From the sequence record NC_070870.1: a DNA stretch of 64,000 nucleotides; one strand, 5' to 3'. The position numbers were made by a program, and so were the translations under genes. This document shows positions 1-64,000 of the stretch, in pieces. Below the pieces are notes generated by a model that worked only from the letters and a program-made list of their open reading frames with translations, had not been told where the DNA came from and searched no databases. The stretch comes from Escherichia phage phi G17. The first letter of the stretch is position 1; the number at the start of each line of letters is the position of its first letter.

Positions 1-1143
1 AATGTAACTTTTGTGGGTAATCAGACCACAATCGTATCCTCATCTTCTAATTATATATTTGAGAGCGGTTACTTTAGTTCAGGGGATCTGGTAACGAACT
101 GGGGTCTTGATGATACTACCTTGGTTGCTAATGCTATCGTTACAGATTCAAGATTTCTTAACACACACTTTATTGGTATTGATAAAGTATTTAATCTTCG
201 TGGATTTACTATCGGTTGCACTATAGGTAGTGAATCAAAGTGTGTTACTTTCACTTCCTGCGGCACGTGTGTTAATGCGGATATGTCTTTTTATAGTGCA
301 TTCCACTTCTTTGTCCGAGGTGATCACGCTACGAGTTCGGGGCAGTATGCTACTAATTTTGGGCATCAATGCAACCTTAACAGGATTAATGTAACATATG
401 CTGATCGTGCTTACGGGACAACATTGTCAGAGCCTGTATCGGGCGTAAGACCTAATGCAAACATGCAACTTCCTGATTTCTCCGGGTCTTCTTTTGAAGG
501 CATCTCAGGAATTGGTGTGTTGCTTCGTGGTGTAACCTATGGTGTAAAACTTGACAATATCTATGTTGAAAACGTTGCTGTGCTGGTAGGTAAGGATGAT
601 GGGTCGTTTCTAACTCATGAGATGAGATTAAATAACAACTCATGGAACTTCGGGGTTGTGAAACTGATCGGTATAGCTGGCGCTCGTGATATCAACATAG
701 GCGTTTCAGGGAAGGGTGGTGACTACCCTCAAATTGAATTTGTATCAGCTACCGGGATGGAAAATACAGGGGAAATAAATATATCAGGTGAATTCGGACT
801 TACACCTTCAAAGTTAATACTTGATATGAATGATGATATCAAGATAAATTTTAGATATGAATTTCGTGGTTCTGAGGTTACTTACACATCACCTGAAGCA
901 CATGTTGTTATGCCAAATGTTGGTTATCAGCAATTTAATTATACACTGAAAGCGTTTGATTCAACCCATTCAATTGTAAAGAGTGGGATAGCGTCACTTC
1001 AGGGTGTTAGCGGCCTTGGAGGAACTAACGCATATGTATCCCAAAACTCTGATGGAAGTATTGTTCTTCATTTTACAGGGCTTAATTCATCAGAAAATAC
1101 TTGGTTAACATCTGCTACTTTTGTCGTATCCACATGGAGTTAA
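1..1143 (+). CDS. tail fibre/tailspike-like structural protein, C-terminal part (ORF open to window start)
   Basis: Reading frame is open from nt 1 (no in-frame stop before the GTG at 13); Gly/Ser/Thr/Asn-rich, beta-rich composition typical of phage fibres/spikes; sits upstream of the lysis genes; followed by a strong terminator. Confidence 0.45.
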   Translation, partial: NVTFVGNQTTIVSSSSNYIFESGYFSSGDLVTNWGLDDTTLVANAIVTDSRFLNTHFIGIDKVFNLRGFTIGCTIGSESKCVTFTSCGTCVNADMSFYSAFHFFVRGDHATSSGQYATNFGHQCNLNRINVTYADRAYGTTLSEPVSGVRPNANMQLPDFSGSSFEGISGIGVLLRGVTYGVKLDNIYVENVAVLVGKDDGSFLTHEMRLNNNSWNFGVVKLIGIAGARDINIGVSGKGGDYPQIEFVSATGMENTGEINISGEFGLTPSKLILDMNDDIKINFRYEFRGSEVTYTSPEAHVVMPNVGYQQFNYTLKAFDSTHSIVKSGIASLQGVSGLGGTNAYVSQNSDGSIVLHFTGLNSSENTWLTSATFVVSTWS

Positions 1144-1147
1144 CAAA

Positions 1148-1176
1148 AACCCCGCTTCGGCGGGGTTAGTTTTATC
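1148..1176 (+). terminator. rho-independent terminator
   Basis: AACCCCGC-TTCG-GCGGGGTT hairpin followed by AGTTTTAT. Confidence 0.7.
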
Positions 1177-1365
1177 ATTATAATGGAATGTCATCTGAAA
1201 AGCCCATAGGAGGTTCATTACTTCCTTGTGGGCTTTGTTGTTTAATGTTTCGGGTTCCAGCCAGACCAATTCGGCAGATGATATGGGGTTTTTGTTGTAC
1301 CCCAAACAATTCATTAGGTAGACTGTTTTAGTCAATTACGACTTAACTAACCTGAGAAAGCCCTT

Positions 1366-1698
1366 ATGGGAAATGAACCAGATAACGTAACTCTAGCCAG
1401 ACTCGAAGAGAGACTGAGAAACATTTTCGAAAACCAAACTCGTGAATCGAGAGAAAGGGAGAAAATGGAAGAGTCTATTAAAAAACTAAGTGAGTCTATG
1501 GGCGACCTTAGTACCCGACTTAAGCGGGTAGAAGAGAGCATCACTAAGTCTGAACCTACCATCGAAGAGTTCATCACTATTAAACATAAAGTTGTTGGTG
1601 CTGGGATTTTTGGTAAGTGGGTGTGGGCTGGGGCAGGTGCAATTATTGGCGTATTGGCTGCTGCAAGACGGGAGATATTCGCATGGTTTGCAGGTTAA
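1366..1698 (+). CDS. hypothetical coiled-coil protein with C-terminal hydrophobic segment (possible lysis regulator/antiholin)
   Basis: 110 aa; charged helical N-terminus, C-terminal GAGIFGKWVWAGAGAIIGVLAA hydrophobic stretch; weak SD GAGAAAG; location at start of lysis cassette. Confidence 0.4.
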   Translation: MGNEPDNVTLARLEERLRNIFENQTRESREREKMEESIKKLSESMGDLSTRLKRVEESITKSEPTIEEFITIKHKVVGAGIFGKWVWAGAGAIIGVLAAARREIFAWFAG

Positions 1699-1943
1699 AA
1701 AGAAAGATAGAGTTAGTACCTAACTGGAAGAAGTCCTGGAAGTGGGCATCTGTTCAGATTAGCACGATTGGGTTAATTCTGTTTTCTGCTGTGGATATTA
1801 TCCAACCAATGCTAACGGGACTACCTCGACACATCCTGGAAGATATTCCACATGGTTCCAGTATTACAATCGCACTGTTTGCCTTAAACATTGTAGGTAG
1901 ATTGGTACGATTCCGATCAAAGGAGGATTCCCATGAAAGCTAA
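1683..1943 (+). CDS. putative holin (two predicted TM segments, pinholin-like)
   Basis: In-frame ATG at 1683 inside track ORF 1617..1943; two hydrophobic helices (ISTIGLILFSAVDII, SITIALFALNIVG) and charged C-terminus; immediately precedes the endolysin with a 4-codon overlap. Confidence 0.4.
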   Translation: MVCRLKRKIELVPNWKKSWKWASVQISTIGLILFSAVDIIQPMLTGLPRHILEDIPHGSSITIALFALNIVGRLVRFRSKEDSHES

Positions 1944-2568
1944 GCAGAAACTTGCTGCAAAAGGTGGTGCAGTGGGAGGAGTTGTCGCTGCTATTCTGGG
2001 GGCAGTGTTCTATATGGAGGGGGGATACGTAAACAATCCTCGTGACCCAGGTGGGGAAACTAATCATGGTATTACTCATTCGGTAGCTAAGACTCATAAA
2101 GAAGTTCTGGCTACTGAGTATGGATGGGATGGTTCCATGAAAGGCTTATCAAAAGAGATGGCTGCTGAGATATACATTGATGACTACGTACTTAAGCCTA
2201 ACTTCGTAGCCTTCGCTGATATATCCCCTGCTGTAACACACAAACTGGTTGATGCTGGTGTTAACACTGGTGTATCCCGTCCGGCTAAGTGGTTGCAGTT
2301 ATCTCTTAATGAAATGTCCCGTGATGGCAAAGACTACCCTAAAGTACAAGTTGATGGTAAAGTCGGTGCAGGTACTGTTAATGCATATAAAGCATTACAG
2401 AAAAAACGAGGCAAAGTTGCAGCATGCCAGGTAATGATTAAGTTACTTGATGCTAAACAACTGAACCACTACACCTCATTGAACATGCCAGACTTTACAT
2501 ACGGTTGGGTAGCTAACCGAATTGGCAATGTGCCACTGGAGGCATGTAATGAAGATGCTAATCTCTAA
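1933..2568 (+). CDS. endolysin, GH108-type N-acetylmuramidase with C-terminal peptidoglycan-binding domain and SAR-like N-terminus
   Basis: EGGYVNNPRDPGGETNHGIT matches the GH108 catalytic signature; Gly/Ala-rich weakly hydrophobic N-terminus (GGAVGGVVAAILGAVFY) typical of signal-arrest-release endolysins; strong SD AGGAGG before the ATG. Confidence 0.8.
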   Translation: MKAKQKLAAKGGAVGGVVAAILGAVFYMEGGYVNNPRDPGGETNHGITHSVAKTHKEVLATEYGWDGSMKGLSKEMAAEIYIDDYVLKPNFVAFADISPAVTHKLVDAGVNTGVSRPAKWLQLSLNEMSRDGKDYPKVQVDGKVGAGTVNAYKALQKKRGKVAACQVMIKLLDAKQLNHYTSLNMPDFTYGWVANRIGNVPLEACNEDANL

Positions 2569-3049
2569 AGGTTGGCCTTATCTTCTGGTGGTGGTCCTTG
2601 GGGCCACCATTTACTTTTGGGGTAATTCCAACGGACAGTCTACTGTTCAAAAGAAGTGGGATGACCAAAAGGTCGAAGACCTGAAGGCAACACAAAAATT
2701 ACAGGACAAATACAATGCTCTCCAAAGAAACCATAGTTATGAAGTCGGGTTACTCACTTCCCGGTTGCAGACGGCTGAGAGTAATTACGCAAGCGAGCTT
2801 GCTCGCGTTAGCAGTGATTACGACAGCCGGATGCAACAGTCTGAAAGACGAGCATCGATATATCAACGTCAAGCCGAAGCCGGAACCCTTGAGTGCAGAA
2901 GTCTTGCAAGCCATGCAACCAGACTCGACAATAGTCTTGAAGAAGGCAGACGTTTGGTTGAAGAACTCCGGGCAACTGTTAGACTCCGTGACAACCAACT
3001 AATTGAGTTGGGTAAACAAATTCAGGCTGACCGTAAACTTTTTGAATAG
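2549..3049 (+). CDS. i-spanin (Rz-like)
   Basis: Start [24 protein letters not shown] has an N-terminal TM followed by a long charged coiled-coil; GGAGG SD; overlaps endolysin stop; contains embedded o-spanin. Confidence 0.6.
2739..3002 (+). CDS. o-spanin (Rz1-like lipoprotein) embedded in +1 frame of Rz
   Basis: [32 protein letters not shown]: signal peptide with lipobox-like TTAGC, Pro-rich mature part; entirely inside the Rz ORF in another frame. Confidence 0.5.
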   Translation: MKSGYSLPGCRRLRVITQASLLALAVITTAGCNSLKDEHRYINVKPKPEPLSAEVLQAMQPDSTIVLKKADVWLKNSGQLLDSVTTN

Positions 3050-3057
3050 GAATAACT

Positions 3058-5328
3058 ATGGAACACCAAGACACTTTTAAGCCTTTACCAGACCCGGCTC
3101 AATCAGAGAAGCTAACAGACTGGGCGAAGGAACCAAGTATCCAATTACTGAAGGGTGATTTGGAATCTGCTAAACCTGCTCATGATGCCATTATGACACA
3201 GATTCGTGAGTGGAATGACTTGATGGAAATCAAGGGTAAGGCTAAACCCCCAAAGGTTAAGGGACGTTCGCAAGTCCAACCTAGACTGGTTCGTCGTCAG
3301 GCAGAGTGGCGATATGCACCATTATCTGAACCTTTCCTCTCATCTAGTAAACTCTTTAAGTTAACCCCGGTTACTTTTGAAGATGAGTTAGCTGCACGAC
3401 AGAATGAATTAGTTCTTAACTACCAATTCCGTACGCAACTTAATAAAGTAAAACTGGTGGATGATTACGTACACAGTGTCGTAGATGACGGTACTGGAAT
3501 TGCTCGTATTGGTTGGGAACGTAAGACTGTTAAGATTAAAACAGAAACACCAGTCTTCCAGTTGTATCCAATTGAGAACCAGGAACAGGCAGATGTTCTT
3601 CAACAGGCTTTACAACTTCAGGCAGAGAACCCTCGCGAGTATGATGAAACTATGCCAGAAGATATTAAAGAAGCTGTTAACTACTTTAATGAAACTGGAG
3701 AAGCTACCTATGCAATCCAGACAGGGGTTACTGAGGTAGAAGTAGAGAAGGCACTGGTTAACAGACCTACTGTTGAAATGCTTAATCCCAATAACGTAGT
3801 TATTGACCCAAGCTGTAATGGTGATTTGGATAAAGCTCTGTATGCAGTTATCTCGTTTGAGACATGCAAAGCAGACCTCATGAAGAACAAAGACCGTTAT
3901 CACAACTTAGATAAGATTGACTGGGAAAGTTCTAGTCCTATGACTGACCCAGACCATGAAAGTAAAACTCCAAGTGACTTCCAGTTTAAGGATTCACTTC
4001 GTAAGAAAGTGGTTGCCTACGAGTACTGGGGATTCTACGACATCAATGATGATGGTTCGCTGGAACCAATTGTTGCTACCTGGATTGGTTCCACTCTTAT
4101 TCGTATGGAGAAGAACCCTTTCCCTGACGGTAAGTTACCTTTGGTAGTTGTTCCATACATGCCACGTAAACGTGAACTCTTTGGCGAAGCTGATGCTGAA
4201 CTGTTAGGAGATAACCAAGCTATTCTTGGTGCAACTATGCGAGGGATGATTGACCTGTTGGGTCGAAGTGCAAATGGGCAACGTGGTTATCCTAAAGGGA
4301 TGTTGGATACATTGAACCGTCGTCGATATGACGATGGGCAAGACTATGAATACAACCCAATGCAGGGTAATCCTAGTCAGTCCATTATGGAACATAAGTT
4401 CCCTGAGCTACCACAGTCGGCAATAGTAATGACCCAGATGCAAAACCAGGAAGCAGAATCACTAACTGGTGTTAAAGCATTCTCCGGTGGTGTAACTGGT
4501 TCAGCTTATGGAGATGTGGCTGCCGGTATTCGTGGTGCACTTGATGCAGCATCTAAACGTGAGATGGCAATCCTTCGTCGATTGGCTAAAGGTATGGCAG
4601 ACATTGGTACTAAGATTTGTGCAATGAATGCTGTGTTCTTATCCGAGAAGGAAGTAGTACGTATTACTAACGAGCAGTATGTAGAGATTAACCGTGAAGA
4701 CCTTAAAGGTAACTTCGACATCGAGGTTGATATTAACACTGCTGAAATTGATAACCAGAAATCCCAGGACTTGGGCTTCATGGTTCAAACGTTAGGTAAC
4801 ACAGTTGACCAAAGTATTACGTTATCTCTCGTAGCTAAGATTGCAGAACTTAAACGTATGCCTGACCTTGCACATGAGTTACGTACTTGGCAACCACAAC
4901 CAGACCCTATGGAAGAACAACTTAAGCAATTGGCAATTCAGAAAGCACAGCTTGAGAACGAAGAGTTGCAAAGTAAGATTGCACTCAATATGGCTAAGGC
5001 TAAAGAGGCTGCTTCTGCTGGTGACCTTAAGGACCTGGATTATCTGGAACAAGAATCTGGTACTAAACATGCTCGTGATATGGAGAAACAAAAAGCACAA
5101 TCTCAAGGAAACCAGAACCTTCAGATAACTAAGGCATTGACAACACCTACCAAAGAAGGTGAAACTACCCCCAACATATCTGCTGCTGTTGGATATAACA
5201 CTTTGACTAATGGGAACTCTCCGCAAGAACGTGACCTAGCTGCTCAGCAAGACCCAGCTTATTCACTTGGTTCCCAATACTATGACCCTAGTCAAGACCC
5301 ATCATCGGCTCTTGGCATGAACCTGTAA
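3058..5328 (+). CDS. portal protein (N4 gp59-like)
   Basis: 756 aa, size and position (after lysis genes, before scaffold/capsid) match the N4 portal as recalled; acidic C-terminus. Confidence 0.65.
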
Positions 5329-5341
5329 GGCAGACCTTCAC

Positions 5342-5686
5342 ATGAGTAAAGAACTAACAATTGCTGGACTGGAACATCGACTGGAAGCTGCTAAAGGTGC
5401 AGTGGCACATGCAGAAGAAGTACGTAAACTGCTTGAGAACCCACTGTTCCGTAAAGTAATCCTTCGCCAGTTCTGTGTAGAAGATTGTGCACGTTACGTA
5501 CAAGAGTCTGGTGACCCACTGCTTGAAGCTAACAACCGTGCAGATGCATTGAACATGGCCCAAGCTGCTGGTCACTTACGTCGTTGGCTGGACCTCGCCA
5601 TTCGTATGGGTGAGCGTGAAGCTGATGTTATTCTACAGGTACAAGATGAACTCGATGTAGTTCGTGCTGAACCTGAAGACGAATAA
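5342..5686 (+). CDS. hypothetical head-module protein
   Basis: 114 aa ORF tightly packed between portal and scaffold-like gene. Confidence 0.45.
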   Translation: MSKELTIAGLEHRLEAAKGAVAHAEEVRKLLENPLFRKVILRQFCVEDCARYVQESGDPLLEANNRADALNMAQAAGHLRRWLDLAIRMGEREADVILQVQDELDVVRAEPEDE

Positions 5687-5705
5687 TTAACCGGAGATAT
5701 TCCCT

Positions 5706-6926
5706 ATGACTACGGAAGCTGCAACCACAGCTTCCGACATTCTCGCAATGTCGGATGATGAGATTCTGAATATGGAAGCCCCAGCAGTTATTGCTGAGGA
5801 AGATACTTCCACTCAGAACAACCCAGAAACCAACGGCGTACAGACTCCTGATGAAGAAGTTGACACTCCTGCTGTTGAAGACCTACCAACCGAAGAAACC
5901 TCCACCGAAACCGAACCAGATGAAGAAGATGCAGCAAATCCTTTAACTTCTGATAAAGTTGATGATACAGTTGTCGACACAGAAGTTGATAGTAACGGTA
6001 AGCCGATTACTAAAGCTGAACCTTCTACTACTGAACCAGGCCAGGAACAGAAAGAAGAAGGCAAACAGTCTGAAGGTCTGCCTGCTGACTTCAACTATAA
6101 AGAAGGTTACGAGAAGTTGATGGCTCCGTTCAAAGCTAACGGCAAAATGATTACTCCCCGTTCACCGGAGGAGGCCATTAGCCTGATGCAGATGGGTGCT
6201 AACTATACTCGCAAGATGCAAGAACTACAGCCTTACCGTAAGGTAATGCTGATGTTACAGAACAACGGTTTGATGGATGAGGATAAACTTTCTTACCTGA
6301 TTGACTTGGATAAGAAGAATCCTGAGGCCATTAAAAAGTTGTTGAAAGACTCTGGTACAGACCCTCTGGACTTTAACCCAGATGAGGAAATTAACTACCA
6401 GGGAGGCAATCACCGTGTTACCGACACCGAAGCAGATTTTGCAACCGAGATTGACGACTTAAAGTCTACTCAAGAAGGACAAGCTACATTAGGTGTTATC
6501 GGCTCGACATGGGATGCTGCCAGTAAAGATGCTCTTTACCAGAATCGTGGCTTACTTCAGACTATTCACGAACAACGTGAGAATGGTATTTATGACACCA
6601 TTGCAAATGAAGTGAACCGTCTTCAGATGTTAGGTCAGATTCCGGTTGGTACTCCGTTCATTCAGGCTTATAACCACGTTGGTAATCTCCTTGCACAACA
6701 AGGGGCATTTAACCAAGTGGCTAAGCCAGAACCGGTACAAGCAGTTAAACCAGTGGTTCAGCCGGTAGTGCGTGTAGCACAACCTAAGCAGACTCTGGCT
6801 AACAGTGAGCAAGCTAAAGCAGCTTCCCCTAGTCGGGCTGCTACACGTAAAGCAACACCTATTGTAAACCCACTCGCTATGAGTGATGAAGATTTCGCTA
6901 AACTCCCAGTACCGGGTAGTCTTTAA
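5706..6926 (+). CDS. putative scaffolding protein
   Basis: 406 aa, very acidic low-complexity N-terminus then helical region; position directly upstream of the major capsid gene. Confidence 0.4.
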   Translation: MTTEAATTASDILAMSDDEILNMEAPAVIAEEDTSTQNNPETNGVQTPDEEVDTPAVEDLPTEETSTETEPDEEDAANPLTSDKVDDTVVDTEVDSNGKPITKAEPSTTEPGQEQKEEGKQSEGLPADFNYKEGYEKLMAPFKANGKMITPRSPEEAISLMQMGANYTRKMQELQPYRKVMLMLQNNGLMDEDKLSYLIDLDKKNPEAIKKLLKDSGTDPLDFNPDEEINYQGGNHRVTDTEADFATEIDDLKSTQEGQATLGVIGSTWDAASKDALYQNRGLLQTIHEQRENGIYDTIANEVNRLQMLGQIPVGTPFIQAYNHVGNLLAQQGAFNQVAKPEPVQAVKPVVQPVVRVAQPKQTLANSEQAKAASPSRAATRKATPIVNPLAMSDEDFAKLPVPGSL

Positions 6927-6942
6927 ACAGGAATAAGATGAT

Positions 6943-8145
6943 ATGTTAAACTATAACGCTCCAATTGACGGTCAGAAATCTAGTATTGATGGTGCTGGTT
7001 CCGACCAGATGAATACCTTTTACTGGCTGAAGAAAGCTATTATTCAGTCTCGTAAAGACCAGTACTTCATGCCACTGGCTAACACCATTAACATGCCGAA
7101 GAACTACGGTAAGACTGTTAAGGTGTACGAGTACGTTCCACTGCTTGATGATAAGAACATCAACGACCAGGGTATTGATGCTAATGGTGCTACCATTGTT
7201 AATGGTAACCTGTACGGTTCTTCTAAAGACGTTGGTAACATCACCTCTAAACTGCCTCTGCTGACAGAGAACGGTGGTCGTGTTAACCGTGTAGGCTTTA
7301 CCCGTCTGTCCCGTGAAGGTTCTATCCATAAGTTCGGTTTCTTCTACGAATTTACCCAAGAGTCCCTGGACTTTGATTCTGATGACCAACTGAAAGAACA
7401 CCTGTCTCGTGAACTGATGAACGGTGCTGTACAGTTGACTGAAGCTGTTCTCCAGAAAGACCTGTTGGCTGCTGCCGGTACTGTACTGTATGCAGGTGCT
7501 GCTACCTCTGATGCTACCATTACAGGTGAAGGTTCTACCCCGTCTGTAGTTTCTTATAAGAACCTGATGCGTCTTGACCAGATTCTTACTGAGAACCGTA
7601 CCCCGACTCAGACTACTATCATCACTGGTTCTAAACTGACTGATACCAAAGTACTTGGTGGTACTCGTGTAATGTACGTTGGTTCTGAACTGGTTCCAGA
7701 ACTGAAAGCGATGAAAGACCTGTTCGGTAATAAAGCATTCATCGAAATTCAGCACTATGCTGATGCTGGTACTCTGATGAATGGTGAAGTTGGTTGTATC
7801 GACAAGTTCCGTATTATCCAGGTTCCTGAGATGCTGCATTGGGCAGGTGCTGGTGCTCAAGCTACTACTAACCCGGGTTACCGTTCTTCTATGGTTGGTG
7901 GCCAAGAACACTATGACGTGTTCCCGATGCTGGTAGTTGGTGATGACTCCTTCTCTACCATTGGCTTCCAGACTGATGGTAAGTCTGTTAAGTTCACCAT
8001 CATGACTAAGATGCCGGGTAAAGAAACTGCTGACCGTAATGACCCGTATGGCGAGACTGGTTTCAGTTCTATCAAGTGGTACTACGGTATTCTGGTTAAA
8101 CGTCCAGAACGTCTGGCTCTGATTAAGACTGTTGCTCCTCTGTAA
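6943..8145 (+). CDS. major capsid protein (N4 gp56-like)
   Basis: 400 aa, position after portal/scaffold, strong codon regularity, followed by terminator; size matches N4 MCP as recalled. Confidence 0.7.
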
Positions 8146-8162
8146 TAGTCCGAAATAAAACA

Positions 8163-8188
8163 AGGGGGACTCATGTCCCCCTCTTAAC
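8163..8188 (+). terminator. rho-independent terminator after capsid gene
   Basis: AGGGGGAC-TCAT-GTCCCCCT hairpin then CTTAAC (weak T tract). Confidence 0.5.
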
Positions 8189-8212
8189 AAAACTAAATGA
8201 ACCACAGGAAAT

Positions 8213-8854
8213 ATGAACATGAGCATTAACGATAAACCGACCGCTGACGTAGAACTGAACGTACAGGGCAACGAAGATACCGTTAACGATATTGCAATGC
8301 CTAGCGAACTTGAAGTTCTTAAGCAACGTGCAACGTTGATGAATATTAAGTTCTCTAACAACATCTCCGTTGAGAAACTCCGTGAGAAGATTGAAGCTGC
8401 ACAAGCAAGTGATGAACCAGAGGTAGCAGAATCTGCAATTAACCCTTTGGGTGAAAAACAAGAAGCTGGTGTTAAGAAGATGACCCTGGGCCAGAAGATT
8501 CGTGCAGAACAGACTCGACTGATTCGTGTACGTATTCAGAACCTTGACCCTAAGAAGAAAGACCTGCCGGGTGAGATTATCACCGTAGCTAACGAATATA
8601 TGGGTACTGTACGTAAGTTTGTTCCATTCGGTGAGGTAACCGACAATGGTTATCATATCCCGTACTGTATTTATGAATTCCTTAAAGAGCGTAAGTTCAT
8701 CAACATTACGACTCGTAAAGGTAAGAATGGCTTACCGGATATCCGTGCAACTGAGGCACGTGAGTTCTCCATTGAAGTATTGCCCCCACTGACTGAAGCA
8801 GAATTGGCTCAACTGGCTCAAGCACAGATTGCTGCTGGTAGCCTGAACGATTAA
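8213..8854 (+). CDS. hypothetical virion-module protein
   Basis: 213 aa ORF between capsid gene terminator and next terminator. Confidence 0.45.
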   Translation: MNMSINDKPTADVELNVQGNEDTVNDIAMPSELEVLKQRATLMNIKFSNNISVEKLREKIEAAQASDEPEVAESAINPLGEKQEAGVKKMTLGQKIRAEQTRLIRVRIQNLDPKKKDLPGEIITVANEYMGTVRKFVPFGEVTDNGYHIPYCIYEFLKERKFINITTRKGKNGLPDIRATEAREFSIEVLPPLTEAELAQLAQAQIAAGSLND

Positions 8855-8874
8855 CGTATAAGCTACAGTTCAAC

Positions 8875-8912
8875 ACGGCTCACTGGGGTAACTCCGTGGG
8901 CCGTTTCTTTTT
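8875..8912 (+). terminator. rho-independent terminator
   Basis: CGGCTCAC...GTGGGCCG stem followed by TTTCTTTTT. Confidence 0.5.
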
Positions 8913-8924
8913 GAACCAAGAGGA

Positions 8925-9767
8925 ATGATTATGTCTTGTTCTGCTGAGGTAGAAGCTAACCGACTCCTAGAAGAGTTGACTAAGGGTGATGACTTTACCC
9001 TTCCTGATATTGATATGTCCGGCCCTGAATGGGATATCCCAGGTGGGGATGATTCCCCAATCTTTGGTGCTATTACCAAAGTAACTAATGAATCCCTTAC
9101 TACCCGTGAAGTAGGGGGTAGTGGTACGTTCGATGCATTAATGGAATCTGCACACAACCATCTTAAAGCTGAGTTTAAAGCTAACCGTATTACCGGTGGT
9201 GAATATACCAAGGCATATATTGCTATGATGGAATCTTGCATGGGTAATGCTGTTCAGTTCTTACTTGGTCGTGACCAAGCATACTGGGCTGCTGCTATGG
9301 CACAGATTCAGGCAGTTACTGCACGTGTTCAACTGGCAACTTCTAAGGCACAGTTTGTACTGGCTAAGATTCAGGCACTGTCTGCTAAGAGTGAATATGC
9401 CCTTACTAAGATGAAGATTGCTACCGAGTCTGAAACATACTGTGCTGCATTGTTTAATGCTAATCAGATGTTACCTCAACAGCTTAAGCTGATTACAGAA
9501 CAGACCGAAGCACAACGTGCACAGACTCTGGATACCCGTACTGATGGTACTGCCGTTAAAGGTTCTGTAGGTAAACAGAAAGAGTTGTACACCCAACAGA
9601 TTACTTCTTACCAACGTGATGCAGAAGTTAAAGCATCTAAGCTGTTTACTGATGCATGGATTACACAGAAGACTATTGATGAAGGCTTGAACCCACCTAA
9701 TGGTTTCACTAACGCAAGTATTGATACCATTCTGACCAAGCTGAAGTCTAACAACGGGCTGAACTAA
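8925..9767 (+). CDS. virion structural protein (N4 gp54-like by position)
   Basis: 280 aa, coiled-coil rich; synteny. Confidence 0.45.
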
Positions 9768-9768
9768 T

Positions 9769-12411
9769 ATGGGCTTATTCAGTGGGAAGACCAAAGTATA
9801 CGTAGCATCCTCTGTCTATAACATGGCAGGGGATATACAGAAACGTCCAAACTATATGAAGACTGTAGTCATAGGTAAGATTGTTGCTGATACAGGATTC
9901 ACTATGGCAGACACTATCTCCGATAGTTATCTGAATGGGCCAGGTATTCGTATGCGACTGTTCTCTAGCTGGAGTAAGAACCACTATGACTCAGTAGTTG
10001 GTATGGCAGGTTCTTCATTAGGTGTACTAGCTAAGATTGACCCTACTGTTATAGAGGGACAAATTACCCCACCTGCTGGAGAATCTGTATATGTTCAGGC
10101 AGCAGAGATTGGCTTTGCTGACTTTGAACAATGGTGTGACCAGTATCTTTATGAGAATGCCCCTAGTCGAATCATGGAACGATTCGACGTAGACATTGAC
10201 GAAGATACCAATGAAATTACTATGACCTCCTTAGATGGAGGTTCTACTATTACATTCACACCTGCTAACTTTGAACCAGGTGCTTTGTATCTCTATGCTG
10301 ATTACACATTCTATAAGTCTCCATCTACCAATCCACCGGTAGTAGGGCCGACTACTGTATATGATAATGAGGATGACTTACCGTCTACTTTATTGTGGAC
10401 TACCATTTCAAGTGATACGACTGCTAATACAACCAACCTTACTAAGACTATACAGACTCATTCTGTTTACTCTGATGGTAGGCCGGATGAAGACAGTACT
10501 GTTACTGAACCAAGTGTGGATAACTGGAACTCCTACGTTAAGGTTTATCGTAGAGGATTCACTGAGAAACCTGATGATGTAACTGTAGTTGTATCCGACA
10601 GGGTAATGACTCATACAAAGTTTGGTGAGATTCAAACCAGTACTGCTGTAACTACCAATGTTGTTGATTTAGGTGGGGGTGTTACCCGTACTGACACAAT
10701 CACTACAACTACAGAGACGCTGGTTCGTAAGTACTCATCCCAGACTACCCGTACTGATACTGAGATGACTGCTGTTGGTACACCTAAGATGCTTATCTAT
10801 AAGCAGAACTCTGGTAACGTTGCACTTGATTCACTGTTTGAGACTGAAGCTACCGATAACCGATTCTACCCATTCATTCCAATCAGGAATGATAAACAAT
10901 GGGTAGAGAATGACCCAATCTACCCATACTGTAAGAAGGCTCTCTTTAAAGCTACCGGTGGTAAAATCAATACAGTAATGACAGAGCTTAAGAAGAACGA
11001 TGACATAGATGATATTCAGTACATCTATGGTTCATTCGGAGTATCTCTTAATACTCCAGAGGATACTGCTAAGGAATACATCTACCGTTTCTTTCAGATG
11101 GCTACTGAAGCATTTCCACCTGACCCAACCTACCCTACATTGGAAGCAGTGATTGCAGGTTATCAGGCAGCAAATGATGCAGTTGATGAATATGTAGAAT
11201 GGTGGAACAGACAGGAAGGTCAGATTGTTGGAACACCTCCACCACTCCCGGAATACCCTGTCATACCTAAACGAGAGTTTAGGGTACATAGTAATAAGCA
11301 GTACAAGTACGACATGACTATTGGCTGGAACTATGTATCTGAAACTACTCATTCAGGTGAAGCATGGTCTGGTGCTAAGCAGGGACAACTTCGAGCCAGA
11401 TATGCAGGAGATATAACTCTTACTCGCAAGAACATACGTACAGGTGCTAACAACAAACTGGAAGTTACTACTACGTTTTACTCTATGCAGGAGTACGAGT
11501 TACTTTGGCAGGATGGTAATGACACTTACCGTAAACTTAGAGTACTGGGTCTAAATCACAATAACAGGGTATACAAAAATAAATCAGTAAGTATTGACGT
11601 TGCCGAAGCAATGGGTGATGCAGAAGAGAGTGGTTTCATTATTCCACTGCACACTAACATCTACCGTTCAATGTCACTGGTTCGTAGTACCCAATTGTCT
11701 ACTGCTTGCTCTTACTTAGTGATGAACTCATATAAGAAGGTTAAGCAGAAATGGTATACATCATCAGCCTTTAAGATTGTGGTTGTTGTAGTTGCTGTTG
11801 TTGTATCCGTATTCACTATGGGTGCTGGTGGTGCAGGTATTCTTGGGGCATATGGTGCAGTTGGTGCATCACTTGGTTTTGTTGGATTAGCTGCTGTAAT
11901 AGTGGGTGCTGTAGCAAACGCCATTGCTGCAATGATTCTGGTATCCATCATCACTAAAGTATCCACTTCACTGTTTGGTGATAAGCTGGGCTTTATTGTT
12001 GCAGCTATTGCTTCAATGGTGGCTATGAACGTTGGTACTGCTATGTCTACTGGAACATCCTTATCCACCTTAGCTGGTGAAATGATGAATGCCCAAAACA
12101 TCATGCAGCTTACTAGTTCAGTAGGTAATGGTATTAGTCAGTATATTAATGCATCCACGGCTGCTACTATTCAGAAAGCAGAGAGTGTAATGCAGCAGTA
12201 CAATACTGATATGATGGCAATCAATAAGCAGTATGAAGAAATGTTTGGTACTGCTGGTCAAGGTGTAATTGACCCTATGCAATTCGTGTCAATGGAGTCG
12301 ATGGATTCTTTCCTCTCACGTACTCTCATGACTGGTTCAGATATAGCTGACATGTCCCTTAACATGGTTGGAAGCTACTCTGATATGACTCTTAATACTG
12401 ACCTCGTTTAA
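9769..12411 (+). CDS. large internal virion protein with C-terminal multi-pass hydrophobic region (N4 gp53-like by position)
   Basis: 880 aa; C-terminal 150 aa is Gly/Ala/Val-rich with several predicted TM helices (VVVVAVVVSVFTMGAGGAGILGAYGAVGASLGFVGLAAVIVGAV); start overlaps previous stop. Confidence 0.5.
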   Translation: MGLFSGKTKVYVASSVYNMAGDIQKRPNYMKTVVIGKIVADTGFTMADTISDSYLNGPGIRMRLFSSWSKNHYDSVVGMAGSSLGVLAKIDPTVIEGQITPPAGESVYVQAAEIGFADFEQWCDQYLYENAPSRIMERFDVDIDEDTNEITMTSLDGGSTITFTPANFEPGALYLYADYTFYKSPSTNPPVVGPTTVYDNEDDLPSTLLWTTISSDTTANTTNLTKTIQTHSVYSDGRPDEDSTVTEPSVDNWNSYVKVYRRGFTEKPDDVTVVVSDRVMTHTKFGEIQTSTAVTTNVVDLGGGVTRTDTITTTTETLVRKYSSQTTRTDTEMTAVGTPKMLIYKQNSGNVALDSLFETEATDNRFYPFIPIRNDKQWVENDPIYPYCKKALFKATGGKINTVMTELKKNDDIDDIQYIYGSFGVSLNTPEDTAKEYIYRFFQMATEAFPPDPTYPTLEAVIAGYQAANDAVDEYVEWWNRQEGQIVGTPPPLPEYPVIPKREFRVHSNKQYKYDMTIGWNYVSETTHSGEAWSGAKQGQLRARYAGDITLTRKNIRTGANNKLEVTTTFYSMQEYELLWQDGNDTYRKLRVLGLNHNNRVYKNKSVSIDVAEAMGDAEESGFIIPLHTNIYRSMSLVRSTQLSTACSYLVMNSYKKVKQKWYTSSAFKIVVVVVAVVVSVFTMGAGGAGILGAYGAVGASLGFVGLAAVIVGAVANAIAAMILVSIITKVSTSLFGDKLGFIVAAIASMVAMNVGTAMSTGTSLSTLAGEMMNAQNIMQLTSSVGNGISQYINASTAATIQKAESVMQQYNTDMMAINKQYEEMFGTAGQGVIDPMQFVSMESMDSFLSRTLMTGSDIADMSLNMVGSYSDMTLNTDLV

Positions 12412-12424
12412 CAGGAGAATCCTC

Positions 12425-12868
12425 ATGGATTTGTCATTCTTAACAGGCAACCAAACCCCACAGCCAGCGGCTATGTCTTGGATGTCTAATAACAACCAGA
12501 ACTTTAATACCCCAGCTATGAGCTATAACCCAGGTGCAGCTATTGGTATGGGTGCAGATACAGGAGTAGCCTCCCCTACTTCTTTCTTGTCTGGTTCAGC
12601 TAATCAGTTGGGCATGAACGTACCTACCTTCCAACTAGGACTGGGTGCACTTGGTTCATTAGCTAATATCTATGGTGGTTTCCAGGCTAACAAGTTAGCC
12701 AAAGACCAGCTGAATTTTACTAAGAGTGTTACTAACACTAACCTGAATAATCAGATTAAGTCTTATAACACTGCACTGGAAGACCGTGCTCGTAGCCGTG
12801 CTACGGCAGAGAACCGTGACCAGACTTCGGCTGATGCGTACATTGCAGCTAATAAACTAACTCGTTAA
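12425..12868 (+). CDS. hypothetical virion protein
   Basis: 147 aa, Gly/Asn/Ala-rich; synteny with virion module. Confidence 0.4.
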   Translation: MDLSFLTGNQTPQPAAMSWMSNNNQNFNTPAMSYNPGAAIGMGADTGVASPTSFLSGSANQLGMNVPTFQLGLGALGSLANIYGGFQANKLAKDQLNFTKSVTNTNLNNQIKSYNTALEDRARSRATAENRDQTSADAYIAANKLTR

Positions 12869-12880
12869 TAGGAAACCATC

Positions 12881-14836
12881 ATGAGCCAGATAACATGGAG
12901 AAATGTTGATGCACCTAACTTCTCTGGAGTTGGTGACAGCATTCGCACATTTGGCAGCATGATTGGTAACGCTACCTCCGGCTTGAGTGATGCACTGGGT
13001 AATTTCCAGAACGCTGCCAAGCAGGAGGCCGGCAATGCCGTCATGATGAATGCTATGCAATACCAAGACCCGAATGAGTACCGTAATGCTTTAGCATCCG
13101 GTGCATTGTTTCAGGGGGTTGACCCTTCACTAGTAAACCAGCGTACTCTCCAGAATCTGGATGAACGTGCAGGTACATTACTGACTCAACAAGGACAGCA
13201 GGGAACCAATGACTACAATGCCTATCGCTTTGGTCGTTTACAGGATACTAACTCTGCATTAGATAATGCTTCCCCTGCTATTCGTTTGCTGTCTGAGGCT
13301 TATCAGTCCGGTGACCAGAGCCGTATTAATGCAGCATTGGGACAGACTCGTGAGGCACTGTCTGCTCTCCCTGCTGACCAGCAACTTGAGATGCTGGGTC
13401 GTCTGCAAGGGCAAGGTGGTCAGGCTATTGGTCAGGCACAGAACCGTTTTGATTTGGGTGTTGCTCAACGTAATGATGCTGATAGTCAGGCAGCTATGGG
13501 TGTAATGTCACAGATTACCCGTGGTGCTGAGAACCCTAATGATGCTCGTCTGTTGGCTGAAGCATACAGTAAGAACCTGTCTCCAGTTGCACAAGCACGT
13601 TTGCAGGGATTACTGGCTAGTGCTTACCCGGGTGTATACGGTAACGGTGTTGGTGCTGCTTCTGCACCAGGTACTGCTGGTACTCGTCAGGGTTCTCCTT
13701 ATGATGTTACTTACCAGTTTGCTGGTACATCCACTCCTATTACTCAAATGAGTATTGGTGATGTAATCAAACACCAGGAAGGTATGAAGACGAACCAAGG
13801 TGCTTCACCTGTTGGTGCATTCCAGATTAACCAAGCTACCCTACAAGACTTCGCTCCCAAAGTTCTTGGTTCAGATTGGCAAAGCCAGCCACTCTCTGCT
13901 GAGAACCAGGATAAGATTGGTAAGGCTATCTTCGAACAGCGTAAGAATGGCAACCTTAAAGATACTTGGGCTGCACTTCCTAATGCTGGTGTTGGTGCTT
14001 ATAAAGACATGACATGGGAAGAGATTAAACCAATCATTGCACAAGCAGAAGTTGGTGCTAATCCATTGGCTATGCGGCAGACTGCACAAGGCAACCAAGC
14101 CGTATCTACCTTGGCTCAAGGTATGATTGGTACTCGTTCTATGCAGGATAACACCGGCAGTCTTAACACTGACTTCCTTGGTACAGTCACTGATAATACC
14201 CCGGTAGGTGAGATTACTAACCGTCTGTTGGAAGGTGACTTTAAAGGTGCTGACCGTAACTGGGTACTGAACCGACTGACTGATATTTCTCAACGTGGGA
14301 ATATGTCACCAGCTATGGCTGCTGCTGTTATGCAACGTGCACAGACTGGCGTACCGGAGGGTTGGATTAGTCGTGCCATAGATGGGGTTAACCCATTCAT
14401 TACTAATGAAGCTGGTAATGGTATGCGTCTTAATGACCGTCAGGTAGAACAGTTAATTGAAGGTGTAAAACGAGGTGAACCACTGGAAGGTAGTGTACGT
14501 AACCTTGGACGTGCTCAAGCTGCACAGAGCATTCAGGCAGCACAGACTGCTTATGATGCTGCTGTAGCTGCACTGACTAATACCCAGAACAAGATTAACA
14601 CTGGACAGAGTGGTCTTACTGCACTGTTACCTGCACGACAGGAAGCTGTTACTAGAGCTGCTGCAATGCTCCAGGCTGCACAGGCACAAGTACAAGCTGA
14701 CCCAGCTAACCTGGCTCCAAGAGGTTTCCAGTCACAGTCTAGTGTGGACCGGGCACGAGCTAAGGAAGATGAAGAACGTGCTGCACGGTACTTACGTCAG
14801 GCACAAGGTTTACCTGAGTATATGCAACCTCGCTAA
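12881..14836 (+). CDS. virion protein with possible lytic-transglycosylase-like (SLT-like) segment
   Basis: 651 aa; segment HQEG...ASPVGAFQINQAT resembles SLT motif (E-S ... G-L-M-Q ... T) imperfectly; immediately upstream of vRNAP. Confidence 0.4.
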   Translation: MSQITWRNVDAPNFSGVGDSIRTFGSMIGNATSGLSDALGNFQNAAKQEAGNAVMMNAMQYQDPNEYRNALASGALFQGVDPSLVNQRTLQNLDERAGTLLTQQGQQGTNDYNAYRFGRLQDTNSALDNASPAIRLLSEAYQSGDQSRINAALGQTREALSALPADQQLEMLGRLQGQGGQAIGQAQNRFDLGVAQRNDADSQAAMGVMSQITRGAENPNDARLLAEAYSKNLSPVAQARLQGLLASAYPGVYGNGVGAASAPGTAGTRQGSPYDVTYQFAGTSTPITQMSIGDVIKHQEGMKTNQGASPVGAFQINQATLQDFAPKVLGSDWQSQPLSAENQDKIGKAIFEQRKNGNLKDTWAALPNAGVGAYKDMTWEEIKPIIAQAEVGANPLAMRQTAQGNQAVSTLAQGMIGTRSMQDNTGSLNTDFLGTVTDNTPVGEITNRLLEGDFKGADRNWVLNRLTDISQRGNMSPAMAAAVMQRAQTGVPEGWISRAIDGVNPFITNEAGNGMRLNDRQVEQLIEGVKRGEPLEGSVRNLGRAQAAQSIQAAQTAYDAAVAALTNTQNKINTGQSGLTALLPARQEAVTRAAAMLQAAQAQVQADPANLAPRGFQSQSSVDRARAKEDEERAARYLRQAQGLPEYMQPR

Positions 14837-14852
14837 AATACTTCATACTAAT

Positions 14853-14877
14853 AAAAGCCCTCCGGGGCTTTTTTCTT
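14853..14877 (+). terminator. rho-independent terminator
   Basis: AAAGCCC-TCCG-GGGCTTT hairpin followed by TTTTCTT. Confidence 0.65.
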
Positions 14878-14921
14878 ACACTGGCTTACTGTAGAGTAGG
14901 CTTCCTATATACGATATAAGT

Positions 14922-17900
14922 TTGAACAGGAAACATGCTATGTCAACATTTGACCGTCTGGCAGGTTTCGCAGACAGCATCACTAATGCTAAGCAAGTCG
15001 ATGTCTCTACTGCAACCTCTCAGAAGCAAGCTGCTCAAGGGCAAAGCCCTTTCCAATTAACCCCAGAGAATGCTTACAATCTCCAGACTGGACGAGTAGG
15101 TAATCTTGGAACTGGTGCATTCGAACCAGGTTCACTTCAGGCTGATTTCACTCAAGCCTCTCCATTAGAAATTATTAATAAGTACGGTAATGAGCAAGGT
15201 CTACAGATTCTTAATAGCCGAGCTAATGCTGCTGATGTTGTACGTCAGGACTTATCTAAACAGCGTACTAACGCAGAAGCATTTGGCGATACTCTTTCTG
15301 GTGTTGGTCTTGGTGTTGCTAATACCCTTGGGGGCATTGCTGCTCTTGGCACAGGTCTGGTCAATGATAATGCCGGGGCATCCATTGCTTCCGGGATGGA
15401 TTGGCTGAATGAAGGTGTACGCAATCTCCAGTCTGATGCACTGAACGCTAATCGTAATGTTGTTCAGAATCAGAACCAGATTACTGCACAAGAGAACCAG
15501 AAACTTTACGAACAAGATATTAAGAATGGGGAGAATGACTTAGTTGCCTCCTTGTCTCGCATTGGTCGTGACGCTTTTGATTCTGTTGCTAATACACTTG
15601 ATAATGGTATGGCTGCTTCCGATGGACTGAGTGAAGGCATTGGTTCCCTCTTTACCGGTGGCCCACTTATCCGTGGTGTATCTGCACTTGGTAAAGTAAT
15701 GGTAGGAGGTGATAAAGCTGTTAAGGGTATTACCTTAGCTGCTGAGTTAGGTTCACGTCCTGCACAGGTTGCACTGTCTGCCGGTCGTGTTGCTGCACCT
15801 GCTGTAGCAATCGGTGGTATGGAAGCTGGTGGTGCATACCAACAGACTGCTTCTGAAATCATGAAGATGTCCCATCAAGAATTGGCAAGTAAGTCTCCTG
15901 TTTACCAACAACATATTGCTGATGGTTTATCTCCTGATGAAGCACGTCGTCAGACTGCATCTGAAACAGGTATCACTGCTGCTGGCTTAACTGCTCCAGT
16001 TGCTGCTGCCACCGGTCCACTGGTATCTCGCTTTGAACTTAACCCACTTAAGGTAGGTTCACTGGCAGGTGCTGGTTCTAATATGCTGCGTGAAACAGTT
16101 GAAGAAGGTATTCAATCCGGCTTCGGACAGTTCGCACAGAACACTGCAATCAAGGAAAATGTTGATGCATCCCGTGATACCCTCAAAGGGGTCGGTGAAC
16201 AAGCAGGTCTGGGTGCACTCTATGGCTTCGGTAGTGCTGGAGTTGCTCAAGCTCCAGGTGCAACTGTTAAAGCTGCTGGTGCTGCCGTTGCTCCTGCTGT
16301 ACGTACTACCCTGGCTGGTGCTTCTCTGGTTGGTAATGCATTAGCAAAAGCTGCCTCCCCTATTACTAACATCTTGGTTCAACGTGGCGAAGAAGTTGCT
16401 AAGCGTAATGAACAAGCGTCCCCTGTAGCAGATGCTACGGTTAGTGCTGCTGCACAGGAAGCTACTGCTCAGTCAGAACAAGCACAAGCAACTGTACAGG
16501 AAGCAGTAGATGCAATGGACATTACTCCTGAAGAGAAAGCTGCTGCTACTCAATATGCTTCTGACTTAACACAGGCAATGAACTTTGACCCAGTAGAAAT
16601 AGAACAAGCTAATCCAGCAATCCGTGAAGCTGTTTCTGGTTCCACTAACCGTGTAGAAGCTATTCAGAAGATGGCTGACTTGGTTAATACTGCTGAAGAC
16701 CCTAACGTTCAAATGGAAGCTGCAATCCAGATGTATGACAATATTATGTCCATGGATAGCTTCATTAACCGTGACCCGGGTGCTCTGGCTAATCTGGAAC
16801 AAGGTTCTCCTGCTGCTGCAATCGTAGACCAGTTCTCTGGCTTGATGGCTAACGTACAGAATACACCGAAGGTACTTCGTGCATTCCGTGCTATCCATTC
16901 CATGATTCAGGAACAGGCTGAAGCAGGTAAACTGAAAGCTACTGAAGAAGCTAACCAAGCCCAAGCAAACAACATTGCTATGGCTGCTGATGTATCTCCA
17001 GAAGTGCTGGATGCTGATTCAGTGAACATGGTTCTGAAACACGCTAGCGAAGGTAAGATTACTCTGGGGAATCGTCAACGTGCTGCCCTGCAATCGGCTG
17101 CTGCTGTCTTACAGGGTGCACGCGAGTTCGACGCTAAAGCAGAAGAACTAGGCTTACGACCTCAAGACATTGTTAGTAAACAGATTAAGACCGACGAGTC
17201 TCGCTCTAATGAAGGCCAGTACTCTGCGTTGCAACATGCGAAACGCATTCGTTCTGCGTACAACTCTGGTAACTTCGATTTGGCCTCCGCTTATCTGAAC
17301 GACTTTATGCAGTTCGCCCAGCACATGCAGAATAAGGTCGGAGCGTTGAATGAGCATCTGGTTTCGGGGAATGCGGATAAGAATAAGTCTGTTCACTATC
17401 AGGCTCTCTCGCCTTCCCGTGAATGGGTACGTAGTCGTACTGGCCTCGGTGTCAATCCTTACGATACCAAGTCTGTTAAGTTTGCCCAGCAAGTAGGACT
17501 GGAAGCCAAGACCGTAGCTGATATTGCTAACGCACTTGCTACGGCTTACCCGGAGCTTAATGTTTCTCATGTGAATGTTACCTCGTTGGATTCACGTCTG
17601 GACAAGCCAGCTGCCCAGGTAGTTAAAGAGTTCCGTCAAGGTGGTCTTGATGCCACTCAGTCTCAACAGACTAATGAACCAGTGAATCAGGTTGATGAAA
17701 CTCCTGCACCAGTGCAAGAGACTGCCCCCACTGTACAGCCTAAAGCTGAGCCGGTGGTAGAAAATAAACCTGCTCCTACTAAGGATACTAGTTCAAAAAC
17801 AGAAGAAGTCTCTACTACTAAGTCTGAAACAGTGGATGCTACCCTCACTAATGAGGATACCACCCAGGAAGTAGCTGAAACTAAAACGGAAATGGAATCA

Positions 17901-20900
17901 GTGTTCCCTGTCTATAACAATGAAAAAACACCGAACCAGTTCCTGAAAGCATTTACTCTGCCGGAAGAACCTAAGTCCCGTACCATTGGTTCTGAATCTC
18001 CTTTGACTGATGTTAAGCAAGCACTGTCTTCTGCTGCTCGCTTTGAAGCATTCACTCAAAAAGAAAATAACGCTCTCACAGGTGATGTGATGAAACGTTA
18101 TCAGGACTTGATGGACTTTGGTGAAACACTGAAGACTACTTTGTCTGACCGTCTGGCTAAGTTCCTTGCTAACAAGAATGTTGGTAAACGTTTTGCAGAA
18201 GGTACTGAAGCTAACCGTTGGGTAGGTGGAAAACTGCTGAATATCGTTGAGCAAGATGGTGATACCTTTAAGTTCAATAACCAGTTGTTAGAGACTGCTG
18301 TACTTGCTGGTCTGCAATGGCGACTGACTGCTACGCAGAATGCTGCCGTTAAAGATATGAAAGACGTAGCTGCTATTACTGGTGTAGAAGCATCTCTGTT
18401 ACCAGAAGGTATTCTGGCTGAGTTTGAGAATGCTCAGACTCTGGTTGAAGCTACTAACTCACTGGCTCAAAAGATAGAATCCTATTGGGGTTTGAATCGT
18501 AATGCTAATGCACCACTGGGTTATACCAAAGGTATCCCAATGGCAATGGCTACAGAGATTCTGTCTTCCCTTATTGAGATGGGTGAAGTTAAAGAGTCTA
18601 TGCTGGATGTGTCTGAAATTGACCCAGCCTCTAATAAGACTGTTGGTCTGTATACCATTGAAAAGCTGGATGACAACGATGCTATTAACAAATTCCCTAC
18701 TGCTATTGAGGAAGCTGTCCTCTTAGAACCAGAAGAGAAAATGTACTTTGGTGATGACATTCCTTCCGTGGCTCAAACTCAGTTACGTAACCCTGCTGTT
18801 AAGAATACCCCTGAACAGAAAGCTGCACTGAAAGCTGAACAGGCTACTGAGTTCCGTGTACACATGCCGATGGTTAACTTCTATGAAGCAATGGGCCGTG
18901 AAAACATTCTGGAACTGATGGGTGCTGGTACTCTTAACCCTGAGCTACTGAACGTGAATACTGCTAAGTCACTGGAAGGTAAAAACCTATCCGTGTCTAT
19001 GGCATATGATTCTCTGTTCGGTGTTATCAGTCAGGTACGGGAACAAGAAGCAGGACTGGATACTCCTATCCATTATGGTTACAACATGACCCGTGTCGGT
19101 CGTATGCAGATGCTTGGCAAGAATAACCCACAATCCAGTAAACTGGTTCGTGAAGCAATTCTGCCAACCTTCTCTACTATCGACTTGAGTAATGAAAACA
19201 GCCAAACGTTCTCTGACTTCCAGTTAGGTCTGGCTCAGGCATTAGGTATCAAGGTACATAACATGTCCCGTGAAGCTATGTCTGAAAAGTTGACCAAGGC
19301 TCTGGAAGGTAATCTGAAACCTGCTGTTGATATGATGGTTGAGTTTGATAAGTCTGGTCACTTACCTACTGATGCAGTAGATATTCTGAAGACTTCTCTG
19401 GGTGGTGATAAATCCTTCGTAGCTCTCATGGCTCTGATGGAATATGCCCGTTACCTGAACAGTGACGACCGTGCCAACTTTAATACCCCACTGTACGTTG
19501 AAGCTGATGGTGTAACCAACGGCCCAATCAACGCAATGGTATTAATGACTGGTGGTAAGTTCACTCCAGACTGGATTAAGAACACTGCTAAAGGTGGTCT
19601 TTTCTTTGATAAAGCTGGTAAGACTATGAACGAACATCGTTCACAGGATGACAGTGTTGACTTGTATGAAGCATCTACCAATGGTCTGCAACAAGCACTG
19701 AATGAGTTACGTACTACTTACCGTAACAACGTTCCTGTTATGAACCAGATGAATCATCTCCAGAAGATAATGGACCTGTTCATTAAAGACTTTAACCTGA
19801 ATGAAGACGGTACTCTGGACCTGAAACGTGGTATCGCTAAGAACCCACTCACCATTACCATCTATGGTTCTGGTGCACGTGGTATTGCTGGCAAGATGGT
19901 TAGTGCAATTACTGATACCATCTATGAACGCTTCAGCGACGTTCTGCAAGCACGTGCTGCTGACCCTAGCATTTCCCCAGCTATGGCAATGTTTGGTAAG
20001 GAGGCTGCGTCTGAGGCCGATGCTCAGGCTATGCTGGATACTTTCCTTACTTCTATGGAAGCACTGACAGGTAATGTTCCAGTTATGCGTAAGGGTGAAT
20101 TGTCTATTCAGCAAGCAGAAGGTGCACTGACTGGTAAGTTAGACCCTCAGAAGTTTACTGTATCTGGCAATGCTCTGAAGAACTTACAAGAGAACATGCT
20201 CCACCTGTTCGTTGAACCAATGCGTACCGGTATCCAGAATACTGTTGGTGAAGGTCTGATGCACTCTACTGAGAACTTGCAGAAGGCTACCCAGATTCAA
20301 TCTCTGGTATTGCAGGATATGTTCCAACAAGCAGTACAGGCTAAGCTGGCAGAAAAAGAAAATGACCCAACCTGGAAGAAGGGTGATTTCTTAACTCAGA
20401 AAGAACTGAATGAAATCCAGGAATCATTATCTCCACTGGCCCCAATGATTGAGACTGGTTCACAGACTTTCTACATTGCTGGTAGTGAGAATACTGATGT
20501 TGCTAACCAAGTACTGGCTACCAACTTAGATGACCGTATGCGTGTGCCAATGAGCATCTATGCTCCTTCACAAGCAGGTGTTGCAGGTATTCCATTTATG
20601 ACCATCGGTACTGGTGATGGCATGATGATGCAGACTCTTTCTACTATGAAAGGTGCTCCGAAGAATACCCTGAAAATCTTTGATGGTATGAACATTGGTA
20701 TCAATGACATCACTGATGCAAGTCGTAAAGCAAATGAGGCTGTATACACTTCTTGGCAGGGGAACCCTATCAAGAATGTTTACGACTCCTACGCTAAGTT
20801 CATGAAGAATGTAGACTTCAGCAAACTGTCTGATGAAACTAAACAGGCTATCGCTAAGTCTGCTCTGGAATATGACCAGCGTGAAGGTGCTACAGATGAC

Positions 20901-23900
20901 CTGTTACGTGTAGGTGCTGAGCAGATTGAACGTAACCTGCGTAACATTGCTCTGGGTGTAGATATTCGCCACAAAGTAATGAACCAGGTACAGACCACTG
21001 TTGACCAGATGGCTGCTGTAGGTGCTCCTTATGTGAACAACGGTAAAATCTCTCTGGAAGGTCTGACGGTAGACCAGCAAGTAGCTAAGCTGAACGAACT
21101 GTTTGATGCTGAATTAAACAAGCGTCGTGATGCAGTACGTGCTGCTAAAGCAGAACCAGTGAAAGAAGTACCGGCAATGGAACAAGTTGGTCGTGTGCTT
21201 AAGTCAGGTGTACGTCTGCTGTCCAATACTGCCATTACTAAACTGGCTAAAGAGATGTCCCCAGAACAGCAAGCAGTATTGAAAGAAGTACAGAACTCCC
21301 TTGCTGCTAAAGACTACAAGGTTGTTTATGGTACTCCTGCTCAACTGGATGCTTATGCTATTGAGAAGAACATTACTCGCCCAGCACCGGAAGATATTGA
21401 AGCTGCTGAAGCAGGTAATGCATACGGCTGGACTAACTTTGATGATAAGACTATCTACTTAGTTACCCCTTCCTTAGAGACTCTGGTTCATGAATTGGTA
21501 CATGCTTCTACTTTTGAATCTGTACTGGCTCACTACGAGGGTACTCCTAATGAAGCAGTCCAGAATATTGAAGACTTGATGAACCAGTTCCGTGCTCTGG
21601 ATGTTAAGGATGAATCCCCGGCAGTACGTGAAGCATATGCTGATGCACTCAATACCATTAACGGTCACTTGTCTAATGGTTTCATTGAGCCAGCAATGTC
21701 TAAAGCTGCTGCACTGAATGAGTACATGGCATGGGGCTTAACCAACCGTGAACTGATTGGTAAGCAGAAGAAGACCACTGCACTGAAAGCTATGGTTCAG
21801 TCTGTGTATGAAGCAATTAAGCGTCTGGTATTTGGTCGTAAGAAAGCACCTGTTAATGCAGATGATATGTTCTCTGGCTTACTGTTTAACTCATCTGTAG
21901 TTATGCGTGGACAGGCTCCTACTGCTGCTGTATCCAAGGACACTACCTTGTTCCATAGCAAAGCATATGGTGACAATACTCGTCTGGAAGAGTTAGGGCA
22001 GACCTTTGATAAGCTGATTACTAACTACATTGGTTCTGAACCAGTACAGCAAGTAATCCGTAAAGGTAAGTTTTCTGATGCAGTAGTGAATGCAACTAAA
22101 GTAACCCGTGATGTTCAGGCTCATGGCTTTACTATGAATATGCAGGAACAGCGACTGTTCACTAATATTGTTGCTGCTTTGGCTACTGAAGCTGCTATTA
22201 GTCCGGCTGCTCTTTCTCGTGCACAGGAATATTATGCACATGTTACTAAGAATCTGACTGTTGAAGCATTCATGACAGACCCGGATAGTACTAACCCTGC
22301 TGACCGTTATTATGCACAGCAGAAGTTCGATACCATCATGGGTGCTAATAATATTGAGTATGATGCACAGGGTCGTTCTTCCTTACTGCCTACCTTTGTG
22401 GCTCTGGCAATGGTAAGTGAAGATGTACGTAATGTACTGGCTGACATTCCTGTTATGAAAGCAGATAAGCAATCCGGTAATACCGTTGATGCAATGCTGA
22501 CTAACATTGGTACTGCTGCAATGGCTAGCCTGAATGCTCGTGTAGCAGGTGACACTAAAGCTACTAACGTACAGGAAGGTATGGATGCACTGGCTCAGAC
22601 AATCATGCAGACTAGTCTTAATGCACAGTCATTCTATGATTCCATTGCTACCCCTAGTGGTAATGCTATCGACCGTGCTAACCAGTATCTGGTGGACTCT
22701 ATTGATGTACTGTCCACCCGTGCTTTAGATGGTGCACGTGAGGTTGCAGCTAATACCAAGAATCCGTTGGTTAAGGGTGCTGCTCATGCTGCTCAACTGG
22801 TAGCTGCCATTGCTACAGAGAAGAATGGTGCAATCGTAGCTGAAGGTGTTATGGCTGCAATGAACCAGGGTAAAGCATGGCAACCTTTCCATGACCTGGT
22901 TAATGACTTAACCGGTCGTACTAAGAGCAATGCTTCTGTGTATGATTTAATTAAAGCAGTTCGTGCACAGGTACAGGCTGACCGTCAACAGTTCCGTGAA
23001 CATCTGCCTACCACTATCGCATCTAAGTTCAGCCGTAAGCTGACCAATGATGAATGGAAAGCAATGCACACTGGTATGGGTAAAACTGATTTGGCTGTTC
23101 TGCGTGACACTATGTCTCTGGCTGAAATCCGTGACTTGCTGACTGACCAGAAGATTGTTGACCGTGAAGTGAATAAGCTGGAAGCAGATTTGCAGAAGCA
23201 AGCTGGTCGTAACTGGCCCCTGATTAATCGTAAATCTAAGCAACTGGCTCAGTACATGATTAACGGTACAGTCGGTAATAACCTGCTGCGTAATGCTACT
23301 GCAATCTCCCGTATGCTGGGTGAACGTCAGGCTGCTCGCTCTACCGTAGATGTAGCTCAACTGGATAAACTGATTACTCTGTATGCACTGGAAGCAATGA
23401 ACAAGAAAGACCGTGAGATGTTATCTTCACTGGCTCAATCAGAAGTTGATGGAATGGACTTTGTTACTTCTTATCTGGTTGGTCAGCGTAAAGATGAAAT
23501 GGCTAAAGCCAAATCTGATATGCGTGCAACCCTGAACCAGTACAAAGGGCATATCCCTAGCGAGAACAAACAGGGTGTTAATCTGATTGTTGCTGAAGAT
23601 AGTCAGTTTGCTGATTTGATTGAGAAGTCTTATGTACGTCTGGGTACTTATCAGGGTAGCTCTGCTAACCGTGGTCCGGCACGTAGCTACTACTTCGCAC
23701 CAGTACAGGCACAGGCTCCATTCTCACAGGGTATCCTACAGAACGTTCGTAATACTGCTGGTGGTGTAGACCTCGGCACAGGTTTTACGATGGGTTCAAT
23801 GGTGGCTGGTCGTATTACTGACAAGCCTTCTGTAGACCGTATTACTAAAGCACTGGCTCGTGGTGAGCGTGGTAATGAACCACTGCTGCCTGTATATGAT

Positions 23901-25292
23901 GACAAAGGTAATGTGGTTGCCTATGAGCAATCAATTGACCCTAACATGCTGAAGCACATTGAAGGCGAGAATCACCTTGCCCGTGCAATCGGTGTATGGC
24001 GTGGTCGTCAGGTTGAAGAAGCTAAGGCACAGCGTTTCAACGATATGCTGATTGAGAACCTGCATAGCATGTACGAGAACGACATTAAAATGTCTGCCTC
24101 TAATAAGTCCCAGTACGTGAACCTTCTTGGTTCTAAACTGGACCCAGTAACTGCTGATGCGCTTAAGCTGATGAACAGTGAAACTCGTCAGAAAGCAGAG
24201 AGCCTGTTTGGTGAGGGCGAACTATGGGTACGTCGTGACATGCTGAATGATGCACTAGGTTATCGTGCAGCTTCAGTTGGTGATGCATGGTCTGGTAACT
24301 CTCGTTGGTCCCCGGAAACTCTGGATACCTTCAAGAAAGCTATGCTGGGTGTATTCGGCAACCGTGCTTATAAGTACACAATGGGTGGAGAGAACCTGGT
24401 TCAGAACTTAGTTAAAGAAGCCAAGACTCTGATTGTAGTTAAGTCAGTAGTCGTACCTGCTGTTAACTTCTTGGCCAACCTTTACCAGATGGTTGCTCGT
24501 GGTGTACCGGTTAAGAACATTGCTAAGAGCATTCCACAGAAAACTGCTGAGATTAACCAGTACCTGAAATCTCGTCTGCGTCAGGTGGATGCAGAAGCAG
24601 AATTACGTGCAGCTACTAACCCGAACCAGATTCGTAAACTTAAGGCTGAGATTCAGTCCATCTCTGATAGCCATAAGCGTATGAGTATCTGGCCCCTGTT
24701 GGAAGCTGGTGAGTTCTCTTCAATTGCAGATGCTGGTATTGGTCGTGATGACATCCTGATTACTGAGGGTAAGATTCACGAATACATGGATAAGCTGGCT
24801 GATAAGTTGCCCAAGTCTGTACGTACTGCTGGTCGTTATGCACTTATCACTAAGGATACTGCTCTGTTCCAGGGCATCCAGAAGACGGTTGAGTACTCTG
24901 ACTTTATTGCTAAAGCAATCATCTACGATGAACTGACCCAGCGTAAAGGTAAGACTCGTGAAGAGGCACTTGGTCGTGTAACGGAAGAGTTCGTTAACTA
25001 TGACCGTCTGCCTGGTCGCTTCCGTGGATATATGGAAAGCGTTGGTTTAATGTGGTTCTACAACTTTAAGATTCGTTCTGCAAAAGTTGCAGTATCCATG
25101 ATTCGTAATAACCCAGTACATGCAGCAATGGCTATGTTGGCTCCAACTCCTACCATGTTTGGTAATGTTGGCTTACCTATTCAGGACAACATCTTCAGCA
25201 TTGCAGCACAGGGTAACATGGGTTACTCGTGGGGCTTTGGTCAGGGACTTCGTGCTCACAACCTTAACCCTTGGCTGAACTTAACTAACTAA
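14922..25292 (+). CDS. virion-encapsidated RNA polymerase (giant vRNAP, N4 gp50-like)
   Basis: Single uninterrupted 3456-aa ORF; N4 vRNAP is about 3500 aa and is the last gene of the late strand, as here; internal K-x-P-x-T-x-x-YG segment (KNPLTITIYGSG) resembles T7-like motif B. Confidence 0.85.
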   Translation: MNRKHAMSTFDRLAGFADSITNAKQVDVSTATSQKQAAQGQSPFQLTPENAYNLQTGRVGNLGTGAFEPGSLQADFTQASPLEIINKYGNEQGLQILNSRANAADVVRQDLSKQRTNAEAFGDTLSGVGLGVANTLGGIAALGTGLVNDNAGASIASGMDWLNEGVRNLQSDALNANRNVVQNQNQITAQENQKLYEQDIKNGENDLVASLSRIGRDAFDSVANTLDNGMAASDGLSEGIGSLFTGGPLIRGVSALGKVMVGGDKAVKGITLAAELGSRPAQVALSAGRVAAPAVAIGGMEAGGAYQQTASEIMKMSHQELASKSPVYQQHIADGLSPDEARRQTASETGITAAGLTAPVAAATGPLVSRFELNPLKVGSLAGAGSNMLRETVEEGIQSGFGQFAQNTAIKENVDASRDTLKGVGEQAGLGALYGFGSAGVAQAPGATVKAAGAAVAPAVRTTLAGASLVGNALAKAASPITNILVQRGEEVAKRNEQASPVADATVSAAAQEATAQSEQAQATVQEAVDAMDITPEEKAAATQYASDLTQAMNFDPVEIEQANPAIREAVSGSTNRVEAIQKMADLVNTAEDPNVQMEAAIQMYDNIMSMDSFINRDPGALANLEQGSPAAAIVDQFSGLMANVQNTPKVLRAFRAIHSMIQEQAEAGKLKATEEANQAQANNIAMAADVSPEVLDADSVNMVLKHASEGKITLGNRQRAALQSAAAVLQGAREFDAKAEELGLRPQDIVSKQIKTDESRSNEGQYSALQHAKRIRSAYNSGNFDLASAYLNDFMQFAQHMQNKVGALNEHLVSGNADKNKSVHYQALSPSREWVRSRTGLGVNPYDTKSVKFAQQVGLEAKTVADIANALATAYPELNVSHVNVTSLDSRLDKPAAQVVKEFRQGGLDATQSQQTNEPVNQVDETPAPVQETAPTVQPKAEPVVENKPAPTKDTSSKTEEVSTTKSETVDATLTNEDTTQEVAETKTEMESVFPVYNNEKTPNQFLKAFTLPEEPKSRTIGSESPLTDVKQALSSAARFEAFTQKENNALTGDVMKRYQDLMDFGETLKTTLSDRLAKFLANKNVGKRFAEGTEANRWVGGKLLNIVEQDGDTFKFNNQLLETAVLAGLQWRLTATQNAAVKDMKDVAAITGVEASLLPEGILAEFENAQTLVEATNSLAQKIESYWGLNRNANAPLGYTKGIPMAMATEILSSLIEMGEVKESMLDVSEIDPASNKTVGLYTIEKLDDNDAINKFPTAIEEAVLLEPEEKMYFGDDIPSVAQTQLRNPAVKNTPEQKAALKAEQATEFRVHMPMVNFYEAMGRENILELMGAGTLNPELLNVNTAKSLEGKNLSVSMAYDSLFGVISQVREQEAGLDTPIHYGYNMTRVGRMQMLGKNNPQSSKLVREAILPTFSTIDLSNENSQTFSDFQLGLAQALGIKVHNMSREAMSEKLTKALEGNLKPAVDMMVEFDKSGHLPTDAVDILKTSLGGDKSFVALMALMEYARYLNSDDRANFNTPLYVEADGVTNGPINAMVLMTGGKFTPDWIKNTAKGGLFFDKAGKTMNEHRSQDDSVDLYEASTNGLQQALNELRTTYRNNVPVMNQMNHLQKIMDLFIKDFNLNEDGTLDLKRGIAKNPLTITIYGSGARGIAGKMVSAITDTIYERFSDVLQARAADPSISPAMAMFGKEAASEADAQAMLDTFLTSMEALTGNVPVMRKGELSIQQAEGALTGKLDPQKFTVSGNALKNLQENMLHLFVEPMRTGIQNTVGEGLMHSTENLQKATQIQSLVLQDMFQQAVQAKLAEKENDPTWKKGDFLTQKELNEIQESLSPLAPMIETGSQTFYIAGSENTDVANQVLATNLDDRMRVPMSIYAPSQAGVAGIPFMTIGTGDGMMMQTLSTMKGAPKNTLKIFDGMNIGINDITDASRKANEAVYTSWQGNPIKNVYDSYAKFMKNVDFSKLSDETKQAIAKSALEYDQREGATDDLLRVGAEQIERNLRNIALGVDIRHKVMNQVQTTVDQMAAVGAPYVNNGKISLEGLTVDQQVAKLNELFDAELNKRRDAVRAAKAEPVKEVPAMEQVGRVLKSGVRLLSNTAITKLAKEMSPEQQAVLKEVQNSLAAKDYKVVYGTPAQLDAYAIEKNITRPAPEDIEAAEAGNAYGWTNFDDKTIYLVTPSLETLVHELVHASTFESVLAHYEGTPNEAVQNIEDLMNQFRALDVKDESPAVREAYADALNTINGHLSNGFIEPAMSKAAALNEYMAWGLTNRELIGKQKKTTALKAMVQSVYEAIKRLVFGRKKAPVNADDMFSGLLFNSSVVMRGQAPTAAVSKDTTLFHSKAYGDNTRLEELGQTFDKLITNYIGSEPVQQVIRKGKFSDAVVNATKVTRDVQAHGFTMNMQEQRLFTNIVAALATEAAISPAALSRAQEYYAHVTKNLTVEAFMTDPDSTNPADRYYAQQKFDTIMGANNIEYDAQGRSSLLPTFVALAMVSEDVRNVLADIPVMKADKQSGNTVDAMLTNIGTAAMASLNARVAGDTKATNVQEGMDALAQTIMQTSLNAQSFYDSIATPSGNAIDRANQYLVDSIDVLSTRALDGAREVAANTKNPLVKGAAHAAQLVAAIATEKNGAIVAEGVMAAMNQGKAWQPFHDLVNDLTGRTKSNASVYDLIKAVRAQVQADRQQFREHLPTTIASKFSRKLTNDEWKAMHTGMGKTDLAVLRDTMSLAEIRDLLTDQKIVDREVNKLEADLQKQAGRNWPLINRKSKQLAQYMINGTVGNNLLRNATAISRMLGERQAARSTVDVAQLDKLITLYALEAMNKKDREMLSSLAQSEVDGMDFVTSYLVGQRKDEMAKAKSDMRATLNQYKGHIPSENKQGVNLIVAEDSQFADLIEKSYVRLGTYQGSSANRGPARSYYFAPVQAQAPFSQGILQNVRNTAGGVDLGTGFTMGSMVAGRITDKPSVDRITKALARGERGNEPLLPVYDDKGNVVAYEQSIDPNMLKHIEGENHLARAIGVWRGRQVEEAKAQRFNDMLIENLHSMYENDIKMSASNKSQYVNLLGSKLDPVTADALKLMNSETRQKAESLFGEGELWVRRDMLNDALGYRAASVGDAWSGNSRWSPETLDTFKKAMLGVFGNRAYKYTMGGENLVQNLVKEAKTLIVVKSVVVPAVNFLANLYQMVARGVPVKNIAKSIPQKTAEINQYLKSRLRQVDAEAELRAATNPNQIRKLKAEIQSISDSHKRMSIWPLLEAGEFSSIADAGIGRDDILITEGKIHEYMDKLADKLPKSVRTAGRYALITKDTALFQGIQKTVEYSDFIAKAIIYDELTQRKGKTREEALGRVTEEFVNYDRLPGRFRGYMESVGLMWFYNFKIRSAKVAVSMIRNNPVHAAMAMLAPTPTMFGNVGLPIQDNIFSIAAQGNMGYSWGFGQGLRAHNLNPWLNLTN

Positions 25293-25294
25293 AT

Positions 25295-25328
25295 AAAAAA
25301 GCCCCTCTAATGAGGGGCTTTGCTTTTT
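25295..25328. terminator. bidirectional terminator between convergent vRNAP and minus-strand genes
   Basis: AGCCCCTC-TAAT-GAGGGGCT hairpin flanked by AAAAAA upstream and TTTGCTTTTT downstream. Confidence 0.7.
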
Positions 25329-25342
25329 AAAAGTCTGGGTGT

Positions 25343-25546
25343 TCATCTTTCATTAGGAAGTTTTCCTGTTTCGATAATACTTCTCAGAGTTTCCTCTGTA
25401 GGGAACCACAGAAATGAGAAGTAGAGTTTCTTAGCCACGTAACGAGTTACTCCCAGCTTCTCTGCGATTTCATCGAATGAATATGTACGGACGGTATTGT
25501 TGAGAATGGCTTCACGAACAACAGAGGTAATAGATACTTGTGTCAT
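25343..25546 (-). CDS. hypothetical small protein
   Basis: 67 aa ORF between two terminator-like hairpins. Confidence 0.3.
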   Translation of the reverse strand: MTQVSITSVVREAILNNTVRTYSFDEIAEKLGVTRYVAKKLYFSFLWFPTEETLRSIIETGKLPNER

Positions 25547-25670
25547 AATAGTTTCCTACAGATATGAGAAAGCCCTCACTAGGAGGGCTTGTTTTGTTTT
25601 GGCTTCTAGAGCCTTACCACATGTCGGGTAGTTCAGTACCTTTCGGTAAAAACTACCTTACACCTGTTTG

Positions 25671-26063
25671 TTAAATTGTGCAACCACCACCGTCACATGT
25701 GTTGTTTTCTGCAAAGGAAGCCAGTGCCTTAGCAGTCTCCTCTTTCTCATGCAGTGCCTGACGTAGCAGGTAACCTTCTAATTCCCAAATCTTATTGAAT
25801 GCATTTTCATATGCATAACGACGACCTACCCACTCATCGTAGATAGCTGGGTCAACACAGGCAGATACGCCTTCAACTTTGAAGCCATTTTCCAGGATGA
25901 TAGTGCAATAGGTTACTAGGCTCAGATTAGCCAAATCATCTTCCGGGATTGCAGAAGGGTTAGCGAATCCAGACTTCACTGCATCAGCACCATTGAAATA
26001 GTAGACGCTTTTAATTTTAGCTTCGATTGATTCTTTACTTACTGTTGCCATTATTAGCCTCAT
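25671..26063 (-). CDS. hypothetical protein
   Basis: 130 aa ORF. Confidence 0.4.
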   Translation of the reverse strand: MRLIMATVSKESIEAKIKSVYYFNGADAVKSGFANPSAIPEDDLANLSLVTYCTIILENGFKVEGVSACVDPAIYDEWVGRRYAYENAFNKIWELEGYLLRQALHEKEETAKALASFAENNTCDGGGCTI

Positions 26064-26220
26064 AGAGTGGTTTGAGTTTGTACTTAAACATGACTGCGTT
26101 GTTATAGGCTACGCTACCTGCAAACACCAAGGACTTACGTCCTCGGTTATCCGTTACCTCATAGGCATACGGGGTTAAGATTAGGTCAATCATCTTGGAT
26201 GTCCAATTAACAATATTCAA
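26035..26220 (-). CDS. hypothetical small protein (doubtful)
   Basis: 61 aa ORF starting immediately after a minus-strand terminator; may be spurious. Confidence 0.2.
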   Translation of the reverse strand: MNIVNWTSKMIDLILTPYAYEVTDNRGRKSLVFAGSVAYNNAVMFKYKLKPLYEANNGNSK

Positions 26221-26247
26221 ATAAAAAAGTCCCTCCGAAGAGGGACT
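26221..26247 (-). terminator. rho-independent terminator (minus orientation)
   Basis: On minus strand AGTCCCTC-TTCG-GAGGGACT followed by TTTTTTAT. Confidence 0.65.
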
Positions 26248-26407
26248 TAGTAGCTTTTAATAGATAGCTGTATTTGAGCATTATAGTCTGCTCATACTCA
26301 CACTCTTCTGTCGAAGAATATGTTTACAATATCTAGAGTGCCGGACTGTCTTACCGGCATTGTCTTTAGAGTGCTAAGCAATCAGGACTATGTTCTCTAT
26401 TAATGGG

Positions 26408-26481
26408 TGCCCACTACTGGATTTGAACCAGTGACTTTCCGATTATTAGTCGGTTGCTTTCCCCGTCTAAGCTAAGTGGAC
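26408..26481 (-). tRNA. tRNA-like gene, canonical cloverleaf, apparent anticodon AAU
   Basis: Minus-strand read GTCCACT-TA-GCTT-AGACGGGGA-AAGC-A-ACCGA-CTAATAA-TCGGA-AAGTC-ACTGG-TTCAAAT-CCAGT-AGTGGGC-A: 7-bp acceptor (one G-U), 4-bp D stem with GG in D loop, 7-nt anticodon loop with U33, 5-bp T stem with TTCAAAT loop; anticodon stem has one A-A mismatch. Confidence 0.45.
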
Positions 26482-26613
26482 ATAATAGGGTGAGTCATGC
26501 CAGGCTCTAACTGGCTCCTTCTTCGCAATCCTTACATACCCCTACATAATTATTGCGTTAAGCTTTTTTGTTTAAGTTTAAGTGAAGGTGTTCTTGCTGA
26601 CTCATAATACTTT

Positions 26614-26687
26614 CAATTCAGAGTAGCACTCACACAGGATTGTGCCTTTGAATACCGGGAAGTATAAACGAGTGCTACTTTGAATTG
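26614..26687. repeat. long inverted repeat (18-nt arms, 1 mismatch, 38-nt spacer)
   Basis: CAATTCAGAGTAGCACTC at 26614-26631 versus GAGTGCTACTTTGAATTG at 26670-26687. Confidence 0.7.
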
Positions 26688-26857
26688 GTTCCCCGTTTCT
26701 AATACACGGACGGGGACACTCCATGGTCGTTTGATAATCAGGACGACTCACTCCTGACTGAGGTTACGCTGTTAGGCGACCATCAGATACGCTTCTTCGT
26801 TTGCATTTATGTTATTGGTTCGTTTCTAAAAAACCGCATAATCGCTACGAAAACTAT

Positions 26858-26936
26858 CGGGGAGTGCACTAGCTCTGGGCCACGCTCGTGGACATCGACC
26901 TTCCTTCCACAGCTAATCAACTAATACACTCCCCTG
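26858..26936. repeat. inverted repeat (8-9 bp arms GGGGAGTG / CACTCCCC, about 60-nt spacer)
   Basis: CGGGGAGTGCACT at 26858-26870 and ACACTCCCCTG at 26926-26936; shares motif with the 27042-27115 repeat. Confidence 0.6.
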
Positions 26937-27041
26937 TTAGGAAGCTGCCAGGGATTCCACCTGGCTCCATCTGTTTTTAAAGTCACTCAGATATCGTCTG
27001 GACTTCCCATTGCCGTGGGATGTTGATAGAAATGAGAGGTT

Positions 27042-27115
27042 CTATCGGGGAGTACACTTACTCGACTGGTTAAACTATATCTATCCAGCTCCCCAGCAAA
27101 TGTACTCCCCGATAG
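27042..27115. repeat. perfect 15-bp inverted repeat with 44-nt spacer
   Basis: CTATCGGGGAGTACA at 27042-27056 and TGTACTCCCCGATAG at 27101-27115. Confidence 0.75.
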
Positions 27116-27289
27116 TCCATAATAGGAGGGAGGGGACGAATCCTCCCTTTATACCCTATGTTGCATGTAAGATCTAACAATTCGATGCTGTAGATAGCGA
27201 TACTATCCGACATTAAACCCAGCCCCTGGGGGCTTGTGTGATTATAATGCTCAACATTGAGCGGTTAGTTGATAAGGGATCTGAAGCCT

Positions 27290-27317
27290 TATCCCAAAGA
27301 TAATAACCTTTGGGATA
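27290..27317. repeat. perfect 10-bp stem / 8-nt loop hairpin
   Basis: TATCCCAAAG-ATAATAAC-CTTTGGGATA. Confidence 0.6.
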
Positions 27318-27530
27318 TAGCCTAAGATTCAGAAATGGCCCCTATATGGAGAGGCCATTGATTAACCCGAATGTTGCTTTACATTTGCTGTGATAACCAG
27401 TTCTTAAAATAGTCTGTCTGACGGATGGGGAGCCACCCCTAGCGTCAGTGCCATACGGCAAAGATTAAGTTAAGAAAGGTTATGATAGGAGTTCCTATCT
27501 CAAAGGATTCTGACAGAACCCTTCACGATA

Positions 27531-27797
27531 TTAACTACTCTTCTTCAGTGCTTCTACTTCACCATCTTTATACCAGGCATATGGTATCAAGACTTTGCAG
27601 CCTTCTGAATCAATGTGGAATGCTTTGTTTCCTTCAACGGGTTCTCCACCCAGAAAAGAACTAACCTTTCCATTGTGCCAGTGAATAGTAAATTTGTTCA
27701 TATTAACCTCGGTTGAACCAATGGACTGGGGAGAGTATTCCAATCCACTGGTTCGGTTGTTGTTATTCTGGCGGCTTGTCACCACCGTGTTTACCAC
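27531..27797 (-). CDS. hypothetical small protein
   Basis: 88 aa ORF; true start may be internal Met (MNKFTIHW...). Confidence 0.3.
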   Translation of the reverse strand: MVNTVVTSRQNNNNRTSGLEYSPQSIGSTEVNMNKFTIHWHNGKVSSFLGGEPVEGNKAFHIDSEGCKVLIPYAWYKDGEVEALKKSS

Positions 27798-27932
27798 TGC
27801 ATTTCCACAGGATAATGACAGTGATGATAAAAGCTATGTATGGAGCCGACACGTCTATAATCCTGACTAGTAGTAACATCAGGACTATAAACACTACCAC
27901 ACCTAGCAGCAGCTTCTGAGCCACCTACCAGA

Positions 27933-28433
27933 TTAACTACGTTTCAGGCCAGCGAACAGTGAAGGTTTCGCAGCAGGTTTCTCTGCTGGTTCTTCAACCT
28001 TAACTTCTTCCTGCACAGCTTCTTCGTGTGCATCTGGTTCAGTTGTTGCTTCTTCTTCTTCAGCAACTTCTTCTTCAGGTTCCGGCGTAGAACTCTCGTT
28101 CTGACCACCAACTGAGGTCGGGGCATCTACTTTCAGTTCCAGAGGTGCTCCCTCCTTTACCGATTCGGTAACAACTTGTTCACCAACCTCAGGTTCTGGG
28201 GTTGAGTCAACAGGACGATGTTTGGCTTCTTGTGGATTCTTGCGAGGACGGCGGGTCTTCTTCTCTACCACGGGTGGAGTGTCATCATCATGACCGACCT
28301 CTTCATTGATGCCAACGGAGGCAGTACCATCTGAATTCACCAGGATACTAATGTCCCCGGCAAGATTAACTTGTTCATTTACGTAAGCTTCAATAGCAGC
28401 TTCTACTTCGGACTGATTCAGGACGATTTGCAT
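27933..28433 (-). CDS. hypothetical highly acidic protein
   Basis: 166 aa; C-terminal half Glu/Pro/Val-rich low complexity with a short basic patch (KKTRRPRK). Confidence 0.45.
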   Translation of the reverse strand: MQIVLNQSEVEAAIEAYVNEQVNLAGDISILVNSDGTASVGINEEVGHDDDTPPVVEKKTRRPRKNPQEAKHRPVDSTPEPEVGEQVVTESVKEGAPLELKVDAPTSVGGQNESSTPEPEEEVAEEEEATTEPDAHEEAVQEEVKVEEPAEKPAAKPSLFAGLKRS

Positions 28434-28434
28434 A

Positions 28435-28989
28435 TTATGCCTTTATTAATTTAATGAGGTTCTGGAAAGCTGGGAGATTTACACCAGCGTGAATTGCACC
28501 GATTGCATCAGCTAAGTGCTCATTCTTATTTAGAAGTTTGCCTTTCTTATCTGTGAGCCAGTTGGCTTCTGGATAGATGGCATGAGCAGCACGAATCATC
28601 GTGTCTTTGGATGCAGTTTTATCTCCGACCAGTGCAAGTTTGTTTTCAATTGGGGATACTTCAAAGATTGGACAACCCAATGCACGGAATGCACCGATTA
28701 ATCCTACGCATACGCCATAGGATTTCATACCGTTAGCAGACTGAGAGCCTACTGGTACTTCTACGAATACTGCTTTAGCAGACCGTAACCATTCCTCACA
28801 ACCAAGAAACAAATCATAAGAGGCTTGTATATCTTTGGAGTTGGTTCGAACTTGCTTGTTGTGGTCAACTTCAGTTTGAACCAGTTTAAGTTCGACTTGC
28901 TCGAAGACGCCGGACTCAATGTCCAGCATCCCACGAGCTAATCCCCAATTGCGGAGACTAATGTCTGCACCGACAATTGGGATTTTCAT
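28435..28989 (-). CDS. putative RuvC-like (RNase H-fold) Holliday junction resolvase
   Basis: 184 aa; N-terminal IVGADISL and C-terminal EHLADAIGAIHAG resemble RuvC-family catalytic segments; adjacent to SSB and RecA-like genes. Confidence 0.4.
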   Translation of the reverse strand: MKIPIVGADISLRNWGLARGMLDIESGVFEQVELKLVQTEVDHNKQVRTNSKDIQASYDLFLGCEEWLRSAKAVFVEVPVGSQSANGMKSYGVCVGLIGAFRALGCPIFEVSPIENKLALVGDKTASKDTMIRAAHAIYPEANWLTDKKGKLLNKNEHLADAIGAIHAGVNLPAFQNLIKLIKA

Positions 28990-29786
28990 TAACGTTTACC
29001 GAACAGAGATTTACCACCTGCCGGAGCAGAACTTGTACTAGCACCTGGTTTAGGAGGCAAGCCACCTTTACCATTACCACCAGTAGAACCCTTGGTCTTA
29101 TCGCGGGTTTTACCTTTGTTCTTTTCCAGCCATGCTGCATAGAATACAGCCAGTTCTGGGGTCAGTTCTTTCTCAGCCTTCTCTGCTTCCTGAGCCTCGA
29201 CGACTGTGACCAGCAGTTCCGGGTGAAACACTTTCTGAATCTCGTTTACTTCACGAGTTTCACCAGAGTCAACGTAACCGTTGTCACCCTTAACCTGCTT
29301 AGCTTCCAGAACCTTTTCCAGAGCGAAGGTAACAGTCTGACCAACCAGATCAACTGGAACCATGACGGACTTGTTGGTTTCTGCTTTTAGGTCAAAGTCA
29401 TAGACTTTAACAATCTTCTCTTCGAAGTCTGCATCCGGTAGTTCATTACCAGTAGCCATCAACATCATGTCGTTAATGACAGTGTAACCAGGCAGGAAGT
29501 ATTCTTTACCGTTCTTCTCATAAGTCGGCTTATTGCCTTTAGCATTACCAGAAGTGAAGTACACCTGAGCACGGAACTCACCGGCACTATTGCCAGCAGA
29601 ACCTTTCAGGTCTTCAATGATTAACTGCATCCAGTCTGCACCAGAGTCTGCTTTACCTACGTAAGCCACTTTGACAGTACCGGTGTAGATATCAGATTCT
29701 TTAGCGCCGAAGCCACCACCACCAAGGGAGTCTTTAGCAGCTTCAACGTTTTGGGTTTTTTCTTTCAAGTTACCGAACAGTGACAT
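28989..29786 (-). CDS. ssb: single-stranded DNA-binding protein (N4 gp45-like)
   Basis: 265 aa, same length as recalled for N4 SSB; Gly-rich flexible C-terminal tail; position next to replication/recombination genes. Confidence 0.5.
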   Translation of the reverse strand: MSLFGNLKEKTQNVEAAKDSLGGGGFGAKESDIYTGTVKVAYVGKADSGADWMQLIIEDLKGSAGNSAGEFRAQVYFTSGNAKGNKPTYEKNGKEYFLPGYTVINDMMLMATGNELPDADFEEKIVKVYDFDLKAETNKSVMVPVDLVGQTVTFALEKVLEAKQVKGDNGYVDSGETREVNEIQKVFHPELLVTVVEAQEAEKAEKELTPELAVFYAAWLEKNKGKTRDKTKGSTGGNGKGGLPPKPGASTSSAPAGGKSLFGKR

Positions 29787-29827
29787 AATATTTTTTCCTA
29801 ATAAGTGATTAACAACCAGGCAAACGC

Positions 29828-30580
29828 TTAAGCGTAGTATTCAGCCAGATGGTCTAAAAGTTTTTGAGCGTCATTATCAATGTACGTCTCGGATTTATCG
29901 AACATACCCATCGGTGAACGTAAGCGTTTACCAACAGACTTCTTGGTTGGGCGAGTCTGGAATACATGCTTATAACCTAAGTCACGCTCTTCTTCAGTAA
30001 TTTCAAGCATCTTGTTGCCATACTTCTCCAGTTCCTTGATGTCTACACGCTCAGCGTAAACCACTGTAGAGAAATAAGCCTCAAGGCCATTGTTCTTCAG
30101 GGAGCCTTTGACCGGGATGAATGTTTTCATCACACCGGCAGCTTCATCGAGTTCATCTTTGGCATGGGCAGTAATGATTACTGGCTTACCAAACTTAACG
30201 ACTTTCTGTTGCAGCAGTACTTTAAAGAACTGTGCAAAGTCTCCCCAGGCTTTCTGGGTATTAGCAGATGGTAATACATACTGGGATTCCAGCATGTCCA
30301 TCATGAAGGTAGCAGAGTCGATAATGATGCCATCAACATCGTCTGCCATTTCACCACCTGGAGATGCAACATCGAATGCTTCCCAAATCTGATATGGGTC
30401 TTCAATGTTGTAGGTGTTGAACTTATTACGGAAAGGCAGTCGCTTACCTGCTTCTGTATTCAGATACAGCCAGCGTTCCTGGTTCCTGATATTACGCAGT
30501 GATGCTGATTTACCACTCGCTGAGAATCCTGCAATCAGGATTAGCTGAGTGTTCATATCGTTGGAGATTTCTTCGGACAT
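29828..30580 (-). CDS. RecA-like P-loop ATPase (Sak4-like recombination protein)
   Basis: 250 aa; Walker A GFSASGKS, Walker B-like GIIIDSAT; core-only RecA-size protein next to SSB. Confidence 0.5.
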   Translation of the reverse strand: MSEEISNDMNTQLILIAGFSASGKSASLRNIRNQERWLYLNTEAGKRLPFRNKFNTYNIEDPYQIWEAFDVASPGGEMADDVDGIIIDSATFMMDMLESQYVLPSANTQKAWGDFAQFFKVLLQQKVVKFGKPVIITAHAKDELDEAAGVMKTFIPVKGSLKNNGLEAYFSTVVYAERVDIKELEKYGNKMLEITEEERDLGYKHVFQTRPTKKSVGKRLRSPMGMFDKSETYIDNDAQKLLDHLAEYYA

Positions 30581-30636
30581 TATTTTTCCTCGTTTAGTTT
30601 AGGAGTCCTTCAAACCAAAGAAAGACTCCTGTTTGC

Positions 30637-32847
30637 TTATTTGCCAGCGAAGCGTTTAGCCACGGTGACCATTACGGTTGCATTCAATTCATCATCTGGT
30701 AATGGATTAGCCAGTTTCTTATTGAACGAGTAGACGGCTTGCTGTACTTGAGCAAAGTCCCAACCACTGTCTACTAATGCCAGTGCGTACTTAATCATTT
30801 GATTATTACGATTACCGGAGGCAATACGACCAGCGAACCAACGCTCCAGATTGTCTAACGACTGTACTTCCTTCATCTGGTTCTGGAACTGTTCGTTCTT
30901 ACTGGTACGAGGAATAAAGTCACGTACATCCAACAGATTCGCATCAAGGTTGTAATGATAGGAACCAGTTTCACAGGACATCCACTTCTTGGCTCGTTGG
31001 TTAGCAGACTCATCCGTTTCGAATGGTAGCCAAGCCATAACGTTATTCATGAACTCTTTGTATTCCACAGTGTCGAGGTGCAACTCATAGTTCATTGGGA
31101 TAATCAGACGGAAGCGGTTCTCTTCGTCGGAATGACGCTTAGTGGTATAGGTCATGAACTTATATTCCTTCATCAGTTCATGGCACGTATGCAGTGGTAC
31201 TCCACCATCACAGTCAATAACAATCATGTTAAATCCTGGAATCACGTTCTCTTCAGAACGATGTCCATTCTTCATGTGATGGTTTACCCAGTGCATACCG
31301 GGAGCTTGGGTTAATACATGTAGCTGGTCAAACGGTACACGTTCACCAACATAGTCATAAGCAAAGCTATCACTATAAGCCACCAGCATCTCATTGGTGT
31401 CAGTCTCTTTCAGAGTCTCACCACGGAAGAACTCAATACCTTCATTGAATGTCTTCTTAATAATGATGTGCTGTTTGTAACCCCATGCTGTAGCAAGAGT
31501 CATCATCTCATTACGAGCTGCATTGCCACTCTTATAGAACGGCAGTGACTCCAGTAAGTCAGCATGAGTCACTTCTTTGCCTACGGAAGCAATGTACTTA
31601 GCCAGCTTAACATAGGCTTTCTCACGATTAAGGATAGTCTGGAAAGCTGCCCCGGATTCTTCTACGAGCAGGATTGCTTGTTTAAGATGAGCCATCTCAA
31701 TGAATGAACTCTGGTCAACAAACGCCAGTGCACCTGCCAGCTTAAGAGCTTTGAAGTAACGGTGGGAGATTTCAGCTTTACGAATTTCTTCGTGGTCTGC
31801 CATAGCTTCTGCTTGTTTCTCACAATCAATTTTGTAAGTAATCAGAGCAATACCCACTGCATCTTCCACAATCATCTTAAAGCCAAACAGGTTTGGGTCA
31901 GCCAGACTATGAAAGTGGTTAGCCCACTTGCCAAGAGACTGAACGTTATCCTGCTTAATCAGGTTACGGTAGATTTCTTCCGGGGTCAGCGTTGCATGTG
32001 CTCGCTTGTCTAAGTGCCCAATGGCAAACAGACAACGACGTGCATACCCCGTATCAAGGAAGTCATAGAACTGGTCTTCAGTCTGACCACCATCCAGCAG
32101 CTTACTCGGAGTACCGAATAGCAGCAGGTTAGCGGGAGTCTTACCATCCAGTTCTTCACCACGTACACTTTCAGCAGTGTTCTTGGTTAACTTCTGTTTT
32201 ACTTTCCCTTGGTCATACAACTCAAGGAACAGGTTAAGTACTTCAACGTTGGCAATGAGGTTGGAACCAATCTCATCAATCTGTAAGTTGATGCCACCAC
32301 AACCAGCCATAAGCAGTTTGTGACGAAGTTGCTTTACAGCAGGTGCTGTACCAGAGTCGAACGTGAACGGGAATGCCCCAGCACGCTTATACTCTGCTTC
32401 AACTTTATCGAACTCTTCTTGCTGGTCAGTACCCTGACGTGCAGAACGTTCGTTAGCAATCTTCCACAGACGGTCATTTGCAATGACGGGCATGGTGTCT
32501 TCCATAAAACGTTTACGGAAGCCAGTCATGAATCCGTCTTCAATGATATTTACCGAGTGACCTTTACCGAAACCAGATGTAGCCAACGCCATAGCGTAGA
32601 TGTTTACTGGCAGGTCACCACGGTCTTTAGTTACGATGGTTGCACCCATGCAGGATGCCATTTTAGCCAAGAAGTAGGCCACTTCGACACGGAAAAATCC
32701 CCGGTCGTTATTCTGGGTTTTATTGCAGAGCACATCTACGATTTCTTCAATCGCCGGATGGTGCACTACTCCGGTAAGGTCAATACTCATGATGGAAAAT
32801 ATCTCTCTCTTTGTTTGCAAATGGACGCGACAGGGCAATATAAACAA
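30637..32847 (-). CDS. DNA primase (AEP/prim-pol type, N4 gp43-like)
   Basis: 736 aa; C-terminal region has IVIDCD (motif I hhhDhD), RHS and RFRLIIP segments typical of archaeo-eukaryotic primase domains; start uncertain (MSIDLTG at residue 20 possible). Confidence 0.55.
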   Translation of the reverse strand: MFILPCRVHLQTKREIFSIMSIDLTGVVHHPAIEEIVDVLCNKTQNNDRGFFRVEVAYFLAKMASCMGATIVTKDRGDLPVNIYAMALATSGFGKGHSVNIIEDGFMTGFRKRFMEDTMPVIANDRLWKIANERSARQGTDQQEEFDKVEAEYKRAGAFPFTFDSGTAPAVKQLRHKLLMAGCGGINLQIDEIGSNLIANVEVLNLFLELYDQGKVKQKLTKNTAESVRGEELDGKTPANLLLFGTPSKLLDGGQTEDQFYDFLDTGYARRCLFAIGHLDKRAHATLTPEEIYRNLIKQDNVQSLGKWANHFHSLADPNLFGFKMIVEDAVGIALITYKIDCEKQAEAMADHEEIRKAEISHRYFKALKLAGALAFVDQSSFIEMAHLKQAILLVEESGAAFQTILNREKAYVKLAKYIASVGKEVTHADLLESLPFYKSGNAARNEMMTLATAWGYKQHIIIKKTFNEGIEFFRGETLKETDTNEMLVAYSDSFAYDYVGERVPFDQLHVLTQAPGMHWVNHHMKNGHRSEENVIPGFNMIVIDCDGGVPLHTCHELMKEYKFMTYTTKRHSDEENRFRLIIPMNYELHLDTVEYKEFMNNVMAWLPFETDESANQRAKKWMSCETGSYHYNLDANLLDVRDFIPRTSKNEQFQNQMKEVQSLDNLERWFAGRIASGNRNNQMIKYALALVDSGWDFAQVQQAVYSFNKKLANPLPDDELNATVMVTVAKRFAGK

Positions 32848-33839
32848 CGTTTAACCTGCCCCTCCACGACTTTGATAGCACCCTTGCCACCTTTTTCAGC
32901 CATGAAGATACGAGCAGATGCCATATCATCAAAGTTTTTGGTACTTCTGGCTCCGGGCATATCTACCTTAGAAGCATCAGAGAAGTATTTAAACTGTGGC
33001 TCTGTTCGCCACAACTCCTCGTCAGTACATTCAGGGATTTCCTCTTCAGGTGCATCCCAGTACTTTTCGATTAAGTGAATCTTCTCTTCCACCCAACGTT
33101 CAGTCTTCTCAGCAGACAGCAACGGAATATCCTTATGCATAATACGATTAGCAGGATAGTTCGGATTGCTATTAGCCATGTGTTTCATGAAGTCGGTGAA
33201 GATGTAGTTAATACGGATTACATCCTCGGTAATGATGTCGTTGTGAATCCAACGGTACAAGCTGCCTTGCATCTTATGTTCATCATCACGGGAACCAGCA
33301 ACCCAGGAATAGGTTGAGGTAGACTTGAAGTCTTGTAACAGACCTTCCGTTACGATGTCGAACTTACCACCGATGGTCCAACCCTTAACTACCTTGGTTC
33401 CACGTTGTTCAATGTAGATTGGGATAAGGTCTGGGTTAGCAGCAAAGTCTGCTTTGGTTGGGTTAATGACTACTGCATCAATTACTCGCTGAGGATAACC
33501 CAGCTTCTTCAATGCAGTCTTATGACCTAGCTTCCAGGCTTTCTCGATAGAGTCATGTAAGCCAGTTCCCATTGATGTGGAGACGAAATCCATAACATCA
33601 ATAGACTGGTCACTAAAATCTACACGATGTTTCATGACTATTTGCTTAAGTGGTTTAAGCAATGTAGTAGCAGACAGATACTTAGGATTGTCTACGTAAT
33701 CATACTCATCATGTAATAGCCATACAGCCAGAGCCAGCGAGACATCATGATTGTTGGTTATCTTCATTAGTAAGTAATCCTGTAACGATAAATATCTGCC
33801 CACCTGATAGATTGGAAATGTAGTTCTCCTGGAAAGCAT
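32787..33839 (-). CDS. PD-(D/E)xK-type nuclease with C-terminal Cys cluster (Cas4/RecB-like exonuclease)
   Basis: 350 aa; C-terminal C...CLYCPVASIC (CxxCx5C) pattern as in Fe-S containing Cas4/AddB nucleases; start overlaps primase so true start may be internal. Confidence 0.5.
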   Translation of the reverse strand: MLSRRTTFPIYQVGRYLSLQDYLLMKITNNHDVSLALAVWLLHDEYDYVDNPKYLSATTLLKPLKQIVMKHRVDFSDQSIDVMDFVSTSMGTGLHDSIEKAWKLGHKTALKKLGYPQRVIDAVVINPTKADFAANPDLIPIYIEQRGTKVVKGWTIGGKFDIVTEGLLQDFKSTSTYSWVAGSRDDEHKMQGSLYRWIHNDIITEDVIRINYIFTDFMKHMANSNPNYPANRIMHKDIPLLSAEKTERWVEEKIHLIEKYWDAPEEEIPECTDEELWRTEPQFKYFSDASKVDMPGARSTKNFDDMASARIFMAEKGGKGAIKVVEGQVKRCLYCPVASICKQRERYFPS

Positions 33840-34240
33840 GTGTACGTTTTACAATGGTTTATGTACTCATACTCAATCTTCTTCCACTTACACATGAAGG
33901 ATGGTCTTTCATTACTGTAAACCCAATCGGTACTGGATTCTTCCAACTTATCTATTTCACCACTATCCTTAGAATCAATATAAGCTTTAACAAGTAGACG
34001 ATTAGCGTAATGAACTAGCTTCTCACAGTCATAGACTGTAGTGTTTCCAGGTTTACCATTACCCATACGGGCAGCAGCATTTCGCCATAGAGCCTTAAAG
34101 GCACAACCTTCATCGAAGGTCATGCCCAGTGCTTGGATAATATCTTCACACTCTGCTTGGTATGGCTCTTGCTCTTTCCGTTGGGGATTCTTAATCGGAA
34201 CTACATAGTAGTTATTAAGACCACCGGAGAGCTTAGTCAT
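33767..34240 (-). CDS. hypothetical protein (DUF3310-like N-terminal region)
   Basis: 157 aa; N-terminus NNYYVVP...AECEDIIQALGMTF...GNAA...KLVHYANRLL resembles the phage DUF3310 family from memory. Confidence 0.35.
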   Translation of the reverse strand: MTKLSGGLNNYYVVPIKNPQRKEQEPYQAECEDIIQALGMTFDEGCAFKALWRNAAARMGNGKPGNTTVYDCEKLVHYANRLLVKAYIDSKDSGEIDKLEESSTDWVYSNERPSFMCKWKKIEYEYINHCKTYTCFPGELHFQSIRWADIYRYRITY

Positions 34241-34545
34241 TATTCCCCCTTGGGAACCATGTTTGCTTGGAACTCAGGTTCAGACATCAGGCCCAGGTTG
34301 TTGATAGACAGATAAACAATATCTTTCAGGTCAACCGAGGTGTCGAAACGCTGGTCCAGACTAATCTTCAGAGAGTGATTGGCACGGGCCAAATCTTTAT
34401 AGGTCACATGAGGTTCGGCAGTGAGCAGCATTGTATTCATGGTAAGCAGGGAACCATCATCAGCTTTAGGAAGCTGGAAGATTACCTGTGCTGCTACCAT
34501 CCAATGATATTTTTTGACGACGGTTTCTTTAGTACTTTTAGTCAT
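34240..34545 (-). CDS. hypothetical protein
   Basis: 101 aa ORF, start overlaps upstream stop. Confidence 0.35.
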   Translation of the reverse strand: MTKSTKETVVKKYHWMVAAQVIFQLPKADDGSLLTMNTMLLTAEPHVTYKDLARANHSLKISLDQRFDTSVDLKDIVYLSINNLGLMSEPEFQANMVPKGE

Positions 34546-35513
34546 GCGAATGCCTTTTGAATTGTTTGATTAACTTCTTCAGGGGTAGCGTGATTTGGAA
34601 TCTCAATCTCGTTAGCCCACGTTGGGTAGAACAAGGACAGTTCCCCACCCAAACCAACTTCTGGATGAGCAATATCGGGATGGTCTTGCCAGTTAACGGC
34701 TTCAACCAAATGCTTGTTCGTGTACTGCAAGGTATCCATGTTGTCACGAATCATGAAGTACTGAGCATCATGAATGTGAATACTAGGACGTATATCTAAT
34801 CTGAACTCACTGGTTCTGACTTTACGCATAAATTCTGAGCCAGCACGGTTATTCAGTAGACACCAGCTTTGCCCTAAGGCATTGCCAGCAGTTCTACCTT
34901 CAGCCTCTGCTTCATATGGAGTCTTACATGTCCCACGTAAAACCTGAGCCAGTAAAGGAGTACGCACTCTTAAACCAAATGCAGCAGTTACATAACCAGT
35001 CTTAGCAGCCTCGTCTAGCTTAGCCTGAACCCAGGCATCACTAACTGTATACATCTCATGGTATCTGGACTCGATTAACTTAGCCTTCTCTTCAGAGAAG
35101 CCACAGTTTTTCATCAAGCCCATGTAAGTCCCACCGTAGGTCAGTAGGAAAGTGGGTGCTTTTGACTCACTACGTAAAGCCTTATACTTTTTCTGTATAG
35201 AGTTGATGCCTTCCACAGAGTCATCAATATCCGGCATTTGTTCACCGAAATAAAATTTAGCTCTGAGCGAATGCCCGTCGAACCCGTCAGTATAGACGCG
35301 CAATTTATTAGGGTCTTTGGTTGTTAGGGCTGATATACGATCCTCTAAGGACGCAAAATCGAGGCCACAGAACAACCAACCTCCCTCATAGTTAAAGCAT
35401 TCTGATACTTGTTCCTGCATGCCATATTTACTAGCCAATTGCATTAACTCGTCATAATCATCCAGGGTTACTCTATCTTTTATGCTAACTAATTTATTTA
35501 ATAAGTCCTGCAT
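34542..35513 (-). CDS. DNA polymerase (family A) C-terminal fragment, carrying motifs A, B and C
   Basis: GLDFASLEDRI (motif A, D-Y/F-S-Q-I-E-L-R), K-x3-F-x3-YG (SKAPTFLLTYGGTYMG, motif B), IHIHDAQ (motif C); own strong SD AGGAGAAGG 8 nt upstream of ATG at 35513. Confidence 0.8.
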   Translation of the reverse strand: MQDLLNKLVSIKDRVTLDDYDELMQLASKYGMQEQVSECFNYEGGWLFCGLDFASLEDRISALTTKDPNKLRVYTDGFDGHSLRAKFYFGEQMPDIDDSVEGINSIQKKYKALRSESKAPTFLLTYGGTYMGLMKNCGFSEEKAKLIESRYHEMYTVSDAWVQAKLDEAAKTGYVTAAFGLRVRTPLLAQVLRGTCKTPYEAEAEGRTAGNALGQSWCLLNNRAGSEFMRKVRTSEFRLDIRPSIHIHDAQYFMIRDNMDTLQYTNKHLVEAVNWQDHPDIAHPEVGLGGELSLFYPTWANEIEIPNHATPEEVNQTIQKAFA

Positions 35514-36150
35514 TACGAAGTACCTTCTCCTGTTCAACCATGTTATTAGCTAATACATAGGTAATAACTGCATTCATAACAGTATCTAGATCTCTATCTA
35601 CTAGGATTTCCACTCTCTTACCTAAATGGGTAATTCTACCTACCCATTTATTTTTCGACTTACTGTAACTAACATAAGGAGTTGTACTCCAAACCCTTTT
35701 GTTAGTTTGTTGGGTACTCCTATTTGCCCATCTACAATTGTCTGGAGAGTAGTCTTTGTAGGCGTCAATCCTGTCAATACTCAGTCCTATTTCATAGCCG
35801 GAAGATAATGCCCAATCTCGGAAATTTTCATATGAATTTTTCCACTCATCACAAACATTTATGCCTTTGGCCCCATATTTGTAATAAGTGGAACATTTTT
35901 CATTATGACAGCGGTCTAGCATACCGTAGTAAACCTTGTATAGAGGCTCTTTTGAACGCCCATCCTTGTAATTACGAGGGCATTCTTTGTACAAGCAACC
36001 ACAGCTTCTTGTATGACCACTTTTTAATTTTTGAATATTGACCACAGTGGTATTACCACAGTCACACAGACATACCCAATGCTTTGCATAGTATTTGTCT
36101 TTGTGGCTGAATCTCACTACGGTCAATCTATTAAATTTCTTTCCAATCAT
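35494..36150 (-). CDS. HNH homing endonuclease (HNH_3-type with AP2-like DNA-binding domain)
   Basis: CDCG...SCGC zinc-binding cysteines, LSIDRIDAYKDYSPDNCRWANRSTQ signature, C-terminal WVGRI...GKRVEIL AP2-like segment; ATG overlaps the TGA of the upstream polymerase fragment (ATGA). Confidence 0.8.
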   Translation of the reverse strand: MIGKKFNRLTVVRFSHKDKYYAKHWVCLCDCGNTTVVNIQKLKSGHTRSCGCLYKECPRNYKDGRSKEPLYKVYYGMLDRCHNEKCSTYYKYGAKGINVCDEWKNSYENFRDWALSSGYEIGLSIDRIDAYKDYSPDNCRWANRSTQQTNKRVWSTTPYVSYSKSKNKWVGRITHLGKRVEILVDRDLDTVMNAVITYVLANNMVEQEKVLRNAGLIK

Positions 36151-37964
36151 TTGGCACCACCAATTGTATTTTTCAGGGACTGGATTAATGTATCCAGCTT
36201 GTCCCTGTTTGGCAAGTAACAACTGGGTGGGGCTTCGAAGCATTTCTTAATCTTCTTGGCGTATTTAGAACCGGATGGAATTGTTTGTAGATTGGGCTCT
36301 GAAGCCGATAGCCTACCGGAGACTGTGCCTCCCAGATTGAGGTTGCCGAACAGATAGTGCCAGCCATCCGGCCCCGGTTGGGCATTCCTGAAAGCTGGTA
36401 TAAAACTAGTGATAATCTTATCCACGAGTTTATAGTCGATAAGTGCATTGAGCAGTTCCTTAACATCTTCACTCTGCGTATGTGTACGCAGTGCTTTAAT
36501 AGTGTCACCGTCAGTAGCAGGTTGCTTGCTCTTAGTAAGACCAAGAACCGGTAAGCCAATGTAATCAAATAACAGTTTCTGTAACTGTGGACCGGAGTTA
36601 GGATTAAACTCTATGTCACAATCAGCCAGTGTTACTTGCTTCTTCTTGAGCTTAGCATTCTTATCGTCTACCCATTCCTGACGAAGCGTCAGGGTGAAGT
36701 TCTTCATGAGCTTAGACTCACGAATAGTTTTCAGAGCCTGGTTCCTGTCAGTTTCCATCTCTTCAGCTACTTGGTTAACGGTTTCCATATTCATGGGCAT
36801 ACCGGTTAACTGCATCTGAATAATGTCTTCACAGGCTGGTTTAAAGATGTTGTTGTAAACATCCAGTTGGTCATCAGCAATGAGAGTATCCCAGTGCTTC
36901 TCGTAGGTGTACCACGTACACAAACCATCAATGAGGTTGTAACGTAACAGTTGCTCATTAGGAATAAGACAAATGTCTTTAATATCATCCTGAGCATAGT
37001 TACCGGCATACTCCTGAGCCTGGTCTTTCAGACTAAGGTGATTACCAGCACAACTGTTAGTAGCCAAGTAGGTGATTAACTTAGTACAGTCCCAATTACG
37101 CAGCATGATTTCCATGCCATGTAGTAAGCCTTCTGTATCAATCAGGTTATCCATGAATAGCTGATAGATAAGTATGTACACGTCATAGCTAATGTTGTGA
37201 TACATCTGCCGTTGAGTGTACTTAATGAAGAACTCACGTAACAGGTTACGAACAATATCGTTCCTGTTAATGCGCCCATAGGGTGCTTCAGTAGCCCCCT
37301 TAATCGGCTCGTAGTCCACATTAAAGGCTATGCCTTGTGTCTTACTCCAACAGAACGTAATCGTTCCTATACCTGCGTTATAGTGCTTTAAACCGAAGGA
37401 TTCGATGTCTATAGCCAGAGGCTTATTCATCTCAAGCAACTGGTCTAACCAGGCTTTAATCTTTTCGGGTGTGTCTGGATAGGCTTCAAACTCAATGATT
37501 CCCTGCCCAGGTTCAGCATACTGTCCTCGAATGTGGTTAAGTAATGCATCCATACCCTGAGCAATCTTGGCTCTCACTACAGGTGGGTCATAAAAGACCT
37601 GTCTGTAGTTAGGTGTATAGATAACCTTCTGCTTACCCCATACTGAGTCACAAACATAGCCGAGGTTAGCCTCTGCTTTAGCTTCTTTAGTCAGTATTTT
37701 GAAGTAGTCAGAATCGGTACAGATAATGTACTGAGTCTCTGCGTCATCCAGTACTTGTTGCAGTTCCTGCTGTATGAACTCTTTAATCTCCCTTGCAGGA
37801 GTCTTCTTCTTGCCTGGGGCAGAATGAAGTTCAAGGAAGATGAAATCTTCCATGCTTAGGTCATAAGGCAGCAGGTAGGTTTTAATCATCTCCTCCCTTC
37901 GGATTTGATGACCGAGGATAGCAATAGGATACTTACCCGTATCCTGAGAGGTGATGTAACGCAT
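36147..37964 (-). CDS. DNA polymerase (family A) N-terminal fragment: 3'-5' exonuclease plus N-terminal polymerase region
   Basis: Exo I LAIDIESFG, Exo II HNISYDVYIL, Exo III RYNLIDG; FNPNSGPQLQKLLFDYIGLP and SGRLSASEPNLQTIP match Pol I family segments; ORF stops just before motif A. Confidence 0.8.
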   Translation of the reverse strand: MRYITSQDTGKYPIAILGHQIRREEMIKTYLLPYDLSMEDFIFLELHSAPGKKKTPAREIKEFIQQELQQVLDDAETQYIICTDSDYFKILTKEAKAEANLGYVCDSVWGKQKVIYTPNYRQVFYDPPVVRAKIAQGMDALLNHIRGQYAEPGQGIIEFEAYPDTPEKIKAWLDQLLEMNKPLAIDIESFGLKHYNAGIGTITFCWSKTQGIAFNVDYEPIKGATEAPYGRINRNDIVRNLLREFFIKYTQRQMYHNISYDVYILIYQLFMDNLIDTEGLLHGMEIMLRNWDCTKLITYLATNSCAGNHLSLKDQAQEYAGNYAQDDIKDICLIPNEQLLRYNLIDGLCTWYTYEKHWDTLIADDQLDVYNNIFKPACEDIIQMQLTGMPMNMETVNQVAEEMETDRNQALKTIRESKLMKNFTLTLRQEWVDDKNAKLKKKQVTLADCDIEFNPNSGPQLQKLLFDYIGLPVLGLTKSKQPATDGDTIKALRTHTQSEDVKELLNALIDYKLVDKIITSFIPAFRNAQPGPDGWHYLFGNLNLGGTVSGRLSASEPNLQTIPSGSKYAKKIKKCFEAPPSCYLPNRDKLDTLIQSLKNTIGGAK

Positions 37965-37973
37965 ATCTTTACC

Positions 37974-38504
37974 TTAGAAAATCAGATGAGAAGCTGCATA
38001 GTACTCAATGGAAGGTAGAATCTTCTCATACTGTTTGATTGCCATAGCATCACCAGCAAGAGTCCAAGCCGCTTCACGAGTACGCTGTAGCCCTTTGTAC
38101 TGACCAGTCTGGTCTTGTGCTACCAGACATTCAGGCAGAGCATCACGTACATCCTGATAGGACATACAACCACGAACCAGTCGATATACAGTCTGGTTCA
38201 CAAGATGTACTTCCATAATCAGACGACTGGAGGCTTTCAGATACTTGTCCATTGCAGGCCATAGTTCTGGATTAAGCGTCAATCGTTCACCGTAGGTTGG
38301 AGGCCTAGTAGCGTTAGAACGCTGATAGAACTCCCCTTGGTAAAGAAATCCAGCCGATACATCTACACCATTGATACGGTCGTTCTTATCAATGATACCG
38401 TTTAACACACCATCAAGACGAACCAGTTCTGCTAAGAACAGGTGCTTGACTATCTCACTACTATTGGCAACCTGACCAATAGTCGTTGAACCAATCTGAG
38501 GCAT
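37974..38504 (-). CDS. hypothetical protein
   Basis: 176 aa ORF between helicase and polymerase. Confidence 0.45.
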   Translation of the reverse strand: MPQIGSTTIGQVANSSEIVKHLFLAELVRLDGVLNGIIDKNDRINGVDVSAGFLYQGEFYQRSNATRPPTYGERLTLNPELWPAMDKYLKASSRLIMEVHLVNQTVYRLVRGCMSYQDVRDALPECLVAQDQTGQYKGLQRTREAAWTLAGDAMAIKQYEKILPSIEYYAASHLIF

Positions 38505-38514
38505 ATACCCTCCC

Positions 38515-39825
38515 TTAGAAAGTTAGACCACCATACTTACTAGCAAGATTGCCATAGAACACTACACGCTTACGAGCACGAGACACAGCGACGTAAAGCA
38601 GTCGAGCAACCATATCAGGTTGGCGACAGCTTGAGAGGTCATCTGCATCAATGAATATTGTGTCGTAAGTAGAGCCTTGTGATTTATGAACAGTACATGC
38701 ATGAGTAGCACGAAGGTCTGGAATGGTTTCTTTAAGACGGAAATATGGTTCCCAGTTCTTCTCTTTACCTAACCACTTAACCAAACGATTGAAGTAGTCT
38801 GGGTCGGTAGGAATTGGGACTTCACTAACAATACCACCATAACCAAGGTCTAGGGTACTATCACGGACTTCTAGTTCCAGGTCGCCTGTAACTTTAATCA
38901 TGCGAGTACTACTATCTTGGTCAATGAGTTTTACGTCTTGTTCGATAGACAGACGGTCTTCCACACCTAAGCGAACGGCTGAGTTAGAGACTAATTGTTC
39001 GCCAATGGAGTATTCTCCCACGTAGCCGTTAGCTTCACGAATGTAGTTATTGTAATTGATAACCTGGTCATTGGTGTAAGCAACAATACGGCTATTGGTT
39101 GGTTGAGTGAAGTGACTGAGAACCAGTTTCTCCATCTCTTCTCCTTGTACCCAGTCAATAATTCCTGGGATACATTTAATAGGCAGGAAGCCTGTCTTAC
39201 CTTCCACCGTATCACGCAATTGCTGGTGCAACGCTTTGAGTTCCGGTGTATCGGTACGCATCTGTTCAGTCAGATAGTGTGTTGGGATATTGCCTGCATA
39301 CACTGGAGACTTATTCTCTTTAACAGGTAGAAGCTGAGAAGCATCACCTACGAATACCAGTTTGCACTGGTGAGTACCTTCACGAGCATACTTAAGTAAC
39401 TGACGGTCAATCATGGATGCTTCGTCTACGAAGATGATTTTGTTCTTCTTAATGGCGAACGATTTAGAAGGTACGACGTTAGCCTCACCAGTCTTAAAGT
39501 CATTCTTAACAATCAATCCCTGGAAGGAATGATAGGTAGAGGTTGGACGTCCAGTAGCTTGAGCCAGAACTTCAGCAGCCTTGTTCGTGGTCGCAGTCAT
39601 TACGACTTCATTATACAGAGGCTTGGTTCCCATCAGAGAGCAAGTTTCCATATATGCAGGCATAGTGTCATCAATGAGGTGCGACATCAGGAATGTCTTA
39701 CCAGTTCCCCCAGGGCCACTGATTCCAAATTCTGAGGCATTAGGGTCGAGCAGGAAGTCGAAGAACTCCTTCGCAACCGCTTCTTGCCCCTGGTTCAATG
39801 GGGCTTTGGTAGGTTTGGAAAACAT
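38515..39825 (-). CDS. SF1 DNA helicase (Dda/RecD-like)
   Basis: Walker A GPGGTGKT, Walker B FVDEASM, motif V/VI HACTVHKSQGSTYDT and AVSRARKRVVFYG. Confidence 0.8.
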   Translation of the reverse strand: MFSKPTKAPLNQGQEAVAKEFFDFLLDPNASEFGISGPGGTGKTFLMSHLIDDTMPAYMETCSLMGTKPLYNEVVMTATTNKAAEVLAQATGRPTSTYHSFQGLIVKNDFKTGEANVVPSKSFAIKKNKIIFVDEASMIDRQLLKYAREGTHQCKLVFVGDASQLLPVKENKSPVYAGNIPTHYLTEQMRTDTPELKALHQQLRDTVEGKTGFLPIKCIPGIIDWVQGEEMEKLVLSHFTQPTNSRIVAYTNDQVINYNNYIREANGYVGEYSIGEQLVSNSAVRLGVEDRLSIEQDVKLIDQDSSTRMIKVTGDLELEVRDSTLDLGYGGIVSEVPIPTDPDYFNRLVKWLGKEKNWEPYFRLKETIPDLRATHACTVHKSQGSTYDTIFIDADDLSSCRQPDMVARLLYVAVSRARKRVVFYGNLASKYGGLTF

Positions 39826-39844
39826 TTAAATCTCCAGTAAAAAA

Positions 39845-39869
39845 CCCTCCGTAGAGGGTTAGATGTAAG
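39845..39869 (-). terminator. terminator/attenuator hairpin (minus orientation)
   Basis: Minus strand AACCCTC-TACG-GAGGGTT followed by TTTTTAC; overlaps stop of upstream gene. Confidence 0.35.
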
Positions 39870-40320
39870 GTTTTAAATCTGGGGGAGTGTAATCTTTCCC
39901 CTTCATGACTTTCTTATTCTCGTTGAAGATAGGTTCCCCATCTTCGAACTTAGAATAGTTTGAGCGATTGACTTCAGCCAATGCTCCCGGGACATTCATC
40001 CCAAGGAAAGTACCGACGCCTGTTGCTGTAACAATCTGATCAGCAAGGCTATCAAGGATAGCTAAACGATGGCTGTTCGGTGCATATACCTCTTTGTCAT
40101 CTTTTTTCATTAAATCAGACAGTTTAGTTAATGCTGTAATAGCATTATGAAGAGTATTGTAAGCATCTTCTGAGTTAGAAACTAACTCGTCGAGCATCTC
40201 AACTACTTCTTCCAGATGGCAACCAATCTGGGTACTAATATTCTTACTCGTCGGATTCGATACGGCTTTTAGAAACCATTGCCGTGTGTTTTCCAGCGTA
40301 CAAACGGATGAACTTGTCAT
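39859..40320 (-). CDS. hypothetical protein, possibly MazG-like all-alpha NTP pyrophosphohydrolase
   Basis: 153 aa; HLEEVVEMLDEL resembles the E-E-x-x-E metal-binding helix of MazG-like enzymes; weak. Confidence 0.3.
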   Translation of the reverse strand: MTSSSVCTLENTRQWFLKAVSNPTSKNISTQIGCHLEEVVEMLDELVSNSEDAYNTLHNAITALTKLSDLMKKDDKEVYAPNSHRLAILDSLADQIVTATGVGTFLGMNVPGALAEVNRSNYSKFEDGEPIFNENKKVMKGKDYTPPDLKPYI

Positions 40321-40639
40321 GCTCGCTCTCTTGGTTAAGGTGGCGATTATTATATGCCTCCAGAATCAAGTCCCTTACATATGAGCGAATCTCATAAGCA
40401 GGACCAACTTGCTCTGATAGCCAATCTGCCACATGGGTTGGTAATGGTCGGAGTACATTCTCCATGAACGTCCGACGTGTGTCGGCTGGTTCAATGTTTA
40501 AAGAACGCAACCGTAAGGTCACGGTCGTTGGGTGAACACCCAATGTTTTAGCAATGGTTGCCAGAGACAATCCAACAGCATTCATTCGAATGATGTCTTC
40601 ATCAGTAGCCTTACGGTTTACACGATATACATTACTCAT
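40244..40639 (-). CDS. putative helix-turn-helix DNA-binding protein
   Basis: LSLATIAKTLGVHPTTVTLRLRSL HTH-like segment; start set to internal Met (MSNVYRV). Confidence 0.4.
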   Translation of the reverse strand: MSNVYRVNRKATDEDIIRMNAVGLSLATIAKTLGVHPTTVTLRLRSLNIEPADTRRTFMENVLRPLPTHVADWLSEQVGPAYEIRSYVRDLILEAYNNRHLNQESEHDKFIRLYAGKHTAMVSKSRIESDE

Positions 40640-40701
40640 AGTACATTTCCTCTTCAAATTTACCCTCACTTTATTACAAGTGAGGGCATTTGAACAGGCT
40701 A

Positions 40702-42747
40702 TTACTTAGCAGCTTTGGTCAGCTTGGTAGCTAACTTAGCTTCTTCTTCAGTCAGACCCATTGCAGTGAATGACTTCTTAGCAGCACGCTTGTAGTCTTG
40801 CAGAGCATGGCCTTTCTGATAGTCGGAGTACGACGTATCGTTCAGGATGCTACGCAGGTTATCAGCGTGTTTACCAGACGGTGCTACCTTGGTGGCAGTA
40901 GCCGAGCGAGAAACCTTAGCTTTCTTCGCTGGTTCAGTCTTTGGTGCAGGTGTACGGGTACTACGAATAGCAGCAATAGCATCCACAACATCATTGTTAA
41001 CACCGAAAGCAGCCCAAGGCTTACGAGCTTTACTTCGCAGTTCCACCAGTAGGTCGGCAACAGGCAACGCATCTTCCAGTGTAGTTGCAGCTTTGAACTC
41101 TTCAACGAGTTCCCGGATTTGTTCTTTCACAGTAGGAGCCTTCTTAATAACAGGTTTAAGGTCAGTAGCCTTCACTGGTTCGGAAGCTACAGCTTCATTC
41201 AGTGACTCTTCCATATTCAGTGCTTCTTTGTTAGCAACAGTACGGAATTGTTCTACGGAACCAGATGAGAGATTGGTGTATTTGAGGTTAGTTCCACGAT
41301 GCCCACCAACCATAACAAGTGTGGTAGGTGAACTATGGTTCCCAACGATGACATCATTGAGTAACTTCTTGCCTACTTCTGTATTAGACAGATAGATACC
41401 ATTGTTAACGTTATTACGTTCCTCTTCCGGCAGTTCAGCAATAATGTGATACGCAGCTACACGCATCTTATTGGTGTTGTATTCAGGAACAGCAAATACA
41501 TCTTCTGGTGCTACTTTACCGAGGATAGTTACATCACCGCTGAAGGTGCGGATATAGCTCATGGATGCTACATGCAGACCATTGGAGCAGTCCTGACGGC
41601 GGTCGGGGTCTACCAGGTCTTCGCGTACCTGTACTTTACAGCCTACCCACTGACGGATGTTGCCTGAGTGACAGTCAACATATACACGTTTACCATCTTC
41701 CGTACCTTTAGACCGAAGGCGTTTCAGGAACAGGATAGAGCCATCATCAGCAATAGGTAGTTCAGCTGTTTCCATGAACTTCATCAGGTCTTCCACTGAA
41801 TGCAGACGGTCTTTAATAACCGGAGCCAGACGCTCAAGGAACCTGGTAAAGCCCTTGTAGTCCTTCAGCTTGGCAGATTGACGCAAGTGACGTTGCAGGT
41901 TCTCAACTCCAGGGATAACCCCATCGTTGGTAACAGCAACAACCACTTCATCTTCCTTCACATCAGTGTGGAAGTTGGCGTCATCGGTACTAATAGCCCC
42001 CAATGCAGTTAGCTTCTCAGAAGCAGCAGCCAGTTTATCCTGGTTCGTAACTTTATCCTCTTCTACGTAAGGTAGAGGGGTTTCCTCACGATTGGTAAAT
42101 ACAATTTGTACGCCTTTGATGTTCCGGGCTTGTTTAGCAAACTCACCCATTTCATCATCAGATACCCCACGAATTGCAATAGGCCATTCCTGTGCAAGAA
42201 TGTTGTTGGTGTGGTAATAACCCCAACCCAGCACATCGTTAATAAAACGAACCAGTGCAGTATGGTTATGGTCTTTATCCCAGCCGGTAACCCACATCAG
42301 ATTGTCGCGTTTGTCACGCCAACCCTCTGATACAGTTACTACTGGTTCATTAGCCTGTACAGCCAGGAAGGTATCCATAGCGTTAGACACTAATGTCTTA
42401 GTGGGACTGCCAAGCTTAATATCTGAAACGATACGGGTAGGAGGAGTACCCGTGCCATCTTCGAAGAACTCTTTAAGTTTAGCTTTAGCTACTTTAAAGA
42501 AGCGGACGAACCCATTAGTGCTCTTCTCTGCTTCCAGATATTCAGTACGCAGATCTACTTCTGGTGCAATGTTTACTTCTATCAGGTCTTGGGTAGTTCC
42601 CAGACCTTTGATTTGTGCTTCAGATACAATACGAGCAACCCGTGGGTCGCTCTGAGGATATACAACTGTGGAGCCGTCAGGCTTCCACAATGTGAGGTTA
42701 CGACTGTCAACTGCCAGTGCGATGATAGAAATCAGCTCGATTTTCAT
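40702..42747 (-). CDS. rIIB: rIIB-like protein (by position next to rIIA-like gene)
   Basis: 681 aa; immediately downstream of rIIA-like gene with 4-nt gap; no strong motif recognised. Confidence 0.35.
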   Translation of the reverse strand: MKIELISIIALAVDSRNLTLWKPDGSTVVYPQSDPRVARIVSEAQIKGLGTTQDLIEVNIAPEVDLRTEYLEAEKSTNGFVRFFKVAKAKLKEFFEDGTGTPPTRIVSDIKLGSPTKTLVSNAMDTFLAVQANEPVVTVSEGWRDKRDNLMWVTGWDKDHNHTALVRFINDVLGWGYYHTNNILAQEWPIAIRGVSDDEMGEFAKQARNIKGVQIVFTNREETPLPYVEEDKVTNQDKLAAASEKLTALGAISTDDANFHTDVKEDEVVVAVTNDGVIPGVENLQRHLRQSAKLKDYKGFTRFLERLAPVIKDRLHSVEDLMKFMETAELPIADDGSILFLKRLRSKGTEDGKRVYVDCHSGNIRQWVGCKVQVREDLVDPDRRQDCSNGLHVASMSYIRTFSGDVTILGKVAPEDVFAVPEYNTNKMRVAAYHIIAELPEEERNNVNNGIYLSNTEVGKKLLNDVIVGNHSSPTTLVMVGGHRGTNLKYTNLSSGSVEQFRTVANKEALNMEESLNEAVASEPVKATDLKPVIKKAPTVKEQIRELVEEFKAATTLEDALPVADLLVELRSKARKPWAAFGVNNDVVDAIAAIRSTRTPAPKTEPAKKAKVSRSATATKVAPSGKHADNLRSILNDTSYSDYQKGHALQDYKRAAKKSFTAMGLTEEEAKLATKLTKAAK

Positions 42748-42751
42748 CAGA

Positions 42752-45316
42752 TTAGTTACCTTTCAGTTTATTTAGACGATTACGGTAGAGGGACTTAAAC
42801 CCAGGAATATCCTCTGGGTGTTTCTTGAGATACCTGACTAAGCTAGTCAAGTCCAGGTTTTGCAGGATGTCATCCTGTTTCCAGCTATAACAAAATAAAT
42901 TTTTGTACTTGCTGAGTATTTCGTAATGTTTATGATTATGTGGGTTAGTCATTGTCATGTATGGCACTAAGTCTTCCTCTGACTTAATGTACCCCATTTC
43001 AATGAGCTTCCTCTCTTTACTCCGATGATTTCTTAGGAAATCATACGCCCATTCATACTCTGGATTAAAAATCAGATTTTGTAGTGGTTTGAATGTTAGA
43101 CCAAGAATATCGAGGATTTCCCAATACTCTCTGTCATCCAATCCTGTGTGCTCAGTAATACCAATACGCTGTTCAGTGACATACTTCTTGAATCCCTTAC
43201 TGGTAATAACCGACATCAGTTCACTAAAGCGAACATCGTCAATGTGAATAGCACCACGTCGTTTAGCCTTGTTAACTTCGATTTGATTGCGACAGACAAC
43301 AGTCTCTGCTTTCATCTCATCGGACAACTCATACCATTTCCACATGGTTCCAATTTGGGCATTATCTGGTCTACCAGAACCAACCTGATTGGCTAGTACG
43401 TAGTACTTAGGCATCTCCACTTCAACGAATCGAGGTTCTGCATGGTATCTTGGGTCAGCAAATTCACTCTGAATGTAAGGTTTAGTTTCCCAATCACCAT
43501 TACTATTTCGTACAGGAGTAGTACCAAGTACAGCATTCAATGAAACCAGGGCATTAGTTTTACCACCTGCTTTGGTTTTATTTTCAGCTATAGTTTTAGC
43601 CCGTTTAGCAGCAGCTATTTTAGCCTGTTCCTTACGGAAGTTAGTTGGCTTGTCCCACTCATTATATTGAGTAAGGTCAATTACCCGATAACCCATAGCA
43701 GTGAACTTAGCTACAGCTTTTTCTGCTTCGCCTTTCTTAGGACTAACCACATGAACAAAAGCTGTACGCTCCAAGTCACCTCGATTGTATTCAGGGAAGT
43801 ACGAGAAAGAATCTGCACAGTCAGATAAACGTCTGGTAACTACAACGTTTTTGGTAGTGAATATGCCAATACCTTTATGGCAGTCGTAATCCGTCTTAAA
43901 GTAGGTAACAAGATTGCTCTTCTCTAAGCTAACACAGTTACCTTGGTTCATGATGTAGCCAGACCACTTAACACCAGATGCTTTTAATTTAGCAAGCTGA
44001 GGTAAATGCAAATGACGATACACCAATTCCTGGAAAGGATAGTATGTACCCTCTTCACGCGTTTCCTTAAGAGCACTCATGGCTTTACCATACAGTTTCT
44101 TAAGACCTGCATATTCAGGACGAGCCAGTAATGTTTTATTGGATAGGTTACGCCAATGCTTAATATAATGCTTACGCTGCTTAGCCCACAAGCTAGAGGA
44201 CATATAGTGTTGAACAGTTCTGTCTGTAACAGCACGCAGGAAAGATGGATATTCCCAGTAACGAGTAGAAGATTCGGAGGCATATTCTTCAACCTGCTTA
44301 ATAGCTTCAGGAATCTTAGCCTTAATCTCTTTCTCCATACGGTCTACTAAATCTACACATAGAGTAGTAATACCATCGTCGGTTAACTTCTGGTTAGACA
44401 AAGTTTCTCGACTAGGAGCAATAGCTAAGGTATCTGGTGCAGCCTGAACTACTAAAGTGCCAGCACCAATGATATTCATGAAGTTGAGGATAAGACCTAC
44501 AGCCTCTTCACTAGCTGGGCTGGATACTACTGGGTACATTACATTACCGTAGCGAACAAAGATGTTACTGTTGCCCATATAGTTCTGATACCAGCTATCA
44601 GACAAATCATATGAACCAGGTTCGAATGACATACCTAATGTACCCAGAAGAGTGTAGTCACCCTGTGTAATACTATTACCTGTTTCAACCCGATTGAGTT
44701 TAGGAGTACTAAGTTCAGCCTTAATCTCACCGTTAAATACGATGGATTTAATGTACTGAATAAAGGTATCTAAATCTCGCTTACCTAACTGGAATTTAAC
44801 TTCCAGACCGGATTCCTTAGTTGGAATACCAGTAACAATAGGAATAATACCCGGTTTGCCGTCATTCTCAATTGCAGCCTTAGCTACGTTATATACCGAC
44901 ATCTTTCCTTGGTTCCATGAAGTAACCTGGAAGCTATCTGTATAAGCGAATGGGGACTTACATCCCAGACCAAATCCACCAGTAACACTACTGTTGGACT
45001 TCTTGGTAGATGCACCATAGACACCATAAATGGAACCAATGAGTTCATCTGGGATACCGTTACCAAAGTCACGGAAGGTAATAAAGTGGTCTGTATCAAT
45101 GGTAATACGGATAGGAATATCAGTCTTACCTGCTTCAATATGAGCATCCCAACTGTTACAGATAGTCTCACGGACTACTGCCAGGGTAGGATTGTTATAT
45201 AGGGAAGTACTTAATACGTGAAAGAATGCCGGGTCATCAGAGATGCCAAAGGCGATTGCTTCTTTACCACCCAGTGTCGCTGAAGTGGCTGATTGATTGG
45301 TATCTGCAACTAACAT
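42752..45316 (-). CDS. rIIA: rIIA-like protein with GHKL-type ATPase fold
   Basis: 854 aa; N-terminal ICNSWDAH (N box), DFGNGIP (G1), GGFGLG (G2) as in histidine-kinase-like ATPases found in rIIA. Confidence 0.55.
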   Translation of the reverse strand: MLVADTNQSATSATLGGKEAIAFGISDDPAFFHVLSTSLYNNPTLAVVRETICNSWDAHIEAGKTDIPIRITIDTDHFITFRDFGNGIPDELIGSIYGVYGASTKKSNSSVTGGFGLGCKSPFAYTDSFQVTSWNQGKMSVYNVAKAAIENDGKPGIIPIVTGIPTKESGLEVKFQLGKRDLDTFIQYIKSIVFNGEIKAELSTPKLNRVETGNSITQGDYTLLGTLGMSFEPGSYDLSDSWYQNYMGNSNIFVRYGNVMYPVVSSPASEEAVGLILNFMNIIGAGTLVVQAAPDTLAIAPSRETLSNQKLTDDGITTLCVDLVDRMEKEIKAKIPEAIKQVEEYASESSTRYWEYPSFLRAVTDRTVQHYMSSSLWAKQRKHYIKHWRNLSNKTLLARPEYAGLKKLYGKAMSALKETREEGTYYPFQELVYRHLHLPQLAKLKASGVKWSGYIMNQGNCVSLEKSNLVTYFKTDYDCHKGIGIFTTKNVVVTRRLSDCADSFSYFPEYNRGDLERTAFVHVVSPKKGEAEKAVAKFTAMGYRVIDLTQYNEWDKPTNFRKEQAKIAAAKRAKTIAENKTKAGGKTNALVSLNAVLGTTPVRNSNGDWETKPYIQSEFADPRYHAEPRFVEVEMPKYYVLANQVGSGRPDNAQIGTMWKWYELSDEMKAETVVCRNQIEVNKAKRRGAIHIDDVRFSELMSVITSKGFKKYVTEQRIGITEHTGLDDREYWEILDILGLTFKPLQNLIFNPEYEWAYDFLRNHRSKERKLIEMGYIKSEEDLVPYMTMTNPHNHKHYEILSKYKNLFCYSWKQDDILQNLDLTSLVRYLKKHPEDIPGFKSLYRNRLNKLKGN

Positions 45317-45449
45317 TTATTTACTCTCCAGTTTAAATGTTGCTTATAGGAAAAGACTTAATACAACTACGGAAATACCTATGGCTGTACCGTATGTACC
45401 TAATAATTCATTAAGTAAGTAGGGTAGAGCCATGAAATAGTTGAATACT

Positions 45450-45782
45450 TCAGCCATTGCGTTTACTTGCCATTGCTTGAAGGACGAATACAGCTATATC
45501 ACTTGCAGTGTCATCAGTAAGTTCCTCCACTGAATAGTGACTTTCACCATCAAGTTCACCATTTTGCCATTCATCCAGCATACGCTGCACTTCAGCTAAT
45601 CCAGCCTGAATCATTTCCTTGCTTGGTTCCAGCCATAATTTACGTTCCTCTGCCAGTGCAGCAATGCACATACACAGTGAAGCGATGTTAGCCGGACAAG
45701 CAGCAATATCACCAGTGAGAGCTATCTCACTTAAAGGTTTAGATTCCCCAGTTTGGGCCAGTATAACTTCAGGATTAATCAC
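45450..45782 (-). CDS. hypothetical protein
   Basis: 110 aa ORF. Confidence 0.35.
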   Translation of the reverse strand: MINPEVILAQTGESKPLSEIALTGDIAACPANIASLCMCIAALAEERKLWLEPSKEMIQAGLAEVQRMLDEWQNGELDGESHYSVEELTDDTASDIAVFVLQAMASKRNG

Positions 45783-45990
45783 GTATTTGCTCCAGGTTAT
45801 GAGTAGGAATAGGGAAGAACGGATAGTCCCCAGTAGGGTCTAAGGTTACGGACACATGATGAATACCAGTAATCTGGGACATGCTAATAGCAGTGTCGAA
45901 ATCATCCTGTGTACAGGCGTAAACAACATCACCTTTATTGACTTGTGGGTCCATTACAGGTGTGTCTTTGATACGGTATTTAGCAGGCAT
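45775..45990 (-). CDS. hypothetical small protein
   Basis: 71 aa ORF. Confidence 0.3.
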   Translation of the reverse strand: MPAKYRIKDTPVMDPQVNKGDVVYACTQDDFDTAISMSQITGIHHVSVTLDPTGDYPFFPIPTHNLEQIRD

Positions 45991-45999
45991 ACTATTTCC

Positions 46000-46254
46000 T
46001 TATTTTTTATAAATAAAAGGATTTCTGTAATCCCAGGCTCTATTAAGTTTTTCCAGCTTAAACCCTGCATAACCTGATTCTTTAGACAGGGTTTCTTCTG
46101 CAATATCTACTGCGTTAATCGTGCATAAACGCCCATCTATACAGATGTTTTTGAAACTGCCAGTGGATTCCCTGTATAGTCCATTGGAATCTTTCTCCAA
46201 CATAGTTGCATACCAACTTGCCATAAGTCCTCCTGGGGCAGTAATTGAAACCAA
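46000..46254 (-). CDS. hypothetical small protein
   Basis: 84 aa ORF. Confidence 0.3.
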   Translation of the reverse strand: MVSITAPGGLMASWYATMLEKDSNGLYRESTGSFKNICIDGRLCTINAVDIAEETLSKESGYAGFKLEKLNRAWDYRNPFIYKK

Positions 46255-46279
46255 AAAAAGACCTCCCGGAGGAGGTCTT
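46252..46279 (-). terminator. rho-independent terminator (minus orientation)
   Basis: 9-bp stem AAGACCTCC / GGAGGTCTT with CGGA loop; A7 on plus strand gives T7 after the hairpin on minus strand. Confidence 0.65.
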
Positions 46280-46283
46280 AGGT

Positions 46284-46523
46284 TTACTTACGATTCCGTC
46301 CTACGAAGAATTGTAATAGACGTTCCTCAGCATCATCCTGTTCCTTGGTGGCTACATAGTCGCGTGCATAGTAATACACACACCATAAGCCAAGAACACA
46401 TGCAGAGAAACGGGCTACTACGAAGAACATCTCTTCCAGGCTCTGTGCACCATGTAGTGCAAATACAAATTCCAGAACCAGGATGATACTTATAATCATT
46501 GCTTGGATAGCTAAACGTTTCAT
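46284..46523 (-). CDS. small membrane protein (two predicted TM helices)
   Basis: 79 aa; IQAMIISIILVLEFVFAL and SACVLGLWCVYYYA hydrophobic segments. Confidence 0.4.
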   Translation of the reverse strand: MKRLAIQAMIISIILVLEFVFALHGAQSLEEMFFVVARFSACVLGLWCVYYYARDYVATKEQDDAEERLLQFFVGRNRK

Positions 46524-47464
46524 TCTGTAATTGTTTCTCCGGGTATTAGTTTCCTAAATTGGATGAAATCCAGTAAGTTGCCTGAATACAGCTTACCTTC
46601 ACGATCCATTGAAGTAACACCCTGTTCCCAGGTTAATGGGTTCTGGTTGTTAATGAACTTATCACCGAACAGCATAGGAGTTGCCTGGTGTTCAGTAGGG
46701 GATGCATGAATAGGTTGGTCTTCAACTAACTTAGCAAACAATCCTAAGTCCTCTTCAATAGTAGAAGGACGGCCTTCGAAATTGTTGTAAGAAGCACGAG
46801 CACAGCGAGCAGCACTTACTTTAAGAAGTAAGCCATACACTTCTGTAGCACTTGGTTCATCACGAGTAATTCGTTGATGTTTGCAATGAGAGTAAGCAGC
46901 ACTACGGTCAGGAAAGCCGATGTAAGGCAGATGCCACTCACCTTGGGACAGCTTAGATGGAACACTTTCATTATGAGCCTTACGCATTGCTTGAGCCAAT
47001 TCACGAATCTCTGGCTGTGCATCCTTATGGTCACGCAAGCCATAGAAGTTAGCCCAGCTAGTTGAGGTTACCACTACACGGATATGTGTGAATGGCTCCA
47101 GAATACGGTTAACAATCTGCTTATGTACTTGCCCACGACGTAGTTGTTCAGCATATACAGCAGCAGCAGATGCAGCGTTATCCCAGATAAACTTAGCATC
47201 CTCAATCTCCATAGGAGTGAGTTCTTCATCTGCTTGCATACCTTTCTGGTTCTTGCCCCAGTGACTTGGCATCACTGGTTCATTACGAACCTGTTCAATG
47301 AATTTAGAAGTAGGAATAGCACGACTGCTTGAAGCATTACGGTTGAATACACGGTGGGTCATAAACTCACTGTGGATGAATCGGGGATAGACCAATTCAA
47401 AGGTAGTAATACGAGTACCCGTTGCATGATGAACGGAATCTGCAATGACAGTTGCCTTAATCAT
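46520..47464 (-). CDS. thyX: flavin-dependent thymidylate synthase (ThyX)
   Basis: EFMTHRVFNRNASSSR matches the ThyX signature (R/T-H-R-x7-S-x-R). Confidence 0.7.
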   Translation of the reverse strand: MIKATVIADSVHHATGTRITTFELVYPRFIHSEFMTHRVFNRNASSSRAIPTSKFIEQVRNEPVMPSHWGKNQKGMQADEELTPMEIEDAKFIWDNAASAAAVYAEQLRRGQVHKQIVNRILEPFTHIRVVVTSTSWANFYGLRDHKDAQPEIRELAQAMRKAHNESVPSKLSQGEWHLPYIGFPDRSAAYSHCKHQRITRDEPSATEVYGLLLKVSAARCARASYNNFEGRPSTIEEDLGLFAKLVEDQPIHASPTEHQATPMLFGDKFINNQNPLTWEQGVTSMDREGKLYSGNLLDFIQFRKLIPGETITE

Positions 47465-47907
47465 TAGAATGACCTTAGATAGTTGGTAATACCACTACGG
47501 TTTTCTGTAATCCTCTTGGCCTGAACATATACCAGCTTAAACTCACTACGGGGTAGTTCCTGTAATACTGCTATACCTTCAGTAAGAGCCACAGAACACG
47601 CTACAGCGGTTTCTTCTTTAAAGGAGTACAAGTCTTCATACATGAGGGCTTCATACTCTTTACGGAGCATACAGAGAGCATCTCTTGCCTTATCACTTAC
47701 TTCTTGTGAACCAGCAGACATAGCTAAGCTGTATATGATAAAGACTTGTTCGAAAACAAAGTCCAGTAATCTATCAGGGGTGTTAGTACCCATGAATAAT
47801 TTTGTTGTGTAGGAACGAGCTTTACGGTTGAGTACATACTCATCCTCTATGCCTTTCTTATAAAGAACAGGGTTTCGTTCCCTTTTTCGTAGGAATGGAA
47901 TACGCAT
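47464..47907 (-). CDS. hypothetical protein
   Basis: 147 aa ORF, start overlaps ThyX gene end. Confidence 0.4.
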   Translation of the reverse strand: MRIPFLRKRERNPVLYKKGIEDEYVLNRKARSYTTKLFMGTNTPDRLLDFVFEQVFIIYSLAMSAGSQEVSDKARDALCMLRKEYEALMYEDLYSFKEETAVACSVALTEGIAVLQELPRSEFKLVYVQAKRITENRSGITNYLRSF

Positions 47908-47926
47908 TAGTAAGTCTTTCCTAGTA

Positions 47927-47955
47927 AATAAAAAAGCCCACGGGTTAGGTGGGCT
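47927..47955 (-). terminator. rho-independent terminator (minus orientation)
   Basis: AGCCCAC / GTGGGCT stem; plus-strand A-run gives T-run after hairpin on minus strand. Confidence 0.55.
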
Positions 47956-48035
47956 TGGGTTAGGAGATGGATAAGCAATGAGCTGGAAGTAACTTCCACA
48001 AATAGCCCTACTAGAGGGCTATTCAGGTAAGTTAC

Positions 48036-48242
48036 TTATTCAGCTTCTGCTTCAGGCTTAGCTCCAGACAGTGCTTTAGCTACATTACGACGAACAGAGT
48101 CGTAACCTACTTCAGTTCGTAGAAGAGAGCCGTCAACAAAAGCAATATCTGCTTTTCCGTCATCGCTGCATTGTACTGTTACTACGTTTGCTGCAACTAC
48201 TGTAAACTTACGACCATTTGCTTTGGTAGTGAATACTGACAT
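48036..48242 (-). CDS. hypothetical small protein
   Basis: 68 aa ORF. Confidence 0.3.
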   Translation of the reverse strand: MSVFTTKANGRKFTVVAANVVTVQCSDDGKADIAFVDGSLLRTEVGYDSVRRNVAKALSGAKPEAEAE

Positions 48243-48251
48243 GTTGTTTCC

Positions 48252-48758
48252 TTATTTACTGCTTCTCGCAGCTACTGGTTTGTTTTCCTGGTTATTGTAC
48301 TTGCCTGTGTATGTGGCAGGTTCTTGAACCAGATGAAATAGTACTTGAGCTATCCCGGAACCAGCCGGGATATGTAATTTCTTACGCCCGTGATAGACCA
48401 GTTCAAGGGTAAGATACCCTTTCCATCCTGGTTCTATTACGGTATTGAACACTGATAGTGCACGTCTTGCCCATGTAGACTTATCGTGAACGATAGCTAC
48501 ACAGGACGGGGACATGTTGAACTTCTCAATTGCTGAAGCCAATGCGAATTTACCAAGATGGTGTGATATTTGTTTTCCATCAACGACTTTCACCATTGGA
48601 ATCAACCCAAATAAGCGATAGAAGGTAATGTCCTGCTTTATGCGTATGTCGTAACCAGCTTCACCCAATCCATAGCTTACACCATGCTCGGATACCTTAT
48701 GGTCTGGGACATCCAGCAACTGAGATGAACGATATAGAGAATTACCATTAACAACCAT
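48252..48758 (-). CDS. dcd: dCTP deaminase / dUTPase-fold enzyme
   Basis: 168 aa; GYDIR and IEPGWKGYLTLELVY segments resemble the dCTP deaminase family. Confidence 0.6.
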   Translation of the reverse strand: MVVNGNSLYRSSQLLDVPDHKVSEHGVSYGLGEAGYDIRIKQDITFYRLFGLIPMVKVVDGKQISHHLGKFALASAIEKFNMSPSCVAIVHDKSTWARRALSVFNTVIEPGWKGYLTLELVYHGRKKLHIPAGSGIAQVLFHLVQEPATYTGKYNNQENKPVAARSSK

Positions 48759-49933
48759 TATTTCATTCCTTTAGGGATATGAACTACCTCCCCAAAAGGT
48801 ACGGTAGCACTAGGGTTATTCAGAACACACCAGATGATTGGAATATCAAACGGGAGTTCTTCCATTGGGCGAACGTACATATCAGAGAATATGATTGCAG
48901 CGGTTGGCTTATTCTTAATAATCCATTCGCGTACTGGTTCAAGGTTTGTACCACCACGACCAGTAATCTTAATCTCTTCAAAAGTATCTTCTTCAGTGAT
49001 GTCTATTTCTTCTTGGATAATATCGTCGAAGGTAATAAGGGACATCTTCTTAGGATTGAACTGGCTCTTAACGTAGGCAACCTCTGAGTTAAAACGCAGA
49101 GAGTCAGCACTACTGATAGAACCAGATACATCCTCAAAGTATGCTAAATGTCGTAAACGTCCTTCATCATCTTCCAGGGATGGTAGATAGATGTCAGTGA
49201 AACGACGGTTAGGTCTGGCCCACGTATAGCGTGAGTCATCAATGTCAGTGAAGAAGTCCATAAGGACTTCCTGCCAAGGAACCACTGGTTTAAGGAATTG
49301 GGTAATAACCTCTTCCATATGACCAGCACCTTTACCTGGCATCACTCCACCAGCCATCTTCTGGCTTTGCATTGCACGTACTACGTTGTTGACAACAGCA
49401 CCCTGGGACTGCCCCGAAGAGGGAGCTTTCATGTCGCCAGCAAGACCTGCTCCGGCACCCCCTGACGGCTGCTGCCTTTTCTGTGGGTTCTTCATCAGGT
49501 CATCGTAGATGTCTTCTTCGACCCATCCTTTATATTGAGGGTCTTTGCAAATACCTTCGTCGATACCAGTGAACTTGTAACCATCTTCCTCTAACTGAAG
49601 GTTAATGAAGTGGTCACATGCCTGGTTCCAGACTTCTGGGTCACGGCTTCCACAACGGATGCCATGCAGATATGCCACATGCCAGAGTTCGTGCATTAGC
49701 ACTGTTTCTCTTGCATCAGGACACATCCAGATAAAGAAGTCTGGGTTGAATCGTAGTTCTATCCCATCGGTACATGCAGTAGGACAATCCTCACGATTCC
49801 ATGAGAACTTAAGACTACACAGCAATGAACCAAAGAAAGCAGCACTCCTGCCCAAAAATGCCTGTGCTTGAATACGGTCATACTCACGCATGAGTTGTTC
49901 ATCACTAAGTGTGTGCTGAGGTATCTGGTTCAT
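48758..49933 (-). CDS. VWA-domain protein with N-terminal HExxH metallopeptidase-like domain (MoxR partner)
   Basis: 391 aa; HELWHVAYLH zinc-binding-like motif; C-terminal region consistent with VWA; directly downstream of MoxR-like ATPase. Confidence 0.55.
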   Translation of the reverse strand: MNQIPQHTLSDEQLMREYDRIQAQAFLGRSAAFFGSLLCSLKFSWNREDCPTACTDGIELRFNPDFFIWMCPDARETVLMHELWHVAYLHGIRCGSRDPEVWNQACDHFINLQLEEDGYKFTGIDEGICKDPQYKGWVEEDIYDDLMKNPQKRQQPSGGAGAGLAGDMKAPSSGQSQGAVVNNVVRAMQSQKMAGGVMPGKGAGHMEEVITQFLKPVVPWQEVLMDFFTDIDDSRYTWARPNRRFTDIYLPSLEDDEGRLRHLAYFEDVSGSISSADSLRFNSEVAYVKSQFNPKKMSLITFDDIIQEEIDITEEDTFEEIKITGRGGTNLEPVREWIIKNKPTAAIIFSDMYVRPMEELPFDIPIIWCVLNNPSATVPFGEVVHIPKGMK

Positions 49934-49940
49934 GATGTAA

Positions 49941-50993
49941 TTATCCGTGAATGTAGCGGGAGATATTGGCAGCAGCCTTACGCCATTCAGGGGTAGCCTG
50001 AATTTCTGGTAATGCTTTGCCTACTGTACGGAAGTACAGAATCTTATGGGTGAACGTTTTAAAGCGTTCAATGTACTGAAGAACATCAGCGAAGTTATCT
50101 TCAGTGGTCTTGTTAGCCAGATGGTTAACGGTAGCCCAACACAGGTTATTATCTTCCGGCAGTGCACAGCCCATGGGGTCTTTGACTACCTTCTCAATCG
50201 TAATCATACGATTGTATACCTGAGTGAACTGTACAAACTCCACAGCTTTACCCGGTGTAACAAATCCACTGTAGTAAAGGGAATCTTCATCAGGCAGTGC
50301 CCCTTCGGGGCAGTTATGTAAGTCCTTGTTAATGAAGTCCCATGTTCTCGGACACGCGAATGTTTTGTTCTTATGTGCTGGGTCGAAGTCATGCAGGTAG
50401 CCTGGGTTAGCATGTAAGAATGCAACCAGACGTTCATCCCACTCATATGGAATCATTACGTCTTCAACAAAGATGTCGAAGTTAAGTTCCATTTCGAAGT
50501 GTACAACACGAGACTGCATTGCAGTACCCAGTGGGTTAACGATGGCACGGTCAGTAGCTTTGTTACCGGCACAGACAATCATCACATTGGGGTGAAGTTT
50601 CTTCTGACCGGTCATACGGTCAAGAATCAGCTTGTATGCAGCAGCTACTACTTCTTTCTTAGCTGAGTTGAACTCATCCAGGAACAGGAGCCAGCCATTA
50701 TAACCTTCAGGGATTTCATCCCCTTCAATAGGGAACAGGTCAGCGAATGGAATAAATTCTGCACGGTCACCATTACGGAATGGTAGACCGGACAAGTCTT
50801 CAGGAGCAGAAGTAGACAGACGATGGTCAATCAGCTTCATGCCAAATTCCTCTGCAACAGAACGAATGATCGCAGACTTACCCATGCCTGGTGATGAAGT
50901 CAGAAACGGAACGTTACCTGCTTGCAAGGCACGGATGATAAAGTTACGGGCTTGACGTGTATTACATACGGTCAAGGAGTCAATGCTCGCCAT
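49941..50993 (-). CDS. MoxR-like AAA+ ATPase
   Basis: Walker A SSPGMGKS, Walker B LLFLDEFN, about 350 aa. Confidence 0.7.
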   Translation of the reverse strand: MASIDSLTVCNTRQARNFIIRALQAGNVPFLTSSPGMGKSAIIRSVAEEFGMKLIDHRLSTSAPEDLSGLPFRNGDRAEFIPFADLFPIEGDEIPEGYNGWLLFLDEFNSAKKEVVAAAYKLILDRMTGQKKLHPNVMIVCAGNKATDRAIVNPLGTAMQSRVVHFEMELNFDIFVEDVMIPYEWDERLVAFLHANPGYLHDFDPAHKNKTFACPRTWDFINKDLHNCPEGALPDEDSLYYSGFVTPGKAVEFVQFTQVYNRMITIEKVVKDPMGCALPEDNNLCWATVNHLANKTTEDNFADVLQYIERFKTFTHKILYFRTVGKALPEIQATPEWRKAAANISRYIHG

Positions 50994-51027
50994 TTACTTA
51001 CTCTCCTAAAGTTAATGGAATTGCTAA

Positions 51028-51357
51028 TTAAGATTTAACGCAAGGGTATGCTTTGTGGATTGCCACATTAATCATGTCAGCAGGATGGTTCAGTTTTTGG
51101 ATAGTTGCATCCAACAGAATCTCATCTGCTACTTTGTGAAGTACATGCTTAAGCTGGATACCTTCTGGTACGCAGTTATCGGTAATATCCACAGCCATGG
51201 ATACCATACCCATGTAATAACCTTGGCTCGTATAATCAGGTGTATCGTACTTGTAGGCTTTGGCAGCAGCTTCCAGCAAGGTTGCACGACTAGATGCTTG
51301 AGCACCGAATGAAAGAGCTGATAGAACCACTACAGCAACAGCAATTAAAGTTTTCAT
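51028..51357 (-). CDS. secreted/periplasmic small protein (signal peptide)
   Basis: N-terminal MKTLIAVAVVVLSALSFGAQA signal-peptide-like sequence; 109 aa with two Cys. Confidence 0.45.
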   Translation of the reverse strand: MKTLIAVAVVVLSALSFGAQASSRATLLEAAAKAYKYDTPDYTSQGYYMGMVSMAVDITDNCVPEGIQLKHVLHKVADEILLDATIQKLNHPADMINVAIHKAYPCVKS

Positions 51358-51543
51358 TTAGTTACCTTTTAACTCGTTGAGTTGAAGTACTCCGGTAGGG
51401 GTTAATGACCACCCAAGACCGGCATTGAACTGTACTAAGCCCAGCTTCTTAAGAGACTGTGCGGTTTTGTTATTACGGTTGCTGGTGGCAGAACCACCTT
51501 GAACCATGCGAATGAAGATTACTTGGGACTGGGTAAGTTTCAT
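51358..51543 (-). CDS. hypothetical small protein
   Basis: 61 aa ORF. Confidence 0.3.
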   Translation of the reverse strand: MKLTQSQVIFIRMVQGGSATSNRNNKTAQSLKKLGLVQFNAGLGWSLTPTGVLQLNELKGN

Positions 51544-51728
51544 TTTTTCTCCGGTACGAACTGCATTACGCAGTTTTGATTACGAGGGATACTCAATTCA
51601 CATTCATGCTTGAGGGTTTGCGTTACAGAATTTGGTGTAGGACCAAAGTAGTTATTATTAATAGCTACAATTCCTGCACCAATGAACCCACCTAGTACGA
51701 ATGAGAAGAATGCAATCTCTTTGTACAT
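51540..51728 (-). CDS. small membrane protein
   Basis: 62 aa; FFSFVLGGFIGAGIVAI hydrophobic helix. Confidence 0.35.
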   Translation of the reverse strand: MYKEIAFFSFVLGGFIGAGIVAINNNYFGPTPNSVTQTLKHECELSIPRNQNCVMQFVPEKK

Positions 51729-51753
51729 TTCCTGGCTCCAGTTTGTTTAAGTC

Positions 51754-51782
51754 AAAAAAAGACCTCCTATTTCTAGGAGGTC
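51754..51782 (-). terminator. rho-independent terminator (minus orientation)
   Basis: GACCTCCTA-TTTC-TAGGAGGTC perfect 9-bp stem; A7 on plus strand. Confidence 0.65.
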
Positions 51783-51831
51783 AAACTTGAGGGTTTCGTG
51801 TCAGGGTTTATAACCCCAAATAAGAACTCAA

Positions 51832-52428
51832 TTACAGAGCAGAGTAGGCTAATTGTAGCGTAGTAGATACACCATCTTTGGTAATAGTCAGTTCTGCATC
51901 ATAAACCCCAGGGCTTGGCTCAGTGCCCCACTTATAACTGATTACCCCGTAACCTAAGGTTGGTTCCAGTTTAATATCATAGGAAGCTGCTGCTTCCCCT
52001 TCCACAGCAAGGGTGATGGTTCCAGTTGAACCAGTAGGCTTAGGTACTACACGGAGGTAGCGTACACCTTCATATACATCCAAAGTCTCCCCGTCTTGGT
52101 ACAGGCGGGAAATTTCCTCTGTTTCCGGGTCATAGCGATAAACATCAAACCCAACTGGTACAGGGTCTGAGCCGGGAACTACTTCATAGATATCCCAGTC
52201 GTTAAGGTTGGTCAGGTTGTCCGGGAAGAATGCAGTCTGAGCTACATTTCCACCGTTACGGAAGTAAGCAATCTTACGGATACCGTGCCAGATAACATAA
52301 CTATCCGGGTAGGTAGCATCAGGGTGTTCAAATGAACCGATAGCTACAAAACCATCCTCCATAGAGGGAGAGGTTGAGTAGTTAATTTTCTTGGTAGATT
52401 GTTGAGCAGATACATATACAGTTGGCAT
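51832..52428 (-). CDS. beta-rich protein, possible capsid decoration protein
   Basis: 198 aa, Gly/Thr/Val-rich; N4 is recalled to encode its decoration protein (gp17) just after RNAP II genes; tentative. Confidence 0.3.
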   Translation of the reverse strand: MPTVYVSAQQSTKKINYSTSPSMEDGFVAIGSFEHPDATYPDSYVIWHGIRKIAYFRNGGNVAQTAFFPDNLTNLNDWDIYEVVPGSDPVPVGFDVYRYDPETEEISRLYQDGETLDVYEGVRYLRVVPKPTGSTGTITLAVEGEAAASYDIKLEPTLGYGVISYKWGTEPSPGVYDAELTITKDGVSTTLQLAYSAL

Positions 52429-52429
52429 C

Positions 52430-53671
52430 TTAGATTTCCTCTTTGTATGACATGCCTAAGTTGGCAGCGAAGCCCATATTATTGAACTGAAGGTTAATGT
52501 TACCACCAACTGGTTGCATATCCACAACGTCGGGTGATGCCAGCATTACTGTAGTTAGGGAGAGGCTATCAGCCAGTATCTGTACATTTGACAGAGTACA
52601 ATTCTCATTTGATGAGATTCTGATTGAGTGGTAATACGCACCACTCGCAGAAGATTCAATCATTACTTCTTGGTCTGTTATTGGTCCCATCAGGATATGT
52701 GTACGAGATGCCCCATTAGGACTCATAAACTTAATAACCATAGAACCTGCTTGAGAAAGGGTAGTTGTGAACCGGATGGCATTGTACTTACTAGAATCAG
52801 TTGCTCCACCCGGATAGGTTAATTCCAGGTATTCATTAGCATCATCATTACCACCGGTATACGTAGCAGTACCTGCTGAGTAAGTCCAGGTAGCTTTAGA
52901 AGCAGAAGCTGTAGGAGTAGCTGGAGTACCTCCCATAATGCGTTTATAAGCTAGCAGGTCTACTGGAGTACCACTGGTTCCAACGTAGTCCTTAAAGCCT
53001 CTGTAACCTATCAGGAAGCGTAAATACTTCTGCTCAGGTAATTGCTCAAACTTCAGGGAAAACACACTGGAGTTCTCTGTATTGGATACAAACTCTGCAT
53101 CCACAACAGGATGTTCTTTATCAATGATACGACCAATCAGTGGTGTAATTGGTTCATCTGCTTCCACTATAAGGTCTGCCTCTTCCAGAGTGAGGTTGGA
53201 ACCAATGAAGATAGCTGCCCAGCATACCCAGTCATTAGCCTGAGTATAGTAAGCCAACTGGAGAGGCTCACCTCCATGCGTTGCACGTAATCCTTGTAAA
53301 CCTTGGCTCATTTCTTTACGACCTGTAACCATAAGGATGCAGTTCGGATAGGCCATAGTGTAAGGCACAGTGTATGAGGTCAGTCTGCTCTCGCTGGTAT
53401 TGAAATCCATTGGACCTGGTTCCAGTGGCTCAGGGCCAGATTGAATCATACGGATAGGATAGTTCATTGCATCATCTTGCCCATCTCTGTACAGGAGGTC
53501 TTGAACGTGATGGAACATGACATGGTTAAGCGGATTGCCTAAAATATCTTGTCCTTCTTCATGATGGTATTCCCCAATAGGTACATACCCATCAAGACCG
53601 GCATTCACCTCATAGGGAACTACGGCTATAGCTTTAGGCTTATCTGATTTAAACACTTTACGGTTTGGCAT
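52430..53671 (-). CDS. hypothetical beta-rich protein
   Basis: 413 aa ORF abutting the next gene. Confidence 0.4.
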   Translation of the reverse strand: MPNRKVFKSDKPKAIAVVPYEVNAGLDGYVPIGEYHHEEGQDILGNPLNHVMFHHVQDLLYRDGQDDAMNYPIRMIQSGPEPLEPGPMDFNTSESRLTSYTVPYTMAYPNCILMVTGRKEMSQGLQGLRATHGGEPLQLAYYTQANDWVCWAAIFIGSNLTLEEADLIVEADEPITPLIGRIIDKEHPVVDAEFVSNTENSSVFSLKFEQLPEQKYLRFLIGYRGFKDYVGTSGTPVDLLAYKRIMGGTPATPTASASKATWTYSAGTATYTGGNDDANEYLELTYPGGATDSSKYNAIRFTTTLSQAGSMVIKFMSPNGASRTHILMGPITDQEVMIESSASGAYYHSIRISSNENCTLSNVQILADSLSLTTVMLASPDVVDMQPVGGNINLQFNNMGFAANLGMSYKEEI

Positions 53672-53723
53672 ACTTCGTACCCTCTTTTAGTTGTATATGC
53701 ACGAGAGAGTATACAGTGGAAAT

Positions 53724-53755
53724 AAAAAAGCCCCACACTGTTTAGGTGTGAGGCT
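53724..53755 (-). terminator. rho-independent terminator (minus orientation)
   Basis: AGCCCCACAC / GTGTGAGGCT stem (one mismatch); plus-strand A-run. Confidence 0.5.
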
Positions 53756-53759
53756 AGTT

Positions 53760-53978
53760 TCAGCTGTTGATGCAGTATATCCAGTAACCTATCCATCCTG
53801 CTAATACAAAACAAGCAGCAGAGTAAGCACCATAGTATTGCAATGGTTCCTTCTCTTCGTGTGCTTTAACGATTGTTATCAATACAATGCCTGATAAAAC
53901 TATCAGGATTACCTTAGTAATTACTTCATAAGTAAATGGCATGTTGACTACCTCCAAGCAAAAAATAAAAGGCCCCAC
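53760..53978 (-). CDS. small membrane protein
   Basis: 72 aa; two hydrophobic helices. Confidence 0.4.
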   Translation of the reverse strand: MGPFIFCLEVVNMPFTYEVITKVILIVLSGIVLITIVKAHEEKEPLQYYGAYSAACFVLAGWIGYWIYCINS

Positions 53979-54129
53979 TCCCGAAGGAATGAGGCCAGTT
54001 TATTAACACACTTTCACAGTCCAGCCTTTGTAAGCATCTATAAAGGCAATCCAGTCATCTTCTGCCCATAGTCTAGAACAAACTCCTGGGGCTTTAAATC
54101 TATATAAACCTTGTCTATAAGCTTCTTTT

Positions 54130-55347
54130 TTAGCTAAGGGCATAATCGGTCTCCAGAATGTCTTGCCAGAGGCTGTCATCCAGCTTACCAGCAGAGAACT
54201 CTTGTCCCAGTACCTGAGACAGAATGAAGCCTAGCAAGTCACTCTTAGCAATGTCAGACAGAATCTGATTGTACTGACGACGCAAGTCATTGCCATAGTT
54301 AGGATGGCAACGGAAGCAGTCATGTACGGTCATTACAGGGAATGATTTCTTAGGCATGGTATTGAGCATAGCCATGATTACATCCGTATCAACCAATGCA
54401 ATTGTTTCTGAATCCAGGTAGTCAAAGATACGAGTAGACAGGAAGCCTGACTTCTCATAGCTAGCCCACAGTGTGTTAACCATTTCATAGTTATCATCAG
54501 AACCAACCATGTAATCACTAGTTCCTTCACAGAGTGACTTAACATAGCTCACCTGGTTCATGTCGAAGTTACAACGACGCAGCATCTCACGTACCACCAT
54601 CCCATCAATAGAGTGGGTGATGTTAGCAGAGAGCATACGAGTCTTCTCTTCAGTACCCTGAACCATACGAGTGATGTCGAATGGTTTACCTAAGAAGTTA
54701 ACAGTCTGTACTTCAGGAACCATGACCTTAATGACAGCATGATAGTTGTCAGGCAGTACCCATACGTATCGGTTAGCATCCGGGTTACCACATTGCAGTA
54801 AGAACTTGTTCAATGCCCAAGGCCCACTAGCAACAGTTTCCATTACATTCTCAAAAGTCTTGAGACGGATACCTTCTCCGAATACTTCTTTAGGCTTAGC
54901 TTCTGAGCCATAGAACGCAGTCATAACTGCCTGCTTAGTGTCACTACGTTTGATGCGAGATGCTTCGCCAAGGATATCCAGCATCTTGTGGTAGATAACT
55001 GTATAAGCATCACGGCGTAATGGCTTACCATTTTCTCCCATGTAGTTAACTACGTTACACAGTTCGGCAGCAGAACGATCACCAGTCAGACAGGCTAATA
55101 ACTGTAAGCCAGATGATGTAGCATCCAGAGCTACGGTATAGCCAATAGGCTTACCTGCTTTCATATCTTTCCATGCGTTTACACCTGCATAGAACAGTGC
55201 AGATTCTTCAGCCTCATCTACCAGATTAAGCAGATTAGCTTCATTCTCATCGAACCAGCTAATACGTTCATCCCATGTCTTCTTATCTAAGCCATAGTTG
55301 TTAGCAATATCTACTTTCAGGTATTCACGGGCAGTTAACAGTTGCAT
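54130..55347 (-). CDS. T7-like single-subunit RNA polymerase, catalytic subunit (N4 RNAP II gp16-like)
   Basis: ALDATSSGLQ (motif A, cf. T7 FDGSCSGIQH), RSDTKQAVMTAFYGS (motif B), MTVHDCF (motif C); 405 aa. Confidence 0.8.
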   Translation of the reverse strand: MQLLTAREYLKVDIANNYGLDKKTWDERISWFDENEANLLNLVDEAEESALFYAGVNAWKDMKAGKPIGYTVALDATSSGLQLLACLTGDRSAAELCNVVNYMGENGKPLRRDAYTVIYHKMLDILGEASRIKRSDTKQAVMTAFYGSEAKPKEVFGEGIRLKTFENVMETVASGPWALNKFLLQCGNPDANRYVWVLPDNYHAVIKVMVPEVQTVNFLGKPFDITRMVQGTEEKTRMLSANITHSIDGMVVREMLRRCNFDMNQVSYVKSLCEGTSDYMVGSDDNYEMVNTLWASYEKSGFLSTRIFDYLDSETIALVDTDVIMAMLNTMPKKSFPVMTVHDCFRCHPNYGNDLRRQYNQILSDIAKSDLLGFILSQVLGQEFSAGKLDDSLWQDILETDYALS

Positions 55348-55402
55348 TTTATGTTCCTTAGCGTCTTGAGCCTATTGGCTCGCATAGTGGATTAATAAGT
55401 GG

Positions 55403-56221
55403 TTAGTCTTCGTTTACTAATTCTTTATCAGCGAACTCCAGTACAGCTTTGTTGTAACTGGTTCCTTGATAGTTGATGTGATAGCCCTGAGCGTAAGTAC
55501 GCCCACGTTTATCGAATTTGTGACCTAGTGAGAAGTTATTACCCTCTTGGGTCACTAACTCCATTACTTCCTTAGCAGTACGGCTGTACTTCTCAAAGGC
55601 TTTGACACGTTTCTCATAGTCCTGACGGGTTTCACCCTCTTTAGGTTTATCCATGTTAGGACGGGAGTCTTTTACATAGTTAGCAACGTCCCAGTTAATA
55701 CAGAGACGTTGGTTGTTCATACGGTTGATGTGGTCAAGACAGACATCCATCTCATGATGGTTCTTCTTGAGGATGATTGAGCCTTTGGACTCATAGTAAC
55801 CAGTATCCCGGTTAGTCAGGACAGGCTTAGGTTTACTTACGATAGGCAATGGATACTGGAATGCCTCCAGTTCCATCTGAACATCTTCACTAATCTCATA
55901 GATAACACCGAACTTGTCGATGGTAGGGTCATAGTTGAAGCAGTCATTCTCTGCCATCTTATACAGACAGTCAGCGATATACTGAGCATCATCTGAGTGA
56001 CTCATGAGAGAGCCAATCATAGTCTGAATGTCAGCACGTTTATGTAGGGCAATCTGCACCATTGCATCAATGAGCAGCTTATAATCAATTTCCAGGTAGG
56101 CAGCGAATGCCTTAAAGTCAATTTCTTTGGATTCCTCGAACTCTTTCCTCATGCGAGGCAAAAGTTGATTCTTATTAAATAGTTTTTCGAGGGTTTTCTG
56201 GTGCTCAATGGATGCGTACAT
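55403..56221 (-). CDS. RNA polymerase II small subunit (N4 gp15-like, N-terminal T7-RNAP-like part)
   Basis: 272 aa ORF immediately upstream of the catalytic subunit; size matches N4 gp15 as recalled. Confidence 0.5.
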   Translation of the reverse strand: MYASIEHQKTLEKLFNKNQLLPRMRKEFEESKEIDFKAFAAYLEIDYKLLIDAMVQIALHKRADIQTMIGSLMSHSDDAQYIADCLYKMAENDCFNYDPTIDKFGVIYEISEDVQMELEAFQYPLPIVSKPKPVLTNRDTGYYESKGSIILKKNHHEMDVCLDHINRMNNQRLCINWDVANYVKDSRPNMDKPKEGETRQDYEKRVKAFEKYSRTAKEVMELVTQEGNNFSLGHKFDKRGRTYAQGYHINYQGTSYNKAVLEFADKELVNED

Positions 56222-56271
56222 AGCTTCTTTCCTTTAATGAGTTAATTACCACAAGGTGCGGAGCACCCTTC

Positions 56272-56619
56272 TTATGACCAGTAGTTGTAATCGTCACCTA
56301 AGTACGGTTTCCATTGTTCAGGGAGCAGTACATTACCGGTGACATTAATGAATTGATGTGGAAGTAGGTCTTCCGAGATTGCTACTTTGAAATCCCATTG
56401 AGGATTCATAGAGGCATAAGCAATAAATCCATTAATGAATTTCTGCACATCCTCTTGGTTCAATAAACCATCACGACCTTGCGTAGGAATAGCAAAGCTA
56501 TTTCCGTATTGACCATAGGCCATACCCCAACGAGCACCATGCTTCTTATAAGCCAGCTTGGCTGAGTCAGATGAGTGCTGGCCCATAAAGTTAGATGTGA
56601 ATACGAATATCTCTTTCAT
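56272..56619 (-). CDS. hypothetical protein
   Basis: 115 aa ORF. Confidence 0.4.
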   Translation of the reverse strand: MKEIFVFTSNFMGQHSSDSAKLAYKKHGARWGMAYGQYGNSFAIPTQGRDGLLNQEDVQKFINGFIAYASMNPQWDFKVAISEDLLPHQFINVTGNVLLPEQWKPYLGDDYNYWS

Positions 56620-56623
56620 GTTA

Positions 56624-56944
56624 TTAACCCTTTGGTTTAAGTACTTGGAATGCGAATACAGGACGTTTACTACGCCATTGGTTCATAGCTAGTTCACTGG
56701 TATGTGAGCCGTCATGTAAGTCGTATATGAATGTAATCATATATTCTGGTTCTTCTGGGAAGTTCTCTGTAGAGAATGGAAGACCAGCTTCCTTTAATAC
56801 AGGAACCAGTGGTGATTCAGCTACGCAGTAGATAATGAACTCTTCACTGAATGCTTTACTACTCTGAGATACGTAATCAATATTACGCATCATCTTATCG
56901 ACATCAGTAAATGTATTATCATGTACTACTACAATGCTATTCAT
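56624..56944 (-). CDS. hypothetical protein
   Basis: 106 aa ORF. Confidence 0.4.
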   Translation of the reverse strand: MNSIVVVHDNTFTDVDKMMRNIDYVSQSSKAFSEEFIIYCVAESPLVPVLKEAGLPFSTENFPEEPEYMITFIYDLHDGSHTSELAMNQWRSKRPVFAFQVLKPKG

Positions 56945-57198
56945 ACTTTCTCCAGTGTACTGTAGATTGAATCTTTAGTGGGTTTATAGTGCGTATTAAG
57001 CCCTATATCTTCTTGCTTACCTTTCTTACTAACCCATATTCCATGGTCAGTTAGTTTAGGTTTATGACTGAATCCAATTAAGGTTGAACTCTTAGTAAAT
57101 GTATTTGGAAGCAAAGCAATGTAATTAACCCATAAAGGGACATCGACAGTGCTTCCCATATATTCAACCATCTTGTGAGTAGGATAGGTAATAATCAC
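56941..57198 (-). CDS. hypothetical protein
   Basis: 85 aa ORF, overlapping start/stop with neighbours. Confidence 0.35.
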   Translation of the reverse strand: MIITYPTHKMVEYMGSTVDVPLWVNYIALLPNTFTKSSTLIGFSHKPKLTDHGIWVSKKGKQEDIGLNTHYKPTKDSIYSTLEKV

Positions 57199-57416
57199 TT
57201 CTGGTATCCTTGTATATAGTTAATACGACGAATACGTTGAGTAGATGCCTTAACAGCCATCTGTTGATTCTCTTCTTTGTGCTGATTTTCCAGCACCTTA
57301 GCCCATTCTTCCTGGTTCCGTTGTTTCTGTAATATACGACTACAACGTTTATGATTGGCAACTCCACGTCCTTTCTTACAGACTGGGCAAATACCATAAT
57401 CGCTTGTGTACATCAT
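57195..57416 (-). CDS. small Cys-containing protein (possible zinc ribbon)
   Basis: 73 aa; CPVC plus downstream Cys, basic. Confidence 0.35.
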   Translation of the reverse strand: MMYTSDYGICPVCKKGRGVANHKRCSRILQKQRNQEEWAKVLENQHKEENQQMAVKASTQRIRRINYIQGYQK

Positions 57417-57721
57417 TGGCTTAAAGCCTCCATTAATATTTTACGAATAACGTTAACATCAGATTCAGTACCAATTAAACCAACAGGTTTCTTAGTACCA
57501 TCAGTGACAAAGGATGCAATCCTTTCCATCTCTGCTGTAATTAATTTGTCACCACTAATAAGACGATTACGAAGGTAAGCTTCATAAGCTACCTCTACAT
57601 CTTCTACCGTGGTTCTTTCATTACGAGTGAATGGATTACTTAATGGGAAGGGTAAATGTACCCGTATATTCCTGTCAGCTACCTTAGCTAGGTGAGGAAG
57701 TATACATACTATTTCATTCAA
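57413..57721 (-). CDS. hypothetical protein
   Basis: 102 aa ORF. Confidence 0.4.
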   Translation of the reverse strand: MNEIVCILPHLAKVADRNIRVHLPFPLSNPFTRNERTTVEDVEVAYEAYLRNRLISGDKLITAEMERIASFVTDGTKKPVGLIGTESDVNVIRKILMEALSQ

Positions 57722-57761
57722 GGTTCTTTCTCCTATTTAAATACATATCTAACTATTCAAA

Positions 57762-57797
57762 AATAAAAAATAGGAGCCTCCTATTGGAGGACTCCTA
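57762..57797 (-). terminator. rho-independent terminator (minus orientation)
   Basis: TAGGAGCCTCC-TATT-GGAGGACTCCTA stem; A-run on plus strand. Confidence 0.55.
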
Positions 57798-57854
57798 GTT
57801 CTACTAATGCACCATAGGTTAACAGTGCACACATAATTAATGTTATAGGCCAAT

Positions 57855-58067
57855 TCATATAAATGGGTATAGGTAGTTGACTACACAATAATATACGAAC
57901 CATAAACCATAGCCTATGCTCAATCCCTTAGTTAATGCAGTAACATAACCAAATATTGCAAAACCTCTGGCATCATTATTAGTAACAAAGGTTTTAGTGA
58001 TATTACCAGCTGCATTAGTGAGCCAAACGTTCAGGTATAGTAATACTATAAAGATTATAAAGTACAT
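57855..58067 (-). CDS. small membrane protein
   Basis: 70 aa, two hydrophobic helices. Confidence 0.35.
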   Translation of the reverse strand: MYFIIFIVLLYLNVWLTNAAGNITKTFVTNNDARGFAIFGYVTALTKGLSIGYGLWFVYYCVVNYLYPFI

Positions 58068-58363
58068 TATTAATTTCCTAAGATTGGATGATTGAAGGTA
58101 ACAATCTTACGTACTGGTTCAGTTGTCTGTTGCTTAGCAGCCAGACGCTCTTTCATCTTTTGTACGTCAGCTTTGGTTCCCATGATTAATGACTTACGCA
58201 TGTTTGGTACTCCACATAAAGTTAAAAGGTTTATTGTTACGTACAATTCTTACAGCCATTTGATGACCATTGATTTGCACAACACCATAGTGTCGTTTCT
58301 GGTCACCAGTGTGATATCTACGATAGATACACTCTTCAATGGCATCCTCAATGTTAGTGAACA

Positions 58364-58606
58364 TCACTGGTTCCTCTTTGCATAGTCTTCTGCTTCTTTA
58401 GCCCAGAGTTGCTTACGAACTTCTTTGGCTATGATGGAAGCAAACAGACACTTAACGAATACAACTGGTAACTTAACAATGAGGATAGTCTTAGTGACTA
58501 CCCACTTAACTAATTTCAGTGCAATGAATCTCACTCGGTAAGCCACATAGAAGATGAACAACCATGTAGCAACAGAGATTAAATAGCCTAATTCGTATAC
58601 AGACAT
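58364..58606 (-). CDS. small membrane protein
   Basis: 80 aa, hydrophobic N-terminal helices, basic C-terminus. Confidence 0.35.
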   Translation of the reverse strand: MSVYELGYLISVATWLFIFYVAYRVRFIALKLVKWVVTKTILIVKLPVVFVKCLFASIIAKEVRKQLWAKEAEDYAKRNQ

Positions 58607-58710
58607 AGTACATATCCTCTTCTAATATAAATCTATATCTAACTGGTTACTGTTTCAGTACCCTTCGTCTAAAGATACTCAAAAAGTAGAAATAGCTTAT
58701 CGCATAGTTA

Positions 58711-58739
58711 AAAATAAAAGGACTACCCGAAGGTAGTCC
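58711..58739 (-). terminator. rho-independent terminator (minus orientation)
   Basis: GGACTACC-TTCG-GGTAGTCC on minus strand followed by TTTTATTTTT. Confidence 0.7.
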
Positions 58740-58748
58740 AGTTGTTGA

Positions 58749-59132
58749 TTAGAAAGTCAGTTTACGAGCATATTTATTCTCGTCTGCTGGGATGTCAGCA
58801 GCCTCTGCTTTCACACGACGAAGTTGAACTTGCAGGTTAATGATACCTTCTTCACCTGGTTCCAGGTTCTGAGCATATTCGATTAACTGTTCCAGCAAAT
58901 CGTTCTGTGCACAACGCATAGCACGGAAGTCAGCATTGCTGCTGTTAGTAGGCAGTGCTTCCTGAGTATCCAGTGGAATACCAGTAGGCAGAGAGATGAA
59001 CTTCTCTTCTTCAGAGCCTTCGTTAGCAACATAACCAATGTTCAACCAGAACTGAGCCTTAGGCTTAGCAGCTTTAGTTTCAGTGGTAGCAGCAGCGTTA
59101 GATTGACCGAAAGTGAATTTTTGAATAGACAT
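58749..59132 (-). CDS. early protein, unknown function
   Basis: Start set to internal ATG ([11 protein letters not shown]) with SD GGAGAG 8 nt upstream; first ORF downstream of candidate hairpin promoter at 59243-59257. Confidence 0.45.
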
Positions 59133-59242
59133 TTTGTACTCTCCAGATAAATGATTGTTTGATTTATGGGTTTGTCTGTCGGTGACTAAACCCAAGAAAA
59201 GACTTAAGATTTCAATGATTAGTGGATTCACATGAATCCTTT

Positions 59243-59257
59243 AGACGCGGAGCGTCT
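59243..59257 (-). promoter_or_regulatory. candidate virion-RNAP hairpin promoter
   Basis: Plus (template) strand A-GACGC-GGA-GCGTC-T: 5-6 bp stem, 3-nt purine loop; shares GCGGAGC core with hairpin at 60013-60027. Confidence 0.45.
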
Positions 59258-59262
59258 GGTTT

Positions 59263-59556
59263 TTAAGACAAGCGTTTAAGCAACTCTGCTCTAGCAGATT
59301 CGTAGTCAGAACTATTCTGTCTTACTGCATCTTCGAAGCGAGCCAGTAGTTCTTCCTTATCAGGACCAACAAGTTCTTCCCATTGCCATACATAACCAGT
59401 TAATGGAACAAGTTCTCCTTTCTGGAAGTAAGGATATTGTCCAAGTAGAACAGTAGAATCTTTAGTGAGAACTATCGTTTCTCCACTAAGTTCTCCTTCA
59501 ATAATTGTTCCAACAGGAAGTTCAGAATTGCCTTTGATACAACGGAATTTAGTCAT
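59263..59556 (-). CDS. hypothetical early protein
   Basis: 97 aa ORF. Confidence 0.4.
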   Translation of the reverse strand: MTKFRCIKGNSELPVGTIIEGELSGETIVLTKDSTVLLGQYPYFQKGELVPLTGYVWQWEELVGPDKEELLARFEDAVRQNSSDYESARAELLKRLS

Positions 59557-59610
59557 GATTTTCTATCCTTAAAGTAGATAAATATCTACTTAGACTATCT
59601 ATCTAATCTT

Positions 59611-59638
59611 TATAAAAGGAGACTCCGAAGAGCCTCCT
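59611..59638 (-). terminator. rho-independent terminator (minus orientation)
   Basis: AGGAGGCTC-TTCG-GAGTCTCCT on minus strand followed by TTTTATA. Confidence 0.6.
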
Positions 59639-59646
59639 ATATTGAT

Positions 59647-59970
59647 TTAGTCTTTAGTCAGGATGTCGATTACTTTTGAATATTCTGCGTTATAGATACG
59701 AGCGTTCTCAGAATCTTTGCAGAATTCTTCGATACTTTTCTTACGCAGAGTTTCGTTCATAGCTGTTTCTTCAGCTAATTTGTTTACGAATGTATGCATT
59801 TCTAATTTAGTACGGATGGCTTGTTTCTCAGCCATAGTAGATACATATGAGTTAAGCATACCAACTGCTTTAGTAGCTGTGCCGAATGTATCAGCAACAG
59901 TAGTAGCAGCAGAGTTAACAGTACCAAGTAAAGTTCCTGCGGTCATACGTACAGTAGCGGTAGTAGTCAT
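59647..59970 (-). CDS. hypothetical early protein
   Basis: 107 aa ORF; first ORF downstream of candidate hairpin promoter at 60013-60027. Confidence 0.4.
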   Translation of the reverse strand: MTTTATVRMTAGTLLGTVNSAATTVADTFGTATKAVGMLNSYVSTMAEKQAIRTKLEMHTFVNKLAEETAMNETLRKKSIEEFCKDSENARIYNAEYSKVIDILTKD

Positions 59971-60012
59971 GATGATAGCTCCAAGGTTAGATGATAGGAC
60001 GACATGTCCATA

Positions 60013-60027
60013 ACATGCGGAGCATGT
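60013..60027 (-). promoter_or_regulatory. candidate virion-RNAP hairpin promoter
   Basis: Plus (template) strand A-CATGC-GGA-GCATG-T: 5-6 bp stem, GGA loop; same GCGGAGC core as 59243-59257 with covarying outer stem. Confidence 0.45.
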
Positions 60028-60175
60028 GTAACGTGTAAGGTGGGGTAGGGCAGTGGCTACACGGTCAACATACCGGGGGGGATGGTTGAGTGTAAGGGTG
60101 TAGCCCCAGCCACACCACTACAGCTATACATAGCTATCAATATTTTGATATGCAAAAATATCATAGCTATCTCAC

Positions 60176-60463
60176 TTATAAGCAGTTAAATAGGAGGTGA
60201 GGGGTTTGGTAGCTATCTGTATTCACATGCCACGGGGAGGACATGCTTCCCTCCCACGGGAGTACCTTTCCTGGTTCAAGTACCCTTACTATAAGTTTCT
60301 TACCTGCTATCAGTGCCAAGCCTTGTAACTCATGAAGGGTATCTTCATCGGGGACCAGAACCAGTGTGGCTTTAGCTAGCTTTAGATCTTGGAAGTCTAT
60401 CTGTCTTTTTACAGAGTCGGGTCTATACCCTTTAAGAGGAATACGCGTGATAATCATAGTCAT
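60176..60463 (-). CDS. hypothetical early protein
   Basis: 95 aa ORF. Confidence 0.35.
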   Translation of the reverse strand: MTMIITRIPLKGYRPDSVKRQIDFQDLKLAKATLVLVPDEDTLHELQGLALIAGKKLIVRVLEPGKVLPWEGSMSSPWHVNTDSYQTPHLLFNCL

Positions 60464-60822
60464 ACGCCGTAGTCTATCTTAACCAATCTGCCTTTGTAGT
60501 AGCCAAAGTTCTTGGGAAAGGCATCATATTCGTAGAACTCTCTGGATAACTCACAAGAGTGGTATAGGGATTCTAACTCACACCAGAATAACCCCTCATT
60601 GTTAACTTTACTGGCTCTAGCCATGACAACCAGTAGGCCAAATCTATTCGAGTAATGGATTGGACATAGATGCTTGTCTGGGTAATCTTTCCATTGACCC
60701 TCTGTAAGGTTGCTAAGCATACCCTGTACAAAGGTCTTCCATGTCTTGGGGATAGGGAACTTAATAGCATACTTACGTGTTAATAGTACCCATCTGGTTC
60801 CACCTGATTTAATCAGTCTCAT
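60460..60822 (-). CDS. hypothetical early protein
   Basis: 120 aa ORF. Confidence 0.4.
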   Translation of the reverse strand: MRLIKSGGTRWVLLTRKYAIKFPIPKTWKTFVQGMLSNLTEGQWKDYPDKHLCPIHYSNRFGLLVVMARASKVNNEGLFWCELESLYHSCELSREFYEYDAFPKNFGYYKGRLVKIDYGV

Positions 60823-61026
60823 GGTTTTAGTAACCTCAGTATAAGTTTAAACATTACCAGTTCTATAAGATGGTGCTTTGGTGATTATACGGATAGTTCT
60901 GAAGGAGTTACCTTCTCTTACCGTACCGGTCGGAAGTACACGGTAACTTTATTCCGGGACATTAAACCCCAGCGTGGGTTGAATATTTCCTGGGTAGATA
61001 CCCCTCCTTCAAACATCATGAATAGT

Positions 61027-61341
61027 TTAAGGTTCATACTTCAGTACCTGATTAAGAAGACTATCCATGTAATAGCAGTATGCCTCGGAGGATTCGTCAT
61101 TAATAGGAAGACCAATTAAGCCAAAGGTGTATATGCAGAAGTGATTGAGTTCATGAACCAAGGTGATAGGGTCATTATCTTTTGCATAGATGAGTACCGA
61201 ACCATTAGGGAGTAGTGAGGTTATACCTTTGCTTCCATCCTCTGGTTCAATGCCTTTAGCCTTCTTATATTTCTTAGAGAAGGTAGACCAGTCATGTACT
61301 ACTTCTAACTGTACTGGATAGGGGGATGTGTTTAGTTTCAT
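61027..61341 (-). CDS. hypothetical early protein
   Basis: 104 aa ORF. Confidence 0.4.
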   Translation of the reverse strand: MKLNTSPYPVQLEVVHDWSTFSKKYKKAKGIEPEDGSKGITSLLPNGSVLIYAKDNDPITLVHELNHFCIYTFGLIGLPINDESSEAYCYYMDSLLNQVLKYEP

Positions 61342-61661
61342 TAGATACTCTCGTCGCTAGATAAATATGAGGTAGAAGGATAAAGGGTAATCAGTCTACC
61401 GGTAAGGGTAGTAGCTACCATAGGTTCACAAGTAGATAGGATGTATACACCTTTATTCTTAGGTACTTCGACAGGGGTATCTATCTTAATAAAAGTAACT
61501 GGTATACCTAACATTAAGCATGTACCAAGGAATTCATCAGCTTCTTGACTAGGTTCATACAGGACTGTAGTAGTCTTAGCCTTACCGTTGTACCAATCCT
61601 GCTTTGTTATGCTGGATAGATAGCAACTATCACTGTAGTTAGCTAAACAATAGAAGTGCAT
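61341..61661 (-). CDS. hypothetical early protein
   Basis: 106 aa ORF abutting neighbours. Confidence 0.4.
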   Translation of the reverse strand: MHFYCLANYSDSCYLSSITKQDWYNGKAKTTTVLYEPSQEADEFLGTCLMLGIPVTFIKIDTPVEVPKNKGVYILSTCEPMVATTLTGRLITLYPSTSYLSSDESI

Positions 61662-61664
61662 AGC

Positions 61665-61979
61665 TTACTTCCTTACATAGTAGTAACGGTATTCGTCATT
61701 CTCATAACGACTATCCCATTGGTATTCATCAGATACCAGCATGTATGGGATAGGATCATTAGCACTGTGGTTTGTATAGACGGAAGGGGGAACAAGACAT
61801 ACAACCTTACGGTCATTACTTGCCAAGAAGAGTTGACCCCTTACTTCATGGTAATCCTCTAAGGTAGGAACCAGGATTACTTGATGTGGGTTACTGTTCA
61901 TGACCTCTTCTAAAGTGAAGTCAGTTGTGTACATAGACACCCTTTCAGCAAAACTGGGGATGGTCATTATAAATTTCAT
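61665..61979 (-). CDS. hypothetical early protein
   Basis: 104 aa ORF. Confidence 0.4.
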   Translation of the reverse strand: MKFIMTIPSFAERVSMYTTDFTLEEVMNSNPHQVILVPTLEDYHEVRGQLFLASNDRKVVCLVPPSVYTNHSANDPIPYMLVSDEYQWDSRYENDEYRYYYVRK

Positions 61980-62343
61980 GATTGGTTCTCCTTCCTTTAG
62001 GAAGAGGTCTGAAGTAAATGGAAAGTGTTTTATTAAAGACGTTATGGTCAGCTATCAATTCCCAACCGTCTATCTTATAGAAGCGTACACCGGGGAAGAA
62101 CTCATTGAATCCTATATAGCGGGTAAGGTCATACACCTTTGGTTCAGTAAGTATCTCAGTGTTAAGCTGAAGGTTGTATAAGAAAAGAGAACCAATAACC
62201 TCATGGGACTCTTCGCAGTCAGGTAAGAATACTGATTGCCATGGAGCAATGAACTTACTTACTGCTTCTGGTTCCCCAAGGTAATAGGGTTCCTGCTTAT
62301 GAAGTACTCCAGTAATATCAATATCAAAACAGTAGATGCTCAT
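61945..62343 (-). CDS. hypothetical early protein
   Basis: 132 aa ORF. Confidence 0.4.
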   Translation of the reverse strand: MSIYCFDIDITGVLHKQEPYYLGEPEAVSKFIAPWQSVFLPDCEESHEVIGSLFLYNLQLNTEILTEPKVYDLTRYIGFNEFFPGVRFYKIDGWELIADHNVFNKTLSIYFRPLPKGRRTNHEIYNDHPQFC

Positions 62344-62358
62344 AATTGCATACCTCCA

Positions 62359-62395
62359 GAAAAAGAAATGGGGTAGAGCCTCTCGACTCTACCCC
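62359..62395 (-). terminator. rho-independent terminator (minus orientation)
   Basis: GGGGTAGAG / CTCTACCCC 9-bp stem; on minus strand followed by ATTTCTTTTTCT. Confidence 0.6.
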
Positions 62396-62545
62396 TTACC
62401 GTTTTCAATCACGGGTCAGTTCATCCCCCTAGGTACTTATGTACCGTTAGACCAACTGGGTTGGCAAAGGAGCCGGGGAACCCTGACTGTAGAAGTTATT
62501 AACTCTTTACGAGTACCGCCACTGTCTACTAGGCGGTATGACTAA

Positions 62546-62863
62546 TCACATCGTCACCGTCATCCGAACGCTATCGTTGCTTCGTTTGATGGAGACACTA
62601 TGAGGTAATTTTGTGAAGAACACAAGAGATGAAACAGACTTTTCTAAAGAGTAAGTTTCTTGTGGTTCTAAGATGGTAACACCGGGACGATTCTCTAATA
62701 ACATCATTCCAGATAACTCATGGAAAGAATCCCAGTCATGGGTAACAACTATGTCACCCTTCATTAAGCCAGCCTTGGTGTGGCTTACTTCAAAGTATTT
62801 GTCTCCGGAGTCTTGGACTCTCATAAAGATTCTCAAGGGGTACTCCTTGGGGAATAAGGTCAT
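62546..62863 (-). CDS. hypothetical early protein
   Basis: 105 aa ORF, rightmost minus-strand gene. Confidence 0.4.
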   Translation of the reverse strand: MTLFPKEYPLRIFMRVQDSGDKYFEVSHTKAGLMKGDIVVTHDWDSFHELSGMMLLENRPGVTILEPQETYSLEKSVSSLVFFTKLPHSVSIKRSNDSVRMTVTM

Positions 62864-63006
62864 CGGAACATTACATACTATTTAGTATCATGAACTTTTT
62901 CTATATCATGACTAAAGTGTAACTGTGTGGTAGAGTTTCTTCAAGGGGTATCTCACCCCAAGAAAAGAATCTTCGTTAATAGACATAACTTTGTAGAGAG
63001 ATAAGT

Positions 63007-63696
63007 ATGAGTGAACTAACTAAGCAGCAGATTGTTAATGCCTTACCTGCTAACTTCAAGAACAGTGTGAGCCAAGAGTTGGTAGACACGATTAACAACG
63101 TAACCCAGGACCAATTGGTTGCTGAGGCATTTCGTGAAAACTTCATCTCTTACTCTGGTGTCATGAAGGAAGGCAAGTTTAAGACACAGGACTACATGAA
63201 TGCAGTTCAGTATGTAACTTACAAACACATGGGCTACTCGAATAAGGAAGCCTACTTCAAGACATTCCCCAACCGACAAGCAGAACTAGTAGCACGAGGA
63301 ACCAGTGAGAAAGATATTAGTGCTTACGTATCTGCTTATCACAGAGGTAAGTTAGTTAACCTAATCATGGAACAAAGTTTGGTTCCAGTGTGGATTGTGA
63401 ACCAAGACAATTATCAGAAGGCAATCAACGTACAGGTTGAACTAATGAATACGGCTGTTAGTGAGAAGGTTCGTTGCGATGCAGCTAACTCTATCCTTAC
63501 TCACTTAGCTAAACCAAAAGATCAGGTAACGAATATCAATCTGGACTTGAGAGAGAACTCCGGGTTGACTGACCTCAAGGCAACACTTGCTGCATTGGCT
63601 GAACAGCAAATTAGTGCAATCAATAGTGGTGTACCTACTAAAGAGATTGCTGGTTCTAAACTCGTACGTGCAGATGAGGACATTACAGATGTCTGA
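63007..63696 (+). CDS. hypothetical protein preceding terminase (possible small terminase subunit)
   Basis: 229 aa ORF whose stop overlaps the ATG of the next ORF (ATGTCTGA); position only. Confidence 0.3.
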   Translation: MSELTKQQIVNALPANFKNSVSQELVDTINNVTQDQLVAEAFRENFISYSGVMKEGKFKTQDYMNAVQYVTYKHMGYSNKEAYFKTFPNRQAELVARGTSEKDISAYVSAYHRGKLVNLIMEQSLVPVWIVNQDNYQKAINVQVELMNTAVSEKVRCDAANSILTHLAKPKDQVTNINLDLRENSGLTDLKATLAALAEQQISAINSGVPTKEIAGSKLVRADEDITDV

Positions 63697-64000
63697 GTTA
63701 ATTAAACAGGAACTAGATGAATGGCTAGACCAGGTGGATTACTCCCACCTTAATTCTTCTAACTATGTTCCTAGTCAGTTTGCTCTTACCTTTGCCAACT
63801 TCATTAAGTTGGTTAATGGCAAAGAGGGCGAATCAAACAAAACACCTCCAGTTCACCTGAAGATGTTGGATAAGATGATTAGCCCTAACCAGTATGTAGT
63901 TAACCTGTGTTTCCGTGGTGCAGGTAAGACTGCTGTATTCATGGAATACTTTACTCTGTTCCTGGCAGTGTTTGGTCACTTACCTAGTTTGGGTAAAGTA
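63689..64000 (+). CDS. probable terminase large subunit, N-terminal part (ORF runs off window end)
   Basis: Open frame from ATG 63689 to window end; FRGAGKT Walker-A-like motif; location at head of late strand. Confidence 0.4.
   Translation, partial: MSELIKQELDEWLDQVDYSHLNSSNYVPSQFALTFANFIKLVNGKEGESNKTPPVHLKMLDKMISPNQYVVNLCFRGAGKTAVFMEYFTLFLAVFGHLPSLGKV

Follow-up and report, generated by a model that had tools for sequence, protein, structure and literature searches.

The polymerase locus of Escherichia phage phi G17 raises the question of how an essential DNA polymerase is made when its gene is divided into two ORFs by an endonuclease gene. The analyzed window, a stretch of 64,000 nucleotides (NC_070870.1), belongs to a Gamaleyavirus, a G7C-like, N4-like coliphage. 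It contains three ORFs at this locus, at the positions given in an earlier note made from the sequence alone; they and all features described below lie on the minus strand. The first (36147..37964) encodes the N-terminal polymerase fragment (N-fragment; 605 aa, 69.3 kDa), which comprises the 3'-5' exonuclease, the thumb, and the first part of the palm up to ...KKIKKCFEAPP, corresponding to residues 1-580 of the unsplit G7C gp39, followed by a 25-aa extension (tail). The last (34542..35513) encodes the C-terminal fragment (C-fragment; 323 aa, 36.7 kDa), composed of a 44-aa extension (head) and polymerase residues 581-859, i.e., palm and fingers. The exonuclease motifs that the earlier note ascribed to the former ORF were located at residues 184-189 (AIDIES), 256-265 (HNISYDVYIL), and 342-346 (YNLID), and the polymerase motifs that it ascribed to the latter at residues 52-59 (motif A, DFASLEDR with catalytic Asp52; 35337..35360), 118-128 (motif B, KAPTFLLTYGG; 35130..35162), and 246-249 (motif C, HIHD; 34767..34778). 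Both fragments match Pfam DNA_pol_A (2.7e-18, profile positions 11-152, and 1.2e-15, positions 136-303, respectively). The middle ORF (35494..36150) encodes a free-standing homing endonuclease of 218 aa (pI 9.4).

The insertion point was mapped by alignment with G7C gp39, a single unsplit 859-aa family A polymerase annotated in GenBank as similar to the single N4 DNAP CDS. The G7C protein reads ...KKIKKCFEAPP|GWIFCGLDF at this site, and the window is split between ...CFEAPP and GWLFCGLDF, seven residues ahead of the motif A aspartate, which corresponds to Taq AEE|GW before Asp610. The N-fragment part colinear with G7C residues 1-580 (36225..37964) shows 96.6% nucleotide identity, and the net insertion relative to G7C amounts to 843 nt. 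The core of the earlier reading is upheld, namely that a homing endonuclease gene divides the family A polymerase just before motif A into two ORFs with their own starts, and its overall interpretation is supported. A sequencing error, a faulty assembly, or a pseudogene in a phage replicated by another enzyme might be suspected, since frameshift errors commonly show up as split ORFs and some related phages have fragmented public records (K17alpha62). However, the same insert with the same annotation is found in the isolated, viable phages U1G, PGN829.1, and ST4 (91-93% identity), and the identical architecture recurs in many metagenomic contigs; therefore, it is no assembly artefact, and the assembly frameshift considered in the earlier note does not account for a split shared by four independent isolates. 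Moreover, the gap is filled by an intact ORF under selection (endonuclease dN/dS 0.04-0.19), both polymerase fragments evolve at dN/dS of 0.00-0.06, and no further polymerase paralog was noted in the ORF list near the locus. These conservation data effectively refute the artefact and pseudogene explanations, to which we assign a negligible probability.

The sequence shows that the polymerase gene now consists of three tightly overlapping cistrons. The TGA of the N-fragment and the ATG of the endonuclease overlap as ATGA (36147..36150), as previously claimed; this overlap is kept in U1G, ST4, and the lineages L018 and L014, and the two ORFs are abutting or spaced in L021, L022/L023, L015, L016, L020, and L027. 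At the other end, a 20-nt dual-coding overlap (35494..35513) encodes the endonuclease terminus (NAGLIK-stop) and the C-fragment start (MQDLLNK), and the Shine-Dalgarno (SD) sequence GGAGAAGG (35523..35530) lies inside the C-terminal endonuclease codons, 9 nt ahead of the C-fragment ATG. The SD and ATG proposed earlier for the C-fragment are supported by comparison: the ATG, an AAGG-type SD, and the N-terminal extension are kept across 10 diverged lineages, with the SD placed 8-12 nt 5' of the ATG in the Gamaleyavirus, L022/23, L018, L014, L015, and L016 copies and absent at this distance from the L020 and L021 copies. The C-fragment would thereby be translated separately, from its own signals within the last endonuclease codons. 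Upstream, the last codons of the tail also serve as the SD-like GGTGG of the endonuclease. In a predicted mRNA hairpin (36154..36233; z=-3.27), this GGUGG (36161-36157), directly 5' of the endonuclease ATG, is paired with CCACC of the APP codons. When the window and ST4 hairpins are compared, one pair is compensatory and three are broken in ST4; analogous pairings were found in L014, L015, L021, and L027, and the minimum-energy fold of L018 lacks the hairpin. The hairpin possibly acts in translational repression of the endonuclease, which is probably translated at a low level owing to both its coupling with the N-fragment stop and the pairing over its SD.

The tail SCYLPNRDKLDTLIQSLKNTIGGAK (N-fragment residues 581-605; 36150..36224), which ends in NTIGGAK, represents a helix motif of amphipathic, net basic character that 10 lineages have kept, and the head MQDLLNKLVSIKDRVTLDDYDELMQLASKYGMQEQVSECFNYEG (35382..35513), the peptides of which include VTLDDYDELMQLASK, is modeled as three helices with pLDDT of 75-88. 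Their net charges range from 0 to +3 (tail) and from -7 to 0 (head), although the charge complementarity is modest, the head of L015 and the tail of L023 being neutral. The positions of the head Met and the tail stop are conserved in the 10 lineages, as are the helix-pattern residues, at 55-65% polymerase identity. We considered whether the split works in trans while the tail and head have no role in assembly, being leftovers of a duplicated target that stay open only through overlap with translation signals or a need for harmlessness. The end of the head (EQVSECFN) is indeed a diverged duplicate of the native KKIKKCFE (hhalign P=0.004), carried in every cassette copy; the K/E-C-F stretches of the two fragments share the nucleotides AATGCTT, and about 17 profile positions are covered by the Pfam matches of both fragments, therefore the K-x-C-F duplication pointed out in the earlier note is real. 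For the tail, the best-scoring alignment keeps the register of native LDFASLEDRISAL (P=0.065), both extensions border on the overlapping translation signals described above, and some lineages give weak statistics for charge and amphipathicity. The split Aeh1 NrdA and gp43A/B are reported to assemble, and dedicated adaptors are not described for them in a review (PMC2988022). However, dN/dS is 0.09-0.19 over the whole extensions, not just the overlaps (0.12 for the head of L018 vs. L014, at dS of ~1.0). The extensions also persist where overlap constraints are gone, namely in L015, where the endonuclease has decayed and the polymerase split is retained, and in L028, where nrdA and nrdB (3 kb) lie between the polymerase halves in the endonuclease's place. 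With the conserved helix pattern and the structured head model also standing against mere leftovers, we consider this reading possible but rather unlikely, and propose as the most likely role of the tail and head that they bring the halves together and keep them bound.

Group I introns classically reside in phage family A polymerase genes, as in SPO1 and SP82, whose polymerase introns encode I-HmuI/II. A self-splicing group I intron containing the endonuclease ORF would make the flanking ORFs exons of one 859-aa polymerase, and the tail and head artefacts of read-through. The sister phage PhAPEC5 carries such an intron in this gene, 20 codons nearer the 5' end (GenBank note), and introns were proposed for the split DNAP of Vibrio N4-like phages (PMC3670811). 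However, the Rfam group I core RF00028, which scores the different PhAPEC5 insertion at E=2.8e-6, was found neither in the window at E<=10 nor in L014, L015, L016, L018, and L004 at E<=1. The group I intron that the earlier note had left open is largely removed by covariance searches negative in six instances, together with the lack of non-coding sequence in the insert and the nrdA-nrdB genes of L028, although Rfam negativity is no proof: Rfam can miss phage introns, as it did an upstream, intron-like element of L014 with a start-less mini-exon. The insert is coding throughout; the 207 nt not taken up by the endonuclease ORF specify the tail and head peptides, which are under purifying selection, with conserved start and stop positions and, in most lineages, a preceding SD. 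In both the window and ST4, the colinear 5' part ends in C, where the usual U is expected, and the gap in L028 holds two RNR genes. RNA structure is unusually strong for the tail-coding part (z=-3.27), as it might be in an intron, but not for the head-coding part (z=-0.89). We regard an intron as very improbable.

The gene order, with a free-standing endonuclease between two fragments, exactly matches the fractured genes (PMC2677866), in which split inteins ligate the protein. Accordingly, the tail and head could be halves of an atypical miniature split intein that would splice in trans, e.g., from ...KKIKK to CFNYEGGW; on either side, the residue after the putative junction is Cys (CFEAPP / CFNYEG), a splice at this point would yield a protein of native length, and the opposite charges of the extensions recall split inteins. 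However, in known split inteins the N-part spans 88-105 aa and the C-part 33-54 aa, and Cys1, TxxH, and a terminal Asn are present, whereas the extensions (25-31 and 38-52 aa) are too short for the HINT fold, have no Pfam HINT/intein match even at E<=10, and lack a terminal His-Asn in the head, which is modeled as helices rather than beta strands. The candidate nucleophiles also vary (G in the L016 N-fragment, A and T in the L021 and L020 heads, respectively). We rejected this extremely improbable reading, for which HINT motifs are absent and the extensions far too short, in agreement with the earlier note, which had preferred trans-acting polypeptides to an intein. Halves joined by protein or RNA splicing would give a ~98-kDa product with the junction peptide CFEAPPGWLFCGLDFASLEDR or KCFNYEGGW on the N-fragment sequence. 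There is good support for two polypeptides, as opposed to an intron or intein, from the fully coding insert, the conserved start and stop positions and extensions, their low dN/dS, the split retained in L015 after endonuclease decay, and the nrdA-nrdB arrangement of L028, together with the negative intron and intein evidence.

The middle ORF, described earlier as HNH_3/AP2-type, has neither an HNH_3 nor an AP2 match in Pfam, even at E<=10. It matches PHROGs phrog_374 (2e-63) and yields an AF2 model with pLDDT of 93.8; its nuclease and AP2 nature is visible only through PHROGs and structure, and it is not a Pfam HNH_3 member. The endonuclease is laid out as an N-terminal Cys-rich beta domain, a PacI-like beta-beta-alpha-metal nuclease core (residues ~64-152; 35695..35961), and an AP2-fold DNA-binding domain (residues ~158-201; 35548..35679). 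Its nuclease motif IDRIDAYKDYSPDNCRWANRSTQQTN (35778-35701) has D126-R127 where D-H is expected, followed by Y134, N138, and N150; R127, Y134, N138, and the cysteines are invariant in the endonuclease comparison. From sequence and model, we infer a His-Me finger resembling that of PacI, in which Tyr substitutes for the catalytic His, combined with two Cys clusters and the AP2-fold domain; Tyr-for-His chemistry is that of PacI, in His-Me finger 'group 20' (PMC5714182). PacI (PDB 3ldy/3m7k) is a 142-aa homodimeric restriction enzyme, whereas the window endonuclease adds the Cys-rich and AP2-fold domains and belongs to a large phage family that has matches in 1,169 phage records and shows mobile-element behavior. 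Across backgrounds whose flanks differ by 20-40%, the cassette retains 90-95% identity. It is followed by a foreign 3' flank (35030..35381) with ~30% mismatches to G7C/E20, which is about 360 nt long and common to the window and U1G/PGN829 and only ~90 nt long in ST4; an equivalent tract is absent on the 5' side. Judged by its sequence, this co-conversion tract is a mark of homing. The fold and motifs suggest that the endonuclease cuts polymerase alleles without the cassette, and repair templated on a cassette-bearing genome would copy the cassette along with a stretch of 3' flank that varies in length, a case of intronless homing.

The closest known systems include 'genes-in-pieces'. In Aeh1 nrdA-a / mobE / nrdA-b (Friedrich et al., 2007, via PMC2988022), as in the window, a free-standing HNH-superfamily homing endonuclease gene interrupts a critical region of an essential replication-related gene to leave two cistrons, and its ribosome-binding site is sequestered by an RNA hairpin, which resembles the one predicted here; however, the host gene encodes a class Ia RNR instead of a family A polymerase, the nuclease subfamily is another one, and conserved cassette-borne terminal extensions are not described in the review. 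Aeromonas phage 25 43A / seg43 / 43B (Petrov et al., 2006, via PMC2988022) is a split polymerase whose halves co-purify and are active, but of family B, with a GIY-YIG (seg) endonuclease and another split position, whereas the window cassette cuts a family A enzyme just before its motif A catalytic Asp. Reassembly into functional enzymes was shown experimentally for both systems (PMC2988022). The fractured genes (Dassa et al., 2009, PMC2677866) are likewise phage-borne, affect DNA synthesis enzymes, and carry oppositely charged extensions at the break; however, these are bona fide HINT split inteins with catalytic Cys/Thr/His/Asn, and their endonuclease is Vsr-like, of another family than that of the window. 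The extensions of the present cassette (17-27 and 38-52 aa) are helical and lack intein motifs, therefore ligation is not expected. In PhAPEC5, PhAPEC7, and Moonfish, a mobile group I intron occupies the same conserved neighborhood of the same host gene, at the PNLQ motif; it has a recognizable group I core and a Pfam HNH_3 endonuclease, both missing from the window element, and its downstream exon lacks a conserved extension comparable to the head. As judged from their published description, the Vibrio N4-like phages JA1 and VchO139-I also have a DNAP divided by a gene for an HNH-family endonuclease, mentioned in passing with a possible intron suggested; site, endonuclease type, and extensions were left unanalyzed (PMC3670811).

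Overall, we consider it highly probable that a cassette was inserted in the polymerase gene and left separate halves that act in trans, with a tail and head, homing, and low endonuclease translation. By analogy with Aeh1 NrdA and Aeromonas phage 25 gp43A/B, the two pieces would reassemble non-covalently into an active polymerase. The basic amphipathic tail helix and the acidic three-helix head would travel with the cassette as conserved protein. The genes-in-pieces arrangement itself is of a known kind; the conserved, non-intein tail/head pair is a new element. Thus, a selfish endonuclease gene has divided an essential DNA polymerase gene just ahead of the catalytic site, and its cassette brings along a pair of short, conserved peptide extensions, which may keep the polymerase halves together.

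Megablast places the window in Gamaleyavirus, among the G7C-like phages of the N4-like Schitoviridae, and the family A DNA polymerase that phages G7C and E20 encode as a single 859-aa protein is here distributed over two genes with an endonuclease gene between them. The three ORFs occupy the minus strand exactly at the positions proposed in the earlier note: the N-fragment (36147-37964, 605 aa), the endonuclease (35494-36150, 218 aa), and the C-fragment (34542-35513, 323 aa). The stop of the N-fragment and the start of the endonuclease overlap as ATGA, the C-fragment starts 20 nt ahead of the endonuclease end, and a Shine-Dalgarno (SD) sequence, GGAGAAGG at 35530-35523, precedes this start with a 9-nt spacing. 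Together, the fragments carry the features of a family A polymerase of the N4 gp39 type: Exo I-III in the N-fragment, and in the C-fragment the motifs A (DFASLEDR), B (KAPTFLLTYGG), and C (HIHD), defined by the patterns D..S.E.R, K...F...YG, and HD, with the invariant residues D52, K118, F122, Y126, G128, H248, and D249. The Pfam DNA_pol_A profile matches the N-fragment over profile positions 11-152 and the C-fragment over positions 136-303. Alignment to the unsplit polymerase agrees with the break before motif A that the earlier note described: the N-fragment comprises residues 1-580, ending in KKIKKCFEAPP, and a 25-aa C-terminal extension (the tail, SCYLPNRDKLDTLIQSLKNTIGGAK), and the C-fragment comprises a 44-aa N-terminal extension (the head, MQDLLNKLVSIKDRVTLDDYDELMQLASKYGMQEQVSECFNYEG) and residues 581-859, beginning GWLFCGLDFASLEDR. 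The split site lies between AEE and GW, 7 residues ahead of the catalytic Asp610 in an ungapped Klentaq alignment.

There is strong support for two separate polypeptides, with neither an intron nor an intein to make the gene product continuous. The polymerase gene is unsplit in G7C and E20 and split in the window, U1G, PGN829, and ST4, with conserved stop, ATG, and SD, and the insert (tail, endonuclease, and head, hereafter the cassette) contains no non-coding sequence. A group I intron, which the earlier note had left possible, is recognized by its conserved catalytic core P3-P9 (RF00028); an Rfam covariance search (cmscan, E<=10) of window positions 34900-36700 gave no relevant match, and the related loci L014, L015, L016, L018, and L004 (phage SP5M) gave no group I match at E<=1. 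The positive control, an element in the polymerase gene of PhAPEC5, matches this family over its full length (E=2.8e-6; 38 bits, a score short of the gathering threshold). With an intron, the downstream exon would also be expected to lack independent translation, with no conserved start or SD, and the flanking intron sequence to be free of selection as protein; instead, the start Met of the C-fragment is kept in all lineages that carry the cassette, most have an AAGG-type SD upstream of this ATG, and the head shows a dN/dS of 0.07-0.14 by codon analysis. With the boundary placed where homology ends only, the window and ST4 have C as the last 5' base and U1G has T; the intron rule has U there and G at the intron end. 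An intein would require a HINT fold with Cys1, TxxH, and a terminal (H)N followed by Cys/Ser/Thr at +1, and no HINT or intein match was found by Pfam at E<=10 in the fragments, the tail, the head, or tail-head concatenates. Known fractured-gene split inteins have N parts of 88-105 aa, C parts of 33-54 aa, and HINT catalytic residues (PMC2677866); by these criteria of Dassa et al., a tail of 17-27 aa and a helical head are unfit in size and motifs, and the candidate nucleophile position varies (G, A, T, S, C) across lineages. A 249-aa version of the endonuclease ORF, starting at an ATG further upstream (36243), was also rejected, as ST4 has an in-frame TAA there. The tail contributes the peptides CFEAPPSCYLPNR, LDTLIQSLK, and NTIGGAK (the true C-terminus of the N-fragment) and the head the peptides MQDLLNK and VTLDDYDELMQLASK; CFEAPPGWLFCGLDFASLEDR is the peptide that would speak for a joined 98-kDa polymerase and against the split.

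The same insertion is present in U1G, PGN829.1, and ST4 (91-93% identity), where GenBank records annotate two 'DNA polymerase I' CDSs flanking an 'HNH endonuclease' or a hypothetical protein; thus, the split polymerase is real and already exists in public records without analysis. The papers on U1G, ST4, and PGN829.1 do not mention the split, and for annotation purposes their two CDSs are best treated as one split enzyme. The public C-fragments of PGN829.1 (L005, 643-1338) and ST4 (L006, 643-1521) start too far downstream (231 and 292 aa, respectively), and the conserved ATG that yields the 323-aa form is present in both. A search with the C-fragment identified split C-fragments with a homologous head in much remoter N4-like phages (55-66% identity), which share the head pattern M-Q-D/E-L-L ... 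CF-x-Y-E-x-GW. In total, the cassette occurs in 10 lineages (window/U1G/ST4; L022-24; L018/L014/L019; L015; L020; L021; L016; L027; L028), in every one of which the N-fragment ends in ...CF(E/Q)AP(P/E/K) followed by a 17-27-aa tail with the motif A-R-Y-I-x-N-K-x-K-L-x-x-I-I-x-T-L-K. The ATGA overlap is found in the Gamaleyavirus copies, L018, and L014.

These natural versions span endonucleases that are intact, decayed, or replaced by other genes. In L015 (3535-4000), an 83-aa ORF and out-of-frame remains are all that is left of the decayed endonuclease, with the split, tail, and head intact; in L028 (1-4502), the endonuclease is absent, and the gap between the N-fragment with its tail and the C-fragment with its head is occupied by nrdA and nrdB (3 kb). 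In L022 (699-1627), the head-bearing C-fragment breaks again after ~146 aa and a second 146-aa ORF continues the polymerase; this reflects either another splitting event or, the contig being short, an error in sequencing. Downstream of the split polymerase, L027 (5420-6126) has Pfam matches to the anti-defence families Sequestin and Acb2/Tad1-hairpin, and L016 (5729-8024) encodes a PRPP synthetase and NAMPT (NAD salvage).

Codon analysis reveals selection at the protein level: dN/dS is 0.09-0.19 for tail and head together within Gamaleyavirus, 0.12 for the head between L018 and L014 at a dS of ~1.0, and 0.00-0.06 for the polymerase exons. From the strong purifying selection on both halves and the viability of three isolated phages, we infer that the halves form an active enzyme.

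The tail is an amphipathic segment with a net charge of 0 to +3, and the head has a net charge of -7 to 0. In the structural model of the C-fragment (pLDDT 90.6), the head forms three helices (residues 2-10, 17-29, and 33-37; pLDDT 75-88), and a coil connects these to the strand of motif A. The last residues of the head, EQVSECFN, are a diverged second copy of the native KKIKKCFE (hhalign P=0.004), which accounts both for the K-x-C-F stretch that the earlier note had seen in both fragments and for the profile positions shared by the two Pfam matches. The broader proposal, in which ~65 aa of the polymerase were duplicated and tail and head are the decayed copies, was rejected, with hhalign backing only these 8 head columns; the best tail alignment, in register with the native LDFASLEDRISAL, is non-significant (P=0.065), and where tblastn seemed to extend the head into unsplit polymerases, it had simply aligned ordinary genes without a split. 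The cassette would have arisen with a duplication of the target region, and the redundant copies would have evolved into, or been replaced by, extensions that aid association of the halves. Tentatively, the cassette could be seen as a portable 'gene-splitting kit', in which an endonuclease travels with a matched pair of association peptides that are not inteins. The N-fragment would carry one of them, the tail, as a basic amphipathic helix, and the C-fragment the other, the head, as an acidic module of three helices, and the pair would re-tether the halves at the catalytic core.

The endonuclease has no match in Pfam or NCBIfam. Its designation as HNH_3/AP2-type in the earlier note is right for the superfamily and probably for the fold, the AP2 domain (PF00847; a three-stranded sheet packed on a helix) being a putative one, but does not extend to Pfam HNH_3 (PF13392), where membership is an HMM match above the gathering score and the endonuclease gives none at E<=10; endonucleases inserted at other sites of the polymerase gene do match this family (PhAPEC5, 2.3e-07; SP5M, 3.2e-06). 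In PHROGs, it belongs to phrog_374 'HNH endonuclease' (2e-63), and tblastn detected relatives in 1,169 phage records. A related-locus search of viral contigs yielded only endonuclease relatives of 36% identity. The best PDB sequence match is a weak one to PacI over the motif LSIDRIDAYKDYSPDNCRWA. PacI is a His-Me finger enzyme without the catalytic His, whose place is taken by a loop Tyr (PMC5714182); the window endonuclease has D-R where D-H is expected, together with an invariant Tyr134. In an alignment of 46 homologues, Y92, G96, C100, W103, R127, Y134, P136, N138, and C139 are invariant, and near-invariance extends to D126, N150, and two cysteine clusters. The protein fits the PacI-like group 20 (PMC5714182), which is defined by a beta-beta-alpha-metal fold without the catalytic His, an omega-loop Tyr in its role, and zinc-binding cysteines. 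Its ORF is under purifying selection (dN/dS 0.04-0.19), and thus the encoded enzyme is probably active. The window contains no second copy of this endonuclease, nor of the PhAPEC5 and SP5M endonucleases. A large phage family that Pfam does not model, known in PHROGs as 'HNH endonuclease', is hereby placed beside the unusual Tyr-dependent chemistry of PacI, and we found no description of this PacI-like nature in the literature.

The sequence flanking the cassette carries probable traces of its movement. The cassettes of the window and ST4 are ~90-95% identical, against a divergence of 20-40% in the polymerase flanks. Downstream of the insert (35390 to 35030), a ~360-nt tract common to the window, U1G, and PGN829 has ~30% mismatches to G7C and E20, beyond which 95-97% identity to these phages is restored; ST4 has only ~90 nt of this tract, and no comparable foreign tract is found upstream of the insert. 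These 90-nt and 360-nt donor tracts are population footprints of cassette transfer between diverged backgrounds, and such variable, one-sided co-conversion of the donor flank is the footprint expected of endonuclease-driven intronless homing. The pattern suggests a cut site 3' of the insertion point. A further mosaic segment lies two genes downstream of the polymerase, where a ~100-nt patch (34001-34100) in a 157-aa ORF (33767-34240) is 47-60% identical to G7C, E20, PhAPEC5, SP5M, and ST4 and ~90% identical to U1G and PGN829.

Expression of the endonuclease may be controlled by a stable predicted RNA hairpin in the tail-coding sequence (36154-36233, minus strand; z=-3.27), in which the APP codons pair with an SD-like GGUGG that precedes the ATG of the endonuclease. 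Similar hairpins sequester the RBS of I-TevI and mobE (PMC2988022). One compensatory change (C-G/U-A) is observed and three pairs are broken in ST4; analogous pairings occur in L014, L015, L021, and L027, and none in L018. A scan for sigma-70 promoters and terminators gave nothing above shuffle expectation.

Several other insertions interrupt the same polymerase gene. The sister Gamaleyaviruses PhAPEC5 (L003, 1598-1851, minus strand), PhAPEC7, and Moonfish (L007) carry one between SEPN and LQTIP; in PhAPEC5, this HNH_3-encoding element lies 20 codons upstream of the window site and is called an intron by its depositors, and we found no paper on it. A third type, in SP5M (L004, 643-3917), has an HNH_3+NUMOD4 endonuclease between KLKVY and TDGYDGH and no Rfam intron; its N-fragment bears a 44-aa beta-rich tail and its C-fragment a 29-aa head (MSQF..KKVG.T), the latter common to ~20 metagenomic C-fragments (P0013, P0022, P0060, P0062, P0065, P0083, and others). 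This tail/head pair is unrelated to that of the window and widespread in metagenomes. One metagenomic phage, L014 (2430-3364), combines the PacI-like cassette with an HNH_3 element between PNL and Q; this second element, which lies upstream, is probably an intron missed by Rfam, since the ~55-codon polymerase piece between the two elements has no start codon. In addition, headless C-fragments on 55-76-kb contigs (P0045, P0047, P0048, P0052, P0058, P0085, and others) begin at M(G/F)LDFASLEDR and may represent yet another type of split or intron, located at this same site or close to it.

The window locus is of a known kind, in which essential phage genes are split by free-standing endonucleases, as in Aeh1 nrdA/mobE, phage 25 gene 43A/B, and T4 39/60 with mobA (PMC2988022), and a split DNA polymerase has been noted in Vibrio N4-like phages (PMC3670811). 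We found no published description of a conserved, cassette-borne non-intein tail/head pair, of its survival after endonuclease loss, or of nrdAB occupying the polymerase gap. With a replicative polymerase broken 7 residues from its catalytic aspartate, and ten diverged natural versions and the unsplit sister G7C to compare, the question of how split polypeptides reassemble becomes testable, the tail and head being concrete, deletable candidate assembly determinants. If they are adaptors, nature would have provided short tags for the non-covalent complementation of a DNA polymerase, and they would explain how free-standing endonucleases enter catalytic cores without an intron or intein. If the cassette is such a kit, a free-standing endonuclease could colonize a site normally open only to introns or inteins, and the split would become self-sustaining, outlasting the loss of the endonuclease as in L015 and even serving as a landing pad for other genes, such as nrdAB in L028. 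On this reading, the unrelated second pair at the SP5M site suggests that such pairs would be a general strategy in the Schitoviridae.

Follow-up and report, generated by a model that had tools for sequence, protein, structure and literature searches.

A MoxR-like AAA+ ATPase and its zincin-VWA partner, the gp24/gp25 core gene pair of N4-like phages, as a possible two-component remodelling and proteolytic machine

Our analysis showed that two adjacent genes of Escherichia phage phi G17 (sequence record NC_070870.1; the whole stretch analyzed, 64,000 nucleotides, is referred to here as the window) are, by sequence comparison, almost certainly orthologues of gp24 and gp25 of coliphage N4. gp24 is a divergent AAA+ ATPase of the MoxR/dynein/midasin clade, while gp25 combines a VWA domain whose metal-ion-dependent adhesion site (MIDAS) is complete with, ahead of it, a minimal metallopeptidase-like domain of the zincin type (HExxH and an Asp further downstream); these domain assignments are nearly certain. 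We give a probability of roughly 0.5 to the reading that the two proteins act together as an ATP-driven remodeller and zinc protease.

The source phage of the window is a Gamaleyavirus (a G7C-like, N4-like coliphage), with ~92% DNA identity to known phages. The two open reading frames lie on the minus strand exactly where the original prediction had placed them, at 49941-50993 (350 aa) and 48758-49933 (391 aa), and match PHROG 1297 and 1314 with E values of 4e-131 and 2e-143. The annotated gp24, gp25, and gp26 of phage G7C map onto the matching part of the window. Amino acid identity of the window proteins is 95-97% to Gamaleyavirus proteins, compared with ~61% to those of Enquatrovirus. Gene order is alike in the three phages, with gp17 upstream of the pair and the dCTP deaminase gene gp26 downstream in each. 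G7C has an HNH homing-endonuclease gene, gp24.1, between gp24 and gp25 that the window does not have, and there is otherwise no substantial difference. Both genes are counted in the 14-gene core of N4-like phages and are of the middle class in N4 (PMC4193335), and on the core list of Chan et al. they are two of the five genes without an assigned role (gp24, gp25, gp53, gp55, and gp69). The pair is therefore already catalogued, not new, and the window member is an ordinary one that adds no new variant; the original prediction did not identify it as these long-catalogued core genes. Its statement that no role in infection has been established for such pairs agrees with the papers we found, all of which give N4 gp24 and gp25 as “unknown” and none of which has experimental or functional data on them or their homologues. 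A 2026 paper on the N4 ejection proteins mentions neither proteolysis nor chaperones.

The features of gp24 are as follows.

49941..50993, minus strand: gp24 orthologue, a 350-aa MoxR-like AAA+ ATPase, AAA+ core at about residues 26-180
50874..50897, minus strand: Walker A SSPGMGKS, residues 33-40; G38, K39, and S40 invariant in 118 homologues
50781..50828, minus strand: conserved DHRLSTSAPEDLSGLP segment after strand 2
50667..50690, minus strand: Walker B LLFLDEFN, residues 102-109; D106 and E107 invariant in 118 homologues
50562..50573, minus strand: CAGN with sensor-1 N144, at the end of strand E137-144; G143 and N144 invariant
50508..50522, minus strand: AMQSR with candidate arginine finger R162; S161 and R162 invariant

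Both Walker motifs had been read correctly in the original prediction, and the GMGKS, DE, N144, and R162 signature of an AAA+ ATPase is invariant in 118 sequences. R162 may be the arginine finger, by analogy with the “LDRF” motif of MoxR proteins. The AlphaFold2 model (pLDDT 90.6) has AAA+ topology, and residues 181-350 make up an extra helical C-terminal region. The DHRLSTSAPEDLSGLP segment, in which D56, R58, D66, G69, and P71 are invariant among the 118 homologues, leads into a predicted beta-hairpin at residues 70-81 (strands E70-74 and E77-81 in the DSSP assignment of the model) that lies between strands 2 and 3, the position of a helix-2 insert, and a PDB sequence search aligned this segment to a midasin AAA domain. 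The closest structural neighbours of gp24 are dynein, CbbQ, midasin, and NorQ, all from the clade that contains MoxR and is marked by the beta-hairpin insert in helix 2. Midasin was also the top PDB sequence match, and gp25 supplies the adjoining VWA partner typical of the MoxR family.

In Pfam, gp24 matched AAA (PF00004) with 27.3 bits against a cut-off of 21.2, but AAA_5, with 16.3 bits, fell short of its cut-off of 22, and AAA_3 did not match. Bacterial members of the gp24 family score above the AAA_5 threshold (29.3, 34.1, and 22.3 bits), and one is at the AAA_3 cut-off (27.1). Because gp24 fails both profiles while its bacterial relatives pass AAA_5, its MoxR membership is indirect: the earlier assignment to this family stands on structure and on the midasin match, but not on the family thresholds. 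With PF00004 above its cut-off and strong matches for both domains of gp25 (below), the HMM search, which the original prediction had named as its test, nevertheless supports the predicted AAA+/VWA pair.

For gp25, the corresponding features are listed here.

48758..49933, minus strand: gp25 orthologue, 391 aa, zincin-like domain, linker, and VWA domain (Pfam DUF2201_N and DUF2201)
49484..49906, minus strand: zincin-like N-terminal domain, residues ~10-150 (DSSP of the model, pLDDT ~90; Pfam DUF2201_N)
49679..49693, minus strand: HELWH, putative zinc-binding/catalytic motif, residues 81-85 (H81, E82, H85)
49613..49627, minus strand: NQACD with D107; N103, A105, and D107 invariant in phage and bacterial homologues
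49151..49483, minus strand: linker, residues 151-261, a Gly/Ala/Gln-rich part plus helices, pLDDT 47-69
49202-49216, minus strand: conserved WxRPNRR at the linker end; W238 and R244 invariant, R240-R243 nearly so
48770..49150, minus strand: C-terminal VWA domain, residues ~262-388
49118..49132, minus strand: MIDAS motif DVSGS, residues 268-272 (D268, S270, S272), invariant
48947..48961, minus strand: GRGGT with MIDAS threonine T329; G328 and T329 invariant
48878..48892, minus strand: IFSDM with MIDAS aspartate D351, invariant

The HELWH motif and VWA-like C-terminus that had been predicted for this protein were borne out by Pfam matches to DUF2201_N (188 bits, E 3e-55) and to the “VWA-like” DUF2201 (117 bits, E 8e-34), and its homologue is named “VWA-like domain-containing protein” in the G7C annotation. 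In the AlphaFold2 model (pLDDT 80.4), the N-terminal domain has two helices and a three-stranded sheet, followed by the HExxH helix and then by a helix with D107. HELWH is invariant in 121 phage homologues and also in a combined set (15 phage, 22 bacterial). The invariant H81, E82, H85, and D107 lie on helices 72-87 and 99-116, past the three-stranded sheet, consistent with the ligand arrangement of zincins, and D107 on the second of these helices is a candidate third zinc ligand. A search of the N-terminal domain alone against Pfam at E <= 10 returned no family besides DUF2201_N, and PDB sequence searches with gp25, either as a single sequence or as a 30-sequence profile, gave no significant match. 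With a broad phage and bacterial profile, the VWA matches were significant, and the N-terminal domain matched M48/HtpX (E 0.08) and the minigluzincin MJ1213 (E 0.25) weakly. Catalysis by gp25 is putative, as its zincin domain did not match any characterized peptidase significantly.

The C-terminal domain has the Rossmann-like VWA fold, and DVSGS aligned with the MIDAS motif of integrin alpha-X. All five MIDAS residues (D268, S270, S272, T329, and D351) are invariant, both in the 121 phage homologues and in the combined set. The top Foldseek match of this domain was the VWA domain of CLCA1, and the VWA domains of NorD and BchD also matched it structurally.

The surroundings of the pair include the following.

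49934..49940, minus strand: 7-nt spacer from the gp24 stop to the gp25 start; HNH insertion site in some relatives
48252..48758, minus strand: dCTP deaminase (gp26; Pfam DCD 61 bits, PHROG 1663)
51761..51782, minus strand: terminator-like hairpin upstream of the small ORFs preceding gp24
47934..47956, minus strand: terminator-like hairpin after the gp27 homologue

The gp24 stop codon TAA is followed by the spacer ttacatc and then by the gp25 ATG, so that the two frames do not overlap, and we saw no strong Shine-Dalgarno sequence at this junction. Translational coupling of gp25 to gp24, as first proposed, is plausible, but an HNH homing-endonuclease gene of ~480 nt stands between the two genes in G7C, Mimir124, Moonfish, and PD38, and tight coupling is therefore not obligatory. 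The gp25 stop codon overlaps the start of the dCTP deaminase gene (TAATG), and these two genes are therefore probably co-transcribed and co-translated. Further downstream are ThyX (46520-47464) and rIIA (42752-45316); with dCTP deaminase, they justify the earlier description of the pair as sitting among nucleotide-metabolism genes. G7C has annotated stem-loops at positions equivalent to both hairpins. The upstream hairpin is the probable start boundary of a transcription unit containing gp24, gp25, dCTP deaminase, and gp27, and the downstream one its probable end.

The pair is found in ~700-800 phage records, comprising all Schitoviridae, Rak2/CBB-type jumbo phages, rV5-like phages, and cyanophage S-TIM5. 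Outside phages, it is present on 94 plasmids and at >570 bacterial loci, where a DUF3150-like gene is usually the third member. Of 81 loci with a gp25 relative, drawn from bacteria, plasmids, and phages, 71 have a gp24-family gene upstream of it in the same orientation, and the two genes have also stayed together in S-TIM5, CBB, an rV5-like phage, an Acinetobacter N4-like genome, and a Burkholderia plasmid. The DUF3150-like gene (~290 aa) is added in 53 of 80 bacterial, plasmid, and integrative-element loci; a profile search did not find it in the window, and PDB and PHROG searches with its own product were uninformative. The modules of bacteria, plasmids, and integrative elements (MoxR-like ATPase/DUF3150/DUF2201) encode full-length homologues with 25-33% identity to the window proteins and share the gene order, strand, and invariant catalytic and MIDAS residues; they differ in the added gene and in their conjugative or other mobile-element settings. 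Their neighbours on plasmids and integrative elements include RadC, ParB, an RES toxin, RNase H, Gp157, a Rad52-like recombinase, and a RecD-like helicase, with recurrent PRTRC (ThiF/Ubl) cassettes, and plasmid modules often adjoin type IV secretion genes (VirB11, VirB3, VirB4, TraM, and TraN). Neither gp24 nor gp25 matched an NCBIfam model, and the scores for bpMoxR were weak (16.6 and 15.4, < 27) and limited to bacterial relatives. The third component of the MoxR-vWA ternary conflict systems (VMAP, iSTAND, or FtsH) is absent from the window. We rejected a reading of the pair as a defence system, as neither protein matched a PADLOC defence-system model and the element is a lytic phage.

This architecture, with both protein families, has already been reported as the MoxR/metallopeptidase-vWA pair of group 2.2 jumbo phages, for which Iyer et al. 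(2021) proposed virion assembly and proteolytic processing (PMC7824862). HExxH and DxSGS are retained in CBB gp216 and gp217, which matched the gp24 and gp25 profiles with E values of 2e-38 and 1e-40. At 447 and 450 aa, the jumbo-phage proteins exceed those of the window in length and are only 23-26% identical to them, and their genes lie among virion-protein genes, whereas the window pair lies among nucleotide-metabolism genes. A division into chaperone and co-chaperone has been described for the MoxR-vWA pairs of midasin, RavA-ViaA, CoxD-CoxE, and ATV tail assembly (PMC7159879). NorQ-NorD, CbbQ-CbbO, RavA-ViaA, CoxD-CoxE, and ATV p618/p892 likewise place an AAA+ protein of the structural clade of gp24 beside a MIDAS-VWA partner, but the VWA partner in these classical pairs has no zincin domain, and gp24 differs in its additional helical C-terminal region of ~170 residues and in falling short of the AAA_3 and AAA_5 thresholds. 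Midasin (Rea1/Mdn1) differs further in being a single giant eukaryotic polypeptide with six AAA modules and no peptidase. FtsH, an AAA+ motor with an HExxH protease, and CLCA, an HExxH protease with a VWA domain, are analogies only, as their polypeptides are organized differently and PDB sequence and profile searches detected no homology of their peptidase domains to that of gp25.

In the remodeller-protease reading, we infer that gp24 and gp25 form a complex and that gp25 is proteolytically active. The VWA/MIDAS domain would dock gp25 on the gp24 ring and/or grip an acidic residue of a client, ATP hydrolysis by gp24 would pull or unfold this client, and the zincin domain would cut it; both genes are expressed in the middle phase, probably from the transcription unit that also holds dCTP deaminase. 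Other MoxR-vWA pairs lead us to favour, tentatively, a client from a large phage protein complex that is being matured or assembled. The neighbourhoods of several relatives argue for this: an Hsp20 gene lies directly upstream of the pair in S-TIM5, an “Hsp70”-annotated gene and virion-protein genes flank it in CBB, the virion decoration gene gp17 is upstream in G7C, and in roseophages a second structural module adjoins the gp24/25 homologues (PMC4193335). Against it, the window genes are in the middle replication/nucleotide-metabolism block, not the late structural block, and bacterial versions usually need the DUF3150-like gene that the window phage does not have. Since plasmids and conjugative elements, which produce no virions, commonly carry the module, its ancestral role also cannot have involved a virion-specific client.

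Alternatively, the zincin machine may act on host DNA-bound proteins or defence factors, and not on proteins of the phage, and thereby help incoming mobile DNA to replicate, a role in establishment or counter-defence that we regard as doubtful but worth weighing. The middle-block position beside dCTP deaminase, ThyX, and rIIA/B, the many relatives carried by conjugative plasmids and integrative elements near RadC, ParB, RES toxin, and PRTRC genes, and the universality of the pair in Schitoviridae regardless of virion details all suit it. However, no PADLOC model matched, the architecture is absent from known anti-defence proteins, the closest neighbours in S-TIM5 and CBB are chaperones and virion proteins, and the type IV secretion neighbours on plasmids suit machine assembly equally. 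In a broader and rather speculative form, the pair would be the phage version of an ATP-driven, MIDAS-guided zinc protease common to virulent phages, conjugative plasmids, and integrative elements, which clears or processes proteins during the establishment of incoming mobile DNA. Candidate targets would be host DNA-bound factors, host defence factors, and, because PRTRC neighbours recur, ubiquitin-like-tagged proteins. If so, the pair would be essential to every Schitovirus for establishment and not as a virion-assembly chaperone.

It is unlikely that the zincin domain cleaves only gp25 itself, releasing or activating a VWA domain that would then work with gp24 as a non-proteolytic chaperone. 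CLCA proteins have a self-cleaving HExxH domain upstream of a VWA domain, and both the CLCA1 match and the long, poorly ordered gp25 linker, with its conserved GDM and RPNRR motifs between the domains, would fit such processing, but the CLCA likeness is architectural only, and similarity in zincin sequence was not detected. We consider it very improbable that the pair inserts a metal cofactor into a phage metalloenzyme, as NorQ-NorD, CoxD-CoxE, or the Mg-chelatase BchI-BchD would suggest. Although CbbQ and NorQ are among the top structural matches of gp24, NorD and BchD among those of gp25, and nucleotide-metabolism enzymes are adjacent, those systems have no zincin, which leaves its strict conservation in gp25 unexplained, and the plasmid and integrative-element settings show no candidate enzyme; we know of no requirement for inserted metal clusters in ThyX or dCTP deaminase. 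Least probable of all is an accessory role in DNA replication, such as loading or unloading a ring-shaped DNA factor: gp24 has a weak PHROG match to “clamp loader” (E 2e-5), a beta-clamp-like gene (DNA_pol3_beta_2, E 4e-9) translationally overlaps the ATPase gene on a Burkholderia plasmid, and a second lies near the module in Pseudovibrio, but such genes occur in only 2 of ~80 loci and not in the window, RFC scores below the MoxR/dynein group for gp24, and a VWA-zincin partner is unprecedented in clamp loading.

The module recurs across jumbo phages, rV5-like phages, one cyanophage, and plasmids and genomic islands in the hundreds. Identifying its client would close a persistent gap in N4 biology and give a function to two Pfam DUF families. 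The window itself serves as a reminder of a known unknown, and the comparison provides evidence that the module extends beyond elements that build virions. Two points of nomenclature deserve mention. The “gp25” of CRISPRi-ART is a gene of another phage, and the “HNH endonuclease” label that PHROG and RefSeq give to gp25 homologues is a mis-annotation, which probably arose because HNH genes are inserted beside gp25 in some phages.

The gp24 and gp25 genes of the window are the long-known N4 pair in an ordinary Gamaleyavirus, and their architecture has been published previously. The region 48252-51000 shares 90-92% DNA identity with about 55 Escherichia, Shigella, and Klebsiella phages of this genus (G7C-like; Schitoviridae, Enquatrovirinae), and the gp24 and gp25 proteins of the window are 95-97% identical to database entries. 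The best 120 matches in protein searches with gp24 and gp25 were all N4-like relatives, and most came from 70-77 kb contigs. The RefSeq entry for phage G7C names the counterparts "ATPase" (gp24) and "VWA-like domain-containing protein" (gp25), remarks that each resembles its N4 namesake, and places gp26, a dCTP deaminase, after the pair. In Zhao et al. (2009), N4 gp24 appears as "putative ATPase, AAA superfamily" and gp25 as "vWFA super-family", neither with a known function (PMC2784036); Chan et al. (2014) placed the pair in a 14-gene core of N4-like phages and among the N4 middle transcripts (PMC4193335). Our literature searches found no experiment on any member of the two families. The features of the locus are as follows.

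49941-50993, minus strand: gp24 ORF (350 aa), adjoining the gp25 ORF
48758-49933, minus strand: gp25 ORF (391 aa)
48252-48758: dCTP deaminase, downstream of gp25
Between the dCTP deaminase and ThyX, downstream of gp25: a small ORF and a 147-aa ORF
46520-47464: ThyX, downstream of gp24/gp25
42752-45316: rIIA, downstream of gp24/gp25
Upstream of gp24, before the RNA polymerase II subunit genes: three small ORFs
54130-55347 and 55403-56221: both subunit genes of an N4-type RNA polymerase II, upstream of gp24
51782-51761 and 47956-47934, minus strand: terminator-like hairpins flanking a probable transcription unit

The small ORFs, gp24, gp25, the dCTP deaminase, and a gp27 homologue lie between these hairpins and probably form one transcription unit; stem-loops are annotated in G7C at positions equivalent to both. 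A spacer of 7 nt (ttacatc) separates the TAA stop of gp24 from the gp25 ATG; the stop codon of gp25 and the start codon of the gene after it overlap (TAATG). Translational coupling of gp24 and gp25, as proposed in the original prediction, is plausible from this spacing but not established: in G7C and several relatives an extra HNH homing-endonuclease gene (gp24.1) is inserted exactly in the spacer, and the tight spacing is therefore not needed for function. Such genes inserted beside gp25 are also the probable source of the label "HNH endonuclease" on gp25 homologues (PHROG 1314 and many RefSeq and GenBank records), which is wrong, the proteins being DUF2201_N/DUF2201. A separate case is the gp24 homologue of Klebsiella phage Pylas (H125, MH899585.1, 12844-14677), whose match is split into two parts separated by about 1.8 kb, with an HNH endonuclease annotated in between, suggesting an intron or intein with a homing endonuclease, or a split gene. 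Immediately upstream of the window gp24 is a homologue of G7C gp17.3, a 109-aa ORF (51028-51357, minus strand) whose N-terminus is hydrophobic and signal-peptide-like; it scores 21.9 bits against Rap1a type VI immunity proteins, below the cut-off of 27.7, and may encode a periplasmic protein. Further upstream, ORFs of 198 and 413 aa (51832-53671, minus strand) occupy the position of G7C gp17, a Hoc-like head-decoration protein. The first resembles the Hoc-like family in its first ~80 residues only (PHROG 2973, E 3e-8) and the second matches no PHROG family, and the two may represent a replaced or novel decoration or surface protein.

The observation of an ATPase paired with a zincin-VWA protein was correct and its interpretation essentially right, though the MoxR assignment needs qualification at the profile level. 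In Pfam searches gp24 passes the generic AAA model (27.3 bits, cut-off 21.2) but falls short of the dynein/MoxR-related AAA_5 (16.3 bits, cut-off 22). The sole significant match in the PDB sequence search was a midasin AAA module (E 8e-5, or 1e-4 with a 30-sequence profile). Walker A GKS, Walker B DE, sensor-1 N144, R162 of "AMQSR", and the segment "DHRLSTSxPEDLxGLP" after strand 2 are invariant in 118 homologues. The AlphaFold2 model (pLDDT 90.6) has an AAA+ core in which a beta-hairpin formed by residues 70-81 separates strand 2 from strand 3, as well as a further helical region at the C-terminus, and its structural match to the MoxR-type clade exceeds that to other AAA+ clades by a small margin. 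Bacterial members of the family pass the AAA_5 threshold, and one reaches that of AAA_3. Because of the midasin match, the invariant motifs, the model, and these bacterial relatives, we accept gp24 as "MoxR-like" even though the window protein itself fails the profile test.

For gp25, the HMM check bore out the predicted metallopeptidase-like and VWA domains, with DUF2201_N ("putative metallopeptidase") at 188 bits and DUF2201 ("VWA-like") at 117 bits. The HELWH motif (H81, E82, H85), D107 in the next helix ("NxACD"), and the full metal-ion-dependent adhesion site (MIDAS; D268, S270, S272, T329, D351) are invariant in 121 phage homologues, and remain so when 22 bacterial homologues of 27-33% identity are added. 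The model (pLDDT 80.4) is confident for the C-domain and for the N-domain, which consists of a pair of helices, a three-stranded sheet, the HExxH helix, and one more helix after it. The linker between the domains (residues ~150-260) is poorly ordered and has a conserved WxRPNRR motif at its end. The top Foldseek matches were the VWA domain of CLCA1 and the MIDAS domain of MDN1. PDB sequence searches found no solved relative of the N-domain, and a broader profile gave only marginal matches to M48/HtpX peptidases (E 0.08) and the minigluzincin MJ1213 (E 0.25). The layout of HExxH and downstream acidic ligand fits these families without proving membership.

Genetic linkage between the two families holds across a very broad evolutionary span. 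The phage collection has 688 records with a gp25-like sequence and 809 with a gp24-like one, the carriers including Schitoviridae of many hosts, Rak2/CBB/PBECO4-type jumbo phages, rV5-like Vequintavirinae, cyanophage S-TIM5, and Thermus phage phiFa. Profile searches confirmed both families in representatives of the phage groups, with HExxH and DxSGS kept. Scanning one genome per bacterial species gave at least 574 loci encoding a full-length relative of gp25 (Acidobacteriota, Desulfobacterota, Burkholderiaceae, Bacteroidota, Cloacimonadota, Planctomycetota, Chloroflexota), and the module is also present on 94 plasmids. Of 81 loci, 71 have a gp24-family gene upstream in the same orientation; several of the other ten have too short an upstream sequence, while at least two (L005 and L059) have the full flank and yet no such gene. 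At 53 of 80 loci there is an extra gene of ~290 aa with a weak DUF3150 match, which is absent from the window.

The bacterial and plasmid contexts are mobile elements. On a Burkholderia MOBH/MPF_T conjugative plasmid PRTRC ThiF is followed, further on, by the ATPase, beta-clamp-like, DUF3150-like, and VWA-like genes and VirB11/VirB3/VirB4; a Chitinophaga conjugative transposon carries TraM, TraN, RadC, the ATPase/VWA pair, DUF3150, and ParB; and acidobacterial islands have PRTRC ThiF and PRTRC_E upstream of the module and RNase H and Gp157 downstream. PRTRC cassette genes (a ThiF-family E1-like protein and PRTRC protein E) recurrently adjoin the module in two distant phyla, at 822-2310 of locus L013 and 1-659 of L082, a Burkholderia gladioli plasmid. 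Midasin MIDAS domains bind ubiquitin-like domains, so a functional link between the module and PRTRC ubiquitin-like systems is conceivable. The same plasmid (NZ_CP022209.1) has a 267-aa beta-clamp-like gene (7061-7864; DNA_pol3_beta_2, E 4e-9) inside the module, overlapping the stop of the ATPase gene, and a second clamp-like gene lies near the Pseudovibrio module (L018, 9877-11016). Among phages, the pair in S-TIM5 comes right after an Hsp20 gene and is followed by genes for a virion protein and thymidylate synthase; in CBB, one side of the pair has virion-protein genes (one neighbour carries an Hsp70 annotation) and the other has DprA/thymidylate synthase. Three unrelated phage groups, N4-like phages (46520-47464 in the window), CBB-type jumbo phages (L085), and S-TIM5 (L086), have a thymidylate synthase gene (ThyX or ThyA) downstream of the pair, within ~1.3-2.5 kb. 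This could reflect shared block ancestry or a functional link.

From this wide linkage, the strict conservation of the ATPase, HExxH, and MIDAS sites, the AAA+ (MoxR-type clade) and VWA folds, and the position of both genes in a middle-phase block, we infer that gp24 and gp25 form a two-component machine. The MIDAS-bearing VWA domain would join gp25 to the gp24 ring and/or grip an acidic residue of the client, as in midasin-Rsa4 or NorQ-NorD; ATP hydrolysis by gp24 would remodel the client, and the zincin domain would cleave it. FtsH has a similar division of labour, here spread over two polypeptides. MoxR-vWA pairs are generally chaperones and co-chaperones (reviewed in PMC7159879). Iyer et al. 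(2021) described group 2.2 jumbo phages with a MoxR ATPase and a vWA protein having an N-terminal metallopeptidase, suggested that the pair takes part in virion assembly, with proteolytic processing, and cited the archaeal virus ATV, in which a MoxR-vWA pair is needed for tail development (PMC7824862). Because of such precedents, the chaperone and virion genes close to the pair in S-TIM5, CBB, and roseophages (a second structural module lies beside gp24/gp25 in the latter; Chan et al., 2014, PMC4193335), and the type IV secretion neighbours on plasmids, we lean towards a client process in which a large phage protein complex is matured or assembled. Elements that make no virions also carry the module, which speaks against a function confined strictly to virions. 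The main rival is a role in establishment or counter-defence, acting on host proteins, to which the replication and nucleotide-metabolism neighbourhood and the RadC, ParB, PRTRC, and recombinase neighbours in mobile elements point. Metal-cofactor insertion, self-processing of gp25 only, and a clamp-related role are less likely. The residual interest of the locus is the question of gp24/gp25 function, and the three-gene version on plasmids and integrative elements, recurrent beside PRTRC cassettes and conjugation genes, suggests an approach to it.

Two bacterial records carry N4-like genes. The circular 75,126-bp Acinetobacter baumannii "plasmid" pRBH2-3 (L083, NZ_CP110465.1) looks like an N4-like genome, with a phage-type RNA polymerase, AAA ATPase, HNH gene, and VWA-like protein, and is probably a phage carried by or co-sequenced with the isolate and not a plasmid. 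A 727-kb contig of a Mesorhizobium yinganensis isolate genome (L003, NZ_JBEBMH010000002.1, 434974-448110) contains gp24, gp25, dCTP deaminase, ThyX, and one more homologue in N4 order at 35-60% amino acid identity, and a related ATPase is on a 153-kb Mesorhizobium MAG contig (P0151). The block is either an integrated N4-like element or an assembly chimera; the N4-like family is regarded as strictly lytic, and an integrated member would be unusual.

Follow-up and report, generated by a model that had tools for sequence, protein, structure and literature searches.

We analysed a 64,000-nucleotide stretch of the genome of Escherichia phage phi G17 (NC_070870.1; hereafter the window), in which three small open reading frames (ORFs) lie side by side on the minus strand between positions 51,028 and 51,728. 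After their orthologues in G7C-like phages (Gamaleyavirus) we refer to them as gp17.1, gp17.2 and gp17.3. The locus and its immediate surroundings comprise the following features, listed in the direction of transcription:

51754..51782, minus strand: intrinsic-terminator-like hairpin GACCTCCTAGAAATAGGAGGTC followed by T7 (9-bp stem with 5 GC pairs, loop of 4)
51540..51728, minus strand: gp17.1-like ORF, 62 aa (ORF list, phrog_7508)
51358..51543, minus strand: gp17.2-like ORF, 61 aa (ORF list, phrog_7665)
51028..51357, minus strand: gp17.3-like ORF, 109 aa, predicted periplasmic protein of the Rap1a/Tai4a family, on which the finding centres (Pfam, PHROG, fold)
51295..51357, minus strand: predicted Sec-type signal peptide of gp17.3, MKTLIAVAVVVLSALSFGAQA, codons 1-21, predicted cut after AQA (hydropathy, -3/-1 rule)
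51172..51174, minus strand: codon of Cys62 (NCVP motif), in the predicted helix 2-3 loop of gp17.3, invariant (family alignment)
51040..51042, minus strand: codon of Cys106 (AYPC motif), in the C-terminal tail of gp17.3, 44 residues past Cys62, invariant (family alignment)
49941..50993, minus strand: N4 gp24-like AAA/MoxR-type ATPase, the next gene downstream of gp17.3
48758..49933, minus strand: N4 gp25-like protein, partner of the ATPase, with a DUF2201 metallopeptidase-like domain and a VWA-like domain

Gene order and coding evidence at the locus

The upstream decoration-protein gene ends at the hairpin, which precedes the gp17.1-like ORF by about 30 nt; at the equivalent site, the annotation of phages G7C and PhAPEC5 carries a stem_loop or terminator. 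On the other side of the locus, a spacer of 34 nt containing an AGGAG Shine-Dalgarno motif separates gp17.3 from the gp24 ATPase. The tightly packed order on the minus strand is terminator, gp17.1, gp17.2, gp17.3, gp24 ATPase and gp25. An earlier note on this DNA had located the three ORFs correctly but had described them as downstream of the MoxR module, with the two small ORFs following the one that encodes a signal peptide. Because all of these genes are on the minus strand, transcription runs from 51728 to 51028, so that the small ORFs precede gp17.3 and all three are upstream of the ATPase.

Several lines of evidence establish that the three ORFs are real genes and not chance ORFs. Each has a full-length match to a PHROG family (E values of 1e-32 to 1e-38; 3e-32 for gp17.1 to phrog_7508 and 2e-34 for gp17.2 to phrog_7665), and more than 50 Gamaleyavirus genomes (G7C-like phages) have the orthologues in this order, with pairwise dN/dS below 1 and mostly below 0.6. 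Furthermore, a Shine-Dalgarno motif precedes each ORF (AGGA ahead of the ATG of gp17.1) and their starts and stops are coupled, the gp17.2 start overlapping the gp17.1 stop as ATGA and the TAA of gp17.2 being followed directly by the ATG of gp17.3. Overlapping plus-strand ORFs are also present in the region, including an 85-aa ORF at 51055..51312, and could be taken to mean that the true gene lies on the plus strand or that the minus-strand frames arose by chance. Against this stand the conservation, ribosome-binding sites and coupled codons of the minus-strand ORFs as well as the confident predicted fold of the gp17.3 product, and the conservation of the plus-strand ORF is a mere shadow of the minus-strand gene. 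The conservation pattern already refutes such a reading, to which we attach practically no probability.

The two upstream ORFs encode proteins of different character. One of them had been described as hydrophobic, and this indeed applies to the 62-aa gp17.1-like product, which has a single transmembrane segment near the N terminus, at residues 5-23, where hydropathy averages 2.34. In the homologue alignment its tail is nearly invariant (K-x-ECEL-x-IPRNQ-x-C-[VI]-[MI]-QFVPEK) and includes two invariant cysteines. Given the topology predicted from these elements, gp17.1 probably spans the inner membrane once (bitopic) and exposes a small, disulfide-bonded tail to the periplasm. The gp17.2-like product is very basic (pI 11.2), not hydrophobic, and 90-98% conserved within the genus. 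An AF2 model built from the single sequence consists of two helices and a beta-hairpin at low confidence (pLDDT 64); a fold search with this model gave only E values above 1, with faint echoes of DtxR/MntR-type winged-helix proteins, and a profile search of the PDB returned nothing. The protein is possibly a small nucleic-acid-binding protein, and a winged-helix architecture would be a guess. We found no evidence for joint action of the three ORFs, and the most distant homologues do not have gp17.1 or gp17.2 as neighbours. We regard gp17.1 and gp17.2 as distinct accessory genes within the variable island that also holds gp17.3.

Export, family and predicted fold of gp17.3

Bacteria use the periplasmic immunity proteins of the Rap1a/Tai4a family to neutralise Tae4-type type VI peptidoglycan endopeptidases, toxins that rival bacteria inject and that cut the cell wall. 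The N terminus of gp17.3 has the layout of a cleavable signal peptide, with an M-K n-region, an h-region whose 11-residue window reaches a Kyte-Doolittle mean of 3.05, and a c-region reading G-A-Q-A followed by S-S, where the predicted cut (AQA|SS) fits the -3/-1 rule. No lipobox cysteine was found in the signal region, which is conserved across the gp17.3 family. The predicted mature protein has about 88 aa. The classical signal peptide and the periplasmic export proposed in the earlier note are thereby upheld by sequence rules, and the predicted cleavable signal and periplasmic location are those that the Rap1a/Tai4a family requires.

The only Pfam match of gp17.3 is to Rap1a (PF18602), with an E value of 2.6e-4 and a score of 21.9 bits that is below the gathering cut-off of 27.7. 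The same model is matched, also below threshold, by 24 of 25 relatives, and an orthologous allele from phage Moonfish, at the same locus and 48% identical, passes the cut-off (29.6 vs 27.7 bits). For a profile-profile comparison by hhalign we used as a reference a strong Pfam member of Rap1a (P0112, 63.7 bits to PF18602). The phage family aligned to it over 105 columns with a probability of 96.6% and an E value of 5.7e-10, both Cys motifs being aligned, which argues for full-length homology of the gp17.3 family to a bona fide Rap1a member.

Structure prediction points in the same direction. The AF2 model of gp17.3 has a pLDDT of 77, rising above 89 for residues 51-100, and places helices in the mature part at residues 24-36, 42-58, 69-82, 84-87 and 92-103, consistent with the compact five-alpha-helix fold of Rap1a. 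In a Foldseek search of the PDB, seven of the nine best matches, including the top five, are Tai4/Rap1a structures (6IJE, 6IJF, 3ZFI and 4BI8), with probabilities of 0.63-0.99 and TM scores of 0.49-0.63, at weak E values of 0.2-1.8 and an identity to the solved structures of only 13-20%. The best structural matches therein are Rap1a of Serratia marcescens (SMA2260; the 'Tai4a' family, PF18602; PDB 3ZFI and 4BI8) and Tai4 of A. tumefaciens (6IJE and 6IJF). Like both of these, gp17.3 is predicted to have a cleavable signal peptide, a mature part of roughly 90-100 aa and a five-helix bundle.

The likeness to Rap1a extends to the cysteines. In Rap1a, a disulfide needed for folding joins Cys78, in the alpha2-alpha3 loop, to Cys122 at a spacing of 44 (PMC3852654). 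The invariant Cys62 of gp17.3 lies in the predicted helix 2-3 loop and the invariant Cys106 in the C-terminal tail, also 44 residues apart, and they appear to correspond to Cys78 and Cys122, respectively; the C62-C106 bond itself is putative. A correspondence between phage residues 65-78 and Rap1a residues 81-94 can be drawn from the equal Cys spacing only. Helix 2 (QGY[FY]MGMV) is the best-conserved helix in the family, and we infer by analogy with the dimer helix of Rap1a that it may mediate a putative gp17.3 homodimer.

Searches of the PDB by sequence (with the single protein, two family profiles and the Moonfish allele) gave no relevant match, the only near-matches being artefacts that resemble an HA tag ('YPYDVPDY'). 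The reference Rap1a member, despite its strong Pfam membership, likewise failed to reach the Rap1a sequences of the PDB by phmmer. NCBIfam gave nothing meaningful, and the defence and exclusion models of PADLOC-DB matched none of the three ORFs, gp24 or gp25.

Some databases already label orthologues as Rap1a or Tai4: the BFVD matches to gp17.3 are phage proteins that carry the UniProt name 'Rap1a immunity protein domain-containing', and several GenBank records say 'Tai4'. Tai4 proper (Tai4 of Enterobacter cloacae and Salmonella Typhimurium; Rap2a, Rap1b and Rap2b of Serratia) has a six-helix fold directed against the same Tae4 effector family. It shares with the gp17.3 type that its members are small, all-alpha, disulfide-bonded, dimeric periplasmic immunity proteins, but the two folds are distinct (PMC3852654). 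None of the Pfam or Foldseek matches of gp17.3 is a Tai4-proper structure, and we therefore rejected that label; 'Tai4a/Rap1a' is the accurate one. The family assignment is well supported and, for orthologues, already automatic in some databases, and we consider it highly probable that gp17.3 is a real, exported protein of the Rap1a fold.

Distribution, genomic context and divergence

Nearly all members of the gp17.3 family come from N4-like phages with genomes of about 70 kb. An exhaustive search of 1.84 billion representatives with the single sequence gave seven matches, one of which (P0073, 3417 aa) was discarded as spurious, since the match consists of weak similarity between residues 38-65 and each of about 19 PAS-domain tails arranged in tandem. 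Among 5.8 billion proteins, a single borderline bacterial link was found (E 3e-3), and the clade is far from the bacterial members of the family. No relatives were detected by a pattern scan of 185,579 representative bacterial and archaeal genomes, by distant blastn in 5,426 complete E. coli genomes or by tblastn in plasmids. The clade is thus almost entirely phage-borne and represents an old phage lineage, one that may have acquired a different partner.

Unlike Rap1a, gp17.3 is phage-encoded and has no cognate effector. It sits between gp17.2 and the gp24 ATPase; no Tae4/Ssp1-type effector is adjacent, no T6SS gene accompanies it, and all its relatives share this phage context without an effector. 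The genomic context that defines the family is thus missing. Furthermore, Pfam detected no NlpC/P60 or Tae4 domain in ten phage proteins (nine late-region ORFs, mostly virion, and ORF413), a structural study of an N4-like phage describes no Tae4-like or NlpC/P60 enzyme among the ejection proteins, and the phage endolysin is a GH108 N-acetylmuramidase according to Pfam. In the literature searched we found no publication on a phage homologue of Rap1a or Tai4, and a bioRxiv paper on G7C-like phages does not mention the gp17.1-gp17.3 genes.

An old, phage-restricted clade that never adjoins an effector, and whose sequence is so far from the bacterial members, could have kept the Rap1a scaffold while binding another envelope partner. 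Such an exapted protein might freeze wall remodelling by binding an NlpC/P60 hydrolase of the host (MepS or MepH, for instance), or its partner might be some unrelated protein of the periplasm or outer membrane. We found no evidence for any alternative partner, and deep, recombining allele classes that vary mainly in surface loops are not what a conserved host target would lead one to expect; we regard exaptation as unlikely.

These alleles make gp17.3 a local hot spot of divergence, with 42-61% identity between phages compared to 79-98% for the flanking genes. Between allele classes, dS is 0.7-1.8 and dN/dS is 0.3-0.45, as against a dN/dS of 0.02-0.09 for gp24; with values below 1, positive selection on gp17.3 is not demonstrated. 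Variability is concentrated in the loop at residues 37-41, at residues 65-72 and in the loop at residues 88-91, with conservation of helix 2 and the Cys motifs. In its divergence, gp17.3 is matched by several other early and middle accessory genes. Co-evolution is documented for Tae4/Tai4 pairs, and the divergence of the gp17.3 alleles together with the variability of the loops suggests an arms race or differences in specificity.

Across phages whose gp17.3 alleles differ, conservation of the virion proteins is 92-100%, which leaves no co-varying self target; a co-varying virion partner, considered as a candidate, was rejected on the same ground. The GH108 nature of the endolysin likewise speaks against a self-directed target.

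Candidate functions in the infected cell

The earlier note had listed lysis regulation, superinfection exclusion and receptor modification as roles for an exported phage protein. This list pointed in roughly the right direction, and the evidence is now more specific, favouring the Rap1a/Tai4a immunity family; lysis regulation is its least supported part, the endolysin being a muramidase and not a papain-like amidase. As a regulator of lysis timing, gp17.3 would act like an antiholin or inhibit the phage's own endolysin, and it might pair with the membrane-anchored gp17.1-like peptide. Its predicted periplasmic location, its production before lysis from an operon that also encodes a small membrane protein whose periplasmic tail is conserved, and the rIIA and rIIB genes carried by N4-like phages are compatible with this. 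The endolysin, however, belongs to a class of enzyme other than the targets of Rap1a, the holin, endolysin and spanin genes are distant, in the late region, and holin and endolysin are conserved while the gp17.3 alleles diverge. In addition, Pfam, PHROGs and the PDB reveal no similarity of gp17.3 to T4 RI or other antiholins, and we consider a role in lysis timing very improbable.

The closest functional precedent within phages is Spackle (gp61.3) of T4, a small protein that is produced before lysis, is exported by means of a signal peptide and inhibits a peptidoglycan hydrolase stoichiometrically in the periplasm (PMC7677548). In a comparable form of superinfection exclusion, gp17.3 would inhibit the wall-piercing enzyme of other phages or tailocins entering the infected cell. 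The deep allele classes are also compatible with an arms race between phages, and in related Gamaleyaviruses the gene block also includes a superinfection-immunity gene resembling T4 Imm. The likeness to Spackle is functional only, with no similarity of sequence (PDB sequence search) or fold (Foldseek). The targets differ as well, Spackle acting on the lysozyme (muramidase) of the superinfecting phage and the Rap1a fold on papain-like DL-endopeptidases: the known targets of this fold are Tae4-type cysteine amidases, and such a domain is neither detected in the phage virion proteins nor described for N4-like ejection proteins. The lack of a co-varying self target also counts against exclusion. 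Finally, phi G17 has no Imm-like gene in the window, which weakens for this phage the idea of an Imm and Spackle-like pair. We judge exclusion of this kind to be quite unlikely, though less so than a role in lysis timing.

The overall best explanation, which we hold tentatively and at slightly short of an even chance, is that gp17.3 is an orphan immunity protein of the Rap1a/Tai4a type in a virulent N4-like coliphage, orphan because this phage has neither a cognate Tae4/Ssp1 effector nor T6SS genes. Under this hypothesis, gp17.3 would be exported, oxidised in a DsbA-dependent manner and then dimerise through the conserved helix 2. If a papain-like gamma-D-Glu-mDAP peptidoglycan endopeptidase (NlpC/P60, Tae4-type) entered the infected cell's periplasm, the dimer would sterically plug its active site as Rap1a does, and the sacculus would stay intact until the phage holin and the GH108 muramidase trigger lysis. 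The likeliest source of such an enzyme would be a type VI secretion attack by neighbouring Enterobacteriaceae, and the deep allele classes would represent different effector specificities.

Most likely, gp17.3 would block a papain-like cell-wall amidase that enters from outside, whether it stems from rival bacteria or other phages. The separate parts of this proposal differ in strength. That gp17.3 inhibits a peptidoglycan amidase at all is, in our estimation, an evenly balanced question, and that this amidase would be a T6SS effector is doubtful. The most far-reaching form is that a lytic phage arms its host with an orphan type VI immunity protein against contact-dependent killing before burst, while recombining Gamaleyavirus alleles track the repertoires of Tae4/Ssp1-type effectors in gut communities; as a whole we find this rather unlikely.

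Orphan immunity genes are known from Vibrio cholerae, whose arrays, like gp17.3, have no cognate effector; they are spread horizontally and are thought to protect against non-kin attack. Those genes are chromosomal or on integrative elements and offer a long-term benefit to the bacterium, whereas gp17.3 is carried by a strictly lytic phage and its protection would last for a single infection cycle.

Taken together, these results suggest, without proving it, that the phage shields the cell wall of its infected host from outside attack. With 88 residues, clear allele classes and existing Ssp1/Rap1a experimental systems, gp17.3 is a cheap and testable candidate. Should it block the entry enzymes of other phages instead, the problem solved by T4 Spackle would have been solved a second time, by a protein of unrelated structure. 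If gp17.3 neutralises T6SS amidases, virulent phages would be investing in the protection of the infected cell from third-party bacteria, a three-way interaction between phage, host and competitor for which we found no describing paper in the literature searched. Interbacterial warfare would then exert selection on virulent phage genomes, and this would be of relevance wherever phage therapy is applied in dense communities rich in T6SS, the gut among them.

Locus organisation and gene order

The window phage is a G7C-like, N4-like coliphage (Schitoviridae, Gamaleyavirus), and the DNA around the locus is 84-94% identical to that of G7C, PhAPEC5/7, Bas96 and others. The three ORFs that the earlier note had picked out at 51028-51728 are real genes: each is covered end to end by a PHROG match (E 1e-32 to 1e-38) and preceded by a ribosome-binding site, the three-gene synteny is kept in more than 50 phage genomes, and their dN/dS is mostly below 0.6. 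All three lie on the minus strand, which sets the transcriptional order listed here. Accordingly, the placement of the signal-peptide ORF downstream of a MoxR module, followed by two small ORFs, holds in plus-strand coordinates only and is reversed in transcription.

Features of the locus in transcriptional order, with G7C gene names
51782..51761, minus, terminator-like hairpin and T-run
51728..51540, minus, gp17.1, 62 aa
51543..51358, minus, gp17.2, 61 aa; ATGA overlap between its start and the gp17.1 stop
51357..51028, minus, gp17.3, 109 aa; its ATG directly follows the gp17.2 TAA
between gp17.3 and gp24, minus, 34-nt spacer with AGGAG
50993..49941, minus, gp24, MoxR-like ATPase
after gp24, minus, gp25, DUF2201/VWA protein

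The gp17.1 product combines a variable transmembrane segment with a tail that hardly varies (K-x-ECEL-x-IPRNQ-x-C-[VI]-[MI]-QFVPEK), contains two invariant cysteines and is kept even in homologues at 51% identity. With the topology deduced from sequence, this suggests a membrane-anchored periplasmic peptide that would meet a conserved partner. The gp17.2 product is very basic (pI 11.2) and predicted to form a helix-helix-hairpin; the model is of low quality, and a fold search with it was uninformative. A more distant relative (L016) keeps all three genes together (42-48% identity, ATPase 83%). Despite this, we do not read the gp17-gp24 stretch as a three-part system but as an island of variable accessory genes, because in Bp4 (63318-64290) three extra small ORFs (orf72, orf73, orf75) are interleaved with the gp17.1, gp17.2 and gp17.3 homologues, and because, of the homologues examined, the two most divergent (L003, L005) are found without gp17.1 and gp17.2.

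Beside the island, the Hoc-like head-decoration gene gp17, single and about 275 aa long in G7C, Bas96 and Bp4, is replaced in the window by two tandem ORFs, neither with a Pfam match, that share an N-terminal DGxVxIGxxxH motif and differ in their C-terminal parts.

Tandem ORFs at the gp17 position
51832-52428, minus, 198 aa; PHROG Hoc-like match, only the N-terminal ~80 aa resembling gp17 (36-46% identity)
52430-53671, minus, 413 aa

Among the virion-protein genes, a 147-aa ORF (12425-12868, plus), whose orthologue in Bp4 is annotated as resembling the 16.5-kDa structural protein of N4, has a sub-threshold Pfam match to 'Bacterial toxin 22' (Ntox22; E 0.002, 18.5 bits, cut-off 25) that is probably due to chance.

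Predicted export and fold of gp17.3

The 109-aa protein is identical (100%) to 'hypothetical protein PP764_gp48' of the phi G17 record. The classical signal peptide claimed for it in the earlier note is borne out by sequence rules: an n-region MK, a core TLIAVAVVVLSALSF with mean hydropathy of ~3, and a c-region GAQA with alanines at -3 and -1, followed past the predicted cut by SS. A lipobox is absent, and the signal region is conserved in all gp17.3 relatives.

The sole Pfam match of gp17.3 is Rap1a (PF18602), at 21.9 bits under the curated cut-off of 27.7. The same match is found in 24 of 25 relatives, and the Shigella phage Moonfish allele (same locus, 48% identity), annotated 'Rap1a, IPR041238' by its depositors, exceeds the cut-off at 29.6 bits. 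Furthermore, the phage-family profile aligns end to end by hhalign (probability 96.6%, E 5.7e-10) with P0112, a strong bacterial-type Pfam member. The AlphaFold2 model has five helices past the signal peptide (pLDDT 77 overall, above 89 at residues 51-100). A Foldseek search of the PDB placed Agrobacterium tumefaciens Tai4 (6IJE, 6IJF) and Serratia marcescens Rap1a (3ZFI, 4BI8) in seven of the top nine positions, among them all of the first five, with probabilities of 0.63-0.99, TM-scores of 0.49-0.63 and weak E values (0.2-1.8). Among predicted viral structures, the matches are phage proteins named 'Rap1a immunity protein domain-containing protein' in UniProt.

The most telling single detail is the placement of the cysteines. 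Rap1a has five helices, dimerises via alpha2, and contains a fold-critical disulfide that joins Cys78 of the alpha2-alpha3 loop with Cys122, close to the C-terminus (PMC3852654). Exactly two cysteines are invariant in the phage family, C62 in the predicted helix 2-3 loop and C106 three residues before the C-terminus, with the same 44-residue spacing. Because the Pfam, hhalign, AlphaFold2/Foldseek and cysteine evidence converge, membership of gp17.3 in the Rap1a ('Tai4a') fold family is well supported and very probable. The 'Tai4' label of some GenBank orthologue records is loosely right; strictly, Tai4 has a fold different from that of Rap1a (PMC3852654).

Phage confinement and allele divergence

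Rap1a/Tai4a is the closest known family, to which gp17.3 belongs at the level of predicted fold. An adjacent effector is characteristic of the family, whereas no Tae4/Ssp1-like effector or T6SS gene was found near gp17.3, an orphan immunity-family gene. When 5.8 billion proteins were searched with a word-indexed profile method, 82 matched; all but one are relatives of ~108-112 aa, whose longest contigs are mostly 70-74 kb in length. Two distant members (31-35% identity) lie on an N4-like contig of ~72 kb with gp24/gp25 homologues and on a 2.2-kb fragment also encoding a gp25-like protein. The clade is phage-borne, and searches of representative bacterial genomes, of E. coli genomes and of plasmids yielded no relatives. 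The only bacterial-type match was P0112 (E 3e-3).

On a 2.9-kb food-metagenome contig (L006, 464-2839), P0112, the nearest bacterial-type Rap1a member, is directly preceded by the gene for a serine recombinase (Resolvase/Recombinase) and by a 114-aa ORF; it may be an orphan immunity gene borne by a mobile element. A 3417-aa protein (P0073, E 1e-18), matched in a search of representative proteins, was rejected as a false positive: gp17.3 residues 38-65 are matched weakly by each of its ~19 tandem C-terminal motifs of PAS domains (TPxYxxxGxxxGxVGIGQDIT).

We found that gp17.3 is a local divergence hot spot. Between the window and G7C, PBM-3, Bas96, PhAPEC5, Bp4 and Moonfish, amino acid identity is 42-61% for gp17.3, compared with 79-90% for gp17.1, 90-98% for gp17.2 and 94-98% for gp24. 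Between gp17.3 allele classes, dS is 0.7-1.8 (flanking genes 0.05-0.55) and dN/dS 0.3-0.45 (gp24 0.02-0.09), the mark of old allele classes that recombination has shuffled under relaxed or diversifying constraint, rather than proof of positive selection. Within the family, helix 2 and both cysteine motifs hardly vary, and variable sites cluster in two loops (37-41 and 88-91) and at residues 65-72. In Rap1a, the effector-contacting elements are alpha1, alpha3, alpha4, alpha5 and the loop between alpha4 and alpha5, and they include residues 81-94, which follow closely on Cys78 (PMC3852654). Since the cysteine spacing is equal, these residues would correspond to phage residues 65-78, a match set by that spacing and not by residue-level alignment.

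Several other early/middle accessory ORFs are as divergent as gp17.3 among Gamaleyaviruses (34-72% identity; 56272-56619, 58364-58606 and 27933-28433, all minus), so rapid turnover is not unique to the Rap1a-like gene. The dCTP deaminase (48252-48758, minus; compared with loci L009 and L015) is 90-98% identical in most relatives and only 45% in PhAPEC5 and one IMG/VR contig, a further allele replacement within an otherwise conserved block.

Possible targets of gp17.3

Computation establishes gp17.3 as a real gene co-oriented with the middle-gene block, with an exported, Rap1a-like, disulfide-capable, orphan and polymorphic product. Such a protein would leave the cytoplasm by Sec export, be oxidised by DsbA and dimerise, and the dimer would plug the active site of a papain-like gamma-D-Glu-mDAP endopeptidase entering the periplasm of the infected cell.

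The phage itself is an unlikely source of this enzyme, because its endolysin is of the wrong class (a GH108 N-acetylmuramidase). In the late region, Pfam searches of nine ORFs, mostly for virion proteins, revealed no domain of NlpC/P60 type. Furthermore, virion proteins are 92-100% conserved across phages with very different gp17.3 alleles, and thus nothing in the particle co-varies with gp17.3. A role as a lysis-timing factor is highly improbable. An external, variable enzyme fits better and, as Tae4/Tai4 pairs are co-evolving and highly specific (sources including PMC3852654), we rank first, tentatively, the hypothesis that gp17.3 shields the infected cell from T6SS amidase effectors of neighbouring bacteria. 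That the scaffold was exapted for another envelope partner seems unlikely. More doubtful still is a role, with T4 Spackle as precedent (PMC7677548), in blocking the enzymes by which competing phages pierce the wall.

A T4 Imm-like 'immunity to superinfection' gene (gp27.1) lies between gp27 and gp28 in G7C, PhAPEC5, Bp4 and Bas96; by tblastn of the G7C protein it is absent from the window (site region 47907-48036, compared with locus L001 337-597).

Orthologues are already labelled Rap1a or Tai4 by UniProt and a few GenBank submitters, and the literature searched yielded no publication describing a Rap1a or Tai4 homologue encoded by a phage. What is new about gp17.3 is a known family in an unexpected carrier, which would gain substantially in interest if the T6SS-protective role were true.
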